From NCBI GenBank assembly GCA_963664325.2, contig CAXXDQ010000005.1, forward strand, positions 32,001-96,000: 64,000 nucleotides of DNA, in the 5' to 3' direction. Each line of letters starts with the position of its first letter. The first letter of the stretch is position 1. The translations under genes were made by a program, and so were the position numbers. Shown one piece after another: positions 1-64,000 of this stretch. Origin of the DNA: Desulfomonilia bacterium. GTDB taxonomy: Bacteria > Desulfobacterota > Desulfomonilia > UBA1062. The notes beneath the pieces were generated by a model, which had not been told where the DNA came from, ran no database searches, and saw nothing but the letters and a program-made list of their open reading frames with translations.

Positions 1-1905
1 GTCATGAAGAACGTCGGGACCGCCGCCGAGCCCGAGATCGACATGTCCCCGGATAAGCCGGTTGACCTGATCCCATCTGACATCAACACTGCCGAAATTC
101 TTTGATAATGTCATAGCCGCTTTTTCGAAGCCCGCGAGCATCCGTTCATTCGAGATGTCCTTCACTTCCGGCTTCTCGGCAGTCTCAATGATGTTCATAT
201 AACTCAGCACGGCCAGGGCTGCACCGCGGTTTTCCGGGTTTGTCTGCAGATTCCATGCGCCTAGAATCTTCCGTGCGTCCTTGAGCGTCTTGTCGCCGGG
301 TTCGGGCAGGGCCATGATACGGCTGACCATTTTGGCCATCTTGGACCCGGGCGCATAGGCCATGTCGTATTTGTATGTGTAGAAGGCCTCTTCGGTGATC
401 GAAGGATCTGCGCCCAGGAGTGCAAGCGCCCTCATGGAGCGGTTGGTCATGCGATCCTCGATCCCGAACTCCGGCGCGTAATCTTCCCTGCGCGGGTTCT
501 CCGGATCAAGGGTCGTGTGGAAAGGCGTGTTGTTGCAGTTTATGACGAAACCGGATGCAGGATTCTTTACGCGGGGTAGCTTGTCATAGGGCAGGTATCC
601 GGTCCAGAGAGTCTGAGATGTGTTGCCCGGTACTGCCTTTTTCCAGTCGAAACCCTTGGCCCTCAGCGGCAGGAGCGCCTGGTAGTGATAGAGGATATTC
701 CCCTCCTTGTCAGCATAGGTGCAGTTGAACATCGGGAGTGTAGACATCCGTACGGCCTGTTCCCACTGTTCCATCGTGTGGGCCTTGTTCATTCGGTACC
801 ACTGCTCCACCTGGCGGATATCGCCCATGCCCGCCCAGCGGATGGCAAAGACTCCTTGAGGCCTGCGTATCACCGGGCCGTAGACGGACCAGCCGACCTC
901 CATGTTGACGGTCCAGTGGAGCGGTCCCAGCAGCTTGACTCTGATGGGTACCTTGCGGATTTCGAGGTCGCGCCACTGCCCGTCGTAGCGGTACTGGTTT
1001 GGATTATCTGGGTTCATTTCAAGGAAATATGTATCCACCAGGTCGGGGTAGTTGTTCGTATGCGCCCAGCCCAGGTATTCATTGTGGCCGTGAAACACCA
1101 CAGGCGAACCGGGGAAAGTCCCGCCGGTCATGTTCCAGCCATCCTCGCTGTGCACCTGCACCTCATACCATGTTACCGGCCCTTCCCAGGGCTGATGCGA
1201 ATTGATGGCCAGGAGCGTCTTGCCGTCTGAGGCGCGCCTGGGGGAAACAGCCATGGCGTTCGAGCCCGCCCTGAAGCCCAGCAGAGAGAAGTCCTCATTG
1301 CCAAACGATGACGCGAGCATGCTGTCCGCTGCGGAGGCCGTTTCAGTTTGATTTACTCCGAACAGACCCTCCAGCACCTTGTCTACCCCGACCATGAGCG
1401 GCATCTTGTGAACGAAGCCGGCCACTATATGCCTGCCGTTGATAGGGAAAAGTCCGGGGAAGGCCTCATCGGGATGCAGGGCCGCATAGTAATTGACACC
1501 GTCGGCATAGGCCTCGCAAAGAGCGCGTGTATCGGGACTCAGGTCGGTCTCGTACCTCGCATTGATGGTGTCCCACAGGCGCATAAGCTGTACCAGGTAA
1601 TCGTTTCCGGCCCATTTGCGTCCGGCCACGGTTGCCAGATTGCCGTTAACCGCCATCAGCACAAGCTGACTGGTCTTGAAGTCATCCTGGGCATGGGCAT
1701 AGGCGAGGCCGAAAGCCACATCGGTGTCCTTCTTGCCGAAGATATGAGGCACTCCCCAGGAATCGCGCAGGATATGCACGTCGTATTTCGCCGCCAACAA
1801 AGACGGATCCGGTTGGGCTGCGCTTCCGGGGAAGGCTGTAATAAGAATTAGGGCGAGAATCGTAAAGATAAAAAAATATTTGCATGGACCGGTTTTTAAA
1901 TACAT
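1..1905 (-). CDS. Penicillin acylase-family Ntn-hydrolase (PvdQ/glutaryl-7-ACA acylase-like), secreted; 3' end outside window
   Basis: Missing from the ORF track because it runs off the edge. Manual translation from ATG 1905: MYLKTGPCKYFFIFTILALILITAFPGSAAQ (signal peptide), ILRDSWGVPHIFG, AYAHAQDD, beta-subunit start GSNAMAVSP...LLAINSHQPW, GHNEYLGWAHT. RBS GGAGG upstream. Confidence 0.9.
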   Translation of the reverse strand, partial: MYLKTGPCKYFFIFTILALILITAFPGSAAQPDPSLLAAKYDVHILRDSWGVPHIFGKKDTDVAFGLAYAHAQDDFKTSQLVLMAVNGNLATVAGRKWAGNDYLVQLMRLWDTINARYETDLSPDTRALCEAYADGVNYYAALHPDEAFPGLFPINGRHIVAGFVHKMPLMVGVDKVLEGLFGVNQTETASAADSMLASSFGNEDFSLLGFRAGSNAMAVSPRRASDGKTLLAINSHQPWEGPVTWYEVQVHSEDGWNMTGGTFPGSPVVFHGHNEYLGWAHTNNYPDLVDTYFLEMNPDNPNQYRYDGQWRDLEIRKVPIRVKLLGPLHWTVNMEVGWSVYGPVIRRPQGVFAIRWAGMGDIRQVEQWYRMNKAHTMEQWEQAVRMSTLPMFNCTYADKEGNILYHYQALLPLRAKGFDWKKAVPGNTSQTLWTGYLPYDKLPRVKNPASGFVINCNNTPFHTTLDPENPRREDYAPEFGIEDRMTNRSMRALALLGADPSITEEAFYTYKYDMAYAPGSKMAKMVSRIMALPEPGDKTLKDARKILGAWNLQTNPENRGAALAVLSYMNIIETAEKPEVKDISNERMLAGFEKAAMTLSKNFGSVDVRWDQVNRLIRGHVDLGLGGGPDVLHD

Positions 1906-2127
1906 ATTCCCTCCACGAAATATATGGCAATACTGTAAATCTACATCATAATATCAAGCCGTTCAAATTAAATTTAGTTCCCGGGAATCAATCAGCCAGC
2001 CGCCAGTTTACTGCCGCTCGATAAATCTCCATGGGACTTCTATACATGATAACTAAGCATACCGGGCCTTTTCCCGGGTTTGGATTTGCATATTGTTGAT
2101 ATTTGTCACGGCCTGCATTAATTGAGC

Positions 2128-2158
2128 TTGACATATGCAATCCATAAGGATTATTAAT
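2128..2158 (+). promoter_or_regulatory. sigma70-type promoter of the CrtI/GRE operon
   Basis: Perfect TTGACA at 2128-2133, followed 17-18 nt later by AT-rich TTATTAAT (2151-2158). Confidence 0.6.
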
Positions 2159-2163
2159 GGCAA

Positions 2164-2176
2164 CTGGTAATACCAG
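2164..2176. promoter_or_regulatory. FadR/GntR-family operator
   Basis: Palindrome CTGGT-AAT-ACCAG matches the TGGT-N3-ACCA box of FadR-subfamily regulators (PdhR/LldR type). It lies just downstream of the promoter, and a FadR-type gene is in the operon. Confidence 0.7.
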
Positions 2177-2211
2177 ATGCCATCATATCATAAATTATAA
2201 AGGAGAAGATT

Positions 2212-3714
2212 ATGTCGGATTTTAATGTCATTGTTATCGGAGCAGGCTGCGGAGGGCTTTCGGCTGCGGCGCAGCTTGCAAAAAACGGGCGAAAGGTGCT
2301 TGTCCTCGAGCAGGCTGAAAGGATCGGGGGCTGCTGTTCAACCTACGAGCAGAACGGCTTCAAGTTCGACATAGGCGCATCCATAGTCGAAGCGCCGGAC
2401 CTGCTTAACCGCGTTTTCGCCAAGCTTGGGACCACCCTGGAAAAAGAGGTCGACCTTATCGATTGCGATCCCATCTATACCGTGATCCTGCGAGACGGCA
2501 GCCGCATCACCATCCCGAAGTCGATTGCCGGAACGGAAGAGGCGATCAAGGCTGTCGAGCCTGCGGATGTCGAGGGGTGGAGGAAATATTCGAAGCTGAT
2601 GGACGATTTCAGCGGCACGCTGAACGACTTCTTTACGGAACCGGCGATGTCGCTCTCTGACATGGCCAAGATCGTGAAGGGTTCGCCCGCAATGCTCAAA
2701 TACGGCTCTCTTTTCGCTTCCAGCTATCAGGACGTCTTCAACAAATACTTCAAAAATGAAAATATAAAGGAATCCCTCGCATACCAGACATTTTTCATCG
2801 GGCTGCCGCCTGAACTTGCGCCCGGCATATTCGCTGTCATCCCCTATCAGGAGCATTTCGGCCTCTATTATGTCAGGGGCGGAATGATCGGCATCCCGGA
2901 GGCATTGAGACGGTGCGGGGAAAAGTCCGGCATGGAATTGAGGCTTAAAACAAAGGTTAAAAAAATTATCATCAGAAATAAACGCGCCGTCGGAGTGAAA
3001 CTGGAAGACGGCACCGAGATATCCGCAGATGTTGTGGTATCCGATATAAACGCGAAGACGCTCTATCTGGACATGATCGGCGAAGAGCATCTTCCCTGGC
3101 TGGCCCGCATAGGGGTCAAGAGCTATGAGACCACCATTGCCGTGCCGATGCTCTATGTGGGCGTTGACTACAAGCCGCCGCTCAATTCCCACCACACCCT
3201 TGTGACGGTGCCCATGGAGGAGATGAACGATTTCTGGTGGAGCGATTACCGCACCGGCGGGTTCACGAAGCGCCAGTTCGCCATCATAAGCTGGACCTCC
3301 CAGTCCGACCCGAAGCTGGCGCCCAAGGGCAAGCATGTACTGATCTTTACTCTGCCGCCGTCGCTCAGGACCTGCGGCCAGAAGACATGGGACGAGGCAA
3401 AGCCCGAGATGATCGAAAAATACATCGACTACTATTCAAAGAATTACGTGCCCGGCCTGAAAGAGCACGTCCAGGTGGCCGAACTCGCCACTCCGATTGA
3501 TTTCGAGCGCAGGCTCGGAACCCCGGATGGAGGCATCTACGGGCTCAAGCAGGACATGGCGCATGAGACCATTTTCCGCCCGGCCGCCAAATCCAAGTCG
3601 CTCGAAGGGCTTTACCTGGTCGGCGCATCCACCCACCCGGGCGGCGGCGTTCCCACGACGATGGTGTCCGGAATAGTGGCTACAAACCTGATTGAAAAAT
3701 ATGAGAAAAAATAG
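2212..3714 (+). CDS. Phytoene desaturase (CrtI)-family FAD-dependent oxidoreductase, paralogue 1
   Basis: N-terminal GAGCGG Rossmann motif, GGCCST...FDIGAS, C-terminal GLYLVGASTHPGGGVP; RBS AAGGAG. Confidence 0.88.
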   Translation: MSDFNVIVIGAGCGGLSAAAQLAKNGRKVLVLEQAERIGGCCSTYEQNGFKFDIGASIVEAPDLLNRVFAKLGTTLEKEVDLIDCDPIYTVILRDGSRITIPKSIAGTEEAIKAVEPADVEGWRKYSKLMDDFSGTLNDFFTEPAMSLSDMAKIVKGSPAMLKYGSLFASSYQDVFNKYFKNENIKESLAYQTFFIGLPPELAPGIFAVIPYQEHFGLYYVRGGMIGIPEALRRCGEKSGMELRLKTKVKKIIIRNKRAVGVKLEDGTEISADVVVSDINAKTLYLDMIGEEHLPWLARIGVKSYETTIAVPMLYVGVDYKPPLNSHHTLVTVPMEEMNDFWWSDYRTGGFTKRQFAIISWTSQSDPKLAPKGKHVLIFTLPPSLRTCGQKTWDEAKPEMIEKYIDYYSKNYVPGLKEHVQVAELATPIDFERRLGTPDGGIYGLKQDMAHETIFRPAAKSKSLEGLYLVGASTHPGGGVPTTMVSGIVATNLIEKYEKK

Positions 3715-3783
3715 TGATGAATGGCCAATGGTGAGTGAAAAGCTGAAAAAAATGAAACTCTATTATAAAAAGGAGATAGAATA

Positions 3784-3918
3784 ATGAAAAAGATAATATG
3801 TTTGGGAGTCATAGGTGCATGCGCATACTGCTATACAAAGCTCACGGATTCAAAGAAGCGCTTCATCAAGGAATTCGCCAGGCAGATACCATACCTTGTA
3901 CCGCGCTATTTCGTATAA
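3784..3918 (+). CDS. Small 44-aa protein (MKKIICLGVIGACAYCYTKLTDSKKRFIKEFARQIPYLVPRYFV)
   Basis: AAGGAG RBS at ~3770-3775, ATG 3784, TAA 3916-3918, 12 nt before the next start. Hydrophobic N-terminus followed by a basic amphipathic segment. Below the ORF-track cutoff. Confidence 0.7.
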   Translation: MKKIICLGVIGACAYCYTKLTDSKKRFIKEFARQIPYLVPRYFV

Positions 3919-3930
3919 GGGCGGCTCATC

Positions 3931-5430
3931 ATGGCTGACTATGATGTAATCGTAATAGGCGCCGGCAACGGAGGGGTCTCCTCGGGCGCACTGCTCGCCA
4001 AACAGGGCCGCAAGGTCCTGCTCCTCGAACAGAGCTCCGCCGTCGGCGGGTGCTGTTCGACATTCGAGAAGGACGGCTACAAGTTCGATGTCGGGGCCTC
4101 GATTGTGGAGGTGATAAAGCCTATTGAAATGGCGTTTGCCAAGCTCGGCACCACATTTGCCAAAGAGGTCGACCTCATAGAATGCGACCCGGTCATGACC
4201 ATCATCGACCGTGACGGCAGCCGCATCACGTACCCGAAATCAATCGATGCCACGGCACAGGCCATTTCGGCCATATCGCCCTCGGACGGCAAACGCTGGT
4301 ACGAGTTCGTAAAGGTAATGAGCGAATTTACCGATGTGGCGCTGAATGCATTCTTCCCGGAGCCTGCCGACTCCCTGGCCGATGTCGCGAAGATGTTTGC
4401 GAAAAACCCGAAATTCCTGAAGTTCCTGCCGCTCTTTGTAAAAAGCTACCAGGATGTCATGGAGAAATACTTCAAGGATGAGCGGATCCTCAAGACCATG
4501 GGCTACCAGTCGCTCTATTTCGGGCACCCGCCCGCAATAATTCCGGGCATGTTCGCGCTCATCCCCTATACCGAGCATATGGGGGTCTATTACCCCAGGG
4601 GCGGCATGATACAGATACCCGAAGCCTTCAGGCGCTGCGGCGAGAAGCTCGGCATGCAGGTGAGGTTCAACACCCTTGTAAAGAAGGTCATGGTAAGAGA
4701 CGGCAGGGTCCAGGGAGTCATCCTTGCAGACGGCACCGAGATAACCTCGAAAATTGTGGTGTCGAACATCAACGCCAGAACGCTCTATCTCGACCTGATC
4801 GGAGAAGAAAACCTGCCATGCATGGTGAGAACGGGAATTAAGAGCTACAAGTATTCCAAGGGCGTACCCATGATTTATGTGGGGCTCGACTATACGCCGC
4901 CGCTTGATTCACATCACAGCCTGATTGCCGTAACACCTCAGGGCGTCAACGACTACTGGTTCAATAATGTGGAAAAGGGGATACTGCCCGAGAACAACTT
5001 CGGCCTCATCTGCTGGCCGACGCATGCGGACAAATCTCTTGCACCGGCGGGCCATCATGTGCTCAACCTCATTCCGGAAGGGTTTTACCGCCTTGAGGGT
5101 ACGAACTGGGACGAGGAAAAGCCGCGCTTCATCGAGCGCACACTAAAGGCCCTGGACAAATTTGCGATACCCGGGCTGATGGATCACATCAAGGTGCTGG
5201 AATGCACGTCGCCGCTCGATTTCGAGCGCAGGCTCCTTCTGCCCGAGGGTTCGATCTATGCCCTTCAGCAGGACCTGGCGGCGGCCGCGGTTTTCAGGCC
5301 CAATGCCCGCTCAAGGGCGGTAAAGGGGCTTTATCTGACAGGCTCGTCAACTCACCCCGGCGGCGGCGTTCCCACTACAATCGCTTCGGGCTATATTGCA
5401 TCTAATATGATAGAGAAATACGAACAGTAA
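3931..5430 (+). CDS. Phytoene desaturase (CrtI)-family FAD-dependent oxidoreductase, paralogue 2
   Basis: GAGNGG motif, LYLTGSSTHPGGGVP; collinear with 2212-3714 over the full length. Confidence 0.88.
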   Translation: MADYDVIVIGAGNGGVSSGALLAKQGRKVLLLEQSSAVGGCCSTFEKDGYKFDVGASIVEVIKPIEMAFAKLGTTFAKEVDLIECDPVMTIIDRDGSRITYPKSIDATAQAISAISPSDGKRWYEFVKVMSEFTDVALNAFFPEPADSLADVAKMFAKNPKFLKFLPLFVKSYQDVMEKYFKDERILKTMGYQSLYFGHPPAIIPGMFALIPYTEHMGVYYPRGGMIQIPEAFRRCGEKLGMQVRFNTLVKKVMVRDGRVQGVILADGTEITSKIVVSNINARTLYLDLIGEENLPCMVRTGIKSYKYSKGVPMIYVGLDYTPPLDSHHSLIAVTPQGVNDYWFNNVEKGILPENNFGLICWPTHADKSLAPAGHHVLNLIPEGFYRLEGTNWDEEKPRFIERTLKALDKFAIPGLMDHIKVLECTSPLDFERRLLLPEGSIYALQQDLAAAAVFRPNARSRAVKGLYLTGSSTHPGGGVPTTIASGYIASNMIEKYEQ

Positions 5431-5438
5431 GGAAAACA

Positions 5439-6161
5439 ATGAAAGAATTACTCAGACCATTAAAGACCGAAAGCCTCAAGGAGGTTTTCATTTCACGCTT
5501 CGAAGGGCTGATCCTGTCCGGGAGATTCTCTATCGGACAAAAGCTGCCTTCAGAGCGCGAGCTTGCCCTTCAGCTCGGAGTCAGCCGCCCTGTCGTGCAC
5601 GAGGGTCTTGTCGATCTGGCAACAAAAGGCCTTGTCTCCATGAAACCCAGGGTTGGCGCAGTGGTAAGCGATTACAGGAGAGAGGGTTCGATAACCATAT
5701 TGAACTCTCTTCTCAACTACCATCAGGGCAGACTCAGTCCCGAACTGCTCCAGGGCATGATGGACATGCGCAAGCTCATGGAAATGGAGACTGCGCGTCT
5801 TGCAGCCATCAACAGAAAGGAAGATCATCTTGCCGAATTGAGGGAGCTTGTCAAGGAAGAGGCGCTATTAAATCCAAATGAGATAGACAGGCTGATAGAA
5901 ATGGATTTCAGGTTTCACCATTTGATAGCAATGGCTTCGGGAAATGTGATATATTCTCTTTTCCTAAACTCGCTTAAAGAGGTCTATACGAACCTCTCAA
6001 GTGAATTTTTTGCAGACACAGGCATGGCTCCCGTTGTTTCCGTTTTCCACTCCCGGATGCTGGAAGCGGTGGCAAAAAAAGACGCAAAGAAGTCTATGGC
6101 GATCATGAAACAGATTCTCGATCACGGAGAGGAGCGGCTGAAGGCCGCCCTCAAGATATAA
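5439..6161 (+). CDS. GntR/FadR-family transcriptional regulator
   Basis: KLPSERELALQLGVSRPVVHEGL winged HTH; C-terminal FCD domain (DFRFHHLIAMASGN). Confidence 0.93.
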   Translation: MKELLRPLKTESLKEVFISRFEGLILSGRFSIGQKLPSERELALQLGVSRPVVHEGLVDLATKGLVSMKPRVGAVVSDYRREGSITILNSLLNYHQGRLSPELLQGMMDMRKLMEMETARLAAINRKEDHLAELRELVKEEALLNPNEIDRLIEMDFRFHHLIAMASGNVIYSLFLNSLKEVYTNLSSEFFADTGMAPVVSVFHSRMLEAVAKKDAKKSMAIMKQILDHGEERLKAALKI

Positions 6162-6171
6162 GGAGGCATAT

Positions 6172-8682
6172 ATGGCAGCCGCATCTCTTCAGACAAAATA
6201 CCGTATCAAGGAACCGAAAGGCCTTTCCCCGCGCATCACATGGCTGAGGGATTATTTCTTCAAGGGTGTGAGCAGGGCATGGAACAACGAATATACTGCA
6301 TGGACCATGGGAGAACCCTGGGACGTTCAGTATAACGAGCTGACCTATTACATCGTGCCCGAGACTTACCCGTTCCTGCAGACGTTCCGCGCTTCGCTCA
6401 GTCAGGTCGCAAGAAAGGTCAGGCTGCCTAACGACTTCTGGAAGATGAGCCTGCCCGAACGCAGGGCCTGGTTCAACAGGGAGGTCGTGGTGAACTACCT
6501 GCCCCAGGAGATACTTCCAGGCGACCTTCTTGCCGGTTCCCGGTTCAACATCCACACGTCCATGTGCCTGACCGAGAAGGAGACAAAGGCCCGGGACAAG
6601 AAGATATTCGGCAAGACAGGCGCCCGCGCACGCATGAAGTGGTTCCATGATCACGGCTACGGCAATGCCGGCGCCACCTCCGGACACCTCATCCCCGGCT
6701 ACGAGCGCCTGCTCAAGATCGGCTGGAAAGGCGTTCACGCGGATATAAAGACAAAGTACGACGAGCTTTCGGCAACCGATAAAAAAGGCAAAAAAGGCGC
6801 CCAGCTCAGGGCCATGATTACCGCCTCCACTATGGCGCGCGACCTGGCCGCCAAGTACTCGGCGCTGTGCACCAGGCTTGCCGATGCCGAAAAGGATTTC
6901 ACCCGCAAAAAAGAGCTCAACACCATGGCGCACAACCTCAAGGTCGTGCCGTGGGAGCCGCCGCAGGACTTCTGGCAGGCCCTTCAGGCGCTGTGGCTCA
7001 ACCACATGCTGGTCATGAGCGATGAGAACTACCCCGGGCCCGGCGTTTCCTTCGGCAACTTTGACCGGATACTCGCTCCCTTCTGGGAAAAATCCATAGC
7101 CCAGGGCATGGACCGCGAATTCGGCAAGGAGATCATGAAGTGCATGTGGGTGCATGCCAACACAGCCTACGACGGCATGATACGCACCGGCGGCAACCAG
7201 GGCATAACGGCGGGCTTCGGCCAGCTGCTCACACTCTCAGGCCTCGGCCCTAACGGAAAAGACATGACCAGCGACATCACCTGGGCCGTGCTGGAAGTCA
7301 TAGACGAAATGACGCCCATACTCGAACCAAAACCCAATGTCAGGCTCCACAGGAATACGTCCGAAGAGCTGCTAGACAGGGTCGTCGACATGATCGAGAC
7401 CAGCCAGGGCGCACCGTTCCTGCTCAATTTCGACGAGCGCTCCATGGCCGGCATGATGCTCGAGGGCAAAAAGGCCGGGCTCACGCATCTCATCAATGAA
7501 ACAAACGTCAATGAATACGCGCCGGTCGGCTGCCTTGAAAACACAATGGTCGGCAACGACCGCTCGGGCACGGTCGACAACAACCTCAACCTTTTAAAGG
7601 CGGTCGAACTCGCGCTTACAGGCGGCAAAGACCTGCTCAAGTTCACGGACCCCATAACCATGATAGCCCAGCCTATCACCCAGGACGGGCCCGAGACGCC
7701 TGACCCGCGCACATTCAAGACCTTTGACGAATTCTGGAACTCCTTTGCCGTCCAGATGAAGTACATCGTTGCAAAATGCGTCGAAACATATGAACTCTCC
7801 GAGGAACTTCGAGCGCAGTATAACCCCACACCCTACCTTTCATGCCTGGTCAAGGGCTGCGCCGAAAAAGGCCTCGACATCACGCAGGGCGGCGCAGAGA
7901 TAAACTTCACCACTATCGAGGCCGTCACCTACGCAACGACAGTCGATTCACTCCTGGCCGTCAAATACCTCGTATTCGACAAAAAGGAATGCACCATGGA
8001 CGAACTCGTTAAAGCGCTTAAGGACAACTGGGCCGGCCACGAGGTGCTCCAGGCCAAGGCGAAATTCAAGGCCCCGAAATACGGCCGCGAGGACGACGAG
8101 GCGGACATGATGGCCAAAAAGGTCATGGACCTCTGGTGCGGCGAGACCTGGAAATATAAGACCGCATCGACCAACCGCCAGTTCCGCCCCGGCATGCTGA
8201 GCTGGAATTACTGGGTCGGCGACGGCTATGTCATGGCGGCCAGCGCTGACGGAAGGCCCAAGGGACAGTTCCTCTCCAACGCCATCTGCCCGTCTAACGG
8301 CGCGGACACAAAAGGTCCCACATCAAACACAAACTCCGTCGGCAAGGCGCTCGGCGGCAAAAGCGAAAACGGCGACTGGGAAGACTACCTCAACGCGCTT
8401 CCCAACGGCGCCAGCCATACCATCACCTTCAACCCATCGGTCCTGAAAGACCCCGAACACAAGGCCAAGTTCAAGGCATTCCTGAGGGCCTACGCGGAAA
8501 ACGGCGGGACCGCGCTCCAGATAAACATGCTCGACCCGGATATGCTCAAGGACGCCCAGAAACACCCGCAGGACTACCGCCACCTGCTCGTGCGGGTAAC
8601 AGGCTACAACGCCTACTTCACAAGCATAGGCCGCGAACTCCAGAACGAGGTCATCGAACGCCTGAGCCACTGCAAGTTTTAG
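6172..8682 (+). CDS. Glycyl radical enzyme (PFL-like family), function unknown
   Basis: Cys loop YAPVGCLE, C-terminal glycyl radical motif LLVRVTGYNAYF, APKYGREDDEAD, ASADGR; 836 aa. Confidence 0.93.
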   Translation: MAAASLQTKYRIKEPKGLSPRITWLRDYFFKGVSRAWNNEYTAWTMGEPWDVQYNELTYYIVPETYPFLQTFRASLSQVARKVRLPNDFWKMSLPERRAWFNREVVVNYLPQEILPGDLLAGSRFNIHTSMCLTEKETKARDKKIFGKTGARARMKWFHDHGYGNAGATSGHLIPGYERLLKIGWKGVHADIKTKYDELSATDKKGKKGAQLRAMITASTMARDLAAKYSALCTRLADAEKDFTRKKELNTMAHNLKVVPWEPPQDFWQALQALWLNHMLVMSDENYPGPGVSFGNFDRILAPFWEKSIAQGMDREFGKEIMKCMWVHANTAYDGMIRTGGNQGITAGFGQLLTLSGLGPNGKDMTSDITWAVLEVIDEMTPILEPKPNVRLHRNTSEELLDRVVDMIETSQGAPFLLNFDERSMAGMMLEGKKAGLTHLINETNVNEYAPVGCLENTMVGNDRSGTVDNNLNLLKAVELALTGGKDLLKFTDPITMIAQPITQDGPETPDPRTFKTFDEFWNSFAVQMKYIVAKCVETYELSEELRAQYNPTPYLSCLVKGCAEKGLDITQGGAEINFTTIEAVTYATTVDSLLAVKYLVFDKKECTMDELVKALKDNWAGHEVLQAKAKFKAPKYGREDDEADMMAKKVMDLWCGETWKYKTASTNRQFRPGMLSWNYWVGDGYVMAASADGRPKGQFLSNAICPSNGADTKGPTSNTNSVGKALGGKSENGDWEDYLNALPNGASHTITFNPSVLKDPEHKAKFKAFLRAYAENGGTALQINMLDPDMLKDAQKHPQDYRHLLVRVTGYNAYFTSIGRELQNEVIERLSHCKF

Positions 8683-8707
8683 GAAGAGGCAATGCTGACA
8701 AAAACTC

Positions 8708-8833
8708 CACCTCCCCCAACCCCCTCCTGTCGAGGAGGGGGCTATGCGTTAACAAGAATTCGCACGCTGTGCGAATTCTTGTTAGCCGGTTGCCCTCTTG
8801 CCCTTGAGGGCAAGAGGGGTGGGAGATGGGGTG
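8708..8833. repeat. Composite palindromic REP/REPIN-like element (three hairpins)
   Basis: Hairpins at 8720-8741 (CCCCCTCCT-gtcg-AGGAGGGGG), 8750-8784 (perfect 16-bp stem TAACAAGAATTCGCAC) and 8793-8818 (CCCTCTTGCCC-ttga-GGGCAAGAGGG), enclosed by C-rich/G-rich arms. Confidence 0.8.
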
Positions 8834-8846
8834 CGAGGACTGTATC

Positions 8847-9809
8847 ATGAGTAAGGGAACAGTACTGGAGATTCAGAGGATGTCTACCGAGGACGGGCCC
8901 GGCATCAGGACCACGGTCTTTTTGAAGGGCTGTCCGCTCAAGTGCATATGGTGCCACAACCCCGAGAGCATACTGATGAAGCCGCAGGTTCACTGGATAG
9001 GTTCGCGCTGTATCGGCTGCAATATCTGTATTGATACGTGTCCTGACAAGGCGCTTTCAAGGGGCAAAAAGGGGATAGTGATTGACAGGAATATCTGCAA
9101 AGGCTGCGGGAAATGCGCGGCGGAATGCCCGTCGACGGCCATGGAGCTTCTGGGCCATGAGTGGGATGCGGACAAGCTGGTTGACGAGCTCATAAAGGAC
9201 AGGGCCTTTTTTGAGACATCCGGCGGAGGGGTTACGGTTTCCGGCGGAGAGCCCACCATGCAGGCCGAATTCACGGCAGAGGTGCTTAAGCTGCTCAAGG
9301 GCAAGGGCATTCACACGGCGCTCGATACCTGCGGATTGTGCAGGAGGGAATACCTGGAAGGGCTTTTGCCCCTGGCGGACATGGTCCTTTTTGATCTGAA
9401 GGTCATGGATTCCAAGCTTCACAGGGAATTTACCGGGGCCTCCAATGAGAAGATTCATGAGAACCTGCTCTTCATAAGGGACTGGATGAAGGAAAAGGGC
9501 TCGCCGAAAGAGCTGTGGATAAGGACGCCCATCATTCCGGGTGCGACGGACAACGGGAAGCTGGTTAAGGAGATCGGGAAATATATTGCAGCGAACATAA
9601 ATGATGTTGTCAATCGCTGGGATTTGTGCGCCTTCAACAACCTGTGCAGGGATAAATATACAAGGCTGGGCCTTGACTGGACATACCACGATTCGAAGCC
9701 TCTTAAAAAAGAAACGATGGAGAAGCTTGCGGAGGCTGCAAGGCATTCGGGCGTGAACCCGGAGATAGTCCAGTGGAGCGGCGCGACGCGGCTCGAAGAA
9801 AATGACTAA
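8847..9809 (+). CDS. Glycyl-radical enzyme activating protein (radical SAM, with 2x[4Fe-4S] ferredoxin insert)
   Basis: DGPGIRTTVFLKGCPLKCIWCHNPES, CIGCNICIDTCP and CKGCGKCAAECP, GGVTVSGGEP. Start taken at ATG 8847 because ATG 8826 lies inside the palindrome. Confidence 0.94.
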   Translation: MSKGTVLEIQRMSTEDGPGIRTTVFLKGCPLKCIWCHNPESILMKPQVHWIGSRCIGCNICIDTCPDKALSRGKKGIVIDRNICKGCGKCAAECPSTAMELLGHEWDADKLVDELIKDRAFFETSGGGVTVSGGEPTMQAEFTAEVLKLLKGKGIHTALDTCGLCRREYLEGLLPLADMVLFDLKVMDSKLHREFTGASNEKIHENLLFIRDWMKEKGSPKELWIRTPIIPGATDNGKLVKEIGKYIAANINDVVNRWDLCAFNNLCRDKYTRLGLDWTYHDSKPLKKETMEKLAEAARHSGVNPEIVQWSGATRLEEND

Positions 9810-9838
9810 AATTAAAAAAATATATCAAGTTTTAAACT

Positions 9839-10009
9839 CAGGGCGTCAGAACGATGCAGACCTAGGAGCGACGAAGCGGAAATGCGAGGCATACTTTTGA
9901 CGTATGTCTCTTCGCCTTCGGCTTGAGGTGCGAAACAGGAAGCTCACGATCCCATTTTCGCAGCGTTTTCGCAAGGAGTGACAACGGTATGCGAAGTTAT
10001 CACGCCCTG
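9839..10009 (+). mobile_element. MITE-like element, copy A
   Basis: Terminal inverted repeats CAGGGCGT/ACGCCCTG; the internal ~100 bp recurs inverted at 11000-11174. Confidence 0.65.
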
Positions 10010-10025
10010 TAAGATGGAGGAGAGT

Positions 10026-10865
10026 ATGAGTAAGTTTACATCATTCACAAAGGACGATATGCTGGCTTTCGAACCCGAAGCCAAGCTCGGCTTTATCGCA
10101 ACGGTTACTCCCGAGGGCCTGCCGCATATAACGCTTATAACAGCCATGCGCGCCAAGGACGAGACGCACCTGATGTGGGGGCAGTTCACTGAAGGGTCTT
10201 CCAAGACAAACGTGCTCAGCAATCCCAAAGTAGCATTCGCCATACTCAACCTGGAGAAGAACCTCTGGCGCGGCAAGGCGCTCTATACGCATAACGTGAA
10301 GGAAGGCGAGGACTACGTCCTTTTCAACAACCAGCCCATGTTCAGGTACAATTCATACTTCGGCATACATACCGTCCACTACATGGACCTCGTGGAGACG
10401 GCCGGCAAGGAGCCGCTCAAGCTGCCCGCCATAATAGCGTCATCCCTGATTACCATGATAAAAAGGCCGTTTGCCGCAACCGGCATTAAGGAGCAGATCA
10501 TGAAGCCGTTTGCAGTGGGGCTCTTCAACGGCATGCAGACGCTCAAGTTCATATCCTGGATAGGCACCGACGGCTTCCCGAGACTGACCCCGGTATTGCA
10601 GGCCCAGGCCCCTGACAGCAGAAGGCTCGTCATGGTCCCGCTGGCCTATGGCGATGAGTTGAAGGAAATCCCTGAAGGCGCGGACGTGGCTGTTTACGGC
10701 GCGTCGTTCAGCATGGAGACCTGCCTGGTGCGCGGCAAGTATCACAGAAAGCCCGGCCTGATCCCGACCGTGGAGATAGACCTGAACTGGGTGTATAATT
10801 CGATGCCGCCGAATGCGGGGCAGGTATATCCGGAGATTCCACTACAACCGGTCACGCAGTTCTGA
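10026..10865 (+). CDS. Tandem-domain pyridoxamine 5'-phosphate oxidase (split beta-barrel)-fold protein
   Basis: Two similar halves (KLGFIATVTPEGLPHITLI / KFISWIGTDGFPRLTPV), SKTNVLSNPKVA. RBS GGAGG before ATG 10026. Confidence 0.75.
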   Translation: MSKFTSFTKDDMLAFEPEAKLGFIATVTPEGLPHITLITAMRAKDETHLMWGQFTEGSSKTNVLSNPKVAFAILNLEKNLWRGKALYTHNVKEGEDYVLFNNQPMFRYNSYFGIHTVHYMDLVETAGKEPLKLPAIIASSLITMIKRPFAATGIKEQIMKPFAVGLFNGMQTLKFISWIGTDGFPRLTPVLQAQAPDSRRLVMVPLAYGDELKEIPEGADVAVYGASFSMETCLVRGKYHRKPGLIPTVEIDLNWVYNSMPPNAGQVYPEIPLQPVTQF

Positions 10866-10990
10866 TTCCGCTTCCCATTCAAACGCTTCCGTTGTCGGCT
10901 GCGTCGGAATGCTCCTCGGAGTACATAGATGAGTACACCTCGTCGCTTCCTCCTTGCCTCCTAGCAATCATCTCGAATGGAAAGCGGAAT
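10865..10990. mobile_element. MITE-like element with 16-bp terminal inverted repeats
   Basis: ATTCCGCTTCCCATTC (10865-10880) and GAATGGAAAGCGGAAT (10975-10990), one mismatch; non-coding interior. Confidence 0.65.
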
Positions 10991-10999
10991 TAATATGTT

Positions 11000-11174
11000 G
11001 GGCGTGATAACTTTGATGAGGGTTTTGACGGCCCTCACCCTTCGGGCACGACTACGTCGCGTCAATTTTCGTGATGCGAAAATTTGCATACCGTTCTCGC
11101 TCCTCGCGGAAACGTTGCGAAAATGGGATCGTGAGCTTCATGTTTCGCTCCTCAAGCCGAAGGCGATGAGGCAT
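11000..11174 (-). mobile_element. MITE-like element, copy B (inverted relative to 9839-10009, with internal insertion)
   Basis: The reverse complement shares CGCCTTCGGCTTGAGG..GAAGCTCACGATCCCATTTTCGCA..AACGGTATGC and AAGTTATCACGCCC with copy A, plus ~70 extra nt. Confidence 0.7.
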
Positions 11175-11390
11175 CATCTTGAATGCAGACCGGAATAATA
11201 AATAATTGTGAGCTATATTTTTAAAACTACAATAATTGGAAAAGTACTATATATAAATCAAGTTTGTGAACATAATTCGGATTATTGTTTATCTCAACAT
11301 AGTTTTTATTCATCATAAAATTATTGTAGAAACTATAACATGGTGATTTGTTATTTATATGATTTTGGAAAAAAGGCTAAAAGAGAATTA

Positions 11391-12281
11391 TTAAATTTCA
11401 CTGTTGATATGTATATGTGCAGTGAAAAGAAATCTAAAAGTCTCCAAAAAAATACATAACATAGTAAGACCTATATTAGCACTTGTTGAAAGTGTAAAAA
11501 TACAATCAAAAAATTCATAAATGAACCAGAATGAATAAATTCCCAACCAAATTTTTATAGGATATTGTAAGTAATACAACCAATAAGACCAAGTACGTTT
11601 TCTAAATAATCCATAAGTACCAATAAGTAATAGTGCTAAAAGTATAATAAAAAATATTATCTTCACCGATGTGTTATATAAATCAGATTGATTCTCAGAT
11701 GTTATCAAAACCAGTAAATATACAGAGAAACATATAATATCTAAAATTGACATACTATTAAGATATCTATAAGTATTTCTCTTGACATGACTTCTAATGA
11801 TACCAAATCTTATAAAAAGAAGTATTGGAAGAATTACAGGTAAAGCAATATTTATTACATCTGTTATTCCGATCTTAACCTTCACTGAAACATTACTAGG
11901 TGTTGAAGGTGGTGCGTCTTTAAATGGATATGGGAAATTTATATTTCTTGGTTTTCTATGCTCTATAATTGCTAATTTCTTTTCATATGATCGAATGTCT
12001 TCACTTAATAATTCAAAAGTTTTCTTAATTTGATATTTTTTTAATTCTGATATTTTGTCTTTTTTTGAAATCGTAACATATCTTATACTAAGTTCGTTTA
12101 TTCTATTATATGAATTAAATATTTTATCTCGAAGATCAATTGATTGTTTTTCATGTTCAATATTCAATTTTTCATTTTCTATGATGTTCTGTTTGTATTG
12201 CCAATAGATTCCACCTCCAAATATTGTACCTATAATAAAAGTTAAAATTGGAATGACTAGGTTTAATTTTGTATTCTTCAT
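11391..12281 (-). CDS. Hypothetical membrane protein (AT-rich)
   Basis: Long ORF in a very AT-rich segment; N-terminal TM, coiled-coil region, several C-terminal TMs. Start placed at MKNTK; the upstream TTG lies in a repeat. Confidence 0.65.
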   Translation of the reverse strand: MKNTKLNLVIPILTFIIGTIFGGGIYWQYKQNIIENEKLNIEHEKQSIDLRDKIFNSYNRINELSIRYVTISKKDKISELKKYQIKKTFELLSEDIRSYEKKLAIIEHRKPRNINFPYPFKDAPPSTPSNVSVKVKIGITDVINIALPVILPILLFIRFGIIRSHVKRNTYRYLNSMSILDIICFSVYLLVLITSENQSDLYNTSVKIIFFIILLALLLIGTYGLFRKRTWSYWLYYLQYPIKIWLGIYSFWFIYEFFDCIFTLSTSANIGLTMLCIFLETFRFLFTAHIHINSEI

Positions 12282-12292
12282 CACATCTGTCC

Positions 12293-12370
12293 AAAACAAA
12301 AGGTGTCAGGCCTTGAAATGGGACATAGTGATCAATTTGTCATTGATCAAGGCCAAGCACCTTTTGTTTT
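12293..12370. repeat. REP-like palindrome family copy 1 (GGTGTCAGGCCTTGA...TCAAGGCC)
   Basis: Imperfect hairpin AAAACAAAAGGTG-TCAGGCCTTGA...TCAAGGCCAAG-CACCTTTTGTTTT; the reverse complement aligns with 38716-38786 and 41219-41290. Confidence 0.8.
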
Positions 12371-12752
12371 AATTTGACCGTGCCTTTTTGGCTATTTTCC
12401 AATGTATCAGGAGTGCGATACCACCTGCTAATATGAACATCATTGATTTGACAAAAGTCTGGAAACCTTCTCTTTTCTCACCCTTTAAAGTAATTGCAAG
12501 AGCCTCTTGTCGTTTCTTTGATAGCTCCTCTTCTGATGGTCTTGTAGGTATTACCTTCGTATCACAGTGGCACTGCTTACTTTCCCAGTAACTATCATTG
12601 CTCTGATAAATGTTGTACTCATATGACTTCATAGTTAACGTTGGATTTACAATTTCAATAATACTGTATCCAGCAATACCTATGGATATCACCAAGCAAA
12701 CAACAGCAGCAAAGCAGACTGCAAGAGCATAAATTTCTAGCTTTGATTTCAT
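12369..12752 (-). CDS. Hypothetical two-TM membrane protein
   Basis: 127-aa ORF with RBS AGGAGAAGGA, N- and C-terminal TM helices, ending HWKIAKK. Confidence 0.75.
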   Translation of the reverse strand: MKSKLEIYALAVCFAAVVCLVISIGIAGYSIIEIVNPTLTMKSYEYNIYQSNDSYWESKQCHCDTKVIPTRPSEEELSKKRQEALAITLKGEKREGFQTFVKSMMFILAGGIALLIHWKIAKKARSN

Positions 12753-12887
12753 AGTTCCTTCTCCTTTTTTATTCTTAATGTATGATATTACATGCCGCAG
12801 AAACCAATGAACACCAGTTTAAATTGTATCACTAGCAACATTGTTTATCAAGAATAGGTGTATTGGACGCAAAAATGAAGAAATAAA

Positions 12888-12936
12888 AGGTGTCAGGCCT
12901 TGGGTCATTTTTACCATGAATCAAGGCCTGACACTT
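12888..12936. repeat. REP-like palindrome family copy 2
   Basis: AGGTGTCAGGCCTTG...CAAGGCCTGACACTT stem, same arm as copy 1. Confidence 0.8.
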
Positions 12937-12984
12937 AAAGGTTTTTCCTTGAAGTTTTACGAACCCCCGATTCGCCAGCAGGCG

Positions 12985-15144
12985 TTAGGGAATTGCGACG
13001 ACACGGAAACCGATCGAGTGGTTCCTGTCGCCCGGATTCATGCTGTCTCGCATCGCTGACCACAAACTCCATGTGTTGGCGGCGGGCGTGCACCATGCGC
13101 CTCCACGGAAAATGCGTCCCATATTGTTATAAGGCTCCCAGGAGCTGCCGTCAGTCGGCGCACCTATATAGTTATTGTGCCATGGATCCAGACACCACTC
13201 CTGGACATTGCCGTGCATATCATAGAGACCCCAGGCGTTCGGAAGCTTGGCGTCCACGGGATGAGTCGTGCTGGTCATAAGGTCCTCTCCGTACCAGGCA
13301 TAGTTTATCAGATCGGCAACCGAATCCCCGAAACAGAAGCGTGTCGTGCTGCCGGCCCGGCATGCGTATTCCCACTGCGCCTCGCTCGGCAGGGTGATAG
13401 TCAGGCCCGTTAACGCCGAGAGTTGTATGCAAAAAGACCTGGCTTCATTCCAGGTGACACTATCCACCGGGTTGTTCTCGGTGCCGGGGTAAACAGGCGC
13501 CTTGAAACGAGAGGGATTAACGCCCATGACAGCCGCATATTGTGCCTGGGTAACCTCTGTGGCAGCCATATAAAAACCCGGGAGTGTCACTGCGTGGACC
13601 GGAGTCGTGTAAGACGCAGTCCCATACTGATTGTCCGCGGTTCCCATCATGAACGTGCCTCCGGGTATGTAGACCAAGGAGTTCAATAAATAGACAATCG
13701 GAGCGCTGAAAACTTTTATCACACAGGTATCCGTTGCCTGCAGTCCGCCCGCATCTGTTACAGTCAACTCAAAGGTCAGTATTGATCCTGACGGCACAGT
13801 GGCATTGAATTGCGCTATGGCCGCATCGGGATTGGCAAGAGTTACCGAAGGCCCGCCGGTCTGCACCCATTGATATGAAGCGATTCCATCATCCGGGTCG
13901 GATGAACTTTCACCGTTGAGTGTTACCAGGGCCCCTGCGGATATGGTCTGATCGGGTCCTGCTTGGGCCGTGGGCGGTTCATTTGTCCAGGTTACGTTGA
14001 CAGTACACGTGGCACTCGATTTGAGACCCCCGTTATCGGTCACGGTCAGCTTGAATTTCAAGGCTGCTCCGCCAATACCTACATTGGGGGCCGTAAATAC
14101 AGGCTGCATGGAACTTGCATCGGAGAGGGTGACTGCAGGGCCTTCGGTCTGCTGCCAGTCATAAGAGGCGATGCCGTCATCCGGGTCCGTCGAGCCGGAA
14201 GCATCCAGGGTTACAACGGCAAACTCCGCGACGGTCTGATCAGTTCCGGCATCGGCTGCGGGAGCCGCGTTTATCCAGGTAACATTGATTATGCATTGCG
14301 CCGAAGACTTCAGGCCGCCATTATCCGTCACGGTCAGCTCAAAAGTAAGAGCAGCACCGGCGGGGCCTACATCCGGGGTTGTAAAGAAGGCCTGTATGGT
14401 ATCTGCATTAGTCAACAAGACCGTGGGCCCGCTGATTTGCTCCCACTCATATTGTGCGATGCCGTCATCAGGATCTGTCGAGCCGGACCCATCGAGGGTC
14501 ACCAGCATACCCTCCGCAACTGTCTGGTCCGGTCCTGCGACGGCTGTCGGAGGTTCGTTTGTCCATGTGACGTTAACGATGCATGAGGTTCTCGACGTCA
14601 GCCCTTTGCTGTCCGTCACTGTGAGTTCAAAAGTCAATGCTTCGCCTCCCTGATTCACTTCCGGTGACTGGAACGTGGTTGTAATCCCATTGGGATCCGA
14701 CAGCACGACTTGTGTGCCTCCGGTCTGTTCCCAGGCATACGAAATAATGTCGTTGTCAGGGTCGGTTGAATTGGATGCATCAAGGCTCACTAATACTTTT
14801 TCCGCCACTGTCTGGTCAGGTCCGGTATGTGCGACGGGCGGGCTGTTGTTGGTTTGGATAGTCCATGTCTGCGTATCCGTCCCGAGGGCATGGGTTACCT
14901 TGACCGTGAGGACGTGTTCACCTGCTGTGGCGGTGTAAACATACGACTCCAGCGAATTTGGAAGGGGTGCTTCGTCCAGGGTCCAGGCAAAGGTTCCGCC
15001 TGTGGGCAATATTTCAACACTGAAAGTCATCTGCTGGCCGAAATCCATAGCGACATTATCAGTGTTTGGTGACTTGGACAGGATGCAACCGCTCAATATG
15101 GCTGTAATAAAAAGCACGACAAGAATTGATAATGATCTTTTCAT
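12985..15144 (-). CDS. Lipoprotein with four PKD/Ig-like repeats and C-terminal FGE-sulfatase (SUMF1/C-lectin-fold) domain
   Basis: Lipobox LSGC after MKRSLSILVVLFITAI; four repeats N-x-PPxAxAGxDQTV...LDxSxSxDPD...WxQxxG...FELTVTD; FGE motifs GGTFMMG, TEVTQAQY, LPSEAQWEYACRAG, NAWGLYDMHGNVQEW, RGGAW, IGFRVV. Confidence 0.88.
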   Translation of the reverse strand: MKRSLSILVVLFITAILSGCILSKSPNTDNVAMDFGQQMTFSVEILPTGGTFAWTLDEAPLPNSLESYVYTATAGEHVLTVKVTHALGTDTQTWTIQTNNSPPVAHTGPDQTVAEKVLVSLDASNSTDPDNDIISYAWEQTGGTQVVLSDPNGITTTFQSPEVNQGGEALTFELTVTDSKGLTSRTSCIVNVTWTNEPPTAVAGPDQTVAEGMLVTLDGSGSTDPDDGIAQYEWEQISGPTVLLTNADTIQAFFTTPDVGPAGAALTFELTVTDNGGLKSSAQCIINVTWINAAPAADAGTDQTVAEFAVVTLDASGSTDPDDGIASYDWQQTEGPAVTLSDASSMQPVFTAPNVGIGGAALKFKLTVTDNGGLKSSATCTVNVTWTNEPPTAQAGPDQTISAGALVTLNGESSSDPDDGIASYQWVQTGGPSVTLANPDAAIAQFNATVPSGSILTFELTVTDAGGLQATDTCVIKVFSAPIVYLLNSLVYIPGGTFMMGTADNQYGTASYTTPVHAVTLPGFYMAATEVTQAQYAAVMGVNPSRFKAPVYPGTENNPVDSVTWNEARSFCIQLSALTGLTITLPSEAQWEYACRAGSTTRFCFGDSVADLINYAWYGEDLMTSTTHPVDAKLPNAWGLYDMHGNVQEWCLDPWHNNYIGAPTDGSSWEPYNNMGRIFRGGAWCTPAANTWSLWSAMRDSMNPGDRNHSIGFRVVAIP
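13715..14850 (-). repeat. Four intragenic tandem repeats of ~288 bp (PKD-like domains)
   Basis: Protein-level repeats of ~96 aa, with DNA similarity at the same period. Confidence 0.85.
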
Positions 15145-15725
15145 TGTAACCCTCCCCAAATAATTCTTAATTTTATATTTCAATAATCCAAATATAATAC
15201 CAATAAACTCCCTAAATTAATAGCATTATATTGTGGTTTGACGGAAACAGGGGGTTCGGGCCTAATCGGTCTGTTGCCATGATCAATTTTGGGGAATCAC
15301 AGATTACAGATTCACGGAGAGTCTGGTCAGACTTGGACATGTCTTAAAACAATATTCTGAAATATGCACATCAAAGTTTAAGAAAGTAACCGGAAATCAT
15401 GGGATCAAATGATATCCCATTTGATTCTTCCGGAATTGCCGGCATTGCGTTTGCGAGCTTCATTAAAGAAAAACAGGAGGACACGCTGATAGACAATTAA
15501 CTTACTTTTCTTTGAGTATCTGTAATCTCTCCGGATATGCCTTTTTCAACATAAAACTCCTGCTGTAAAGCAGAAGAGGATTATGCTAATTCATTATATG
15601 ACGGTCAAGGTTCACGGGCGGCTTTCATGGTCTTTCTTCATGCCGTTATGTGCATAGGCATGATTGCGGCAGGCGGTTGAACTTTAATGTGTCATAATCG
15701 AAGTAACAGACAGAGGAGGATAAAA

Positions 15726-17072
15726 GTGGGTGTAAAAATCGTTCTTATAGGCGCGGGCAGTGCGCAGTTCGGCTATGACACCATGGGGGATATTTTTCAA
15801 AGCTCAATCTTGCCGGGAAGCCATATCGTGTTGCATGACATTAATCCCGGGGCGCTTGATAGTGTCTTCAGAAACGGGCAGCAGTTTATCCGGGAGCATG
15901 AACTGCCATACACAATCTCGGCCACAACCGAGCGTAAAGAGGCGCTGAAAGACGCCAGTTTCTGCATTATCTCGATCGAGGCTGGCAACCGTTTTGCCCT
16001 TTGGAATCAGGACTGGAACATACCCCTGAACTTTGGTTTTCACCAGGTGATGGGCGAAAACGGCGGCCCCGGAGGACTTTTCCACGCCCTGCGCATCATT
16101 CCTCCCATTCTGGAGATCTGCGGGGACATTCAGGCCATCTGCCCGCAGGCGGTTGTGTTCAACTACAGCAACCCCATGACCAAAATCTGCACCACGGTTC
16201 ATCGCAAATATCCGGATCTCCAATTTATCGGACTGTGCCATGAGATCGAATCATTGGGGCAACACCTGCCGATTATTTTAAATACAAGTCTTGAGAATCT
16301 ACACTTGCGTGCAGGCGGCCTGAATCACTTCAGCATCCTGCTCGAAGCTGTTTACAAGGACGATGGCCGTGACGCCTATCCTGATATCCGGGCCAAGGCC
16401 CCGGCCTATTTTGAGAATATGGCCTCCCTGCGGGAAGTGGTTGACGAATTGAAGCAGATCGAGGCCGGTTCAACCCCAATGAGCGAACCGGCGCTGAGAA
16501 AACATGCCGGGAAATGGGCGGAACGCGGTGTTTTCAGGGTGCTGCTGGAAGAATATGGCTATCTTCCCATAACCACGGACAGCCATATAGGGGAATATAT
16601 ACCCTGGGCCCGGGATGCCGCCGACCAAAGGGCGATCCTTGATTTCTTCCACTTCTATCAGGAATGGCTAAGGAAGGATCCGGATATCGAGATCAAGCTG
16701 CATGAGCGCGTGGTGCCGATTATCGAAGGTATCATAACGGATTCCTGCTATGAGGAAGCGGCTGTGAATCTTCCCAACAGAGGATATATCGATGCGCTGC
16801 CGGGGTTCCTGGCGGTAGAAGTGCCTGCCGTCATAGGCAGGAATGGTGTGCAGGGTATACGTTTTGAAAAATTCCCCAAAAACTTTGCAGCTTTACTCTG
16901 CAACCAGGTGGGCGTGAATGATCTGATCGCCGAAGCTGTGATCAAGGGCTCGCGAGATCTGGCGCTGCAGGCGCTCCTGGCCGATCCGTCCGTGGACAAA
17001 TACCACGCCGCCTGCCGGCTGCTGGACTATATGCTGGTTTTGCAGGAGGATTATCTGGGATATCTGAAATAA
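15726..17072 (+). CDS. Glycoside hydrolase family 4 (NAD+/Mn2+-dependent alpha-galactosidase/alpha-glucosidase)
   Basis: KIVLIGAGSAQF, GENGGPGGLFHALR, NYSNPM, GLCH, GLNHF. GTG start after GAGGAGG. Confidence 0.92.
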   Translation: MGVKIVLIGAGSAQFGYDTMGDIFQSSILPGSHIVLHDINPGALDSVFRNGQQFIREHELPYTISATTERKEALKDASFCIISIEAGNRFALWNQDWNIPLNFGFHQVMGENGGPGGLFHALRIIPPILEICGDIQAICPQAVVFNYSNPMTKICTTVHRKYPDLQFIGLCHEIESLGQHLPIILNTSLENLHLRAGGLNHFSILLEAVYKDDGRDAYPDIRAKAPAYFENMASLREVVDELKQIEAGSTPMSEPALRKHAGKWAERGVFRVLLEEYGYLPITTDSHIGEYIPWARDAADQRAILDFFHFYQEWLRKDPDIEIKLHERVVPIIEGIITDSCYEEAAVNLPNRGYIDALPGFLAVEVPAVIGRNGVQGIRFEKFPKNFAALLCNQVGVNDLIAEAVIKGSRDLALQALLADPSVDKYHAACRLLDYMLVLQEDYLGYLK

Positions 17073-17082
17073 GGAGCCCGTC

Positions 17083-17352
17083 TCAGGGTCTGACGCCTGG
17101 CTGGGCCGGGTTTTCCTTTTCGCCTTTTGTCTTATTGCGGTCAGCTTCTTTATGGCAGCGCAGGCAGTCGGGATACTTGGGATGCTTTGTGACCGGGGCC
17201 CCGTTTATTCCGCTCTGATGGCAGCTGAGGCAGCTCGCATCCGACCTGCTGGCTATGGGATGTGTCACTTCAGGGGCCTTTTTGCACGCACCGAAAACGA
17301 GCAGCATGGCCATCATTATAATCAGTACTGCATTTTGAGATTTCATCAACAT
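17083..17352 (-). CDS. Small diheme c-type cytochrome lipoprotein
   Basis: Lipobox-like FGAC; CLSCH and CLRCH heme motifs, each preceded by an HP distal-ligand motif (NapB-like spacing). Confidence 0.8.
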   Translation of the reverse strand: MLMKSQNAVLIIMMAMLLVFGACKKAPEVTHPIASRSDASCLSCHQSGINGAPVTKHPKYPDCLRCHKEADRNKTKGEKENPAQPGVRP

Positions 17353-17475
17353 ATGTCCTCCTGATATATCTTTTATAAAACACTGGCAACCAGATAACTT
17401 TTAAATCAGCATACTCGTCAGCTTATTCAATAAAATATTTATAACACATCAGAATTCTGTCCCATCCATCTGCCG

Positions 17476-17900
17476 CTATGAGACCGTTTTGATTCCAAGG
17501 GTTTCAGTGCCCATATCGCCTCCGTAAATCAAGATCGGATTTATTGAGGTTTTACCTGAAATGGTCTGCCATTTGCGAAGGCTTCCAAGATAATCCTGGT
17601 TGAGTGTCTGGCCCGATTTTATTTCAACAGGCATCAGCTTGTTTCCCTTTTCGATAATCAGGTCAATCTCTGTGCCTGAGCGGTCACGCCAGAAATATAG
17701 GTTCGACTCCAGCCCGCTGTTGTATCGTGATTTCATGAGCTCGCTTATTATAAGGGTTTCAAATATAGAGCCCTTCATGGGATGATGCCTCATCTGTTCA
17801 ACATCCTGAATGGACAGCAGCCATGCGGTAAGACCCGCGTCAGGGAAATAGAGCTTGGGCGTTTTGAGGCCTCTTTTAAGAAATTTTCGGCCCTTCTTTT
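17476..17900 (-). pseudogene. C-terminal fragment of AAA-ATPase/DUF4143 protein
   Basis: KTPKLYFPDAGL, GSIFETLIISELMK, YFWRDRSGTEIDLI, PVEIKSG; no ATPase domain upstream. Confidence 0.75.
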
Positions 17901-18194
17901 TATCATGAGATATATTTACAGCATGTACGCTGATTGTCAATTGAACTTACAATCAGCCAGCCAGATTGATTTGATCCAGAAAACGGTAACCCCAGACTGG
18001 GAAGCTGATAACCCAGGACAATCATTGAGTGCTGTGATGTTTTTCATGCCCTTGTGATTTGCATTCCATATTGATAATATGCCCCTTGTGTTTCAGTGTC
18101 CTAACTGTCCGAATCCTTGCACCGGCAAACCCGGGGACGGCGGCATCTGCCTGATATGTATCAGGATTCGGGAGAATATTTGATTGGGGATTGA

Positions 18195-19043
18195 ATGGAA
18201 CAAGTTTCAATTGAGATAAGGGACCTGAGTAAAACATTCGGCGGGGTCGAGGCCCTGAAGGGGGTCTTTCTTGATATCCCGAAAGGGCGAATAACCGGCC
18301 TGCTGGGTCCGAACGGAGCCGGAAAAACTACTCTTATAAAGGCCATGGCCGGTTCGGTCAAGCCTTCGTCGGGCCGCGTTTCGGTCTTCTCTCACGACCC
18401 GGTAAGGATGAGGAAAGATCTCAGGAAGAGAATCGGCTACATGCCGCAGAATCCCTCGGTTTATGAAGACCTGAGCGCCAGCGAGAATATTACGTTCTTC
18501 GCCAGGCTTCACGGCCTGGAGGATCTGAATTCCAGAACGGAAGAGATCCTTGATTTTACTGGTCTGAAGGGCAGGGCCAGCGACCCTGTGCATACCTTTT
18601 CGGGCGGCATGAAAAAGAGGGTTTCCCTTGCCTGCGCGTTGGTACATGACCCCGAGCTCCTGTTCCTTGACGAGCCTACAGCCGCAATCGATCCCGTATT
18701 GAGAAAAAGGTTCTGGGAGATGTTCAGGCACCTTGCCGATCTTGGGAAGACAATAATCATCAGTACGCACCTGATGGAAGAGGCCCTGCACTGCGACATG
18801 CTGGCCCTCCTGTCAGAGGGGCGGGTCCTCGTGAGCGCCCCGCCCGGGACGATCCTTCAGAAAGGGAAGGCGGAAATCGAGCTCGGCATGAAGGATAAGT
18901 CGGTCAGAAAAGTTATTGAAAACACCCCCGAGAACATGGCCGGGGCGCTTCACGAATACGGGCTGGCCGAGACGGTCAAATCGCTTGAAATAACAAAACC
19001 GGACATCGAGAGAATCTTTCTCGAACTCATGGGCGGCAAATGA
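18195..19043 (+). CDS. ABC transporter ATP-binding protein
   Basis: GPNGAGKT, FSGGMKKR, LLFLDEPT, STH. Confidence 0.95.
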   Translation: MEQVSIEIRDLSKTFGGVEALKGVFLDIPKGRITGLLGPNGAGKTTLIKAMAGSVKPSSGRVSVFSHDPVRMRKDLRKRIGYMPQNPSVYEDLSASENITFFARLHGLEDLNSRTEEILDFTGLKGRASDPVHTFSGGMKKRVSLACALVHDPELLFLDEPTAAIDPVLRKRFWEMFRHLADLGKTIIISTHLMEEALHCDMLALLSEGRVLVSAPPGTILQKGKAEIELGMKDKSVRKVIENTPENMAGALHEYGLAETVKSLEITKPDIERIFLELMGGK

Positions 19044-19783
19044 AAAGGGCGCTGATCATAGCGGGCCGCATAATGCGGCAGTTAAGGCACGACAGGAGGC
19101 TCCTGCTCCTCTCCATGCTTGCCCCGCTGGTCATAATATACTTTCTCAAGGTGTTCTTCGACTCCATTCATCTGCCCCCGTTCCTCCCCAAATCAAGATA
19201 CGTGGTTCCGGTCACGGCCTTCATCGTTCACTTCATCAGCTTCGTCACATGCACGATCCTCCTCGTCCAGGAGCGCAGGGCCGGAACGCTGGAAAGGCTC
19301 ATCATCTCTGGGGTGACGCGACTTGAGATAATAGCGGGCTTCCTGCTCGGCTACTTTGCCCTTGTGACCTTCCAGACGGCGATCATTCAGGCGGAGGCCT
19401 TCTGGCTTTTCAAGCTGAAGTTCTCGGCCCAGACAATACTTATACTCTTTGCAGTCACGTGGCTTCTGTCAATCGTCTCAGTTCTGCTCGGCATATTCAT
19501 ATCCACCTTTGCCCGGAACGAGGGCCAGATATTCCCTTTCATACCGCTCATAATAGTGCCTTCGGTTTTTCTTTCCGGCATGATCATAGATGTGGCACAA
19601 TTGCCGAAATGGGCTCAGGTCTTAAGCCGCATCTTCCCCCTTTATTACGCGAACAACGTCATTCAGCAGCTTATCGGAGACGACCCCGTACCCTTTATAA
19701 TCATAATCAATTTCTACGCCCTGGCCGGGTATGTGGTAGTCCTTCTCCTGCTCGCCGCCAATACCTTCAAGGACACTGAATAA
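19040..19783 (+). CDS. ABC-2 type transporter permease
   Basis: Six TMs, ERRAGTLERL motif, ATGA overlap with the ATPase gene. Confidence 0.9.
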   Translation: MKRALIIAGRIMRQLRHDRRLLLLSMLAPLVIIYFLKVFFDSIHLPPFLPKSRYVVPVTAFIVHFISFVTCTILLVQERRAGTLERLIISGVTRLEIIAGFLLGYFALVTFQTAIIQAEAFWLFKLKFSAQTILILFAVTWLLSIVSVLLGIFISTFARNEGQIFPFIPLIIVPSVFLSGMIIDVAQLPKWAQVLSRIFPLYYANNVIQQLIGDDPVPFIIIINFYALAGYVVVLLLLAANTFKDTE

Positions 19784-20023
19784 ACAGGGATATGAACCGG
19801 GTACTATAATCAGGCACGGCCCCTTTTGCCTGCGTTTTCCCGGCCGCCATTACCGCCCGGCCGGTTTTTGTTAAAATTATCGGGCAGTCCGGCGGCATCA
19901 AGGGGAACAGGAACCGTACGACTGGATTTGCAATATACCCGTTGTTGTTTATTGTTCAATTGTTTTATAAAAACCGGGCATGATGATAAAGACGTCTCAT
20001 TATCTGATAAGGAGGAATTATTT

Positions 20024-21355
20024 ATGAAAATAGCATTTATCGGCGCAGGCAGCCTGGGCTTCACATCGGAGCTCGTGCGCGACATCCTGACCTTCGACCT
20101 GCTCAGGGATGCGACCCTGGCGCTCATGGACATCGACGCCGAGAGGCTCGATTTTGCCCTGAAGTCGGTTACCAGGATAATCGAGGTCGGGAACTATCCC
20201 GCGAAGGTCCTCGCGACCATGGACAGGGCCGAGGCCCTGAAAGGCGCCGATGTGGTGCTCACCACGATCCTTTCGGGAAGCACCGACGTCTGGAAATACG
20301 ATATCGAGATACCGAAGAAGTACGGTGTGGACATCAATGTCGGCGACACGAGAGGGCCGAGCGGCATATTCAGGTTCCTGCGCACGCTTCCCCGCATGCT
20401 CGAGATCGTCAAGGACATGGAGAAGTACTGTCCCGGGGCGGTGCTGCTTAATTATACAAATCCCATGGCCATGCTTTGCGGGGCCCTTCAGAGGGTCACG
20501 CACATACCGGTGACCGGGCTCTGCCATTCGGTTCAGGGGACCGCTGTCATGCTAGCATGCTGGATCGGCGCAAGGTCCTTCGACGACATTACCTATACCT
20601 GCGCGGGCATAAACCACCAGGCGTTTTACCTGAAATACGAGATGGACGGCCGGGACGCATACCCGCTCATAAAGAAGGCGATCACCGAGAATCCCGACGT
20701 ATACAACGAAGAGATCGTCAGAAACGAGATGTACCTGCACCTTGACTATTACCCGACAGAATCGAGCGGCCATAACTCCGAGTACAATGCCTGGTTCAGG
20801 AAGCGCCCAGATCTGATTGAGAAATACTGCCTGCCGGGCAAGGGCTGGAATCCGGGCGAGTACGCCTACATCCTGAAGGAATACCAGCAGACCGAGGCGA
20901 CCTGGAAGGACAGGGTCAGAAAAGAGCTGGAAGAGCCCGTCAAGCCGGAAGATCTGAACCGCGGCATGGAGTATGCCGCCTACATCATCAATGCCCTGGC
21001 CGGCGGAGCGGCATATTCCTTCAACGGAAACGTCCCCAACACCTGCCTTATAACGAACCTCCCCCAGGGGGCGTGCGTGGAGGTCCCCGTGTTTGTCGAC
21101 AAAGGCGGCTTCCACCCTGTCCATGTGGGCGCCCTGCCGCCCCAGCTTGCAGCCCTTGTCCACACGAGCAGCATCATAGAGGAAATGGCCATTACGGCGG
21201 CGCTGACCAACGACGCAAGGCTTGTCATGCAGGCGATCATTCATGACCCTCTTACGGCAGCCGTCCTTTCCCTGTCCGAGATAAGGGCCATGGTAAAAGA
21301 AATGTTCGAACAGAACAGGGATTACCTGGGTTATTTCAAGGCGATTGATTTTTAG
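20024..21355 (+). CDS. melA: GH4 alpha-galactosidase (MelA-like)
   Basis: [59 protein letters not shown]. Start at ATG 20024 after AAGGAGG. Confidence 0.88.
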
Positions 21356-21381
21356 AAGGGGCCCCTTTCGGGGCCTTCCCT
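21355..21381. terminator. Possible terminator hairpin between convergent genes
   Basis: GC-rich stem GAAGGGGCCC-ctttc-GGGCCTTCCC right after the melA stop; no strong U-tract. Confidence 0.4.
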
Positions 21382-21432
21382 GATTCAGACCGGGGATGCG
21401 CGTGAGCCCCCGGCCTTCCGGACAGGAAGATT

Positions 21433-22581
21433 CTAGGTACCCGATTGCCAGTGGAGCTGGCGGTAATTGTTGCGGATGAACGGCGTGAGGTTTTCCAGAA
21501 TCTGCCGTGAGCCCTTGGCGGCCACCTCTTTCCTGAGCTCCTCCATGCCTGTGGTGCGGCCCAGCCGGGCGGACAGGTAGCCCAGAAGGGTAACCGCTAC
21601 GGCCTCGCGGGCCTGTTCCGGGGTGAACTCGGGCTGCTTTCCGTTCAGGATGCAGTCGGCGAAGTGAGTGTCTTCATGATAGGCCGAGATGATGTAGTAT
21701 TGGGGGTAGGCCCCGTGCTCGGCGGCGATCTCGTAATAGACCCCCTTCATCTGCGCGTTAGGATGGGAGGAAAAGAGGCGGATGGGTTTCTCCCAGGCGT
21801 GGTCTTCCAGCAGGTGTCCCCTGGTGCCGTGCAGTTCGGTGTTGTTGTTCAGCGGATGCACTGTGGTGGATGAAAGGGAGACCTCGATCATGGCCCCGTT
21901 TTCAAATTGAAGGTGCATGACTGCGTTATCCTCGCCCTTGCATGACGGGGAGTCATAGGCCTTGCCGAGCCAGGCCTGGGCGCTTTCCACCCGTCCGAGG
22001 AGCCAGTTAAGCAGGGCGAACTTGTGCACTCCCTGGTCGGCCAGAACCCCTCCGCCGCCCTTGTCGCAGGTGAAGTGCCAGCATGCCGAATCGAGGAACT
22101 GCCAGGCCGGGCAATAGGCGCCTTCATAGGTGCGGCCCAGATAGACGTCGCCCAGAAGCCCGCCGTCGATGAGCTCCTTGATCCTGCGGTGGGCCGGCAG
22201 GAAGCGGTGGTTCTCGGCGATCATGAATTTCACACCGGCTTTGGCCGTGGCGGCGATCATGGCGTCGCATTCCTCCAGCGTCGGGGCCATGGGCTTTTCG
22301 CAGAGCACATGCTTGCCCGCCTCGGAGGCGCGGCTCACGTATTCGGCATGCAGGTAATGCGGCACGCAGACCAGTACCGCGTCGATGTCGCTGTTAATGA
22401 AGGCGTTAAAATCTGTATACGGTGCAAGTTTCATCCGTTTGACCAGGCGGGACAGGTTCTTCTCGTTGACGTCATAGGCGGCCGTGAACTGCAGGTTAGC
22501 TTCAGGACGGTTTTTAAAGGCCAGGGAATGAAACGTGGCGGCGTCACCGGCGCCGATGATACCGAATCTAACATGATCCAT
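21433..22581 (-). CDS. Gfo/Idh/MocA-family oxidoreductase
   Basis: RFGIIGAG, AGKHVLCEKPMA, GGGVLADQGVH. Start MDHVRF after AAGGAGG. Confidence 0.92.
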   Translation of the reverse strand: MDHVRFGIIGAGDAATFHSLAFKNRPEANLQFTAAYDVNEKNLSRLVKRMKLAPYTDFNAFINSDIDAVLVCVPHYLHAEYVSRASEAGKHVLCEKPMAPTLEECDAMIAATAKAGVKFMIAENHRFLPAHRRIKELIDGGLLGDVYLGRTYEGAYCPAWQFLDSACWHFTCDKGGGGVLADQGVHKFALLNWLLGRVESAQAWLGKAYDSPSCKGEDNAVMHLQFENGAMIEVSLSSTTVHPLNNNTELHGTRGHLLEDHAWEKPIRLFSSHPNAQMKGVYYEIAAEHGAYPQYYIISAYHEDTHFADCILNGKQPEFTPEQAREAVAVTLLGYLSARLGRTTGMEELRKEVAAKGSRQILENLTPFIRNNYRQLHWQSGT

Positions 22582-22921
22582 GGGTGTCCTCCTTAAAAAA
22601 TGTGGAGCAGGCTGGAATTCCGGCATTATAGCGCGCGCTATCCATGCGTCAAGGCCCATGTCCGGATATTTCAAAAATTGAAAACCGGGTTCCGGTTTTA
22701 TCTTCGAGATACAACTCACAAAAAAAGCGGATGACAAGCCGTTTGCCTTCAGCCTGTGTTTTTCATCCAGATGACAATTGCCCGCTGTCCGGGCAACAGA
22801 GGGAAAAGGTCTGTTGCCGCCGGTCTGGTAACCTCGGTCTTCTTTTTCCGGAAGAAGTGAGGGATAACTGTGAATTTTGAGACAAGCCTTCGAGACCGGG
22901 CGCAGCCGGAGAAGCAGGGCT

Positions 22922-23635
22922 TTACCCGGCCGGGGCCGTGTTCCCTTTTGTCTTCAGGAACTGCTCTACCCTGGGGATCTCCGGGGAATTAAAACTTTCC
23001 GTGATGTATTTTTCCATGCAGACCATGCGTTTGATGCCCATGAGCGTTCCATAGGGGTTGTCGTCGCTGAAGAAGTTTGTAAGGCTCGGGGGAATCCCGA
23101 CCGGATCGGCGTGCACGATATAGGTCAGGCGGGTATGCTCGCGGTCGATGATCTCTAGGATGAAGATCCCCTGGAGGTCGTGCATGCGCACCCGATTCTT
23201 TTGGAGGGGGCAATACTGCGAACTTTCCGGTTCCGGCAGGCCCTGCAGGACGATGGAGAACACGCCTCGCCTGAAGTCCTTGCTCACTATAGTGCGCACT
23301 ACGACGTCACGGTCGGAAAGCGGCCAGGGCATGTCGGTAACGTTGAGAATTATCAGGTCGTCTTTCCCGAAGGACCTGATCAGGCGTCCCTCCCTGCAGT
23401 TGTACATGAACTGGGCATAGGCCGGGATGTCGCGCAGCACGGCCTCGATCACCTCGATACGGGCGTTGACGGTGGTCTCGCCCTTGAATTCGCTTATGGG
23501 CGAGCCCGGGAATGTGCGTTTGAAGAGTGTAATCCCGTTTTTCGCCTTGATCATCACCCAGGGAGGCTCTGCGGACAGGGGCCACGGCATCAGCACTGAT
23601 GTCATAAGCACCAATAGCAGGAGTTTTCGCATCAT
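22922..23635 (-). CDS. START-domain (lipid-binding) secreted protein
   Basis: Signal peptide, W..IKAKNGITLF, EFKGET, MPWPLSDRDVV, HADPVG. Confidence 0.85.
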   Translation of the reverse strand: MMRKLLLLVLMTSVLMPWPLSAEPPWVMIKAKNGITLFKRTFPGSPISEFKGETTVNARIEVIEAVLRDIPAYAQFMYNCREGRLIRSFGKDDLIILNVTDMPWPLSDRDVVVRTIVSKDFRRGVFSIVLQGLPEPESSQYCPLQKNRVRMHDLQGIFILEIIDREHTRLTYIVHADPVGIPPSLTNFFSDDNPYGTLMGIKRMVCMEKYITESFNSPEIPRVEQFLKTKGNTAPAG

Positions 23636-23653
23636 GATGCCGCCGTGTGCGCG

Positions 23654-24529
23654 CTATTGCGGCTCCGCAATGAAGAGCCGCCGGTAGACCGCATAGCCCG
23701 GCATCGGCTTCCTGAGTATGGCAAAGTAGACGAGAACGAAGGCGGCCGGCATTCCGATGAGGAAGCCCGGCAGCAGGCTTCCCGCCGCCTTGCCGATATA
23801 GTTCACCATGAGTCCGGTGATCGCCGCAGACCCGAGCGAGATAACGAAAACACCCATGAGGGAGAAGGCCATGAGCTTGAAGAGCCCTGTCGGCACTATT
23901 TCCCCGGGCAGGGACGCATCGGCCTCGGCCCCCTCCCTGATCCATTTCGCCATGGGGAAGAGAATCCCAGGTACGATCACGATGCCCATGGCGTAGAGGG
24001 TCAGGGCGACATTGCTCCACAGGAAGTCTATTCCCATGTGCTGGCCCGGAGACCAAGGCGCACCCGCGACCGTAGGGTCATAGAGGAAACGCTGCCAGCC
24101 GAGCCCGTCCCATCCGTGCAGGAGAATAAAGAACATGCAGAAATACCCGAGGAACCACTGTAGATGTCCTGCATAGTAACGGCCCTTCTGGAAAAGCCTG
24201 CCTGTGATCCAGAAACCGAGTATCCCCTGGGTGATATTTGTGATGGCGAACAGGACTACCAGCCAGGCCGGAAGGTCGGCATGGGTGCGCGCCACCTGCA
24301 TGGTCTCCCAGTGCGGGAAGTTCCAGAGCAGATATATCCCTGACGGGGCGAAGGCGCAGGCCAGAAAGATCAGGTTATAGGTAAAGTACCGGTTCTGAAA
24401 GATGGATGGCTTTTCACTGTCCGGGACGGCCGAGTCCTTGCGGATTGTCAGCGCCCGGATCTGCCTGCCAGCCGAGGCGGCGAACCCGGCCCCGATTGCA
24501 TACGACCAGAAGATATCAACCTGAACCAT
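23654..24529 (-). CDS. Conserved hypothetical multi-TM membrane protein
   Basis: Begins MVQVDIFWSYAIGAGFA; motifs FAPSGIYLLWNFPHWETMQ and FFILLHGWDGLGWQRF; several TMs. Confidence 0.8.
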   Translation of the reverse strand: MVQVDIFWSYAIGAGFAASAGRQIRALTIRKDSAVPDSEKPSIFQNRYFTYNLIFLACAFAPSGIYLLWNFPHWETMQVARTHADLPAWLVVLFAITNITQGILGFWITGRLFQKGRYYAGHLQWFLGYFCMFFILLHGWDGLGWQRFLYDPTVAGAPWSPGQHMGIDFLWSNVALTLYAMGIVIVPGILFPMAKWIREGAEADASLPGEIVPTGLFKLMAFSLMGVFVISLGSAAITGLMVNYIGKAAGSLLPGFLIGMPAAFVLVYFAILRKPMPGYAVYRRLFIAEPQ

Positions 24530-24762
24530 AAAACCCTCCCCTTCATCTGTCATATTTCCGGCAGTCACGTAGATGGACCGGATAAAGACTCCGTATTGTA
24601 CCATGTATCCGCTTCTCATTAAAGAAGAGGTTGGACTTCCAAAGTCCCGGAACCCTTTCCTGATAATTTTAATTCCTGAAAGTCGGGTTCCGGCTGTTTT
24701 TTGATTTGCCTTTATAACCGAAAGGCCCCATTCTTGATCGGATCACTGTCGATACGTTTTAG

Positions 24763-24966
24763 ATGAATACTCCGCCAGCCGAGAAGGTTGTGCAGGATGA
24801 CCGGATATTGCTGAAACGCCATGCATGGCTTTCTATCGCCGCAGCCGTGACGGCTGTTCTTATAAAAGGGTCCGAATATTGTCTGACAGGTTCTGTCGGT
24901 TTATATGCCGATGCCATGGAACCGATTGTCAACCTTGCCTGGGTGCATTCTGTAAAAACAGTATAA
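24763..24966 (+). pseudogene. N-terminal fragment of a cation diffusion facilitator (FieF-like)
   Basis: AWLSIAAAV...IK...LTGSVGLYADAMEPIVNL matches CDF TM1-TM2, then stops. Confidence 0.7.
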
Positions 24967-25107
24967 GATGATATGTCACGTGTTATCCTCTCCCGTTGTT
25001 CAGATTTAAAGACTTCAAAAAAAGCCGGATTTCAAATTTACTTTTTGCAGGAATGGTTTAAAATTTAAAAACTTGGACTGCAAAAAAATATATAAAGGAG
25101 ATTCCCG

Positions 25108-25881
25108 ATGAAGCATGCAGGCAGGATGTTCATTTTTATCTTATTGATGCTTTTTTCCGTGAATGCCTATGCAGGAGAGGTGATGACAGCCTCCGGCCAC
25201 CCCGAATACCCGCCCGTCATGTGGAAACAGGGGGGTGAAATAGTAGGCGTCGGCCCGGAACTCATGAAGATGGTCTTCAAACCTCTGGGCGTGACGGTCA
25301 ACTGCCCTTACATGGGCGATTGGGACAAGGTGCAGGACGAACTGAAGAATGGCAAAATCGATGCCCTGGTAGGCGTTTACATGACACGTGAAAGGAAGGC
25401 TGTAATGGATTTCTCGCGGCCTTTTACCACGGATCCGGTCGTGATATTCGTCGCCAGAGGCAAGTCCTTTCCTTTTGAAAAGTGGGATGACCTTATCGGC
25501 AGAAAGGGCGTCTCAACGACAGGCGACAGTTTCGGCCAGGAATTCGACGCATTCATAGGCGCCAAACTTGACGTCAAAAGGTCGGTGACAGTCGAGGAAA
25601 ATTTCAATAAGCTTCTTTCGGGCCAGGCCGATTATTTCATCTTTGCCATGTACTCGGGCAATTTCGAAGCAAAGAGGCTTGGCATAGCTGACAAAGTCGA
25701 GCACCTTAGAAAAGAGGCGTCAATCGAAAACTTTTATTTTGCAGTTTCGAAAAAATCCCGGTTCGCCCGGCTTATCCCAAAGGCCGACAGACGCATTGAA
25801 AAGCTTGTCAAGGACGGCACCGTCGATAACCTCATAAAAAAGTATACTAAAATTTATGAGGATTCATTGTCAAAGAAATAA
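25108..25881 (+). CDS. Solute-binding protein family 3 (amino-acid ABC type)
   Basis: Signal peptide, HPEYPP, LKNGKIDAL, MDFSRPF, FYFAVSKKS. Confidence 0.88.
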   Translation: MKHAGRMFIFILLMLFSVNAYAGEVMTASGHPEYPPVMWKQGGEIVGVGPELMKMVFKPLGVTVNCPYMGDWDKVQDELKNGKIDALVGVYMTRERKAVMDFSRPFTTDPVVIFVARGKSFPFEKWDDLIGRKGVSTTGDSFGQEFDAFIGAKLDVKRSVTVEENFNKLLSGQADYFIFAMYSGNFEAKRLGIADKVEHLRKEASIENFYFAVSKKSRFARLIPKADRRIEKLVKDGTVDNLIKKYTKIYEDSLSKK

Positions 25882-25896
25882 GCAGGCAGTTGCCTG

Positions 25897-26328
25897 ATGA
25901 ACCCGCACTTCAAATTCAATGTAAAAAAAGGAATTTGTTCTTCTGCGGTTTTAATAATTGTCGCAGCAGGAGTCCTTTTCTCACCCGCATCTTATGCAGG
26001 CGGGTCATTCATTCTTGATGACATCAAGCCGGTCCTTGGCCAGGCGCCCGTGGTTGAGAAATATCTTTTTACCGGGCTTGAGCTTGAAAAAAGCGGGGAT
26101 GCAAACCGCATCGGCAGCAATGTCAATCCGAGGCTCGGCGGTACCCGCCTCGGCCCGTACTGTGTCAATGCAAAACCCAAAGGCGCCAGGGGAAAGAACA
26201 CGTTCAGGGTCTGCATCAATACGGAATACCAGTTCACGGACCGGGCGGGCAAACCCTGCAAGCTCGAACAGGCCTACAGCGTGAAAGAGAAGTTCAGTTC
26301 AGTAGAGATCAAGCCTATAAAGGAGTGA
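25897..26328 (+). CDS. Hypothetical secreted protein
   Basis: 143-aa ORF with signal peptide (SYA), co-oriented in the operon. Confidence 0.7.
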   Translation: MNPHFKFNVKKGICSSAVLIIVAAGVLFSPASYAGGSFILDDIKPVLGQAPVVEKYLFTGLELEKSGDANRIGSNVNPRLGGTRLGPYCVNAKPKGARGKNTFRVCINTEYQFTDRAGKPCKLEQAYSVKEKFSSVEIKPIKE

Positions 26329-26335
26329 ACGAAGC

Positions 26336-26914
26336 ATGGGAAGACTGAGAAATCTGATCATTAAAGATGAAGTGTGTCCCTGGTGGCTTATATGGACCTT
26401 CGACAACCCGCTCAGGAAGCTTCTGCAAAAGCCTGAGGCGTTCCTTGACGGGTTTGTAAACGCCGGGGATACAGCAGTCGATATCGGCTGCGGAATAGGC
26501 TATTTCACCATCCCTCTGGCCCGGATGGCGGGTGCGGCCGGAAAGGTGATTGCAGTTGACCTGCAGGAGAGGATGCTGGCCGGGATGGAGAAACGCGCCA
26601 TAAAAAACGGCCTCAGGGACAGGATCGTTCCGCATAAATGTACGCCCCAGTCGCTTGGCCTCAGTGTTCAGGCGGATTTTGTCCTGGCCTTTTACATGGT
26701 TCATGAAGTTCCCGACCAGGCGCATCTCTTCGGCGAGATAGCCTCGATACTGAAGACCGGGGGTAAAGTACTTGTGGTCGAACCCGGGATGCATGTGAAA
26801 GCCGATGCCTTTGAAAAGACGATAAGAACAGCGCAGTCCTGCGGGTTGAGACTTGTTTCAAGGCCCCAATTCAGGTTCAGCCATGCAGCGGTGTTTAGCC
26901 ATCAGGGCAATTGA
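26336..26914 (+). CDS. Class I SAM-dependent methyltransferase
   Basis: VCPWW N-terminus, VDIGCGIGYF, AVDLQERML, FYMVHEVPD. Confidence 0.9.
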   Translation: MGRLRNLIIKDEVCPWWLIWTFDNPLRKLLQKPEAFLDGFVNAGDTAVDIGCGIGYFTIPLARMAGAAGKVIAVDLQERMLAGMEKRAIKNGLRDRIVPHKCTPQSLGLSVQADFVLAFYMVHEVPDQAHLFGEIASILKTGGKVLVVEPGMHVKADAFEKTIRTAQSCGLRLVSRPQFRFSHAAVFSHQGN

Positions 26915-26948
26915 CTAAACGATGGCCCCTGTTCTATAAGCCATTCCC

Positions 26949-27449
26949 ATGAAAGAATGGTATGTTGTAAACACGAATCCGCGTGAGGATATTGCGGCCA
27001 TGGCAAAGCTGAGGCAGGACGGGTTTGATGTTTATCAGCCGTACATGCAGAAATATGTCTTCCATGCCAGAAAGAAAACGCTAAAAAAAGTACCCCTTTT
27101 CCCGAATTATATTTTCGTGAATTCGGAAGACGCCGAGGCCGAACTTTTCAAGGTGAAATGGTGTCACGGGGTCAGGCGCCTGTTGATTGACAACAATAAC
27201 CCGGTGCCGATTTCAGCCGGGTTTGTTGATATGCTCAAGTCCATTGAAACACAGGGTGAAGGGGTCATAAAAAAACCTGTAGATTATGAAAAGGGCGAAC
27301 TTGTCAGGGTGATGTCCGGGCCGATGAAGGACGTGATAGGTATATTCGAATCATGGGATTCCGATGAAGGCAGGGTCAGAATTCTCGTCGAGATAGTAAA
27401 CCAGCAGGCCAAGGTGGTTCTTCATGCGTCCATGCTGGAGAAGGCATAA
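26949..27449 (+). CDS. NusG paralogue (RfaH/UpxY-like transcription antiterminator)
   Basis: WYVVNTNPRE, PLFPNYIFV (NGN domain), KOW motif GELVRVMSGPMKDVIGIF. Confidence 0.88.
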   Translation: MKEWYVVNTNPREDIAAMAKLRQDGFDVYQPYMQKYVFHARKKTLKKVPLFPNYIFVNSEDAEAELFKVKWCHGVRRLLIDNNNPVPISAGFVDMLKSIETQGEGVIKKPVDYEKGELVRVMSGPMKDVIGIFESWDSDEGRVRILVEIVNQQAKVVLHASMLEKA

Positions 27450-27466
27450 AATTCAGGAGGCCTCGG

Positions 27467-29080
27467 ATACATACCGTATTCGGCGATACGAGGGGTTTGA
27501 AGGCGCCAGATCTGAGGGCGCTTGAAAGGCTTTACCGCAGGAAGCTGCCGGCCGAAGCCGTTTTCACGCCTGAACTTGCCGGGGAAATCTGCCGCATATC
27601 ATGGGCCACAGGCATTCAGATAGGGATCATCCTCGACCGCTTCGGCGAAGTCCAGTACGTGATCGCAGGCGACGCTACGGGTCTGACAATCCCTCCGCTC
27701 GACCGCAGGCGCACGCACCAGGGAAGGCTGCAGGGGCTGAGATTGATCCACACACATCTCGGCGACGGTAACCTCTCAGCCGAAGACCTCACCGACCTGT
27801 CGCGCCTGAGGCTCGATATGATATGGGCTATCGAAGTCCTTGACGGAGGAAGGCCCGGCTATGCCTATGGCGCACACCTTTATCCCGACAGCGGCATGCG
27901 CCTCGAATGGAAGCTTCTGGAACCGTCAAGAACCGACCGCATGGACATGGAGTTTGACACCTTCATATCGGAGCTCGAGGCCGAAATCGGCCGGATGAAG
28001 CCGGCCAGAAAGGTCGAAAGCGGGGACAGGGCCATACTTGTTGCAACAGGCAGCGACCCGGAAGATATGGAAATCCGCACCATGGAGCTAAAAGATCTGG
28101 CCGCATCCGCAGGGATCGCCGTCCTGGACACCGTCGTTCAGCGCAGGTCCAAGCCCGACCCGAAATACATTGTCGGCAAAGGCAAGCTGAACGATATATA
28201 TATAAAAGCCCTGGCCTCGGATGCGAACCTCATTGTCTTCGACCAGGAGATAAGCCCTTCACAGTCGCGCTCCATCTCGGAAGCGATCGACATGCGCGTG
28301 CTTGACCGCACGCAGGTGATCCTTGATATTTTCGCAAAACGCGCCCGCACCATGGAAGGGAAAATCCAGGTTGAACTCGCCCAGCTCAAGTACAACATGC
28401 CCAGGCTTGTAGGCAGGAACCCGGCGCTCTCCCGTCTGCTGGGCGGCATAGGCATCAGGGGGCCGGGGGAATCAAAGCTCGAGATCGACCGCAGGCGCGC
28501 TAAAGAGCGCATGGGAAGGCTCGAAAAAGAGGCCAGGCGCATCAGTGAGAAGAGGGCCCTTACCCGCAGGAAGCGCCAGGAAAAGAAACTGCCGGTGATA
28601 TCCATCATAGGCTATACCAATACGGGAAAATCAACGCTTCTGAACACGCTCACGAAAAGCAATGTCCTGGCGGCGGACATGCCTTTTGCAACGCTGGACC
28701 CGTCAAGCAAGCGGCTCAGGTTTCCCAGGGACATCGAGGTCATTATAACCGATACGGTGGGCTTCATCCGTGACCTGCCCGCCGACTTGAAGGCGGCCTT
28801 CATGGCCACGCTGGAGGAGTTGAACGATGCCGACCTCCTTCTCGAGGTAATAGACATAACCGACCCGTTCATCGATTACAGGATGCAGGCGGTCAACGTG
28901 ATCCTTAGCGGACTTGAGCTTGAATCCAGGCCGCGCCTGAGGGTCTTCAACAAGATTGATAAAGCAGACAAGGAATATGTCGAGATAATGACACGGCGCC
29001 ATGACGGCGTGGCCATATCGGCCCTTGACCGCAAGACGCTTACGCCCCTCATCGAAAGGCTTGAAAGGTATTTTTCATAA
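27467..29080 (+). CDS. hflX: GTPase HflX, long form with N-terminal extension; probable ATA start
   Basis: RLIHTH N-domain, DRTQVILDIFAKRA, GPGESKLEIDRR, GYTNTGKST, FATLDP, DTVGF, NKID. AGGAGG at 27455-27460 precedes in-frame ATA 27467; the alternative start is TTG 27497. Confidence 0.95.
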   Translation: MHTVFGDTRGLKAPDLRALERLYRRKLPAEAVFTPELAGEICRISWATGIQIGIILDRFGEVQYVIAGDATGLTIPPLDRRRTHQGRLQGLRLIHTHLGDGNLSAEDLTDLSRLRLDMIWAIEVLDGGRPGYAYGAHLYPDSGMRLEWKLLEPSRTDRMDMEFDTFISELEAEIGRMKPARKVESGDRAILVATGSDPEDMEIRTMELKDLAASAGIAVLDTVVQRRSKPDPKYIVGKGKLNDIYIKALASDANLIVFDQEISPSQSRSISEAIDMRVLDRTQVILDIFAKRARTMEGKIQVELAQLKYNMPRLVGRNPALSRLLGGIGIRGPGESKLEIDRRRAKERMGRLEKEARRISEKRALTRRKRQEKKLPVISIIGYTNTGKSTLLNTLTKSNVLAADMPFATLDPSSKRLRFPRDIEVIITDTVGFIRDLPADLKAAFMATLEELNDADLLLEVIDITDPFIDYRMQAVNVILSGLELESRPRLRVFNKIDKADKEYVEIMTRRHDGVAISALDRKTLTPLIERLERYFS

Positions 29081-29284
29081 ATAGCCATGATGGATTAAGT
29101 CCAAACCGATAAAAACCGTCTACGAAATAGCATTAAGTTAAAGTGAGTAACCCTCAAGTTTTCATATCGTGCCATAATGCAACCTTCTGGAATTGTTCTA
29201 ACCGGTATAACTATCATCTGAAAACCTTGAAATTTTCTGTTTCATGAAAATAAAAGTTTATCGCAGATATCCATAGTCTGGCAG
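29026..29284 (+). repeat. hflX 3' end plus downstream sequence, direct-repeat copy 1
   Basis: Aligns with 41296-41472 (CTCATCGAAAGGCTyGAAAGGTATTTTTCATA, CCAAACCGATAAAAACC, GAAATTTTCTGTTTCATGAAAATAAA). Confidence 0.9.
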
Positions 29285-29633
29285 GAGCATTGATGTATTA
29301 TAGCACTGTATATTTTTGCATAATCGCTGGACAGTAAAGGTCTTGCGGGCATATATGCAGTTTGAGTTGAATGTTATTAGACGTGAAATCCAACATTGAT
29401 TTGTTGGGCTTACTATGCAGGCCCAATCTAAGAATAAACCAAATACCACTGATAATACGTATTACGCTTTTAATGGTAATAAGTACTAAATACATAATCA
29501 TTAAATTATAAATATTTGATTTAATTAGAACGTTATTGTAAATATTTAAGCATTAACCCAAGGGGGCTGTTTGAAAACAGCATAAACATGTATTACGTAT
29601 ATTAATTGTTAGGCTGAACCTTTAGGGGAAACT

Positions 29634-30632
29634 ATGTCACTAATTTGGAAACGTTATAAATGTGTCGAAGAAATCGAATTGAGTTTAGCAAAAGATTTAG
29701 TCGACTTACTTCGACCAACAAATATTTATTGGGGAACCAAGGAAACTTCGTCTTGGTATTTTCGAGGGCAGGAAAATGCACGCTGGTCACTAATACCACG
29801 AGCTTGGAGGACTATGCCACCATCTGGCCTCGAAGTGCTAGTGAGTTCATTTCTAGAGTTTCTCAAGGATCGACGGGCTAAGCCAAAGGTCAAAGCTCTT
29901 GCAAGAATGCATCATGTCACGCCTGTTGATCTACCGGAGTTTGAGAAATTGCTTGCACACCTTGCTGCAGAAGTAGACGCAGTGAAGCATTTCACTGTGT
30001 TTGCTGACGAATTGGGTATTAATGTTCCTGATACTGGGTCGCTTGTGAGTGGGGTCGTTTTTCTTGGGTCTGTTCTGGAAAAATCGGATTGGCCAGAAAT
30101 CCTACACCCATCTTCGCCATTTGGTATAGCGCAACACCATGGCATACCGACGCGTCTTATGGATTGGTCAAGGAACCCACTCATAGCAGCCTATTTTGCA
30201 TCTGCTGTGTCAGCGGGAACACCCCCCAATGATATAGCCATTTGGGCTGTTAATATCCCATTTCTTAGATCGGCTGATCCAAGTTTCGGTCTTCAGATCC
30301 TAACTTCACCCCGTGCACAAGACGCTTTCCTCAAAGCACAAGAAGGATTGTTTATCTGGCACCAAGGTGCAAGCGGGTATTATTGGTCACATCGAAAGTG
30401 GCCATCACTAATCGATTCAATAGAAGAGGCCTGTAGAGGAAAGCATATAAAACCACTTCGTATTCTTAAGCTCCCATTTTCAGAAGTAACCTCACTAAAA
30501 AAGTTGCTTTGGCGTGAAAGAATATCACTTGCCCATTTAATGCCAACGCACGACAACATAGCTCGCACAGCCATAGATGCATGGGCAACATTTGAAGGTC
30601 TCAGAACAGAAGTAAGTGGTTATGGAGAATAG
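29634..30632 (+). CDS. FRG domain protein (cassette)
   Basis: WYFRGQ, LIPRAWR, AQHHGIPTRLMDWSRNPLIAAYFA, AQEGLF. Confidence 0.9.
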   Translation: MSLIWKRYKCVEEIELSLAKDLVDLLRPTNIYWGTKETSSWYFRGQENARWSLIPRAWRTMPPSGLEVLVSSFLEFLKDRRAKPKVKALARMHHVTPVDLPEFEKLLAHLAAEVDAVKHFTVFADELGINVPDTGSLVSGVVFLGSVLEKSDWPEILHPSSPFGIAQHHGIPTRLMDWSRNPLIAAYFASAVSAGTPPNDIAIWAVNIPFLRSADPSFGLQILTSPRAQDAFLKAQEGLFIWHQGASGYYWSHRKWPSLIDSIEEACRGKHIKPLRILKLPFSEVTSLKKLLWRERISLAHLMPTHDNIARTAIDAWATFEGLRTEVSGYGE

Positions 30633-30688
30633 GTCTAACAATCACATCCACCGGACGGCTAAAACCGCCGGTGATGCCTACGTTATAC
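30633..30688 (+). repeat. attC site
   Basis: R'' GTCTAAC directly after the stop; CATCCACC/GGTGATG pairing with an extrahelical base; CCGGACGG/CCGCCGG; R' GTTATAC; 56 bp. Confidence 0.88.
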
Positions 30689-30708
30689 GAAAAATGGAAG
30701 AGGCACAT

Positions 30709-30817
30709 ATGCGAATGATTGATATGGATTCAGAGAGGCGAGTTAGATCATTACAGCTCTATTTGAGGCCTGAGGAAGCCACAGAATTTCAACGCGTCGC
30801 TGATTTTAAAATTAGAC
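30709..30817 (+). pseudogene. Internally deleted cassette (gene 5' end fused to right half of attC)
   Basis: RBS plus MRMIDMDSERRVRSLQLYLRPEEATEFQR runs into CGTCGCTGATTTTAAA-ATTAGAC, which resembles the right arm of attC 31544-31600. Confidence 0.6.
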
Positions 30818-30832
30818 CTGTGAGAAATAGAA

Positions 30833-31543
30833 ATGAGTGAAGATAAGCTCATTAAAGGATGGATCAATCCATTGGCGTTCCTTGACGTTGATGAACCTTG
30901 GGCTGCAATCGGTGCAAGTCAACCGAAACTAGAATCAGTCATAGGCTTTCTATGCCCTCCCGGTATACCCGCAGATTTAGATAGCTTGATCGCTCGATAC
31001 AAGGAAATCAGTACCGAACCAGTACGCTTGTTTGCAGCACCAGCAGAGCCGCGCATTCTAGAAAAACTCGTTTGGCCTCTCCGGAATGCAAAGGGTTCAT
31101 ATGTCATCGGCAATTACCTCGCGGTTATAGCACTCTCTGGAATGGTTGCAGAGATGGTTGCTATTCTCGCATGGGATCTTGGAGAAGTTACTCTGGGAGG
31201 CCATCTAATGAGTGACGATGAACAAAAAGCACTGTTTGGTTCAACTTTTGAGCGCCTCGGTCAAGAGCGACGCGTAAAAGTGCTTTCGACATACAGAATA
31301 ATTGATGAGGAAACTGTAGGAAGATTCGATACCGTAAGGGTGATTCGTAGAAAGTACTTGCACATCTGGTCGCAGGATCATGATACATTACCTACTGATT
31401 CCAAGGCATGTTTCCATGCGGCAGTCGCCTTAGTAACTGGGATCATTGGTCAGGACATTAAAGATGGGAAAATAATGCTGAACCCACGGCTGATAAAGTA
31501 TTTAGAGAAACATGGAGTGTGTGAACCAGTTGAAGATGAATAG
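30833..31543 (+). CDS. Hypothetical protein (cassette)
   Basis: 236-aa ORF ending at an attC; the C-terminal RRKYLH is a possible HEPN-like RxxxxH motif. Confidence 0.8.
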   Translation: MSEDKLIKGWINPLAFLDVDEPWAAIGASQPKLESVIGFLCPPGIPADLDSLIARYKEISTEPVRLFAAPAEPRILEKLVWPLRNAKGSYVIGNYLAVIALSGMVAEMVAILAWDLGEVTLGGHLMSDDEQKALFGSTFERLGQERRVKVLSTYRIIDEETVGRFDTVRVIRRKYLHIWSQDHDTLPTDSKACFHAAVALVTGIIGQDIKDGKIMLNPRLIKYLEKHGVCEPVEDE

Positions 31544-31600
31544 GTCTAACCCGCTAATCCAACGGACGTCTTACAGCCGCCGCTGATTTTTGTGTTAGGT
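31544..31600 (+). repeat. attC site
   Basis: R'' GTCTAAC, AATCCAACGGACG/CGCCGCTGATT, R' GTTAGGT; 57 bp. Confidence 0.88.
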
Positions 31601-31607
31601 CAATAAA

Positions 31608-32255
31608 ATGAAACGAAACTCACAAGAAAAATTCGTCGTCCTTTATGATACGGCAAAAAAATGTCTTTTAATTCTCGACCATCTTTATGCCAATCTCGAA
31701 AACGGAACAAACCAAGCAATGGACGCGAGTAAAATAAAGCAAGATCTTTCAATTGTAACTAGCATATATATATCTGCGTTAGGTCTCATAGATTATTTCC
31801 ATCGTTTCCATGAAGTCGTTGCAGCTATGACCTTAATAAGAAAAGATTGCCCCGAACTAAAAAAACTCGGAAAAACAATCGAGCCAGTTAAAGAGTGTCG
31901 AAACTATCTACAACACATGCGCGGTGATTTAATGAAGAATGATTCCATCGACTACCCAATATTGGGAGCAATATCTTGGATTCATGAAGGCCGCAACTAT
32001 ACCATCTTTTCAAATCAGGCAACTCAAAGTATGAGTGTGCCTGGAATAGCTTACGACCGTTTTGCAGCCAATTATATTTGTAAATATCAACTAATTGTCG
32101 GAGGGCACGAAATAAGAATTGATACCGTGTATAGCGAGATAAAATTGTTCTGGGCATGGCTCGAAAAAATTGTCGTAATAGAGCCATCACACGTAAAAGA
32201 TTATATATGGGGCAACCCAACGATTATCTGTTCAGAAATAAAAATGAAAACCTAA
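31608..32255 (+). CDS. Hypothetical protein (cassette)
   Basis: 215-aa ORF with its stop inside R''; contains RNYLQH (possible HEPN-like RNxxxH). Confidence 0.8.
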   Translation: MKRNSQEKFVVLYDTAKKCLLILDHLYANLENGTNQAMDASKIKQDLSIVTSIYISALGLIDYFHRFHEVVAAMTLIRKDCPELKKLGKTIEPVKECRNYLQHMRGDLMKNDSIDYPILGAISWIHEGRNYTIFSNQATQSMSVPGIAYDRFAANYICKYQLIVGGHEIRIDTVYSEIKLFWAWLEKIVVIEPSHVKDYIWGNPTIICSEIKMKT

Positions 32256-32305
32256 CAAAAGCAATACACCCGATCGCTACGCTCCGGGTGATTTTTTCGT
32301 TACAT
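32250..32305 (+). repeat. attC site
   Basis: R'' ACCTAAC is the exact complement of the cassette start GTTAGGT; AATACACCCG/CGGGTGATT; R' GTTACAT. Confidence 0.85.
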
Positions 32306-32531
32306 CTCAATGAAGAACCTTTATTTTCAAATTGCTGAAAAAGTATAGCTCTTTGCTTAAGATATGCACCATAAGTCGTTCTAGCAAAACTATAGATTTT
32401 ATCACGTCATCTAAATTTTAAACCGATCTGAAAAATTATGGATATCTTGAGGTAATCTTTAGTTAGCAAAACTACAAACAGCATCGGAGACCTGGACAAG
32501 TTTTTAAGAATGACAAAGTCCATATCTATGT

Positions 32532-32810
32532 AAGAAATAACAACTTCATTTCTTTCCCCGAAGAAAAGGTTCGCTGTAAACTAATAAATTATTGCATCGA
32601 TCAAAGCCGGAACATTACCCAGAAAGCCAGTCGGAGCTTTTGAAACAAACCGGATATTTCTTGCCCGGTAATCAAGAGATTTTACCTGCCCGGTCATAAC
32701 AAATCCTTATGTTCTTCAGGATTGATTAAGCCTTGCGGCAAGGTCTTCGAGCTCTGCCCAGCGCGAATATGCCGTATCGAACTCGCTTTCCACTACATCA
32801 AGTCTTGAGT
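32532..32810 (-). pseudogene. Diverged duplicate of the uup 3' end plus downstream sequence
   Basis: Translates SRLDVVESEFDTAYSRWAELEDLAARLNQS* versus uup ARLEAVEAELDAAYTRWSELEDLAAKLNPS*; the downstream DNA aligns with 56818-56999. Confidence 0.9.
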
Positions 32811-32842
32811 TCGCCGAGTGAAATAACGTCAGCCGGCTGCTG

Positions 32843-33154
32843 TCACTGCTCCCGCGGCTTGTAGTCTCTATAAAGCGTTTCAAAGTAAGAAAATGGTCCA
32901 AGGGGAATCATTTCAAAGTCGATGAATTTTTCCTGCACAAAAGGCAGTTCGCCAAGCTTGTTCCGTGCTTCGTCAACACTGCCGCATTCAAGCACGAAAA
33001 CAACTCCCAGACGACGATCTTGACAACTGTACATTTCCCGTACAGTACTTTCTTTGTAGAGTTTCCAGGCGTGCCTCACTTCTGCTTCGAGATGGGGCTG
33101 TATATTCTCGATGGTAGTTTGAGGATCAACTTTGGCGATTGCCAGAATCTTCAT
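32843..33154 (-). CDS. Small dimeric alpha/beta-barrel protein (muconolactone isomerase/YCII-like)
   Basis: EVRHAWKLYKESTVREMY, VFVLECGSVDEARNKLGELPFV, FEMIPLGPF. Confidence 0.7.
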   Translation of the reverse strand: MKILAIAKVDPQTTIENIQPHLEAEVRHAWKLYKESTVREMYSCQDRRLGVVFVLECGSVDEARNKLGELPFVQEKFIDFEMIPLGPFSYFETLYRDYKPREQ

Positions 33155-33180
33155 AACATCTTTCCTTTTTATGATTAAAT

Positions 33181-34095
33181 TTATTTGAGGGGAGGGGCAA
33201 CTTCCATCGGATTAAGACCATTGGCCGACCAGGCGAATGCCTGATTCCGATCGAGCCGGTTCAAGCGCTCCATGTCGCTATCCGGAATTTCAAAATCGAA
33301 TAAGTTCAAATTTTCTCTTATGCGCTCAGGTTTGCCGCTTTTCGTCAATACGCAATAGCCGTGCTGCAATCCCCACCTCAGCAGCAATCGGGCTTCGGAC
33401 ACCTTCAGTCCGGCCGCGATTTCACGGATGGCCATCTGGCACTCTTTTTTCAGTCCGGCGAGGACTTCTCCGCCCTGTCCCTCTTCAGCCCGCCAGGCGG
33501 CAAGAGGGGCGAGCGAGCTGTATGCAACCGGTTCGATTGCATTCTCCTTCATGTACCGGGTCAAGGCAATCCGGGCGCAAAGTGGATGAAATTCGATCTG
33601 GTTTGCCTCGGGTTTCGCCATGCCTGCATCCATGATCTCTATAATTTGCTCTTCATTATAGTTCGACACCCCGATGTGTTTTGTCAGCCCTGATTTTTTC
33701 AGTTCCATCAAAGCGTTCCACTGTTCCAGCCTGAGTTCCGAGAGCGGGGCATGAATAAGGTAAAGATCAACATGATCAAGCCTGAGCTGTCCCAGCTGAT
33801 TCTTCAGCGTTTCAATGGTTTGCTTGCGGGTTTTTTCTGGCGCCCCCCACTCTTTGTATCCGGGAAAAAGTTTTGTGGTTATGAAAATATCATCCCGTGG
33901 AACGCCTGCTGCCTTTATTCCCCTGCCGGTGCCCTCTTCATTATTATAGCCTTCGGCTGAATCGATATGCCGGAAACCCTCAATAAGGGCCTCCTTGACA
34001 CAGGCTTCGGCCTGGTCAATTGACAGCTGGTAGGTGCCGAATCCCACGAGAGGCATGCCTATTTTATTGCGTGTCGATCTTGTTATTTCCATCAT
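33181..34095 (-). CDS. Aldo/keto reductase (2,5-DKG reductase-like)
   Basis: MPLVGFGTY, GFRHIDSAEGYNNE, DLYLIHAP, IGVSNY, NQIEFHP. Confidence 0.93.
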   Translation of the reverse strand: MMEITRSTRNKIGMPLVGFGTYQLSIDQAEACVKEALIEGFRHIDSAEGYNNEEGTGRGIKAAGVPRDDIFITTKLFPGYKEWGAPEKTRKQTIETLKNQLGQLRLDHVDLYLIHAPLSELRLEQWNALMELKKSGLTKHIGVSNYNEEQIIEIMDAGMAKPEANQIEFHPLCARIALTRYMKENAIEPVAYSSLAPLAAWRAEEGQGGEVLAGLKKECQMAIREIAAGLKVSEARLLLRWGLQHGYCVLTKSGKPERIRENLNLFDFEIPDSDMERLNRLDRNQAFAWSANGLNPMEVAPPLK

Positions 34096-34273
34096 TAACC
34101 TCCTTTGAAAATCGCCGGTCTGCGATAATCAATTTAAATGATAATTAAATTTTCACAATACCTGATCCTGTTAATTATTGCCTGATCCTGCGGAACTCGG
34201 AAAAAAACATTGCGAAATTGAGGTTATTATCCTACGTTTTTGCAAAATCCCATATGAATGGCGGTAATGACAA

Positions 34274-35170
34274 ATGCATGAAAAACAGAGGAACCTGATT
34301 GCGCTGTTTACAGCCTTGATGCCGAAAGAAGCTTCTCTAGCCACATCAGTCAAGGGGATATCCCTGTTTCGGATTGATGATTCTTTTTCCCGGACACCCT
34401 ATTCATATAATTCCGAAATCATAATTCTTGCGCAGGGAGAAAAACATACCTACCTTGGAAACGAGGTGTTTACCTATGATGCCTCACATTATCTGGTTCT
34501 TCCCGTTCCAATGCCCCTTGAATGCGAAGGCATGGCCAAACCGGGCAAGCCGATACTGGGCCTCTCCATTGCCATTGATCCGATCGAAGTCGGTGAGATA
34601 CTGTTGAATATGGAGGATGTCCGGAAAGAAATTCGATCTCTGCCGAGGGGGATATACGGCGCTCCGATGAATGAGGCGCTTTACGACGCAGTGATAAGGC
34701 TTCTTCAGGCAATCGCCGACCCTCTTGACAAAAAGGTGCTCGCGCCGATGATTAAAAGGGAAATTGTCTATCGGGTCCTGCAGGGCGAAAAAGGAGAGAT
34801 TCTTCAGGCCCTTGTTCACCGCAACAAGCGGTTTTTTCAGATCGCAAAAGTGCTTCAGAAAATCCACGAATCATGCAGCAGTGATTTTGATATGGAGAAA
34901 CTGGCAAAAGAATTGGACATGAGCAGCTCCACATTTCACAGCAGCTTTAAGGCGGTGACGGATACATCGCCCCTGCAGTATATCAAAAATATCCGTCTGC
35001 ACAAGGCGCGAACCTTTATGATTCAGGATGGGCAGAATGCAAATATGGCCGCGATGCAGGTGGGATACGAAAGCCCTTCCCAGTTCAACAGGGAATACAA
35101 GCGCCTGTTCGGAGTAACGCCGGCGAAAGATGCGACAGTTCTTCGCGGGCAGCTCATGGTTAATCGGTAA
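34274..35170 (+). CDS. AraC-family regulator (YqhC-like N-terminal domain)
   Basis: IILAQGEKH, FKAVTDTSPLQYIKNIRL, VGYESPSQFNREYKRLFG. Confidence 0.93.
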   Translation: MHEKQRNLIALFTALMPKEASLATSVKGISLFRIDDSFSRTPYSYNSEIIILAQGEKHTYLGNEVFTYDASHYLVLPVPMPLECEGMAKPGKPILGLSIAIDPIEVGEILLNMEDVRKEIRSLPRGIYGAPMNEALYDAVIRLLQAIADPLDKKVLAPMIKREIVYRVLQGEKGEILQALVHRNKRFFQIAKVLQKIHESCSSDFDMEKLAKELDMSSSTFHSSFKAVTDTSPLQYIKNIRLHKARTFMIQDGQNANMAAMQVGYESPSQFNREYKRLFGVTPAKDATVLRGQLMVNR

Positions 35171-35192
35171 ACATACACTTTTTATATAAAGT

Positions 35193-36188
35193 TCATTGGT
35201 TGACCGCCGACATTTCTTCGGGTGAATACCGGTCTCCCAGGACCCTGCCGGCCAGGTTATCGAGCACACGCAGGTCTTCACCGGCAAGCCGGCAGTCGAG
35301 CGCCCCAAGATTGGTTTTGAGATTGGCAAGCTTTGTAGTGCCGGGAATGGCTGCAATATGATCCCCCCGGCTCAATACCCAGGCCAGGGCGACCTGCGCT
35401 GCAAGGCATTCCTTTCGGGCGGCAATCTCCTTGATTGCCTCCACCAGTCTGAGGTTGGCCTCTATATTGCCGGGCTGAAATCGGGGCTGCATTTGGGAGC
35501 GGAAATCCGTCTCATTGACAGGACGCTCACTGGCCGAATTATAGCGGCCCGTCAGCATTCCCCGGCCTAAGGGCGAATAGGCGACCAGGCTGATGTTCAG
35601 CTCCATGCATGCGGGGAGGATGTCCCGCTCGATATCCCGGCTGAAAATCGAATACTCGGTCTGAAGTGCGGCGATCGGATAAACGGCGTTCGCCCGCCTG
35701 ATTGTCTCAGCCGAAGCCTCCGACAGACCGACAGCCCTTATTTTACCTTCTTCAACCAGCTTCGCCATCTCTCCCACCGTCTCTTCGATCGGAGTGGACG
35801 GGTCCACACGGTGGAGATAATAAAGATCAATCCTGTCAGTACCCAGCCGCTGAAGGCTCTTTTCGCATGAGCTGCGGACATTGGCCGGAGAGCCGTCAAC
35901 CCCGACAAAAGCGCCTGTGGCCGGGTCCCTTTTGGGCCCGAACTTGGTGGCCAGCACTATTTGCTTCCATCGCCCGGCAAAGGCCTTGCCCAGCAATTGC
36001 TCGTTGCGCCCCTGGCCGTAAATTTCCGCGGTATCAAAGTGGGTGACTCCCAGGTCTATCGCCCGGTGGAGCAAATTAATGGCTTCCGACTCTTGCGCGG
36101 GCGGTCCGTAAAACTCGGAAAGGCCCATGCAGCCAAGTCCGATGGCGGATACTGAAATCCCTGATTTTCCAAGATTACGTGTAATCAT
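35193..36188 (-). CDS. Aldo/keto reductase (AKR13-like)
   Basis: VSAIGLGCMGLS, DTAEIYG, ATKFG, DLYYLHRVDP, AYSPLGRG, IPGT. Confidence 0.93.
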   Translation of the reverse strand: MITRNLGKSGISVSAIGLGCMGLSEFYGPPAQESEAINLLHRAIDLGVTHFDTAEIYGQGRNEQLLGKAFAGRWKQIVLATKFGPKRDPATGAFVGVDGSPANVRSSCEKSLQRLGTDRIDLYYLHRVDPSTPIEETVGEMAKLVEEGKIRAVGLSEASAETIRRANAVYPIAALQTEYSIFSRDIERDILPACMELNISLVAYSPLGRGMLTGRYNSASERPVNETDFRSQMQPRFQPGNIEANLRLVEAIKEIAARKECLAAQVALAWVLSRGDHIAAIPGTTKLANLKTNLGALDCRLAGEDLRVLDNLAGRVLGDRYSPEEMSAVNQ

Positions 36189-36222
36189 TTAGACTCCTTT
36201 ATCCTTAAATGATCGCTGATCA

Positions 36223-36909
36223 TCAGAGCGCAAAGCGAGGGTACCTGCGCCACTTTTCAGGCACCTTTTCCTTTTCCGGGACAATATGTGCGGAGCATGC
36301 GGGTGAGCCTTCGGGTATGAGGTCCTCGATGAGCATCCTCGCACCCATCATGCGAACACACTGCCGGTCCCACTTGTTCGTGGCCATGCAAATCTTCATA
36401 TTGTCGCCGTTTACATACCCGATAGGGCACTGAAGGAACCTGAATTTTACGCTGTCATCCTTTACGTCATCCACCTCGATCTTGAAATCGAAGATGTCCG
36501 TAGCGGTAAAGTAACGGACAGCCGCTTTATTGACATCACTCTTTTCATTATCGAGGCCGAAGATCTTCTGCCTGCCGAGCATGTTCACGGTCATGCGCAT
36601 CGCTATGCGCAGCAGAAGCCTGTCTACGGGTCCGAGGAACTTGAGCGTACGTGCGATGTTGCCAATGCGTTTGAAATTACCAGTCAGCCTGAAATACTCC
36701 TCCTCATTATTCGCCGCCTTTTTCCCCAGGCTGAACAGCATGCCGAAGGCCCTGATCATGACCGAATCCGCAATACGAACGGCAAGTGACCCATTAAGCA
36801 CGGGTTTGCCCTTAATATACAGTGTTTTTGTAAGGATATCGTACTTCTCCTGGATTGTGAGCTTCTTGAGTCCCATCTTGCCATTTCTGTCTGTGACTGC
36901 CATAATCAT
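36223..36909 (-). CDS. Hypothetical protein with Cys-containing V4R/ATC-hydrolase-like C-terminus
   Basis: FRFLQCPIGY...ICMATNKWD...IPEGSPAC; RBS AGGAGG. Confidence 0.65.
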   Translation of the reverse strand: MIMAVTDRNGKMGLKKLTIQEKYDILTKTLYIKGKPVLNGSLAVRIADSVMIRAFGMLFSLGKKAANNEEEYFRLTGNFKRIGNIARTLKFLGPVDRLLLRIAMRMTVNMLGRQKIFGLDNEKSDVNKAAVRYFTATDIFDFKIEVDDVKDDSVKFRFLQCPIGYVNGDNMKICMATNKWDRQCVRMMGARMLIEDLIPEGSPACSAHIVPEKEKVPEKWRRYPRFAL

Positions 36910-36968
36910 ACCTCCTGAATACGATTATACATAACTTTACTTAATCAATGCCGCTCCACTCTGCCATC

Positions 36969-37033
36969 ACCCGACATTCGAATTCACCGGCCGGCGCTGT
37001 TTTGTGCAGGTGTGGTGGAATGACTGGTTCGGC
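36969..37033 (-). repeat. attC-like site
   Basis: Minus strand: R'' GCCGAAC, TTCCACC/GGTGAA pairing, degenerate R' GTCGGGT. Confidence 0.65.
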
Positions 37034-37037
37034 CCGC

Positions 37038-37433
37038 TCAAGGTATTATTCCGTCTTCTGCAACATATTGAACCACTGACAGAAGGTTTCCGTCTGGGTC
37101 GCGGAACCAGGCCACCCGGCTGCCGTCAGGCAACCGCACGATTCCTTCATCATTATGCGGAAAGTTTGCGAACTTTTCCATATCTATGCCGCGCACTCTC
37201 AATCCGGTTACGACATCTTCAATATTCGACACAGCGAAGCCTAGAACCGTGTGCTCTGAAGGCCGCGACGACGGAACAGGGGATACCCTGAGCATACTGT
37301 TGCCCACTTGGAAGATCAGGGCTCCCAACGACTTTCCCTTCAGGGGAAGCCCAAGAACGTTACAGTAAAAATGTTCGGCTTTATCCATATTCGAAGTGCA
37401 GATTATTGTCTGCAATTTTGACGTCGAAAGCAT
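37038..37433 (-). CDS. VOC/glyoxalase family protein (cassette)
   Basis: AEHFYCNVLGL, HTVLGFAV, VAWFRDPDGNLLS. Confidence 0.9.
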   Translation of the reverse strand: MLSTSKLQTIICTSNMDKAEHFYCNVLGLPLKGKSLGALIFQVGNSMLRVSPVPSSRPSEHTVLGFAVSNIEDVVTGLRVRGIDMEKFANFPHNDEGIVRLPDGSRVAWFRDPDGNLLSVVQYVAEDGIIP

Positions 37434-37459
37434 TGTAACCTCCCTATCATTTTGCCACC

Positions 37460-37535
37460 ATCCAACGACCAGGCTTGCCGGAATGTGTGAAGCGAGACAA
37501 AACGCATTTCCGGATAATGCGCATGGTTGTTCAAT
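37460..37535 (-). repeat. attC-like site
   Basis: Minus strand: ATTGAAC...CCGGAAATGCG/CACATTCCGG...GTTGGAT. Confidence 0.5.
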
Positions 37536-37538
37536 GAG

Positions 37539-38129
37539 TTATATTCCATTTTTTGTAAACCCCATAGAATTTCTAATATGATCGGAGTTTGTTTTGTTTG
37601 TAAGTTTTTCCAGAAGCAGCAATGCCACATCAATGGCGCTCGCCGGATTCCAGCTTGTGATGATGTTTTCATCCATGACTATGGGTTGATCTACGATCTC
37701 CGCACCAAATTCTTTTAAGGCGCTCCTTCGAACCTGGCTATTATATGTTGTCGCCCTTCTGCCTCTCAATATTCCGCTTTTTCCAAGAGGCAATGCGGCA
37801 ACACAAATTGAAGCTATCAGTTTCTTCATTGAATTAAAGTTTTGGATGATCTTCAAGAATGAATCATTATATGCGTCTGCATAAAAACCATATTCTTCAA
37901 ATCCGCCGGGTATCGCCAATGCGTCAAATTCATTTGCATTGATTTCAGTGTTAAGGAAGTCAACTACAATTTTTTGGTCAAAACTTGATCTGACCTCTTT
38001 GGTAAGGCCACAAGAAAATAATTTTGTGGATTTGTCGCCTTCAGTAAGATTCCAGCCCAGCACATCTATAAAGACGCTTGCTTCGTATGTTTCAAAACCA
38101 TTTGCGAGTAAAAGTAGAATCTTTTTCAT
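37539..38129 (-). CDS. DJ-1/PfpI family protein (cassette)
   Basis: GFETYE, DALAIPGG, IASICVA, NIITSWNP. Confidence 0.92.
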   Translation of the reverse strand: MKKILLLLANGFETYEASVFIDVLGWNLTEGDKSTKLFSCGLTKEVRSSFDQKIVVDFLNTEINANEFDALAIPGGFEEYGFYADAYNDSFLKIIQNFNSMKKLIASICVAALPLGKSGILRGRRATTYNSQVRRSALKEFGAEIVDQPIVMDENIITSWNPASAIDVALLLLEKLTNKTNSDHIRNSMGFTKNGI

Positions 38130-38240
38130 CTGCTCCCCTTGATGACTTGATTAACCATTCATTCACAATGATTGGCATCACCGGCGGCGTTAGCCGTCCG
38201 GAGAGAAAGACCAAAGTGGTCGCGTCTCAACTCCAGAATA

Positions 38241-38597
38241 TCACTCTTGCTGAGTCTTTTGATTTTTTTCATCATTATCATCAGGCCTCTTTAAAAATAC
38301 ATAGATATCATATGGTAAAAAAACTGAATCTGATATTAAGGAGAATGGCAGATCTATTAAACCACCAATTAAAAGAAACACCCTTCTTTTCCATACACTT
38401 TTAAGTATCGGTTCCTCTTCCAATTCAGGAGACAGAGCTAAATAAATTGCACTTCCATCCATTATAGTTGCTGGATAAAATTTCATCATTTCTTGGTCAT
38501 CTTCTGACAACGGATGCGAGAATTCAGTTCGTACTACCATAGTTGCACATCCTGTAAGGATAAAAAAACTCAACAGAATAACAAATCTAGTTTTCAT
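38241..38597 (-). CDS. YceK/YidQ-family lipoprotein
   Basis: Lipobox LTGC, YPAT..D, IDLPFSLISDSVFLPYD. Confidence 0.85.
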   Translation of the reverse strand: MKTRFVILLSFFILTGCATMVVRTEFSHPLSEDDQEMMKFYPATIMDGSAIYLALSPELEEEPILKSVWKRRVFLLIGGLIDLPFSLISDSVFLPYDIYVFLKRPDDNDEKNQKTQQE

Positions 38598-38715
38598 TTT
38601 CTCTCACTTTCTTCAAACTGTCTTGATCAAGTTAGTCAAAAATATTTCGCCATTCCTGCATGCGCAGCGCCGGAACGTGCCGAACAGCCGCGGAGGTAAC
38701 TCGTCAGCTACAGCA

Positions 38716-38786
38716 GACAAATGTTGCCTGGCCTTGATTCTTGACAAATTGATTAATTGTCCCATTTCAAGGCCTGACACGAAGAC
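38716..38786 (+). repeat. REP-like palindrome family copy 3
   Basis: GACAAATG..CCTGGCCTTGATTCTTGACAAATTGATTAATTGTCCCATTTCAAGGCCTGACACGAAGAC; near-identical direct repeat at 41219-41290. Confidence 0.88.
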
Positions 38787-38799
38787 TCCACTAGGCTTA

Positions 38800-39357
38800 T
38801 TACACAAATCCTAAGTTTCCCCAGAGAGCAGCAGTAATTTTTGTTTCAACCTCAATCAGGCATTTCACTGAGTCTGAATCGATAGGATCATGATCTTGGT
38901 ATGTCTGAATTGCTACTCGGTTAATGAGTTTATCATCCTGAAGAAGACAGTACATACCTCCACTGGTATAATCGAAAATATCGGATGTAGGTATTTCAGA
39001 AGGAACAGAAGGAACGCGAAGCGCATCGAATAGAGTTTTAATACGATTATCTATATCACCACCATTCTGAATGATTCTTCCAATTTCATGTGGCACTAAG
39101 ATAGTGATCTTCAAATCCACAACAGTCTTAAGATACTCAGATATCAAAAACCAATACCGCTTTGACCCATGCTCAATGTACATGGGTTTCTCATTTAATT
39201 TACGCGTGCCCTCAAGATCACCAGAAAATGCATTTACGAATTGATCTGATTTGCATAATGACTGAATCTGTGGGTGTAAGGCTTGTCGAATAATGTGCTT
39301 TCCTGTAGCATTGTCTCGACTTTTTAATTTCCCGTAATAATGTAAGCAGAATTCCAT
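38800..39357 (-). CDS. Hypothetical protein, RusA-like nuclease fold suspected (cassette)
   Basis: GGDIDNRIKTLFDALR and LLQDDKLI resemble the RusA DxDNxxKxxxD...DD signature. Confidence 0.6.
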   Translation of the reverse strand: MEFCLHYYGKLKSRDNATGKHIIRQALHPQIQSLCKSDQFVNAFSGDLEGTRKLNEKPMYIEHGSKRYWFLISEYLKTVVDLKITILVPHEIGRIIQNGGDIDNRIKTLFDALRVPSVPSEIPTSDIFDYTSGGMYCLLQDDKLINRVAIQTYQDHDPIDSDSVKCLIEVETKITAALWGNLGFV

Positions 39358-39369
39358 TATCTCTTTAGC

Positions 39370-39441
39370 CCCTAATACCCCGGCTCACCCTTGAGGAGAC
39401 CGCACAGAGGGCTCTGAATAGGGTGGGGCCGATTATTGGCC
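39370..39441 (-). repeat. attC site with mutated R boxes
   Basis: Minus strand: GGCCAAT, CGGCCCCACCCT/AGGGTGAGCCG stem with extrahelical base, ATTAGGG; R'' complements the cassette start GTTGGCC except at one base. Confidence 0.7.
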
Positions 39442-39756
39442 GTCCGTGTGTCTCTTCCAGTTCAGCCGAATGCCCTGTGATAGATTCAGGGCTGCCTTCC
39501 CAAAGAAAATGTTCACTTCGCCGGCCTGATCCATGTGGAGGGTCAATTCCACCTCATCCAGAGCGTATGTGCCCTTCTCAACCGCGCATTCGTTCAGAAA
39601 GGACGATATTTCACGAATGGCGGCAGAAAGGTTCCTCCGCACGACGTCCGGTGGAATCATGGCCACGTTTGCTCCGGCGGCGTGTGCTCCATCAACCGGC
39701 GGGATGTCGGGGCGCGTTCCTCTTGCGGAAATGTCAGATAGGTATCGCACTGGCAT
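39433..39756 (-). CDS. Pepco/Trypco-like (peptidase co-occurring) domain protein
   Basis: YALDEVELTLHMDQAGEVNIFFGKAALNLSQGIRLNWKR resembles the Pepco pattern; start MPVRY after AGGAGG. Confidence 0.65.
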   Translation of the reverse strand: MPVRYLSDISARGTRPDIPPVDGAHAAGANVAMIPPDVVRRNLSAAIREISSFLNECAVEKGTYALDEVELTLHMDQAGEVNIFFGKAALNLSQGIRLNWKRHTDGQ

Positions 39757-41095
39757 GGCTTTTCTCCTCCTTTCCTGACCACTCGCGTTTGAACGGATCG
39801 ATGCCAAACTGGTCACGGCACGTGTTGACGAATCCACAACTACCAGTGCAACTGTCCAGCATGGCGTTCAGCCTACACTCCGGACAAACGACTTGGCCTG
39901 GGCGAACAGCAATCTCACGGGCACCCCAAAGACAAAGCCTCTGGAACAAAACGGGGAGTACTTCGTCGGCCAGGTGGCCGAAGAAGGTCCCCTGATTGGG
40001 ACAGTCTGCATAGTGGTTGCTGTTGAAGTAGTGCCAGATAGGGACGGGGAAGTCGTGCATGATGACCACAAAGAACGCAGGCAGTGTTGCGAACCATCTG
40101 GCACGAGCTCGCCGATACTGAATTCCCTGCCGAAGCAGCGCACCAAGCGGAGTGTATGCTATTGTAGCCAGTTTTGTGAACTGGTCTTCCGCCGTTCGTA
40201 GGAGTTCTGGCAAGGGTGGAAGCCCAGTTGCCTGTTGCATGGTGCCAATAATTTCGTCAATGTGCTTCATGATGTCGGCATAATCGATCCCTGCGAAGAG
40301 TTGCTCAACGGCTGCAACTGCTGTGTCAAACAGAGTACGAGGATTCATCGGACGTTTGTCTACGACCAAGTGGGATTGCATGCAGTAGTCGCAGAGGATG
40401 GGGATCAATCTGTGTATCCCATTTTCCCGAAAGGCGAGAGTTTCTTCACTTTCGCCGAGCGCGTTTCGGGCCTCGGTATGAATGGACGGAAAGGTCTCGC
40501 GCAGGATCTCGCCCGTTATGATCTCAGCCTCTGCTTCCAGCATGTGTGTCCATCTCAAATCGTCTGTGCTTCGATTAACGCCCATCGCCGCAAAGAACTC
40601 CCGTGGCATTTCTTGCGGGAAGGCACCTTGCACGGCCAGCCATGCGCCCAACCCCGTAAGGGCGATACCTCCCTCATACGCCACCCATTGATCTCGCCAA
40701 CGTTCCAGAATTGGGTTCGTGGTGTCCGGCGACACGACGTACTTCATCAGTGGGATGAGGGGTGGAACGCCACCCTCTCGCATTTCTTTGAGACAGCGAT
40801 AGGTCCAAACGGATTGCTGGTGGCGGCATTCGTAGAAGAAGAGACCCATATTGCGGGTTGTGTACTGAAGGTGGTGCGTGTACTCATGAATGAGACTGCC
40901 GAAAGCTATCGCTCTATCCAAGTCGCAACCTTGATTGTCGAGTCGAATCGTTTCTGCTGATTTGCCAGCCTGCAACGTACTGAAGGCATCCCGCAGCGCC
41001 GCCGTGTAGGCCTGAAGGTAGGCAAGAGTTTCCCCAGGGTTCTGTGAATACGTATGGATGGCTAGCAGTTCCGGGTAGTAGTAGCCTTTTGCCAT
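39734..41095 (-). CDS. HExxH zincin-like metallopeptidase with Cys-rich C-terminus
   Basis: LIHEYTHHLQ, downstream MLEAEAE, C-terminal CPEC..CTGSC...C; overlaps the Pepco gene start. Confidence 0.65.
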   Translation of the reverse strand: MAKGYYYPELLAIHTYSQNPGETLAYLQAYTAALRDAFSTLQAGKSAETIRLDNQGCDLDRAIAFGSLIHEYTHHLQYTTRNMGLFFYECRHQQSVWTYRCLKEMREGGVPPLIPLMKYVVSPDTTNPILERWRDQWVAYEGGIALTGLGAWLAVQGAFPQEMPREFFAAMGVNRSTDDLRWTHMLEAEAEIITGEILRETFPSIHTEARNALGESEETLAFRENGIHRLIPILCDYCMQSHLVVDKRPMNPRTLFDTAVAAVEQLFAGIDYADIMKHIDEIIGTMQQATGLPPLPELLRTAEDQFTKLATIAYTPLGALLRQGIQYRRARARWFATLPAFFVVIMHDFPVPIWHYFNSNHYADCPNQGTFFGHLADEVLPVLFQRLCLWGAREIAVRPGQVVCPECRLNAMLDSCTGSCGFVNTCRDQFGIDPFKREWSGKEEKSHASAIPI

Positions 41096-41218
41096 TTCTT
41101 TAGTTCCTTCTTGCGGCCAACAATTAAAATACCAACTTAGTTTTTTCGATTTTTACAAGCCAATAATACTCATTTATCGTGATAAAGACAAATAGAAAGT
41201 GCTATAATATCAAATAAG

Positions 41219-41290
41219 GACAAATGGTACCTGGCCTAGATTCTTGACAAATTGATTAAATTGTCCCATTTCAAGGCCCGACACGAAGAC
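41219..41290 (+). repeat. REP-like palindrome family copy 4
   Basis: Direct repeat of 38716-38786, abutting the hflX duplicate. Confidence 0.88.
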
Positions 41291-41295
41291 CCTTA

Positions 41296-41472
41296 TGACC
41301 GCTCGACGCTGAAGCCGCTCATCGAAAGGCTCGAAAGGTATTTTTCATAGTAAACCATGATGGGTGAAATCCAAACCGATAAAAACCATCCCGGTATAAC
41401 TGTCATCTGAAACCTTGAAATTTTCTGTTTCATGAAAATAAAGGTTTATCGCAGATATGTATAGCCTGGCAG
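41296..41472 (+). pseudogene. Diverged duplicate of the hflX 3' end plus downstream sequence
   Basis: Translates DRSTLKPLIERLERYFS* versus hflX DRKTLTPLIERLERYFS*; lacks ~80 bp present downstream of the intact copy. Confidence 0.9.
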
Positions 41473-41674
41473 TTACAGTAACTACTTACAGTTATGGAAA
41501 CACTACCCTGACGGATTACCTGTAAAGGTTTTATGAAGATATGTCCTGTTTAGTTGAATTTCCATAACCTTTAAAGATTTAGACTTTGTAAAACAATGAA
41601 TTCGCCATTCTTTATAGCACTATACAGCATTGTTAATATTTAAATAGAATGTATATGTTGCTTATTTTTCCAAT

Positions 41675-42508
41675 TTAAAAGATGAGCATGTCGATACCAC
41701 CTGTTACCGGGATCACCGCCCCGGTGATGTAGGAAGCGGCATCCGAGGCAAGGAAGGCGACTACCTGTGCGACCTCATCAGGCCGGCCCAAACGTCTGAG
41801 TGCGGTCTTTTTCTCGATCCGCTCTCGCATGTGCGCATCATAGAGCTGCACCGCTTCGGTGGCAATGAATCCCGGGCAGACAGTATTGACCGTGATACCG
41901 TACTTGCCAGCTTCGATGGCCAGGGATTTGCTAAAACCTATAAGCCCTGCCTTGGTGGCACCGTACGATGGCTGCATCGAAGCCCCCATGAGACCCGCCA
42001 CTGAAGATATGTTTATTATACGGCCCCAGCCTTTCTTAACCATGCCTGGCCATACAGCCTTGCAGCAGTTGTACGACCCGGTGAGGTTGACATTAAGGTC
42101 CCGTTGCCAGCGTTCGGGTTGCTGCTCATCGAATTTTCCCAGGTTATCCATAACCGCGGCGTTGTTGACGAGGATATCGATGGTCCCGAACTCGGCCTCG
42201 ATCATGCTCACCACCTGATCGACCTCGTCCCTATCCGCCACATCCATCTTGTAGGCGAGGCTCCTTGAGCCCATGTCCTGAATCTCCTTTGCCCCGGAAA
42301 GAGTTTTAACATCGCCTGACCTTGCAAAATGCCCGGCAAGCGCGCTGTACCCGCTCAACCTCTCAGGGTCGTGCTCCTCGCTTTCCAGGAGGATGTCAGT
42401 CAGAACCACATCCGCGCCGGCACGGCCCAGGGCCAATGCGATGGCATGGCCCAATCCCCGCGATGCGCCGGTAACCAGGGCCACCTTTCCTTTCAGATCT
42501 ATCTGCAT
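41675..42508 (-). CDS. SDR family oxidoreductase (FabG-like)
   Basis: TGASRGLG, NNAA, SYGATKAG, VCPGFI. Confidence 0.92.
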   Translation of the reverse strand: MQIDLKGKVALVTGASRGLGHAIALALGRAGADVVLTDILLESEEHDPERLSGYSALAGHFARSGDVKTLSGAKEIQDMGSRSLAYKMDVADRDEVDQVVSMIEAEFGTIDILVNNAAVMDNLGKFDEQQPERWQRDLNVNLTGSYNCCKAVWPGMVKKGWGRIINISSVAGLMGASMQPSYGATKAGLIGFSKSLAIEAGKYGITVNTVCPGFIATEAVQLYDAHMRERIEKKTALRRLGRPDEVAQVVAFLASDAASYITGAVIPVTGGIDMLIF

Positions 42509-42521
42509 AATATCTTACCTC

Positions 42522-43646
42522 TCAATACCATCCCCACTTATGGACGGCTTCATATAGGGCACGGACATTCTCCTTTTTAGCGTTGGCTGGCAGCGAGCAC
42601 CCGGAGGAAAGGATAAAGCCGCCGCCTTTGCCTACTGTCTCAATCAGACGCCTGCAATAGTCCATAACCTCTTCCCTTGACCCCAGCACCAGAAGTTCTG
42701 CAGGGACATCGCCCATGATGCACATGTGCCTGCCGAGGATCTCCTTTGCCTTGAAAATATCGGACTTGCCGTCCAGTTCAAGGATGCATTTCCGCGCAGG
42801 AAAACGCAGGAACAGATCGAAGAATCTTGTCCAGTTCGTATCGCAGTGAAGAATTGGCGTAATCCCCGCCGCTACCAGTCTGTTCACAGTGTACTCCAGG
42901 TCAGGCAGCACCAGGGTTTCAAAATTGCGGCGCGAAATGAAATCCGCTGAGGCGCGCGACATGCCGATGAAGACCCGCGGCACGCCGGTAAAGCGTGAGG
43001 TTATGATCGCCAGGTCCGCCATACCCTTGGCCCAGACCCTTCCGGCCGCCAGGATAGCGTCCTTGCGCTTGAAGGTGTCAGTGCTCATTGCCTTGATGCC
43101 CCGGCCTAATGAAAAGTACTCGTATAGAACCCCAGGATGAATGAAGCCTACGGCTACTTCCATGCCCCGGCTTTTCACCATCCCGGCATGGCGGCGATAC
43201 TCAAATATAGTCTTCGCGAGCGGCAGGAATCCTCGCAGCCCTTTCCAGGCAGGGTTAAGCCGCGCCATGACATCCATCATGAAACGCAGCATGCCTTTGT
43301 GTTCAAGCAGGGCATAATCGTCGGGTGTCAGCAATTCGGTTTCATGGAACTGATGGATGACATTGGCGGGCAGATCCCGTCCCGGGAGTTTGATGGCAGC
43401 TGCCACTCCCATCTGCAGCAGTACGGCATTAGCCGTATCGGCCAGAAAGGTCATGTCCCACGGCCCCAGTTCCGTGGCGGTTCTGATAACCGCCTCAATG
43501 CGTATGTCCCCTTGAGTCATGATTTCAGCACAAGTATAGCCCGCATAGGTCGCTGCATAATGGTCCAGCAAAGGGGCCACCGGCACCCGGTCAGGTTTCT
43601 GAAGCGCTACTACGGCCGCTATACGCTGTCTGGCGTTCATTGGCAT
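42522..43646 (-). CDS. Uroporphyrinogen decarboxylase/MtaA-CmuA family methyltransferase
   Basis: KPDRVPVAP, ILHCD, CIMGDVP, GGGFILSSGC. Confidence 0.85.
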   Translation of the reverse strand: MPMNARQRIAAVVALQKPDRVPVAPLLDHYAATYAGYTCAEIMTQGDIRIEAVIRTATELGPWDMTFLADTANAVLLQMGVAAAIKLPGRDLPANVIHQFHETELLTPDDYALLEHKGMLRFMMDVMARLNPAWKGLRGFLPLAKTIFEYRRHAGMVKSRGMEVAVGFIHPGVLYEYFSLGRGIKAMSTDTFKRKDAILAAGRVWAKGMADLAIITSRFTGVPRVFIGMSRASADFISRRNFETLVLPDLEYTVNRLVAAGITPILHCDTNWTRFFDLFLRFPARKCILELDGKSDIFKAKEILGRHMCIMGDVPAELLVLGSREEVMDYCRRLIETVGKGGGFILSSGCSLPANAKKENVRALYEAVHKWGWY

Positions 43647-44275
43647 ACCGCCCGGGCTATCTCCAGGGCCGCGATAGCGTCTTTGCCCCAGAAATCTGCG
43701 CCAATATCCTTCCGGACATAATCGTTGGTTACGCTGCCGCCGATCATGATCTTGACCTTGTCGCGAAGATTGGTCTTTGTGAATGCAGCAATGGTTTCCC
43801 TCGCGGCATCAAAGGCAGTAGTCAACAGCATGCTCATTCCCACAAGTGAAGCCCTGGATTCAATCACGGCATCCACAAAACACTGAGGAGGAGCGTCCAC
43901 TCCGATGTCGACTACCTTGAAGCCAGCGCACTCCAGTAGAGTTGCGACGATGTTCTTGCCAAGATCATGGATGTCGCCCTGCACAGTGCCGATGACGACA
44001 GCAGCGCCGCCTTTTGCAACAGCAGAGGTTTTGCAGAACGGCTTCAGAATGGCCATGGCCTTCTTGAAGATCTCCCCGGAATAGATCAGCTCGGTCAGGA
44101 AGTACTCCTCCTGCCGGAAGCGCTCCCCGACCTCGGCCATGCCTGCGGAAAGCTCAGTGATGATCACTTCAGGCATCATACCCCTGCTCAGGGATTGCTG
44201 AACCGATGCTTCCGCACCGGCTTCATCCAGATCTGCCAAGGCCCTGCCCAACTCACTCAGATTACTGTAAACCAT
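43637..44275 (-). CDS. Corrinoid (cobalamin-binding) protein, MtaC/MttC-like
   Basis: GTVQGDIHDLGKNIV, DIGVD, VGMSMLLT, IMIGG. Confidence 0.93.
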   Translation of the reverse strand: MVYSNLSELGRALADLDEAGAEASVQQSLSRGMMPEVIITELSAGMAEVGERFRQEEYFLTELIYSGEIFKKAMAILKPFCKTSAVAKGGAAVVIGTVQGDIHDLGKNIVATLLECAGFKVVDIGVDAPPQCFVDAVIESRASLVGMSMLLTTAFDAARETIAAFTKTNLRDKVKIMIGGSVTNDYVRKDIGADFWGKDAIAALEIARAVCQ

Positions 44276-44338
44276 TCTTTCCCCCTCTCAATCTTCATGA
44301 GAAGTTGTTGAATCGGTCCAATGCCTGAGAAAAGACAT

Positions 44339-45181
44339 CTAATTGTAAAAGGTCGGCGCCAGGGCATAGCGGCCGGGCAGACGATGGTCGTGGCTGCCCA
44401 CGATCTCCAGATCGGGTTCTGAGCACATGAGTCTGTAAACCTGTTCAATGCTGGAACCTGCTTCCGGACCTTCGTTCACCAGCGAGGCCATGAACTTCGA
44501 TTTGGGTATCCTATGATCCAGCCCTTCCGGGAAGTAGAAGGTGTCCGCACTGAAGAGAAACCTCCTGCCTGACGGCATTGTCAGCATCATTCCCATAAGG
44601 CCCGGACTGTGGCCTGGAAGATCCACGAGCACCATGGAGCCGTCGCCGAATACATCATAAGAAGCCGGAAAGTTCAGTAAGGGCTTTGCCGGATCCGTCT
44701 TGATGAGCTCTTTCTCCAACCCCGGCACACAGAACTGCTCCTTGATAAAGGCATTCTTGAACAACTGTGCCCCTGAAAGCCCATTGGCAAAGTCCCACTC
44801 CTTTCTGTTTATGATAAAACGGGCATCAGGAAAGTCGCGTATACCACCGGCATGATCCCAATGCAGGTGCGAGATGATCACGTGCTTTACATCTGAAGGG
44901 TCAAACCCATATCGTGGCAGTTGATGCACCAGAGCGTCATGCCGTGGATCATATTGGGCGCGCATCACATAACGGTAGAATAACAGGTTGCCAAAATATA
45001 TCAATGGCTGCATCTCTTCATCGATATGTGTGCCTAACCCAGTATCAAAGAGCACCAGATCATGATCGCGTTCGATCAGAACGCTCAGTATGGGAAAGCG
45101 GATACTCTTAAAGCCTGCACCCTTTACGAACAGCCCTTTGATGACACGCCCGAAACCGGTAGCGAGAAAATATACCTTCAT
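44339..45181 (-). CDS. Metallo-beta-lactamase fold lactonase (AHL-lactonase family)
   Basis: SHLHWDHAGG, DVFGDGS, LPGHSPG, terminal HD. Confidence 0.9.
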   Translation of the reverse strand: MKVYFLATGFGRVIKGLFVKGAGFKSIRFPILSVLIERDHDLVLFDTGLGTHIDEEMQPLIYFGNLLFYRYVMRAQYDPRHDALVHQLPRYGFDPSDVKHVIISHLHWDHAGGIRDFPDARFIINRKEWDFANGLSGAQLFKNAFIKEQFCVPGLEKELIKTDPAKPLLNFPASYDVFGDGSMVLVDLPGHSPGLMGMMLTMPSGRRFLFSADTFYFPEGLDHRIPKSKFMASLVNEGPEAGSSIEQVYRLMCSEPDLEIVGSHDHRLPGRYALAPTFYN

Positions 45182-45190
45182 TGTTTCACC

Positions 45191-45988
45191 TCAGTGGAAT
45201 ACGGCCCCGCCGCAGACATTGATGGCCTGGCCGGTGATGCCCTGAGCATCATTCGAAGCCAGGAATACAGCCATGGCGGCGATCTCCTGCACTTCAAGGA
45301 ACCGGTTTTGAAGACACCTGGACTTTGCAATTGCAATCACCTGTTCCTTTGGCATGTGGTACTGATCTGCGATCTGCTCCAAAGCACCTCCCGGCCCCAG
45401 CACAAGATCGGTGGCAACAATGCCGGGGCAGATCGCATTGACGGTAATTCGAGGGTGCCCTGCCATTGCAACTTCATGGGCCGCGGTCCTTGTAATGCCA
45501 AGCAGCGCATGCTTGGCTGCGGTATAGGAGCTGTTCTGCACGCTGGCCTGTTTGGCCTGAATGGAGGCCATGTTGATGATCCTTCCCCATCCCTGCTCCA
45601 TGATCCTGGGGAGAAAGGCCTTTGTGCAGTTATAATTGCCGAAGAGATGCACCTCGATAGTCCTGCGCCAATCGCGATCGTCGGCCTCCCAGATATTGGC
45701 CCGATGCCCCTCGACGCCGGCATTATTGACCAGGATGTGGACCTTTCCGAATTCCCGGATGGTCAACGCAACACAGGTATTCACATCCATGGGATTCGTG
45801 ACATCCATCTTCACCGCGAGAGCACGGCCACTTTTTCTGGCAATCTCTCCGGCCACTATGTCGGCGGATTTGTCATCAATGTCCGCCACCACGACAGAGG
45901 CCCCTTCATCCGCAAAGGCAAGACATATGGCACGTCCGATGCCGTTTCCACCGCCTGTAATTACCGCCACTCGATCTTCCAGGCGCAT
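45191..45988 (-). CDS. SDR family oxidoreductase
   Basis: TGGGNGIG, NNAG, YTAAKH, ITGQAINVCGG. Confidence 0.92.
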   Translation of the reverse strand: MRLEDRVAVITGGGNGIGRAICLAFADEGASVVVADIDDKSADIVAGEIARKSGRALAVKMDVTNPMDVNTCVALTIREFGKVHILVNNAGVEGHRANIWEADDRDWRRTIEVHLFGNYNCTKAFLPRIMEQGWGRIINMASIQAKQASVQNSSYTAAKHALLGITRTAAHEVAMAGHPRITVNAICPGIVATDLVLGPGGALEQIADQYHMPKEQVIAIAKSRCLQNRFLEVQEIAAMAVFLASNDAQGITGQAINVCGGAVFH

Positions 45989-45991
45989 ACA

Positions 45992-46831
45992 TCACCTCTT
46001 AATATCGCATGAATGCTGGAATTCCTTCGTTGCCATCCGGTCCAGAAGTGCGTCCGGCAGAAACCTGGCCAGCCTGTGCTGCACCGGGTTGTTGCTCACC
46101 AGATAGCGGGGTTTCGGATTCGAAATACTTAACGCCCGGTAAACAGCTTCGGCAACCGCTTCGGGCTTGAGTCCATTTGCTTTGGCCTCGGCCGTCTCAT
46201 GCTCAAGCTTTCTCTTATTGGCTTCATAAAATACAGTGCCGCGATACTGTTCTATCCTTCCCTCAATATCTCTGTCCCAGAGAGGCGTGTTTATGAGTGC
46301 CGGCTCTATGACAACGACCCTGACGCCCAGCGGCAACAGCTCGCGGCGCAGGGCGTCCGACCAGCCCTCGATGGCATGCTTGCTGGAGGCATATGGCCCT
46401 GAAAAGGGAGTGGCCACATACCCTGCCACACTCGACATGTTTATGATTCTCCCCTTTGATTTGAAGAGCATGGGAAAAAGCGCCTTCGTTATCCGGTGCG
46501 TCCCGAATACATTCACATTATACTGACTGACAAGCCGCTCCATAGGAAGGGCCATCAGCGGACCCGGACTGAATATCCCGGCGTTGTTGACAAGGCCGAA
46601 CAGACCCGTTCCCTGCTTCTCGATGAACGTCAGGACCTGTGCGACATCGTTGTCATTTGTTATATCGAGTCTCAGGGTGACTATGCCGCTCGTACCGCTC
46701 AGGTCATCCATCTCAGGCCCGGACATGTCCGTGGCATACACACCGAATCCTTTTCCGGCGAGTAAAAGCGCCGCAGCCCTTCCGATTCCCGATGCCGCAC
46801 CTGTGACAAGCACCCATTGCTTTGCATGCAT
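45992..46831 (-). CDS. SDR family oxidoreductase (17beta-HSD/RDH-like subgroup)
   Basis: TGAASGIG, GLVNNAG, YASSKHAIEGWSDALRREL, PKPRY. Confidence 0.9.
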   Translation of the reverse strand: MHAKQWVLVTGAASGIGRAAALLLAGKGFGVYATDMSGPEMDDLSGTSGIVTLRLDITNDNDVAQVLTFIEKQGTGLFGLVNNAGIFSPGPLMALPMERLVSQYNVNVFGTHRITKALFPMLFKSKGRIINMSSVAGYVATPFSGPYASSKHAIEGWSDALRRELLPLGVRVVVIEPALINTPLWDRDIEGRIEQYRGTVFYEANKRKLEHETAEAKANGLKPEAVAEAVYRALSISNPKPRYLVSNNPVQHRLARFLPDALLDRMATKEFQHSCDIKR

Positions 46832-46842
46832 ACGCGTGATCC

Positions 46843-47871
46843 TTACTTGACCTTGATTCTGCGCTTTGTGGTGTCAATCCCAAGGAGACGTCCGAGATTG
46901 CCGCCGAAGATCTTGGCCTTGTCCTCGTCCGTTATGGGCGGATAGCCGTATTGGGCCTGCAGGTCCTCAGGGATCTGGAAATCTATGAATCCTTTGGTCG
47001 CTCCACGGATCTGAGCAGCATAGCCGGCATAGTCAGTACCCCAGGTGATCTTGTCCGGACCGACCCATCTCATGGCCTCGCCCAGAAGTTTGCCGAACTT
47101 GCGCGGCGCCGAGAAAGTCCAGGGCACAAGCAGGCTCAGGCAGATGTAGACATTGGGGTGCTGCATGGCAATCATGTTGAGGTCATCACTGTAGGGATAT
47201 CCCATATGGAAGGCATTGATCTTGAGTTCCGGGAAATCGCGCGCCACATCGTCGAGCTGCACCGGCAGGGCGTATTTGCTCTTGCCCGGCGGCACCCAGC
47301 AGAAACCTGTATGAATGTCGAGCACGATCCCCAACTCCTGAGCCTTTTCATAGAACGGCCATATCTCGGGGTCGTTCATGTAGGTGTCTTCAGGCGGGTA
47401 GAACTTGAATATCTTCGCACCCCGCTCCTTTACCCAGTAGGTCATCTCCTTGATGGTGTTCTGTACACCCTTGAACTTGATGGGTGAGACATTGGGCTGA
47501 AGCATGAAGCGCTCAGGATTGGTTTCCACGATCTTGGCCATCTGGCCGTTTGTCACCCAGCGGGTCGTATAGTTGGTGGAGTCCATCATGGACTCGGGAA
47601 GGAGGCAGGCGATGTCCACGCCATACCTGTCCATGGCCCAGATGATGTTCTCCGCAGTGGCATCCTTGAGCATCTCGCGTTCTTCCATGCCCTCGGCTAT
47701 GGGTGCAAGCATTTCCCAAGGGGCGCCGGTCATGAGCGGGCGTTTGATGTTGTCGATTGCCCGCCACCACATCTGCACCCCTGGAAAATAATTGATGTGA
47801 TCCATGTCGCCAACCAGGTGGCATTCGGGATCGATCTTGAAATAATTATCCTTGGGTATTTTCACTGACAT
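46843..47871 (-). CDS. Amidohydrolase-2 family protein
   Basis: IDPECH, FKFYPP, DIHTG, AFHMGYP, WGTDY. Confidence 0.9.
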   Translation of the reverse strand: MSVKIPKDNYFKIDPECHLVGDMDHINYFPGVQMWWRAIDNIKRPLMTGAPWEMLAPIAEGMEEREMLKDATAENIIWAMDRYGVDIACLLPESMMDSTNYTTRWVTNGQMAKIVETNPERFMLQPNVSPIKFKGVQNTIKEMTYWVKERGAKIFKFYPPEDTYMNDPEIWPFYEKAQELGIVLDIHTGFCWVPPGKSKYALPVQLDDVARDFPELKINAFHMGYPYSDDLNMIAMQHPNVYICLSLLVPWTFSAPRKFGKLLGEAMRWVGPDKITWGTDYAGYAAQIRGATKGFIDFQIPEDLQAQYGYPPITDEDKAKIFGGNLGRLLGIDTTKRRIKVK

Positions 47872-47888
47872 AGTCGTCCTCCTTCTGA

Positions 47889-49247
47889 TTATCTAGGCGT
47901 ACGGCCCTGCAGCTGCCGCCAGCTCTTATCGATATATCCCAGTTCATTCTTCCACCATGGACGGTCAAGCGACGGCATTGGGGCTCTCATCAATCCTTCT
48001 GGGAGAATGGACTCATGTTTCTGCCACGGTCCGATCCTGTATTCATCCAGGGTGTATTCCCGTCCGAGGTTGGGGTTGTTGGGACAGGCCGGTGTTAAAC
48101 CGCTCAGACATCGCATGAGACAGGTGTTGCAGCGCGAGCACCTGACGATATCCTTGACTTTGCCTGCGGCGAGCTTGTTTGCGTATTCGGGATCGCAGAA
48201 AAGCTGGCGGCCGAGCGCCTGTATGTCATACTTGCCATCAGCAATATTCTTATCGATTTTAACCGGATCATGCTGTGAAGCCACAATCACCGGGATCTTG
48301 AGGGCCTTCTTAAAGGCCAGGCCATGCTCCGGGATGTGTTTGGAGCGGTCCATATCAGTGATGAGGTGCCCGCTTTCCTCGTAACCGGCTCCATCGGACA
48401 GGCTTATATAATCCAGGCCCCTGGCCTCAAGGTCTTTGGCCACATCAATCATTTCTTCCTCTGTGAGACCGCCCTGCATGTGCTCTTCTGCGCTGATGCG
48501 GCATCCGACGGCAACACCCGGACAGGCAAAACGGACCTGTTCGGCTATCTCCAGGAGAAAACGCTTGCGATTTCGCCATTCGCCGCCATACAGGTCTGTT
48601 CGCTTATTGGAAAGCGGGGACAGAAACTGATGCTCGATATAGCCATGAGGGGCATGGATCTCAATCACATCGAACCCGGCGATAACAGCCAGCTGGCAGC
48701 TCTGGGCGAATTCCTTCTGCTCCGAGCGGATCTCTTCAATTGTCATCTCCCGGGTCATTTGCCCTGTCATGAAGTATCTCGTATATTCAATAACAGCATA
48801 AAGGTCCGCTAAATGGTTGGGCGATTTCTCAGCTGCTATCTCATAGGGCAGTCCGGCGGTCGGCGCAGGCGCCAGCTTGTGGTGGTCATAGGAATGCCCC
48901 TGCCGGCCGAAACCGATGGTCATCTGAATGGCGGCCTTTGACCCGAAATAATGGATCCCCTCGGCGAGCATGCCGAGCCCCTGCAGATGGCCAGGATGGA
49001 AGAGATACAGGTTCCGTCCCCAGACAAATTCCGATGCGAGACGTGTTCCCATGACGGCCCCTGTGCTTACGAGGCCGGCCCCACCCTTGGCACGAGCCGA
49101 GAAGTACGCAAGCATCTGCTCCGTTGACTCGCCGCCAACACCCGACATGGTCTCGTTCATCGGGGCAAGAGCGATGCGGTTCTTCAACTCGACCGGACCA
49201 ATTTTTATCTTTGATAATACGTGTGAAAACTCCTTTTTTTCAGACAT
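47889..49247 (-). CDS. NADH:flavin oxidoreductase (Old Yellow Enzyme family, with Fe-S motif)
   Basis: LKNRIALAPM, AGFDVIEIHAPHGY, QFLSPLSNKRTDLYGG, CSRCNTC...CPNNP. Confidence 0.92.
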   Translation of the reverse strand: MSEKKEFSHVLSKIKIGPVELKNRIALAPMNETMSGVGGESTEQMLAYFSARAKGGAGLVSTGAVMGTRLASEFVWGRNLYLFHPGHLQGLGMLAEGIHYFGSKAAIQMTIGFGRQGHSYDHHKLAPAPTAGLPYEIAAEKSPNHLADLYAVIEYTRYFMTGQMTREMTIEEIRSEQKEFAQSCQLAVIAGFDVIEIHAPHGYIEHQFLSPLSNKRTDLYGGEWRNRKRFLLEIAEQVRFACPGVAVGCRISAEEHMQGGLTEEEMIDVAKDLEARGLDYISLSDGAGYEESGHLITDMDRSKHIPEHGLAFKKALKIPVIVASQHDPVKIDKNIADGKYDIQALGRQLFCDPEYANKLAAGKVKDIVRCSRCNTCLMRCLSGLTPACPNNPNLGREYTLDEYRIGPWQKHESILPEGLMRAPMPSLDRPWWKNELGYIDKSWRQLQGRTPR

Positions 49248-49334
49248 TTATATCCCTCCCATCTTTTATAGTGAAACCCGACATTCCCGCCCTGCATGAA
49301 TCAATGAGGAACAGATAACATCGTTTTTACAGGC

Positions 49335-50897
49335 TCAATTGACCTTCCTCTCTCTGCCCTGCCAGAAGCTTTCCTTTATTTTCTTCTTTTCGATCTTTCC
49401 CACGATGGTCTTGGGGATGGCATCCCAGAAGGCCACTGCCTTTGGGCACTTGTAGCCGGCGAGTTTGAGTTTGCAGTGTTCCATGATATCCTGTTCCGTG
49501 GCCTGCTGCCCAGGCTTGAGGACCACCACGGCCTGAACGATCTCACCCCACTTGGGATCAGGCGCGGAAACCACGCTGCATTCCTGCACTGCCGGATGCT
49601 GGTAGATGATATCCTCGACCTCCTTGGGATACACGTTTTCCCCGCCGGAGATGATCATGTCGGCCTTGCGGTCGGTCATGTAGATATAGCCGCCATCATC
49701 CATGAAACCCATGTCGCCCATGTGCAGCCATCCTCCGCGCAGGACCTCGGCCGTGAGCTTGGGGTTTTTCCAGTAGCCCAGCATGACGTGCTTGCCCTTG
49801 ACGCAGATCTCGCCGATTTCATTGTTCGGTACGGGGTTGTCGTTCTCGTCTAAGATTTTAACACGCGAACATGGAGCTTCCTTTCCTGCGCTGGTAAGGT
49901 ATTTGGTTTTCGGCCCCTTCAACTGATGATCATCCCAGCTCAGCATAGTCACAGGCGCGCCTGCGGTCTCTGTGGAGCCGTAGCCCTGGGCGAAGATATT
50001 GCCGAATTTTTTTATGCAGCGGATAAGGACCTCGGTTGGGAAAGGGCTGCCCGCATAGGACAGTATGCGCAGGCTCGTTAGATCGTATTTCTCGATATTG
50101 GGATAGTCCACCATCCAGCCGTAGATTGTTGGCACCAGGTTCATGTGTGTGCACTTCTCGTCCTGGATGAGTTTGAATATCATATCGAGATTTGGTTTTC
50201 GGTTGATGCAGACCTTGCCGCAAACGGTCATGATCGCCAGGATCGGCCACCACGAGACATGGAAAATCGGAAGCACATAGCAGGTGGCGTCATCGCGATT
50301 CAAATTCATTCCCAATGCCGCCTGGATGCCGGAGAGAACACAGTTGCGGTGAGAGAGCATCACGCCCTTGGGCAGTCCGGTGGTTCCTCCGGTGTACATG
50401 AGGATAGCAAGATCGTCTTCCTGCACGTCATATTCATCGAGGTCGGGTTCGGCTTCAGTTGCCTTCTTTAATAAGCTCTCATAGTCGAGGAAGCCATTAA
50501 GCGGATTGTCGAAGCTGATCCATGTCTTGACGTTACCCAGCTTCGGTGTAAGCGCACGCACCTTTTCCTCATAGCCGTCGCCCACGACCAGAAGGGTGGC
50601 CTCGCTGTCATTGGTTATGTAGACGATCTCATCATCGCCGAGCCTCGTATTGAGCGGGGTTACGCTCATGCCAAGCTTGGCGGCCGCAAAATAGGCCTCG
50701 AGATATTTGGAGCAGTTGTCGGCCATCACCGTGATTCGGCCGCCCTTCCTGCAGCCGAGAGCAACCAGTGCATTGGCAAAACGATTGATGCGGTCGTTGA
50801 ATTCGCTGTAAGTCCAGCGTGCGCCTTCAAACACGACAGCGGTCCTGTCCGGGTAGCTGACAGCCGCGGTGCGGGGAATATCGCCCAGAGTGTACAT
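49335..50897 (-). CDS. Acyl-CoA ligase (long-chain fatty acid--CoA ligase family)
   Basis: YTGGTTGLPKG, QGYGSTE, GWLHMGD, DRKADMIISGGENVYP. Confidence 0.94.
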   Translation of the reverse strand: MYTLGDIPRTAAVSYPDRTAVVFEGARWTYSEFNDRINRFANALVALGCRKGGRITVMADNCSKYLEAYFAAAKLGMSVTPLNTRLGDDEIVYITNDSEATLLVVGDGYEEKVRALTPKLGNVKTWISFDNPLNGFLDYESLLKKATEAEPDLDEYDVQEDDLAILMYTGGTTGLPKGVMLSHRNCVLSGIQAALGMNLNRDDATCYVLPIFHVSWWPILAIMTVCGKVCINRKPNLDMIFKLIQDEKCTHMNLVPTIYGWMVDYPNIEKYDLTSLRILSYAGSPFPTEVLIRCIKKFGNIFAQGYGSTETAGAPVTMLSWDDHQLKGPKTKYLTSAGKEAPCSRVKILDENDNPVPNNEIGEICVKGKHVMLGYWKNPKLTAEVLRGGWLHMGDMGFMDDGGYIYMTDRKADMIISGGENVYPKEVEDIIYQHPAVQECSVVSAPDPKWGEIVQAVVVLKPGQQATEQDIMEHCKLKLAGYKCPKAVAFWDAIPKTIVGKIEKKKIKESFWQGRERKVN

Positions 50898-50922
50898 TTT
50901 TACCTCCTTGAAATGATCTTGA

Positions 50923-52086
50923 TCACGCCCATGACTTGGGCAGGCCCTGGAATTGCATGAGCATGTTGCGGCTCATCTCGTTCGATATAGGCGAGAACTG
51001 GATCTGGTAGGCGTCACGGAGGAACATGGATACCGGGTATTCATTGCAGATGCCGTACCCGCCGAAAATCTCAGAGCCGAAGGTCCCTGCATGCCGCGCG
51101 CCTTCCGCCGCCACTAGCTTGGCCATGGTCGCCTCCAGATGGTAGGGCTTGCCGTGGTCGCAGAGCCAGGCCGCCTTGTAGGTCAGATTGCGTGAGTTCT
51201 CCAGGTTGATGTACATGTCTGCAAGGTAGTTCTGCAGGATCTGGAAACGGCTGATAGGCCCGCCGAAGGCATTGCGCTCCTGGACATATTTAAAGCAGTA
51301 ATCATAAATGGCGGCGATAATGCCCACGCCCATCATGGCGACGCCGATGCGCTCAGGGTTGAGAACGGTCATGATCTCGTAGAAGGCATTCCCGCGCCTG
51401 CCGATTGTATTTGCCTTGGGTACCTTCACATCGTCATAGAAGATTTCGACGCTCTCGCAATGGTGGCAGCTGATCTTCCCGACCTTGCGGATGGTTACGC
51501 CGGGCGTTTCGCGAGGCACCATGATGGTGCTCCATGACATGCTCTTCTTGACATCCTTCTCGGTCCTGCAGACCGTGAAAAGGGAGTCGGCCACATGAGC
51601 GCCTGTAATAAAGACCTTCTGGCCGTTGATCACCCAGTTGTCGCCACTGTCTTCGGCAAAAGTGGACAAGGCGCCGAGGATGTCCGTGCCGCCGCCTGGC
51701 TCAGTCAAAGCCATACATGTCTTGAACTTACCCTCAGCCAGAAGGGGCAGGTAGGTATTTTTCTGTTCTGGGGTTCCAAGCTCGTGAATAAAACGCAGAC
51801 CGAAGCCCATGGTAACACCCACGGCAAGCGCCACGGACATGGAGGCCTTGCATATCTGCTCGTACCCGATCATGGTATCGACCATCCCCAGGCCCTGCCC
51901 TCCGTATTCAACCGGCACCGGCCCGGATAAGATGCCGATATCGATAAACTTCTTCCAGAGCTCATCCGGCGGAAAGTCCACGTTTTCATCCATCCACCGC
52001 ACATATTCATAATTCAGTTCCTTTTCGCAGAACTTCTTAAAGGTCTGCTGGATCAGGAGCTGATCTTCATTGAAACTGAAATCCAT
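50923..52086 (-). CDS. Acyl-CoA dehydrogenase
   Basis: MALTEPGGGTD, INGQKVFIT, ERNAFGGPISRFQ, IFGGYG. Confidence 0.94.
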   Translation of the reverse strand: MDFSFNEDQLLIQQTFKKFCEKELNYEYVRWMDENVDFPPDELWKKFIDIGILSGPVPVEYGGQGLGMVDTMIGYEQICKASMSVALAVGVTMGFGLRFIHELGTPEQKNTYLPLLAEGKFKTCMALTEPGGGTDILGALSTFAEDSGDNWVINGQKVFITGAHVADSLFTVCRTEKDVKKSMSWSTIMVPRETPGVTIRKVGKISCHHCESVEIFYDDVKVPKANTIGRRGNAFYEIMTVLNPERIGVAMMGVGIIAAIYDYCFKYVQERNAFGGPISRFQILQNYLADMYINLENSRNLTYKAAWLCDHGKPYHLEATMAKLVAAEGARHAGTFGSEIFGGYGICNEYPVSMFLRDAYQIQFSPISNEMSRNMLMQFQGLPKSWA

Positions 52087-52097
52087 GGGTAGCCTCC

Positions 52098-52925
52098 TTA
52101 CTTTTTCTCGTCCGAGGAGATGTTAGCCTCTTTCTGCGTGGCAACCAGGTCCTCGGGTTTTTTCCTGAATGTGTCCATAACCGCCTGGATGTCCGGGGCA
52201 TAGGTGAGCCACTGGACGGCGCCACGCTCCAGTGCAAGGGCTGCATCCAGGCTTCCGCATTCAAGGGAACGCCCCATGACCTCCTTGGCCATACGCAGCG
52301 CGATGATTTTTTTAGAGCTTATGTTGGCGATAACCTCAGCGAACTTTGCTTCGAACTCGTCGTCCTTGAACACACGGGTCAGGAAGCCCATTTCGTACAT
52401 GTCCCTGGCAAGAAAATCCTTGCGGCCGCTGTAGATAATTTCACGCGCCCGGTAGATGGGCATGGCGCGGGCGATGCGTACTGTACCGCCCCAGCCGGGC
52501 AGGATGCCCATGTTGATCTCAGTGGTGCCGAATTTTGCAGACTCCCTGGCATAGATAAGGTCGCACATGAGCGCCAGTTCGAGTCCGCCGGCCAGGCAGT
52601 GGCCTGCAACTTTCGCAATAACCACCTTTTCGCAGAGCTCGATCGCCTTTCCGATTCCATAGCCCTGATGCGCCAGCCAGTTCATGGATTCCATGTGCTC
52701 TGCCAATGAAGGGAATATGCTCAGGTCGCCGCCCGTGCAGAAGGCCTTGCCGCTTCCGGCCAGTACGACCACGGCGACACCGGCTTCATCCCTGACCTTG
52801 AGGAAGGCATCAAGCAGTTCGGAGGCCATCTCCCGGTTTATGGCATTGTACTTGTCCGGGCGGTTCAGCGTGATGGTACAGACCGGGCCGTTTATCTTGT
52901 AAAGGATAGTGGTGTAATCAGCCAT
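52098..52925 (-). CDS. Enoyl-CoA hydratase/isomerase
   Basis: LNRPDKYNAIN, FCTGGDL, AGGLELALMCD, EINMGILPGWGG. Confidence 0.94.
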   Translation of the reverse strand: MADYTTILYKINGPVCTITLNRPDKYNAINREMASELLDAFLKVRDEAGVAVVVLAGSGKAFCTGGDLSIFPSLAEHMESMNWLAHQGYGIGKAIELCEKVVIAKVAGHCLAGGLELALMCDLIYARESAKFGTTEINMGILPGWGGTVRIARAMPIYRAREIIYSGRKDFLARDMYEMGFLTRVFKDDEFEAKFAEVIANISSKKIIALRMAKEVMGRSLECGSLDAALALERGAVQWLTYAPDIQAVMDTFRKKPEDLVATQKEANISSDEKK

Positions 52926-52940
52926 GACATGCCTCGACCA

Positions 52941-53354
52941 TCACTTCCGGACCGGCCTGAAGTACGGCAGGAAATAGCCTTCCCGTTCATGGAATACCAC
53001 CTCAACCTCCATATCGAACTTGATGTCCTTTGGGTCGCACTCTACGATGCGGGTCATCATGCGGATGCCCTCATCAAGGTCCACATAGGCGATAGTGTAC
53101 GGCAGTTCGTCCATGAATTTGGGCTCGACCATGCTGTAGGCAGTGGAGAAGGTGAAAATCCTGGCCTTGCCGCTGGCCTCGATCCAGTCCAGGTTGCTGG
53201 ACCAGCATTCGGGGCAGAATTTGCGCGGATAGAATATATGAACTTTGCAGTCCTTGCAGAACTGGATAAGAAGCTTACCCTGTTTTGTTCCTTCCCAGAA
53301 TTTCTCCGACCAGGGCTGCGTTTCCGGTACCGGTTTTTTCATTTCGAAATCCAT
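52941..53354 (-). CDS. DUF35 Zn-ribbon/OB-fold protein
   Basis: FWEG...QFCKDC...YPRKFCPEC, PYTIAYVDLDEG; start MDFEMKK. Confidence 0.92.
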   Translation of the reverse strand: MDFEMKKPVPETQPWSEKFWEGTKQGKLLIQFCKDCKVHIFYPRKFCPECWSSNLDWIEASGKARIFTFSTAYSMVEPKFMDELPYTIAYVDLDEGIRMMTRIVECDPKDIKFDMEVEVVFHEREGYFLPYFRPVRK

Positions 53355-53355
53355 A

Positions 53356-54537
53356 TCAGATCTCCTTTCCCCATATCGTGGCGATGTTGTTGAATCCCGA
53401 ACCGCCACCGGCGTTCTGGTATACGTATCTGCAGTTCTTAACCTGGCGCTCTCCCGCCTTTCCCATAAGCTGACGGGATGTCTCAACATAGGTGGCCGCG
53501 CTTACACCCGAACCGGTATGGCCCCGGCCAGGTGCATCGCCGATGGTTGACCATGGGATATCACCGCCGAAAGACATGCGGCCTTCAAGGAAGTATTTTC
53601 CGCCCTGCCCCGGAGGTGCCACCTCGAGCCACTCGCATACCAGGGGATGAGCCAGGGGATAGGCCAGATAGCAGTTCCAGAGGCTGACATCATCCTTGGA
53701 AATGCCGGCCTGGGCTATAGCCTCCCTGGCGGTTACACGGAAGCCTTCTTCAACCTTTTTAAAATCCCGCATGACACAGGTACCGCTGAAATAGCGCACC
53801 GAGTCACCCAGCTTATAGGCAGCCGGGCGCTTCATCTTTTTTGCGTCATCGGCAGAAACAATGACCATTGCGCAACCGCCATCACCCAGGACATTGCTCT
53901 CACGTTTGTGCAGGGGCGTGTTGAGCAGGTCGGAGGTCAGCACCTTTTCTACCGACGGCACGTCCTTGCCGTAGAAGAACGAGTTCGGGTCCCTGGATGC
54001 CCAGCTCCTGAGCGCCGTTACCACCGAGGCCATCTGTTCGGGCGTGCATCCAGACTCATGCATGAAGCGGTTGGCCATCAGACCCATGATGATATTGTAG
54101 GTCGTGCCATAGGGGTATTCCCACTGCAGGTCCACACCGGCCTTGGCGAAGAAGTTGATCTGATCGATAAGCGGGATGGTTGAATGAATCGTGACATGCT
54201 GCACAATCACAGCCTTTGCAACGCCGCTCGTTACCCACTGCTCAGCCAGTCGGATGGCATTCGAAGTTGAAGCCCCGCCGGCATTAACACTGACAGCATC
54301 CTTGCAGCCCTTGAGACCGAGTTCTTCCGGAAGCTTGCCGAAAGAAAGTTCAGCCGCGATCTTTGGCTGGGCCTGAGGGGTTACGCTGATAACGCCCTCG
54401 ATGTCATTTTTATTAAGCCCCGAATCCCTTACCGCCTCCATGCAGGTGTCATAGATGATGTCCCAGTGTGTTCGTTCCGGCCGGTTGGCGGTTGGCACCT
54501 CGCCAATGCCGATGATTGCGATTTTCCCTTTGCTCAT
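53356..54537 (-). CDS. Thiolase-superfamily protein (SCP-x/Ltp2-like), lacking nucleophilic Cys
   Basis: IAIIGIGE, NAGGAST at the usual Cys position, DGGCAMVIVS; adjacent to the DUF35 gene. Confidence 0.85.
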   Translation of the reverse strand: MSKGKIAIIGIGEVPTANRPERTHWDIIYDTCMEAVRDSGLNKNDIEGVISVTPQAQPKIAAELSFGKLPEELGLKGCKDAVSVNAGGASTSNAIRLAEQWVTSGVAKAVIVQHVTIHSTIPLIDQINFFAKAGVDLQWEYPYGTTYNIIMGLMANRFMHESGCTPEQMASVVTALRSWASRDPNSFFYGKDVPSVEKVLTSDLLNTPLHKRESNVLGDGGCAMVIVSADDAKKMKRPAAYKLGDSVRYFSGTCVMRDFKKVEEGFRVTAREAIAQAGISKDDVSLWNCYLAYPLAHPLVCEWLEVAPPGQGGKYFLEGRMSFGGDIPWSTIGDAPGRGHTGSGVSAATYVETSRQLMGKAGERQVKNCRYVYQNAGGGSGFNNIATIWGKEI

Positions 54538-54586
54538 AAGCTCTCCTTTATTGATGAAATGAGTGCAATTAATTTATTACTTGATA

Positions 54587-54603
54587 AACCGTACCGTTCG
54601 GTT
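54587..54603. promoter_or_regulatory. Probable TetR-type operator
   Basis: Imperfect palindrome AACCGTAC-C-GTTCGGTT immediately downstream of the minus-strand promoter. Confidence 0.6.
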
Positions 54604-54612
54604 CTATAGTAT

Positions 54613-54641
54613 ATAGTAATCTCATTATTCATGTCTGTCAA
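54613..54641 (-). promoter_or_regulatory. sigma70 promoter of the catabolic operon
   Basis: Minus strand TTGACA (54641-54636), 17-bp spacer, TACTAT (54618-54613). Confidence 0.75.
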
Positions 54642-54715
54642 TTGTGTTTAAAAAAATTATTTTTCGAATGAGGGGTGCATGCCATATTCCTTGGTAACAG
54701 GGCTTTATCGATGAT

Positions 54716-55615
54716 ATGGTTTATGAGATATCAGAACCGAAAGGAGTTGAATTTATGCCGCGACATTCACGGCGCATGAAAATATCAGAGATAAGCGAGC
54801 AGACAGGGACAAGTCCCGCCACTATCAGATATTACGTCAGAGAGGGTCTGCTGCCCCAGCCTTTGAAGACAGGCAAGACAATGGCGTACTATGGCGACAT
54901 TCATATCGAGAGGCTTGATTCGATCAAGCGGCTGAAAAACGAAGGTCACGGCCTTAAATCGATAAAACAGAACCTTATGTCAAGCACCCAGATAATGCCA
55001 TCAGCCAGGAACGAGGTTTTTCATACGAGAACGCGTGAAACAATCATCACTGCCGCCGTCGAACTGTTTCGCGAAAAGGGATATGAGTCCACAGGCATAA
55101 TAGATATCGCAGCCCGTGCGCGGGTTGGTAAAGGTACGATTTATCAGTATTTCAAGGGCAAAGAGGACCTTTTCTTCGAATGCGCAGAGAGCATTTTTTA
55201 TGACATCGCCAAAGACGATCCTACTGTGAGGGATGAAACCGAAGGTTTCAAACGGCTATGGAACCGCTCAATTGCTTTAACTCGCACTACCCGGCACATC
55301 TTTGACATGCTTAATCTGGCACGCGGGGCATCCATCAGAGAGGACCCTCTCTACAAGAGCAAGCTTGAACAGATCATGCAGAATTTTGTCGAGCCGATCA
55401 AGGCCGATGTAGAAATAGCCATTGCCCAGGGCAGTATCCGCCCAATGGACAGCACTCTGATCGCGTACCTTCTCATTGGAGCCACTGAATATGCCGTCTA
55501 TTATGAAATCGATAAAAATCTTGATCCTGAAAAAGTTGTATCAATGGGTTGGACTATTGTCTTCGAAGGAATAGCAGTCAGAGGAAAGAACAAATCCTCA
55601 AAGGGTAAAAGATGA
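54716..55615 (+). CDS. MerR-TetR fusion transcriptional regulator 1
   Basis: MKISEISEQTGTSPATIRYYVREGLL (MerR HTH) plus AAVELFREKGY..DIAARARVGKGTIYQYFKGKEDL (TetR HTH); the true start may be further downstream. Confidence 0.9.
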   Translation: MVYEISEPKGVEFMPRHSRRMKISEISEQTGTSPATIRYYVREGLLPQPLKTGKTMAYYGDIHIERLDSIKRLKNEGHGLKSIKQNLMSSTQIMPSARNEVFHTRTRETIITAAVELFREKGYESTGIIDIAARARVGKGTIYQYFKGKEDLFFECAESIFYDIAKDDPTVRDETEGFKRLWNRSIALTRTTRHIFDMLNLARGASIREDPLYKSKLEQIMQNFVEPIKADVEIAIAQGSIRPMDSTLIAYLLIGATEYAVYYEIDKNLDPEKVVSMGWTIVFEGIAVRGKNKSSKGKR

Positions 55616-56472
55616 GTACAGGAAAACGCATGAAGATATCGGAGTTCTCTTTTCTGACGGGTGTACCTGTCTCGACCATCAGGTATTATATATGGGAAGG
55701 AATCCTCCCTCCTCCAATCAAAGCGGGGCGAACACGCGCCTACTATAACCAGGAGCATATCGATGCACTTGGGCTTGTCAGGCAGAAACAAATCGTGGAG
55801 CACAAACCGCTATCAATCATACGTGAGGAAATGTCCCGTGTGTTCAGCCAGTCATGTAATGAAACCAATGATGAGAATATACCCACAGGAAGAAGGGAGG
55901 ACATAATAACATCCGCCATAGAGGTCTTCTTCGCAAAGGGTCTGACAGAGACCACCATCGCTGACATCGCTTCCACAGCAAGGATCAGCAAGGAGACCTT
56001 CTATCTGCACTTCAAGAACAAAGAAGAGCTTTTCATAGCCTGTGCCGATCGTATTTTCCATGAGATGTACAGAGATGTATGGCATGAGATAAAAAATGAG
56101 AAGAATATGATGCTACGTTTCCGCAAGCGCGCCATTGCCTATTTTTCCTCATATCCCCGCTGGGTAGTCATGATGAATCTCGTGCGAAGCAACGCAGTGG
56201 GAGACAATCCTGTCTTCAAGGAAAAGTTCCGCCAGGTCATAAGTGAAATCGTCGGCCCGATAACCCAGGACATAGAACGGATGCAGAAGCTCGGCGAAGC
56301 CCGGGATGATATCGACACCAACCTTGCCGGATATATTGTCATGGGAATGTCAGAATATGCAGCAGCCTTGATTCAACAAGGTCTATTTCAGGAATCTGAA
56401 ATAATTGAAACCCTGGATATTCTATTTCGGTCAGGCCTGAGTTCAAGCAACTCGTTATCCTTTACTGAATAA
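55612..56472 (+). CDS. MerR-TetR fusion transcriptional regulator 2
   Basis: MKISEFSFLTGVPVSTIRYYIWEGIL plus TTIADIASTARISKETFYLHFKNKEEL; ATGA overlap. Confidence 0.9.
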   Translation: MSTGKRMKISEFSFLTGVPVSTIRYYIWEGILPPPIKAGRTRAYYNQEHIDALGLVRQKQIVEHKPLSIIREEMSRVFSQSCNETNDENIPTGRREDIITSAIEVFFAKGLTETTIADIASTARISKETFYLHFKNKEELFIACADRIFHEMYRDVWHEIKNEKNMMLRFRKRAIAYFSSYPRWVVMMNLVRSNAVGDNPVFKEKFRQVISEIVGPITQDIERMQKLGEARDDIDTNLAGYIVMGMSEYAAALIQQGLFQESEIIETLDILFRSGLSSSNSLSFTE

Positions 56473-56999
56473 AAGGGTGTCCAAACATTATGATTATAGC
56501 CTCATGATTTAAATATATTTGTATAATAGCATTCTTATAATATCAGATCGCTGCAATTATCAGCGATCATTTTCTCATCAAGCCCTCCACTATAAATCTT
56601 AACTGAAAACCAAGACACAGCAGGTAAAGCAGGTAATGCAAGTTAGCTCAGGGACGATGGTACACTGTAGACTCCATATAACTATGGAAAATCGTCCAGA
56701 ATCCAATGATGAAAAAAAGAATAAATAACTTGAGATAATTGATGGATGAACAGGTATGAAGATTACAAACTGAGATCTATGATCAAGGAACAGACCATCG
56801 CAGTCCGGATTTCTAAAAGGAATAGCAACTCCTGCTTTTTCCCCAAAGTGGCTGCTCGCTGCAAACAAATAGATTATTGCATCGATCAAAGCCAGCACGT
56901 CATCAAGAAGGCCAACGGCGCCTTTGTTACAAACCTGATATTTCTTGCCCTGTAATCAAGAGATTTTACCTGCCCGGTCATGACAAATCCTCATGTTCT

Positions 57000-58904
57000 T
57001 CATGATGGATTAAGCTTTGCGGCGAGGTCTTCGAGTTCAGACCAGCGGGTATAAGCGGCATCGAGTTCAGCCTCCACTGCCTCGAGCCGTGCGAGCGCGT
57101 CATTGATGGTCTTTGCATCGCTTCTCGTCTGGAAAGAGGCGTCGTTAAGCTTTGCGGCGAGCTGCCGTTTTTCCTCTTCCAGCGATTCAATCTTTTGCGG
57201 GAGCTCCGCCAGTTCCCGCGATTCGTTGAAGGATAGCTTGGTCTTCTCCTTCGTCCGCGTCTCTTTCTTCGGCTGCTCCTTCCTCTTCCGCACGGGTTCA
57301 GGTACGGCAGGGGAGCGCTGCCTCAGGTAGTCGTCATAACCGCCCACGTATTCCTGCAAATTTCCGTTGCCCTCGCATGCTATGGTGGATGTCACCACAT
57401 TATTCAGGAACTCCCTGTCATGGCTGACCAGAAGCACGGTGCCCGTATATTCTACCAGCCTGTCTTCAAGCATCTCAAGCGTGTCCGCATCGAGGTCGTT
57501 GGTGGGTTCGTCCATAACGAGGACGTTCGAGGGCGTGCTGAACAGCTTTGCCAGCAGCAGCCGGTTGCGTTCGCCTCCGGAGAGCTTTTTTGCAGGCGAG
57601 ACGATCTGCTCCTTTGAGAAAAGAAAATTCTGAAGGTAGCCCACGACATGCCTTGGCGAGCCGCCCACAAAGACCATGTCGTTCTCGTCGGCGATATTTT
57701 CCCTGAGCGTCTTCCCGTCGTCGATCTGCGCCCTCAGCTGATCGAAGTAGGCGATCCTTATGCGCGAACCAAGCCTTATGCTGCCCTGCTGCGGATCGAG
57801 TCCTCCCAGAAGGAGTTTGAGAAGTGTGGTCTTTCCCGAACCGTTCGGTCCGATTATGCCCACCTTGTCGCCGCGGATGATTGTGGTGGAAAAGTCCCTT
57901 ATGATCGGTGTTTCCGAATAACCGAAGGTTATATCCATGGCATCGGCAACAAGCCTGCCGCTCGCCTCGGCCTGCTGGATGTTCAGGCTTACGCTGCCGG
58001 TCGAGTCTCTCCTCCGGGCCCTTTGTTCCCTCATCTGCATGAGCGCCCTGACCCGGCCCTCGTTCCTCGTCCTTCTCGCCTCAATGCCGCGCCTTATCCA
58101 GACCTCTTCTTTTGCGAGGTTTTTGTCGAATTCCCGCCTGTGCCTTTCCTCATCGGCAAGCAGGGCCTCCCTGCGTTCAGCATATGTGTCATAACCGGTA
58201 GCGAAGGAGATAAGCGCCCCCCGGTCTATCTCCACCATGCGGCCTGAAAGCCTTCTCAGAAACTCCCTGTCATGGGAGACGAACATGACGGTCTTTTCAT
58301 AGCCGAGCAGAAAGGCCTCGAGCCATTCGATCGAGGCGATATCCAGATGGTTGGTGGGCTCGTCCAGCAAAAGTATATCAGGGTCGTTAACCAGCGCCCT
58401 GGCCAGAAAAACCCTGCGCTTCATCCCTGCGGACAGTATTCCGAATTCCGCGTTTTCATCAAGCCCGGTCCGGCTGATCACGGTTTCGATGTCTTTGTGA
58501 TAATGCCATGCGCCCGAGGTTTCAAGCCGCTGCTGGATGTGTTCAAGCTTCCTGATATTGCCGTCGCTGCCGTCCAAGGTAATCCTTGCGGTGAGGCCGT
58601 GGTACTCCTTCAGCAGTTCGATATGTCCCGGGCCGCCGGAGGCCACAACATCGTAGACAGTCCCCGTCAGGCTGTCAGGGACTTCCTGCGGGAGCATGGA
58701 TATTTTTATATCGCCGTTTTTTATGACGCCGCCTGTGTCCGGGACAAGTTCACCTGCAAGCATCCTCATGAGCGTGGATTTGCCGGAGCCGTTGCGGCCG
58801 ACAAGGCCGATCCGCTCGCCTGTTTCGATATTGAGGCTTGCCCGGTCAAGGACCGGCGGGCCGCCGAACCTTATTGAGACGTTATTTATCGTTAAGAGGC
58901 GCAA
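57000..58904 (-). CDS. uup: ABC-F family ATPase Uup
   Basis: Two ABC domains (GRNGSGKST, GPNGSGKT), linker EEVWIRRGIEARRTRNEGRVRAL, C-terminal KLSFNE...YTRWSELE. Confidence 0.93.
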   Translation of the reverse strand: MRLLTINNVSIRFGGPPVLDRASLNIETGERIGLVGRNGSGKSTLMRMLAGELVPDTGGVIKNGDIKISMLPQEVPDSLTGTVYDVVASGGPGHIELLKEYHGLTARITLDGSDGNIRKLEHIQQRLETSGAWHYHKDIETVISRTGLDENAEFGILSAGMKRRVFLARALVNDPDILLLDEPTNHLDIASIEWLEAFLLGYEKTVMFVSHDREFLRRLSGRMVEIDRGALISFATGYDTYAERREALLADEERHRREFDKNLAKEEVWIRRGIEARRTRNEGRVRALMQMREQRARRRDSTGSVSLNIQQAEASGRLVADAMDITFGYSETPIIRDFSTTIIRGDKVGIIGPNGSGKTTLLKLLLGGLDPQQGSIRLGSRIRIAYFDQLRAQIDDGKTLRENIADENDMVFVGGSPRHVVGYLQNFLFSKEQIVSPAKKLSGGERNRLLLAKLFSTPSNVLVMDEPTNDLDADTLEMLEDRLVEYTGTVLLVSHDREFLNNVVTSTIACEGNGNLQEYVGGYDDYLRQRSPAVPEPVRKRKEQPKKETRTKEKTKLSFNESRELAELPQKIESLEEEKRQLAAKLNDASFQTRSDAKTINDALARLEAVEAELDAAYTRWSELEDLAAKLNPS

Positions 58905-58922
58905 GAGGGCCTGTCCTTGAAT

Positions 58923-59654
58923 TCAAATGAGTTTTTGCAGAACGGTAGTCCGGCTTTCTTCATAGTTTATATCTGGCGGCAGGTCCTTCCGGGAAGACAT
59001 TGACCTCGCCAGTTCGTCGCAGCGTTCGTTTTCATCATGTCCCGCATGTCCCTTTATCCATTCGAATATGACATCGTGTTTTTCGGCAAGTTCAAGCAGC
59101 GTTTTCCACAGGTCATAGTTCTCGGCAGGCTCATTCCTGGTGCGCATCCAGCCGTTTTTCCGCCATTTCTTTGCCCATCCTTCCATCATGCCTCTGACTA
59201 CATATTGCGAATCGGTACGGAGGAGCACCCTCACGGGTTTCTCAAATATGGCAAGGCCTTTGATTGCGCCTGAGAGCTCCATCCGGTTGTTTGTAGTCAT
59301 TCTGAACCCGCCGGAGAGTTCCCGGCGTCTGGGACCATCGATTATCACCACTCCATAACCGCCGGGTCCGGGGTTGTTGATGCTGCCTCCGTCGGAATAA
59401 ACAATTATCCGGTCATTTGCCTCAGCGGGTGCCGCTTTGGAATCAGCACCGGCGGCATGCCGGCCCGCGGACCTTAATGGCACCGGGTTTTTAAGCCAGA
59501 CCTCTGCTTCCTTCAGCGTCGGAAAGCCTTTGAACCTTGCGCCGTAAAAGCCGCGGACCTGGATTTCAGCGCCGTCAGGCCCGAACCAGGCATTATATAT
59601 GCCCGGCTTTTTCCCGGCGGCCACTGCGTAGAACTTTTTTTTTGGCTCAGCCAT
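58923..59654 (-). CDS. rnhA: Ribonuclease HI with N-terminal hybrid-binding domain
   Basis: KFYAVAAGKKPGIY..ARFKGF; YSDGGSINNPGPGG, TTNNRMEL, TDSQY, WIKGHAGHDENERCD. Confidence 0.95.
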   Translation of the reverse strand: MAEPKKKFYAVAAGKKPGIYNAWFGPDGAEIQVRGFYGARFKGFPTLKEAEVWLKNPVPLRSAGRHAAGADSKAAPAEANDRIIVYSDGGSINNPGPGGYGVVIIDGPRRRELSGGFRMTTNNRMELSGAIKGLAIFEKPVRVLLRTDSQYVVRGMMEGWAKKWRKNGWMRTRNEPAENYDLWKTLLELAEKHDVIFEWIKGHAGHDENERCDELARSMSSRKDLPPDINYEESRTTVLQKLI

Positions 59655-59686
59655 GAAGCATTGCAAAAAGAAGGCTAGCGCATTTA

Positions 59687-60424
59687 TTAAAAAGGCTCGT
59701 CGTCCGACGGTTTCAACCCGACGCTGTAGGTGATCATGAGCTGGATGCCGTTGACGTCGGTCTGTCCCGATACGTTGCTGAAGTTCAGCCTGGACAGGAA
59801 ACCCCGTACTCCCACACCCATCCATGAATTGTTTTTAAGCCTGAATTCGATCCCGGTCCTGGCATACAGACCCGGTCCGAATGACGAGGAGTTGTAGCTG
59901 TCATATGTGGCTTGAGGGGTGCTTACGTATTCGTTGCTTTGATTGTTGTTCTGTCCGAACATCAACAGCGGCCCCAGTCCGCCGTATACGCGCACCCGCT
60001 TCGCAATCTCGGCGCTCACGTAAGGGCCGATAAAAAGATCCAGCAGGTAGAGCTGGTTATCGATATGCACTGAAATCGATCCGTCTCCGCCGCTGGCCCT
60101 TACGGAATCGCTCATCCAGCTGAAGAAGGCTCCGCCTTCAATGCCGAAGGCAACCGGGTTTTTTATAATGGGCATACCGCCGCTCACACCCAGAAGCGGC
60201 ATCCAGGTGAAGGTGGATGTTGCCTCAACTGACGGGTAATTTGAGCTCTGGTAATTGAGGTTCAGGTCCGAATAGCGGACCGCCCCGAGCATTACCTGGA
60301 CCTGTGACTGCTGAAACGAACCTGAGTCCTGATCCGAATCGTCACCGGCAAATAAAGGGGTCCCGCCCATGCATATTACAAACAACAGACTGACGATAAG
60401 TTTTTTTCCATACCATGATTCCAT
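59687..60424 (-). CDS. Probable outer-membrane beta-barrel protein
   Basis: Signal peptide, alternating aromatic/Gly beta strands (VYGGLGPLLMFG, GLYARTGIEF). Confidence 0.7.
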   Translation of the reverse strand: MESWYGKKLIVSLLFVICMGGTPLFAGDDSDQDSGSFQQSQVQVMLGAVRYSDLNLNYQSSNYPSVEATSTFTWMPLLGVSGGMPIIKNPVAFGIEGGAFFSWMSDSVRASGGDGSISVHIDNQLYLLDLFIGPYVSAEIAKRVRVYGGLGPLLMFGQNNNQSNEYVSTPQATYDSYNSSSFGPGLYARTGIEFRLKNNSWMGVGVRGFLSRLNFSNVSGQTDVNGIQLMITYSVGLKPSDDEPF

Positions 60425-60620
60425 ATACGTGCTCTCCTCCCGTGCATTATTAGTGAATATCCTGTGGTAGACGGTCAAGCTGCCCCTGCTGTGGTTATGA
60501 TGTACCGTTTGAATAAACTATGGCTATTATTGCGGAATTGTCAAGAAACAAGGTACGCAGGTATAACCGGGTGAAACCGGATAGATTCCTGAAGACATCA
60601 CTGGTCCTTTGTTCACTGTC

Positions 60621-61445
60621 TCATGCATGTTTTTGCGTAAATAATCTCCGGCGGTGTTTGTTCCTTACTGGCAGATACTCCATGTAATTATCCGGCGGTG
60701 ATATATTCCTCGGATCCATGTTTTCAATCCTGTTTTTTACATAAACTCTCGCCTGGAAATTAAGGATATTCATCCTGCGGTCAAATTCTTTCCTGAGTTC
60801 CTCATATTCCAAAGTACTCAATCCCTGCGGAACGTACATGGGCTCAAAGTCATACACGACCGCTATCCTTGAAAACGGCAACGGCAGCACAAAGCGGTCC
60901 CATGAATTAAATTCGAACGAAGGCCGGGCGTCCCATGCAAAGGGAACCAGCGGTGAACCGGTACGGGCAGCCACCTGGATTATGCCCGGTTTTGAAACAT
61001 ATGGAGGGCCTATCGGACCGTCGGGTGTAAAACCCCCGTAATGGCCTTGCTTAATGAACTCCACCAGATCGTTCATGGCCTTTGTCCCGTTTTTTGTTGT
61101 CGAGCCCCTGAACGATTTCATGCCCAAACGATCGATAATGCGGGCGATGATCTCGCCGTCTTTTGATTCTGAAATGAGAGTCGCCCCGCCGCAATTCTTG
61201 AAGTGATAGGCATAATAAAAGATTCCTCTGTGCCAGCATGGGAACAGGATATCCTTTCTTTCTCTGAGCAGGCTTGTTTCTATTTCCCCGCCAAATACTT
61301 CCACCCTGCAGGTGCTGCAAAGGGCTGAAATGAAAGCGGCGCCGAGAGGGTATATAACCGGGCCCGCTGCTTTGAAAAATCCAGATTTATGGAAAAAAGC
61401 AGTGTTAATATCCGTACCTCCCGCTCCTGACCATACAGTGATCAT
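60621..61445 (-). CDS. DUF374 / lysophospholipid acyltransferase family protein
   Basis: CWH, LISESKDGE, RGSTTKNG, TPDGPIGP, SWDRFVLPLPFS; exact start uncertain. Confidence 0.88.
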   Translation of the reverse strand: MITVWSGAGGTDINTAFFHKSGFFKAAGPVIYPLGAAFISALCSTCRVEVFGGEIETSLLRERKDILFPCWHRGIFYYAYHFKNCGGATLISESKDGEIIARIIDRLGMKSFRGSTTKNGTKAMNDLVEFIKQGHYGGFTPDGPIGPPYVSKPGIIQVAARTGSPLVPFAWDARPSFEFNSWDRFVLPLPFSRIAVVYDFEPMYVPQGLSTLEYEELRKEFDRRMNILNFQARVYVKNRIENMDPRNISPPDNYMEYLPVRNKHRRRLFTQKHA

Positions 61446-61794
61446 ATACAGTATTTTTCATTTGGAATAAATATCCGGAAAACCAAATCATTATGTTAAT
61501 CATCAAATAAAAGCCGCTATGGCCGCCCGAGCTCAATCATTGCTCAGACCCGCCATAAAAGAATTTCAGCATGTACTGCCGCCCTGTCCGGACCGAACAT
61601 AACAGGCGGGTTTGGCATAAAGCCGGATCCATCAAATGTTTCAACAGAATAAGGTCATGCCAACGGGTGAAAATATACTGGCGGTTAAACGGATTCGGCA
61701 ACCGGATTATTAGGGTAATTTCATTTGACTTGATGGATTTTAGCCCGTAACCTGAAATTTCAGACTTAATCCGAAACCCTTGAAGGAGGAAGAC

Positions 61795-62973
61795 ATGCCA
61801 CTGAAGAGGCTCCTGGCCAAACGGACAGAAAACATGGGAGCAAGCGCGATCAGGGAAATCCTGAAGGTCGTTTCCCAGCCCGGCATGGTCTCTCTTGCAG
61901 GCGGCATACCGGCGCCTGAAAGCTTCCCCCTTGAAATAATGACCGAACTCACCGCCCGCGTGATCGAAAAATACGGCAGTCAGGCCTTCCAGTACGACCT
62001 GACAGAGGGATTCACGCCCCTGAGGGAAATCCTGGCTGAGTATCTCAAAGAAAGGGGCGTCAAGGCGAAACCTGATGAGGTGATCGTGGGCACGGGCTCG
62101 CAGGGATTTCTCGATGCTATGGGAAAGGCCCTGATCACACCGGGTGACAAAGTGGCGGTGGAGGCCCCGACATACCTTGGCGCCATTCAGGCGCTTAACC
62201 CTTACGAGCCGGATTATATAAGCATCGCAACCGACGACAGCGGCGTCATTCCTGATTCGCTTGAAGAGGTGCTGAAAAACAACGAAATAAAGCTCATTTA
62301 CCTTGTACCCACGTTCCAGAATCCGACCGGCAGGACCATAACGCTTGAGCGGAGAAAGAAAATCGCCGCCCTGATCATAAAGTACAGGGCCCTGCTCATA
62401 GAAGACGACCCGTACAGCATGCTCCGCTACCGCGGAGAGCCCCTGCCTCCCATCAAGACCCTTGCGCCGGACAACACGGTTTATATAAGCACGCTTTCCA
62501 AGGTCTTTGCGCCGGGATTGAGGCTCGGCTTCTGCGCGGCTCCGCCTGTGATCCTCAGATGGCTGGTGCTGGTGAAACAGGGCGTCGATCTCCATACGAG
62601 CACATTCAACCAGGCCCTGGCAGCCGAATACATGGCAGGCGGCTATCTTGAGCGGCACCTTCCGAAGATACTGGGCATCTATAAACCGAAGCAGGAGGCG
62701 ATGCTCAGTGCCCTTAGCATGTATTTCCCAGCCGATTTTTATTTTTCAAGGCCCGAAGGCGGCATGTTTATCTGGGTGGCAGGCAACCTTGACATGGATG
62801 TCGTATATGAAAAGGCAATAGAGAAAAATGTCGCATTCGTTCCCGGCAAATATTTCTTTACCAAAAAAGGAGAGGGAAAAGGCACCATGCGGCTCAATTA
62901 CACAATGAGCGATGAAGCGACTATTGACAGAGCGATAAAAACACTTTCCGGTGTAATAAGAAATTTCAAATGA
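61795..62973 (+). CDS. PLP-dependent aminotransferase (LysN/2-aminoadipate transaminase-like)
   Basis: SAIREILK, SLAGGIP, PTFQNPTG, EDDPY, STLSKVFAPGLRLG, PEGGMFIW. Confidence 0.93.
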   Translation: MPLKRLLAKRTENMGASAIREILKVVSQPGMVSLAGGIPAPESFPLEIMTELTARVIEKYGSQAFQYDLTEGFTPLREILAEYLKERGVKAKPDEVIVGTGSQGFLDAMGKALITPGDKVAVEAPTYLGAIQALNPYEPDYISIATDDSGVIPDSLEEVLKNNEIKLIYLVPTFQNPTGRTITLERRKKIAALIIKYRALLIEDDPYSMLRYRGEPLPPIKTLAPDNTVYISTLSKVFAPGLRLGFCAAPPVILRWLVLVKQGVDLHTSTFNQALAAEYMAGGYLERHLPKILGIYKPKQEAMLSALSMYFPADFYFSRPEGGMFIWVAGNLDMDVVYEKAIEKNVAFVPGKYFFTKKGEGKGTMRLNYTMSDEATIDRAIKTLSGVIRNFK

Positions 62974-62998
62974 TGCTCCATTGCCGGTAGGGATAAAA

Positions 62999-64000
62999 AT
63001 GGCTCATAATGACTATGACGTGATAGTGGCCGGGGCAGGCCCGGGCGGGTGTGTCGCCGCAATGAAGCTGGCGCAGGCCGGTCACAGGGTGGCACTGTTC
63101 GATTCTTCTGATGAGGACAGACTCGGCAAACCAATAATTGTCGAAGTCGAGAGGTCGATATTCCCCTTAGCCGGTGTCGATGCACCGTCCGGAGATATGG
63201 TGCCCTATCATGCCCGGGGCATGCGCTACATTTCGGCCCGGGGCAGGAAGGCCTTCAGCCTTGAAGACAAAGAGAACAGGCTGCCTGTCAGCCTTTACCA
63301 GGACCGGTATGTCAGAAGCCTGCTTGAAAAGGTTATCCGCTCAGGTGCAGTATTTGTAGGCGGGCAAAGGGTCGTTGCCCCGGTTCTTTCATCGGGCCGT
63401 GTAATAGGCGTTGAAACCGGGTCTGCGAAAGGCGGCGGCATCCATACTGCAAAAATAACAATCGACGCAACCGGCTTTCAGGCCGCCCTTGTCAGGGCCC
63501 TGCCGGAAGAGTGGGGTTTTGAATTTCCCGATGACGAGCGGCATGTCGTAAGCGCTGAAAACAGCTACAATGAGATTGTGCGCGATGCCGCGGAAATGGC
63601 GGTGAGGCAGGGACAACATGCCGATGACGAGGTCTGGGTCCGGCTCGGCGACTACGGCCCGTATTCGACCGTTTTTTCATACCTCTCAGTGAAAAGGGAC
63701 AGGGCCTATATCCTCGTGGGCCTTAAAAAGGCCCTGGAGAATAAAATCACCGCAGGGCAGGCTGTGGATAAATTTATCAGTGATGCCGGATGGTTCGGAA
63801 AAAAACTCCACGGGGGCTCGGGGTATATCCGCATCAGGCATTCGCTCGACAGGCTGGTTGCAGACGGGTTCATGGCAATCGGAGAGGCCGCGTGCATGGT
63901 GTTTCCCATGCATGCCAGCGGCGTCGCATCGTCCATGTATGCAGGCCTGCTGGCTGCAAAAACCGCATCCAGGGCCCTTGCCTCCGGCGATACGTCCGCA
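62999..64000 (+). CDS. FAD-dependent oxidoreductase (geranylgeranyl reductase-like), 3' end outside window
   Basis: Manual translation MAHNDYDVIVAGAGPGGCVAAMKLAQAG, IDATG, GFMAIGEAACMVFPMHASG. Confidence 0.85.
   Translation, partial: MAHNDYDVIVAGAGPGGCVAAMKLAQAGHRVALFDSSDEDRLGKPIIVEVERSIFPLAGVDAPSGDMVPYHARGMRYISARGRKAFSLEDKENRLPVSLYQDRYVRSLLEKVIRSGAVFVGGQRVVAPVLSSGRVIGVETGSAKGGGIHTAKITIDATGFQAALVRALPEEWGFEFPDDERHVVSAENSYNEIVRDAAEMAVRQGQHADDEVWVRLGDYGPYSTVFSYLSVKRDRAYILVGLKKALENKITAGQAVDKFISDAGWFGKKLHGGSGYIRIRHSLDRLVADGFMAIGEAACMVFPMHASGVASSMYAGLLAAKTASRALASGDTSA

Follow-up and report, generated by a model that had tools for sequence, protein, structure and literature searches.

A widespread, biochemically uncharacterised glycyl radical enzyme system with a conserved split-barrel partner in a Desulfomonilia bacterium

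Seven co-oriented genes on the + strand of a Desulfomonilia genome (lineage UBA1062; assembly GCA_963664325.2, contig CAXXDQ010000005.1, positions 32,001 to 96,000, a 64,000-nt stretch referred to here as the window) raise the question of which proteins an uncharacterised glycyl radical enzyme (GRE) works with, and on what kind of substrate. The initial annotation of this locus (2212-10865), whose seven genes were all found in an ORF check and whose domain assignments agree with profile scores, had proposed a radical pathway on a hydrophobic substrate, with two CrtI-like flavoenzymes as the defining partners of the GRE. From that proposal, the uncharacterised GRE, its CXE loop and a lipid hint were retained, and the defining role of the CrtI-like enzymes was not. 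The GRE system represented in the window is biochemically uncharacterised, yet widespread and strongly conserved, and the invariant partner of the GRE in it is the tandem PNPOx-fold protein that had been placed last in the annotation.

The GRE, an oxygen-sensitive radical enzyme (836 aa; 6172-8682, +; key residues His172, Cys454, Glu456 and Gly811), combines a PFL-like domain (402 bits) with a Gly_radical domain (80 bits), and carries the motifs described for it, namely VGCLEN at 452-457 with a single Cys, RVTGY at 808-812 and WNNEYTAW at 37. It lies outside all characterised families, with its best equivalog scores far under the cut-offs (HpfG model, 373 bits against 1000; HypD NCBIfam model, 363 bits against 1100), and it also scores below TIGR01774, the PFL2/glycerol dehydratase subfamily model shared by glycerol dehydratase and HpfG/HpsG (400 bits, cut-off 678). 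Orthologues share 69-96% identity, and no functional names beyond automatic PFL or HypD labels occur among the 120 closest database homologues (71-96% identical). Across 35 members column identity averages 81%, and the CXE loop and His172 are invariant. The N-terminus, previously described as unusual, is indeed divergent, its first ~165 residues being too diverged for alignment with Pfam or with paralogues, but the region is of canonical rather than extended length, since His172 matches His164 of glycerol dehydratase in the alignment. The host organism is an anaerobe with many GREs; about seven other GRE paralogues are present in this genome, and three of these have an activase homologue next to them.

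The best solved relative of the GRE is the trans-4-hydroxy-L-proline dehydratase HypD (PDB 6vxc; 292 bits, residues 170-831), which shares the PFL-like barrel, the Gly loop, the GCxE Cys loop and a His equivalent to His172, but has no PNPOx-fold partner and leaves the first ~165 GRE residues unaligned. HypD chain residues Asp298, Ser354 and Thr665, which we take to be Asp278, Ser334 and Thr645 of HypD, align with Pro290, Gln343 and Trp678 of the GRE. The CXE eliminase architecture is also common to the B12-independent glycerol dehydratase (PDB 1r8w) and the DHPS enzymes HpfG/HpsG. Glycerol dehydratase residues His164, Cys433 and Glu435 align with His172, Cys454 and Glu456, while its His281-Ser282 align with Pro290-Gly291, and its Asp447 region aligns, in an uncertain register, with Val468/Asp469. 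With the substrate-binding residues of both HypD and glycerol dehydratase replaced, the leaving-group chemistry may therefore differ. The CXE loop is as found in eliminases and isomerases (PMC13450708, sections 5.6 and 5.7), and by this analogy an eliminase/isomerase-like character of the GRE can be regarded as partly shown.

Downstream of the GRE, a 143-nt gap containing three consecutive hairpins (8706-8822, +; inverted repeat I2) precedes the GRE-activating radical SAM enzyme (327 aa; 8826-9809, +), which has a ferredoxin-like insert and passes TIGR02494 (311.5 bits, cut-off 174). The tandem split-barrel (PNPOx-fold) protein follows at 10026-10865 (+); its ORF is open from GTG 9978, and ATG 10026 is the most likely start, judged from an upstream GGAGG and from homologues that begin equivalently, giving 279 aa. 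An AlphaFold2 model with two barrels (mean pLDDT 88.9) supports the predicted tandem fold, and fold searches returned Z 14.7 against HupZ for the N-terminal barrel and Z 9.1-9.6 for the C-terminal barrel. The protein is probably flavin-dependent. Its gene is flanked by the arms of a 95-nt inverted repeat (9904-9998 and 11080-11174, neither assigned a strand; 88% complementary), the arm being a copy of a repeat scattered through the genome. LssP, a PNPOx-family protein in the limonenylsuccinate synthase operon, offers a likeness by description (PMC12583861, in the part that describes this operon), although its GRE is a fumarate-adding X-succinate synthase, unlike that of the window.

The composition of the system emerged from 80 genome loci in at least six phyla, with each denominator counting the loci with enough flank. 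The PNPOx-fold gene lies downstream of the GRE in 55/55 loci and the activase in 65/67, and a regulator stands ahead of the GRE in 45/68, the remaining 23/68 being without one. The conserved core is thus an FCD/FadR-type GntR repressor, a CXE-loop GRE, an activase and a tandem PNPOx-fold protein; no further gene family recurred at more than 8 loci, and no conserved transporter was found at the module. Among 52 genomes of the window's order, the GRE is present in 48, the PNPOx-fold gene in 47 and both in 45, and the only complete genome missing one of the two (G039, 100% complete) misses both. This genome has just one copy of the PNPOx-fold gene despite the other GRE paralogues, so that the protein is no general GRE helper.

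Expression of the locus would start at a putative sigma-70-type promoter (2128-2157, +), read straight from the sequence, with a perfect -35 TTGACA (2128-2133), an 18-nt spacer and TATTAA (2152-2157); a consensus scan did not list it because the scan rule demands T at the last (sixth) -10 position. Between this promoter and crtA, 47 nt before the crtA start, lies the predicted operator of the FCD/FadR-type regulator, CTGGTAATACCAG (2164-2176, no strand assigned), with the core TGGTAATACCA at 2165-2175. This palindrome, pointed out in the annotation, is real and far beyond chance, as a TGGTN3ACCA box, the generic half-site pattern of this regulator subfamily, occurs at most 150 bp upstream of the regulator gene in 42/45 related loci (background 0.054 per kb), and the operator before crtA is kept in genus-mates G007, G008 and G009. 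The regulator itself (240 aa; 5439-6161, +) has GntR and FCD/FadR_C domains, and its residues D156, H160, H204 and H229 (D-x3-H...H...H), a pattern that marks a metal site in FCD domains, are invariant in 40/40 sequences. From this pattern the effector would be expected to bear a carboxylate.

What, then, of the CrtI-like genes? The CrtI-family FAD oxidoreductase crtA (500 aa; 2212-3714, +) and its paralogue crtB (499 aa; 3931-5430, +; 54% identical to crtA) both pass TIGR02734 (crtI_fam; 314 and 304 bits, cut-off 238), and enclose a 44-aa membrane micropeptide (3784-3918, +), the gaps along crtA, peptide, crtB, regulator and GRE being 69, 12, 8 and 10 nt. The micropeptide is a real gene: the 16 homologous ORFs, which include the window's own and a second one in this genome, keep a hydrophobic helix and a (D/E)SKKRF...Q.PYL.(P/G)RY(F/Y)(V/A) tail; it is a conserved partner of this CrtI-like subfamily, and the two together are a real conserved unit. 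The best solved relative of crtA is the Pantoea phytoene desaturase CrtI (PDB 4dgk; 178 bits, full-length alignment), but the crt proteins fall far under the cut-offs of all carotenoid equivalog models (e.g. CrtID, 243 bits against 640), and no other carotenoid genes were found near crtA/crtB. Two adjacent COG1233 (phytoene-desaturase-like) genes also encode limonene dehydrogenase CtmAB and the delta-24 steroid desaturase, which act on isoprenoid chains in anaerobes, CtmAB with a 2Fe-2S ferredoxin and a reductase as partners (PMC4109377, PMC11061730, in the parts on these enzymes). In this genome, contig C4 carries a paralogous crt cluster that likewise includes an FNR/2Fe-2S reductase. The subunits of limonene dehydrogenase and of the desaturase share, however, only 26-27% identity, against 54% for crtA and crtB; where they have the covalent-flavin motif G-F-[LR]-x-[NS]-[TL]-H-A, the window's proteins read GFKFDIGA and GYKFDVGA, without the His, and the same parts of the two papers describe no micropeptide.

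Within the window's bacterial family, the operator of the GRE module precedes CrtI-like/micropeptide units in four genera, as well as one unlinked paralogue in this genome, and the units are therefore tied to the module by regulation, as an accessory branch restricted to this lineage. In this genus the operator and the repressor gene enclose the unit, and we propose one transcript and one switch for both; since unlinked units elsewhere in the family carry the same operator, they would be accessories within a single regulon. This membership is suggested by where the sites lie and by their exact sequence: the 4.3-Mb genome has three TGGTA[AT]TACCA sites, of which 2/3 sit 35-47 nt upstream of crt-type genes.

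Clues to the substrate come from GRE gene neighbourhoods, which hint weakly at a lipid-like theme. Links to a sulfatase, an LPAAT-like acyltransferase and beta-oxidation, and further to an acyl-CoA ligase and an aldehyde:ferredoxin oxidoreductase, are suggestive of a hydroxylated substrate, either lipid-like or of the isoprenoid acid type, each such neighbour occurring at just 3-8 of the 80 loci, in part syntenic kin. The sulfatase (66-67% identity) belongs, together with a ~190-aa protein (48-52%), to an orthologous pair that adjoins a crt cluster in this genome and, in other phyla, the GRE module. On C7, the operator-controlled crt-peptide operon is followed immediately by a gene for an LPAAT-like acyltransferase, and related acyltransferases (38-42% identical) adjoin the PNPOx-fold gene in three loci (L022, L058, L064), with another beside crt-peptide-fadR' in G006.

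We therefore favor, at a probability of roughly 0.55, a repressor-operator-controlled system of GRE, activase and obligate split-barrel protein, with the crt units as accessories, acting on a hydroxylated lipid-like or isoprenoid acid-type substrate. By analogy, the GRE may carry out a radical reaction of the eliminase type, on a lipid-like molecule with hydroxyl and carboxylate groups. The FCD/FadR-type GntR repressor would bind the TGGTN3ACCA operator until released by a carboxylate-bearing effector; the activase would install the glycyl radical, a thiyl radical would take H beside the substrate hydroxyl, and Glu456 would deprotonate that hydroxyl, with cleavage of a neighbouring leaving group or ring bond yielding a carbonyl product. 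The split-barrel protein would be specific to this GRE: it might be a flavin enzyme that acts on the product, or else serve the GRE as a dedicated subunit or redox partner.

A small polar substrate from central or fermentative metabolism, for instance a diol or a hydroxy acid, is the strongest competitor, although we consider it unlikely. The CrtI-like link would then be incidental, a product of similar operators of related regulators and of chance adjacency, and the invariant FCD pattern of the regulator (characterised FCD members are known to sense small carboxylates), the self-contained module near-universal in a whole bacterial family, and neighbours that are mostly unrelated housekeeping genes (at Smithella loci PrmA, an RNA methyltransferase and an RDD protein) all fit it, as do the small polar substrates of all characterised CXE GREs covered in PMC13450708, sections 5.6 and 5.7. 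Incidental linkage is hard to reconcile, however, with the exact operator variant in promoter-proximal positions (35-86 nt) before crt units of four genera, or with G023, where the unlinked crtA-peptide-crtB operon has a 15-mer equal to the GRE-linked operator at 14/15 positions and the GRE-linked regulator is the only one of its subfamily available to it. Pro290 and Trp678 at polar HypD positions, and the orthologous sulfatase/~190-aa pair, also argue against a small polar substrate.

The pathway originally envisaged, in which the GRE and both CrtI-like flavoenzymes form one obligatory isoprenoid/sterol route coupling radical dehydration or cleavage to C=C reduction or isomerisation, is improbable. 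It draws on the tight cluster under one operator in genus g1 (G000, G007, G009, and G008 across a contig break), on unlinked crt units preceded by operators in three further genera, on 4 loci in which a distant CrtI-like gene, accompanied by an FNR/2Fe-2S reductase and beta-oxidation genes, is 6-9.5 kb away from the GRE, and on the anaerobic isoprenoid catabolism served by CtmAB and the delta-24 desaturase in the parts of PMC4109377 and PMC11061730 that describe them. Only 4/66 GRE loci, though, have a CrtI-like gene within 10 kb, in each case the 26-28% identical paralogue of these 4 loci, and 62/66 have none in reach. A close crtA homologue occurs in 11/52 genomes of the order, against 48/52 for the GRE, so that among the 48 genomes with the GRE at least 37 lack one; conversely, the GRE was found in 0/49 metagenome loci recovered with crtA, and is missing within 10 kb in L097, where the crt genes are 84-88% identical. 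In G003, the crt gene beside an intact GRE module has decayed to a ~200-nt remnant. Obligatory GRE-CrtI coupling is thus largely refuted by the locus and genome co-occurrence counts, the very comparison that the annotation had named as able to refute it.

Equally doubtful is an anabolic module that builds or remodels a membrane lipid feature under anoxia, with the CrtI-like/micropeptide unit and the acyltransferase modifying that same lipid, for while the core-gene-like distribution, the acyltransferases beside the C7 operon, the PNPOx-fold gene and crt-peptide-fadR', and the membrane anchor-like helix of the micropeptide accord with it, acyltransferase adjacency is confined to few loci, control by a repressor and its operator is seen more typically with inducible catabolic functions, and we know of no GRE-using step in lipid biosynthesis.

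Against the favored reading, the near-universal presence of the module in one bacterial family accords with a core metabolic role no less than with a catabolic niche pathway.

Seven ORFs in one orientation, all on the + strand, occupy positions 2128-10865: crtA (2212-3714) and crtB (3931-5430), which are both CrtI-like, a 44-aa ORF for a micropeptide between them (3784-3918), a GntR/FCD regulator gene, fadR (5439-6161), the glycyl radical enzyme (GRE) gene (6172-8682), an activase gene (8826-9809), and an ORF for a PNPOx-fold protein (9978-10865). Intergenic gaps are very short as far as the GRE. The family of each ORF was confirmed by Pfam and NCBIfam searches, and 5' of crtA a TTGACA, an 18-nt spacer and a TATTAA are followed 7 nt on by the perfect palindrome CTGGTAATACCAG (our consensus scan passed over this putative promoter owing to its -10 rule); on these grounds the co-oriented cluster with promoter and operator proposed in the initial annotation stands. 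The start of the PNPOx-fold gene is most likely ATG 10026, because a GGAGG lies upstream and homologues begin there.

Several features of the surrounding DNA were recorded. A penicillin-amidase gene (1-1905, - strand) was rejected as a member of the system, with no upstream copy in the genus-mates G007 and G009 or in any of 80 related loci. The gaps on either side of the PNPOx-fold gene (9810-10013 and 10866-11200) are unusually long and filled by short dispersed-repeat copies, with 85-95% identical copies on many contigs of the same genome; an inverted pair of 95-nt repeats (9904-9998 and 11080-11174) brackets the gene, and three hairpins in succession lie between GRE and activase (8683-8825). 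Directly 3' of the operon, an AT-rich island (11000-12800, GC 0.28-0.34 vs ~0.55 around it), which may be foreign DNA, holds two ORFs without family matches, of 127 aa and of 302 aa, the longer matching MscS_TM weakly. A gene at 12985-15183 (- strand), 2 kb from the operon, encodes a 732-aa protein in which four PKD-like domains are combined with an FGE-sulfatase (formylglycine-generating enzyme-like) domain at the C-terminus; it may be of note, as the GRE module of other phyla is flanked by sulfatase genes.

The GRE has the RVxG[FWY] glycyl radical motif as RVTGY at residues 808-812 (Gly811; Pfam Gly_radical 80 bits vs a cut-off of 22.2), a PFL-like barrel (PF02901, 402 bits) with the catalytic Cys454 in a VGCLEN loop, and an adjoining gene for a cognate activase (TIGR02494, 311.5 bits vs a cut-off of 174). 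The single-Cys GCLE loop and RVTGY motif described earlier are therefore real, and the CXE loop (C454-L-E456), of the eliminase/isomerase type, is invariant in 35/35 family members. Against the NCBIfam equivalogs, whose cut-offs are 1000-1150 bits for HypD, HpfG, HpsG, CutC, PFL, IAD and HPAD, none was reached: the GRE scored 373 bits for HpfG (cut-off 1000), 363 for HypD (1100) and 290 for CutC (1050), with 336, 273, 225 and 173 bits among HpsG, PFL, IAD and HPAD. The PFL2/glycerol dehydratase subfamily model (TIGR01774) matched only from residue 168, at 399.9 bits vs a cut-off of 678.2. Among solved structures HypD comes closest (292 bits). The earlier placement of the enzyme outside the characterised families is in agreement with these scores.

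Identity to the best 120 database homologues is 71-96%, with 99-100% of the length aligned; these are named only by automatic 'PFL family' or 'HypD' labels, and an alignment of 35 members has a mean column identity of 81%. When one genome per species was scanned, 305 relatives emerged, the best 80 of them in MAGs labelled Smithella/Syntrophaceae, Desulfobacterales, Spirochaetes/Leptospirales, Bacteroidetes, Bacteriovoracaceae, Myxococcales and Poribacteria; identity within the family is 69-96% across at least six NCBI-labelled phyla. Two members of one GTDB-based family (L046/G006 and L067/G023) carry the conflicting public labels 'Bacteriovoracaceae' and 'Syntrophaceae', and the taxonomy that record titles give for this lineage is therefore unreliable. 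Judged by sequence, this GRE family is uncharacterised and very conserved. It is not among the eliminases and isomerases listed in the sections covered of a 2026 GRE review, and a literature search of main texts found no paper on it; similarity-network cluster tables in supplements could name the family. Papers on glycyl radical and pyruvate formate lyase in Smithella do not deal with this family (one, on limonene, concerns a fumarate-adding enzyme), and the passages covered on Hxd3 and GREs held nothing relevant.

The N-terminus had also been called unusual, which is right for its diverged sequence, Pfam models and paralogues aligning only from about residue 165, but not for its length, which is canonical (His172 corresponds in the alignment to glycerol dehydratase His164). 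Pocket residues were read from HMMER alignments: His172, Gln343 and Glu456 remain when the GRE is aligned to HypD or glycerol dehydratase, whereas positions that are polar in one or other of these become Pro290-Gly291 and Trp678. The same genome encodes about seven other GRE paralogues, none of which reaches a curated equivalog cut-off (C7:76135-78006, C7:85782-87677, C4:42001-43845, C7:238800-240689, C3:409087-410811, C3:415820-417229 and C7:867387-869429), and one long open frame of 1113 aa joins activase-like and GRE-like parts, with a TAG flagged inside the stretch.

Conservation of the gene neighbourhood was assessed by tblastn of the window's proteins against 80 GRE loci, each count being restricted to loci with enough flank. 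The activase gene lies directly 3' of the GRE in 65/67 loci (the exceptions being L003 and L006), a PNPOx-fold gene follows the GRE in 55/55, and a regulator gene lies 5' of it in 45/68. At L003 and L006 the PNPOx-fold gene comes directly after the GRE, and an activase gene is missing both between the two and from the reachable stretch beyond. CrtI-like genes (at least 50% coverage) were seen at only four of 66 GRE loci (L033, L052, L060 and L068), where they are 26-28% identical and 6-9.5 kb from the GRE. Clustering of ORFs from the 80 loci and the window gave no further family in more than 8 sources; one family that recurs near the GRE, F8, was dropped as a specific partner, being a generic ABC ATPase. 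Across the 52 genomes of the window's own order (one family, 14 genera), a GRE orthologue occurs in 48, including 33 of the 34 high-quality genomes, the PNPOx-fold protein in 47, and both together in 45; both are absent from G017 (78% complete) and G039 (100% complete), and in the five discordant genomes either the assembly is incomplete or a contig end interrupts the locus. Close crtA homologues, in contrast, occur in 11/52 genomes and 7/14 genera. By these counts the tandem PNPOx-fold protein is the GRE's invariant partner and the CrtI-like enzymes, which the initial annotation had paired with it, are not; our literature search found no paper joining a glycyl radical enzyme with a phytoene desaturase.

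The partner protein matches the split-barrel fold (PNPOx_N, 35 bits vs a cut-off of 28.1), and an AlphaFold2 model built from 39 homologues (mean pLDDT 88.9) has two barrels. In Foldseek (E-values down to 1e-7) and VIA-align comparisons, the N-terminal barrel (residues ~1-134) matches HupZ, small FMN-binding proteins and F420 reductases (VIA Z up to 14.7, rmsd 3.2 over 120 residues), and for the C-terminal barrel (~158-280) the matches are KtzT and a general-stress FMN/FAD protein (Z 9.1-9.6). A profile of the family gave only weak matches to HupZ and Rv2991 among PDB sequences (E 0.004-0.03), and the ESM Atlas, queried with the homologue P0168, returned unnamed or PNPOx clusters only. With 34 invariant columns in the family, many of them polar (e.g. 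H35, S60, K61, R108, Y109, N110, Q193, R237 and N259), the protein resembles an enzyme or a specific partner rather than a loose carrier of electrons. It is no general helper of GREs, since its own genome encodes it only once despite the ~7 other GRE paralogues, three of which have an adjoining activase homologue. The sections covered of the GRE review describe no such partner in characterised systems; among the papers listed on glycyl radical gene clusters and pyridoxamine, the only relevant item was LssP, a PNPOx-like protein with no assigned role that is reported from the limonenylsuccinate synthase operon (PMC12583861).

The regulator combines an N-terminal GntR domain with an FCD/FadR_C domain (GntR 59.7, FCD 69.4 and FadR_C 63.8 bits, all above cut-offs), and scores 83 and 81 bits against the E. 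coli FadR equivalogs, below their cut-offs of 189 or 249. In its C-terminal domain D156, H160, H204 and H229 are invariant in 40/40 sequences, a pattern which we take to be the FCD metal site and which points to the metal-site FCD type, rather than an acyl-CoA-sensing FadR of the E. coli type. Known ligands of metal-site FCD domains are carboxylates. In 42/45 loci the 150 bp preceding the regulator gene contain a putative operator, TGGTN3ACCA, mostly 27-58 nt before the start, against a background of 0.054 per kb. The window has no box before its regulator gene because the gap there is only 8 nt; its box (2164-2176) instead lies 47 nt before crtA, a layout common to the genus-mates G007, G009 and G008.

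The two CrtI-like proteins are 54% identical to each other, have NAD_binding_8 matches (the N-terminal dinucleotide-binding fold), and score 314.2 (crtA) and 304.1 bits (crtB) for TIGR02734, the CrtI/phytoene desaturase family (cut-off 238.1). The covalent-flavin His of the CtmAB/delta-24 desaturase class, located in G-F-[LR]-x-[NS]-[TL]-H-A (PMC11061730), is missing from both, with Gly in its place (crtA GFKFDIGA, crtB GYKFDVGA). A search with crtA as query found 49 metagenome loci, 16 of them with a close homologue (at least 49% identity); a homologue of the 44-aa ORF directly follows a crt gene in 12 of these 16, the regulator occurs in one of the 49 (L087, a near relative of the window), and the GRE in none. 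Sixteen micropeptide ORFs keep a hydrophobic helix and a tail of the form (D/E)SKKRF...Q.PYL.(P/G)RY(F/Y)(V/A), and on this conservation the predicted micropeptide is a real partner of the window's CrtI subfamily. Two metagenome contigs (L091 and L092) carry three to four tandem CrtI-like paralogues with micropeptide genes between them, an arrangement that suggests repeated duplication of the crt-peptide unit.

What does connect these genes to the GRE module is their predicted regulation. The window's own genome has a third crt-peptide unit (C7:970667-972316) with TGGTATTACCA 35 nt upstream; TGGTA[AT]TACCA occurs at three sites only in its 4.3 Mb, two of which precede crt genes, the third (C8:351501) lying in a stretch without a long ORF, and the window's regulator is the only copy of its subfamily. 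In G023, of another genus, crtA-peptide-crtB stands on a separate contig behind GGTGGTAATACCACC, and the single regulator of the subfamily is the GRE-linked one, behind GCTGGTAATACCACC; locus L097 has the same crtA-peptide-crtB layout behind an operator. G006 has operator-crtA-peptide-fadR'-MFS and, separately, operator-fadR-GRE. G003 (G003:C20, locus L004) has an operator, a crt remnant of ~200 nt, an intact peptide gene, a second operator, fadR and GRE, the remnant (L004 5190-5610) consisting of N-terminal, middle and C-terminal pieces out of frame. From these operator arrangements, the CrtI-like/micropeptide units are predicted to be linked in regulation to the GRE module within the window's bacterial family. 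The window's single operon accordingly looks like two neighbouring, like-regulated operons that have merged; on the choice between a crt insertion and a fusion of two operons, the FadR tree has a backbone without resolution. As far as genomic context can tell, the CrtI-like and micropeptide genes have an accessory place: they make up a co-regulated branch within one bacterial family and are fused into the GRE operon only in the window's genus.

The GRE, its activase, the tandem split-barrel protein and the FCD repressor form a real, new and well-delimited module within a kind of system that is already known. Its neighbours offer weak hints to the substrate class, each association being rare and in part synteny among kin: some loci have thiolase, acyl-CoA dehydrogenase, enoyl-CoA hydratase and FNR/2Fe-2S reductase genes nearby, or genes for acyl-CoA ligase (5 loci), aldehyde:ferredoxin oxidoreductase (4), acyltransferase (4), or a sulfatase with a ~190-aa protein (3). 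In the window's own genome the orthologues of this last pair, a sulfatase (66-67% identical) and a 199-aa protein (48-52%), adjoin another crt-crt-FNR cluster on C4, and on C7 the gene after the crt-peptide unit with the predicted operator encodes an LPAAT-like acyltransferase. Smithella GRE loci have housekeeping neighbours only. The module probably carries out a reaction of the eliminase or isomerase kind, and its hydroxylated substrate would either bear a carboxylate or give rise to one. Going further, we would give roughly a one-in-five chance that GRE and split-barrel protein are a new two-component radical system with an undescribed type of GRE reaction on a hydrophobic hydroxylated carboxylate, with the CrtI-like/micropeptide enzymes acting in the same regulon as accessory desaturases or saturases bound to the membrane. 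Such a reaction could, for example, dehydrate long-chain or isoprenoid acids that bear a vicinal diol or an ether, or cleave a C-O bond in them; these acids would derive from plant or membrane lipids, and the reaction would open them to anaerobic beta-oxidation in bacteria of peat, wetland and sediment.

GREs catalyse chemically hard anaerobic reactions, and this family is an unusually well-defined target, being near-universal in one bacterial family and having a fixed partner protein; its repressor, with a readable predicted operator, is a means to fish for the inducer. The substrate, once found, would extend the GRE repertoire by one reaction and perhaps by an accessory protein of a new type, and would also explain a gene set that is common in Smithella/Syntrophaceae, Desulfobacterales, Spirochaetota and Bacteroidota of anoxic habitats.
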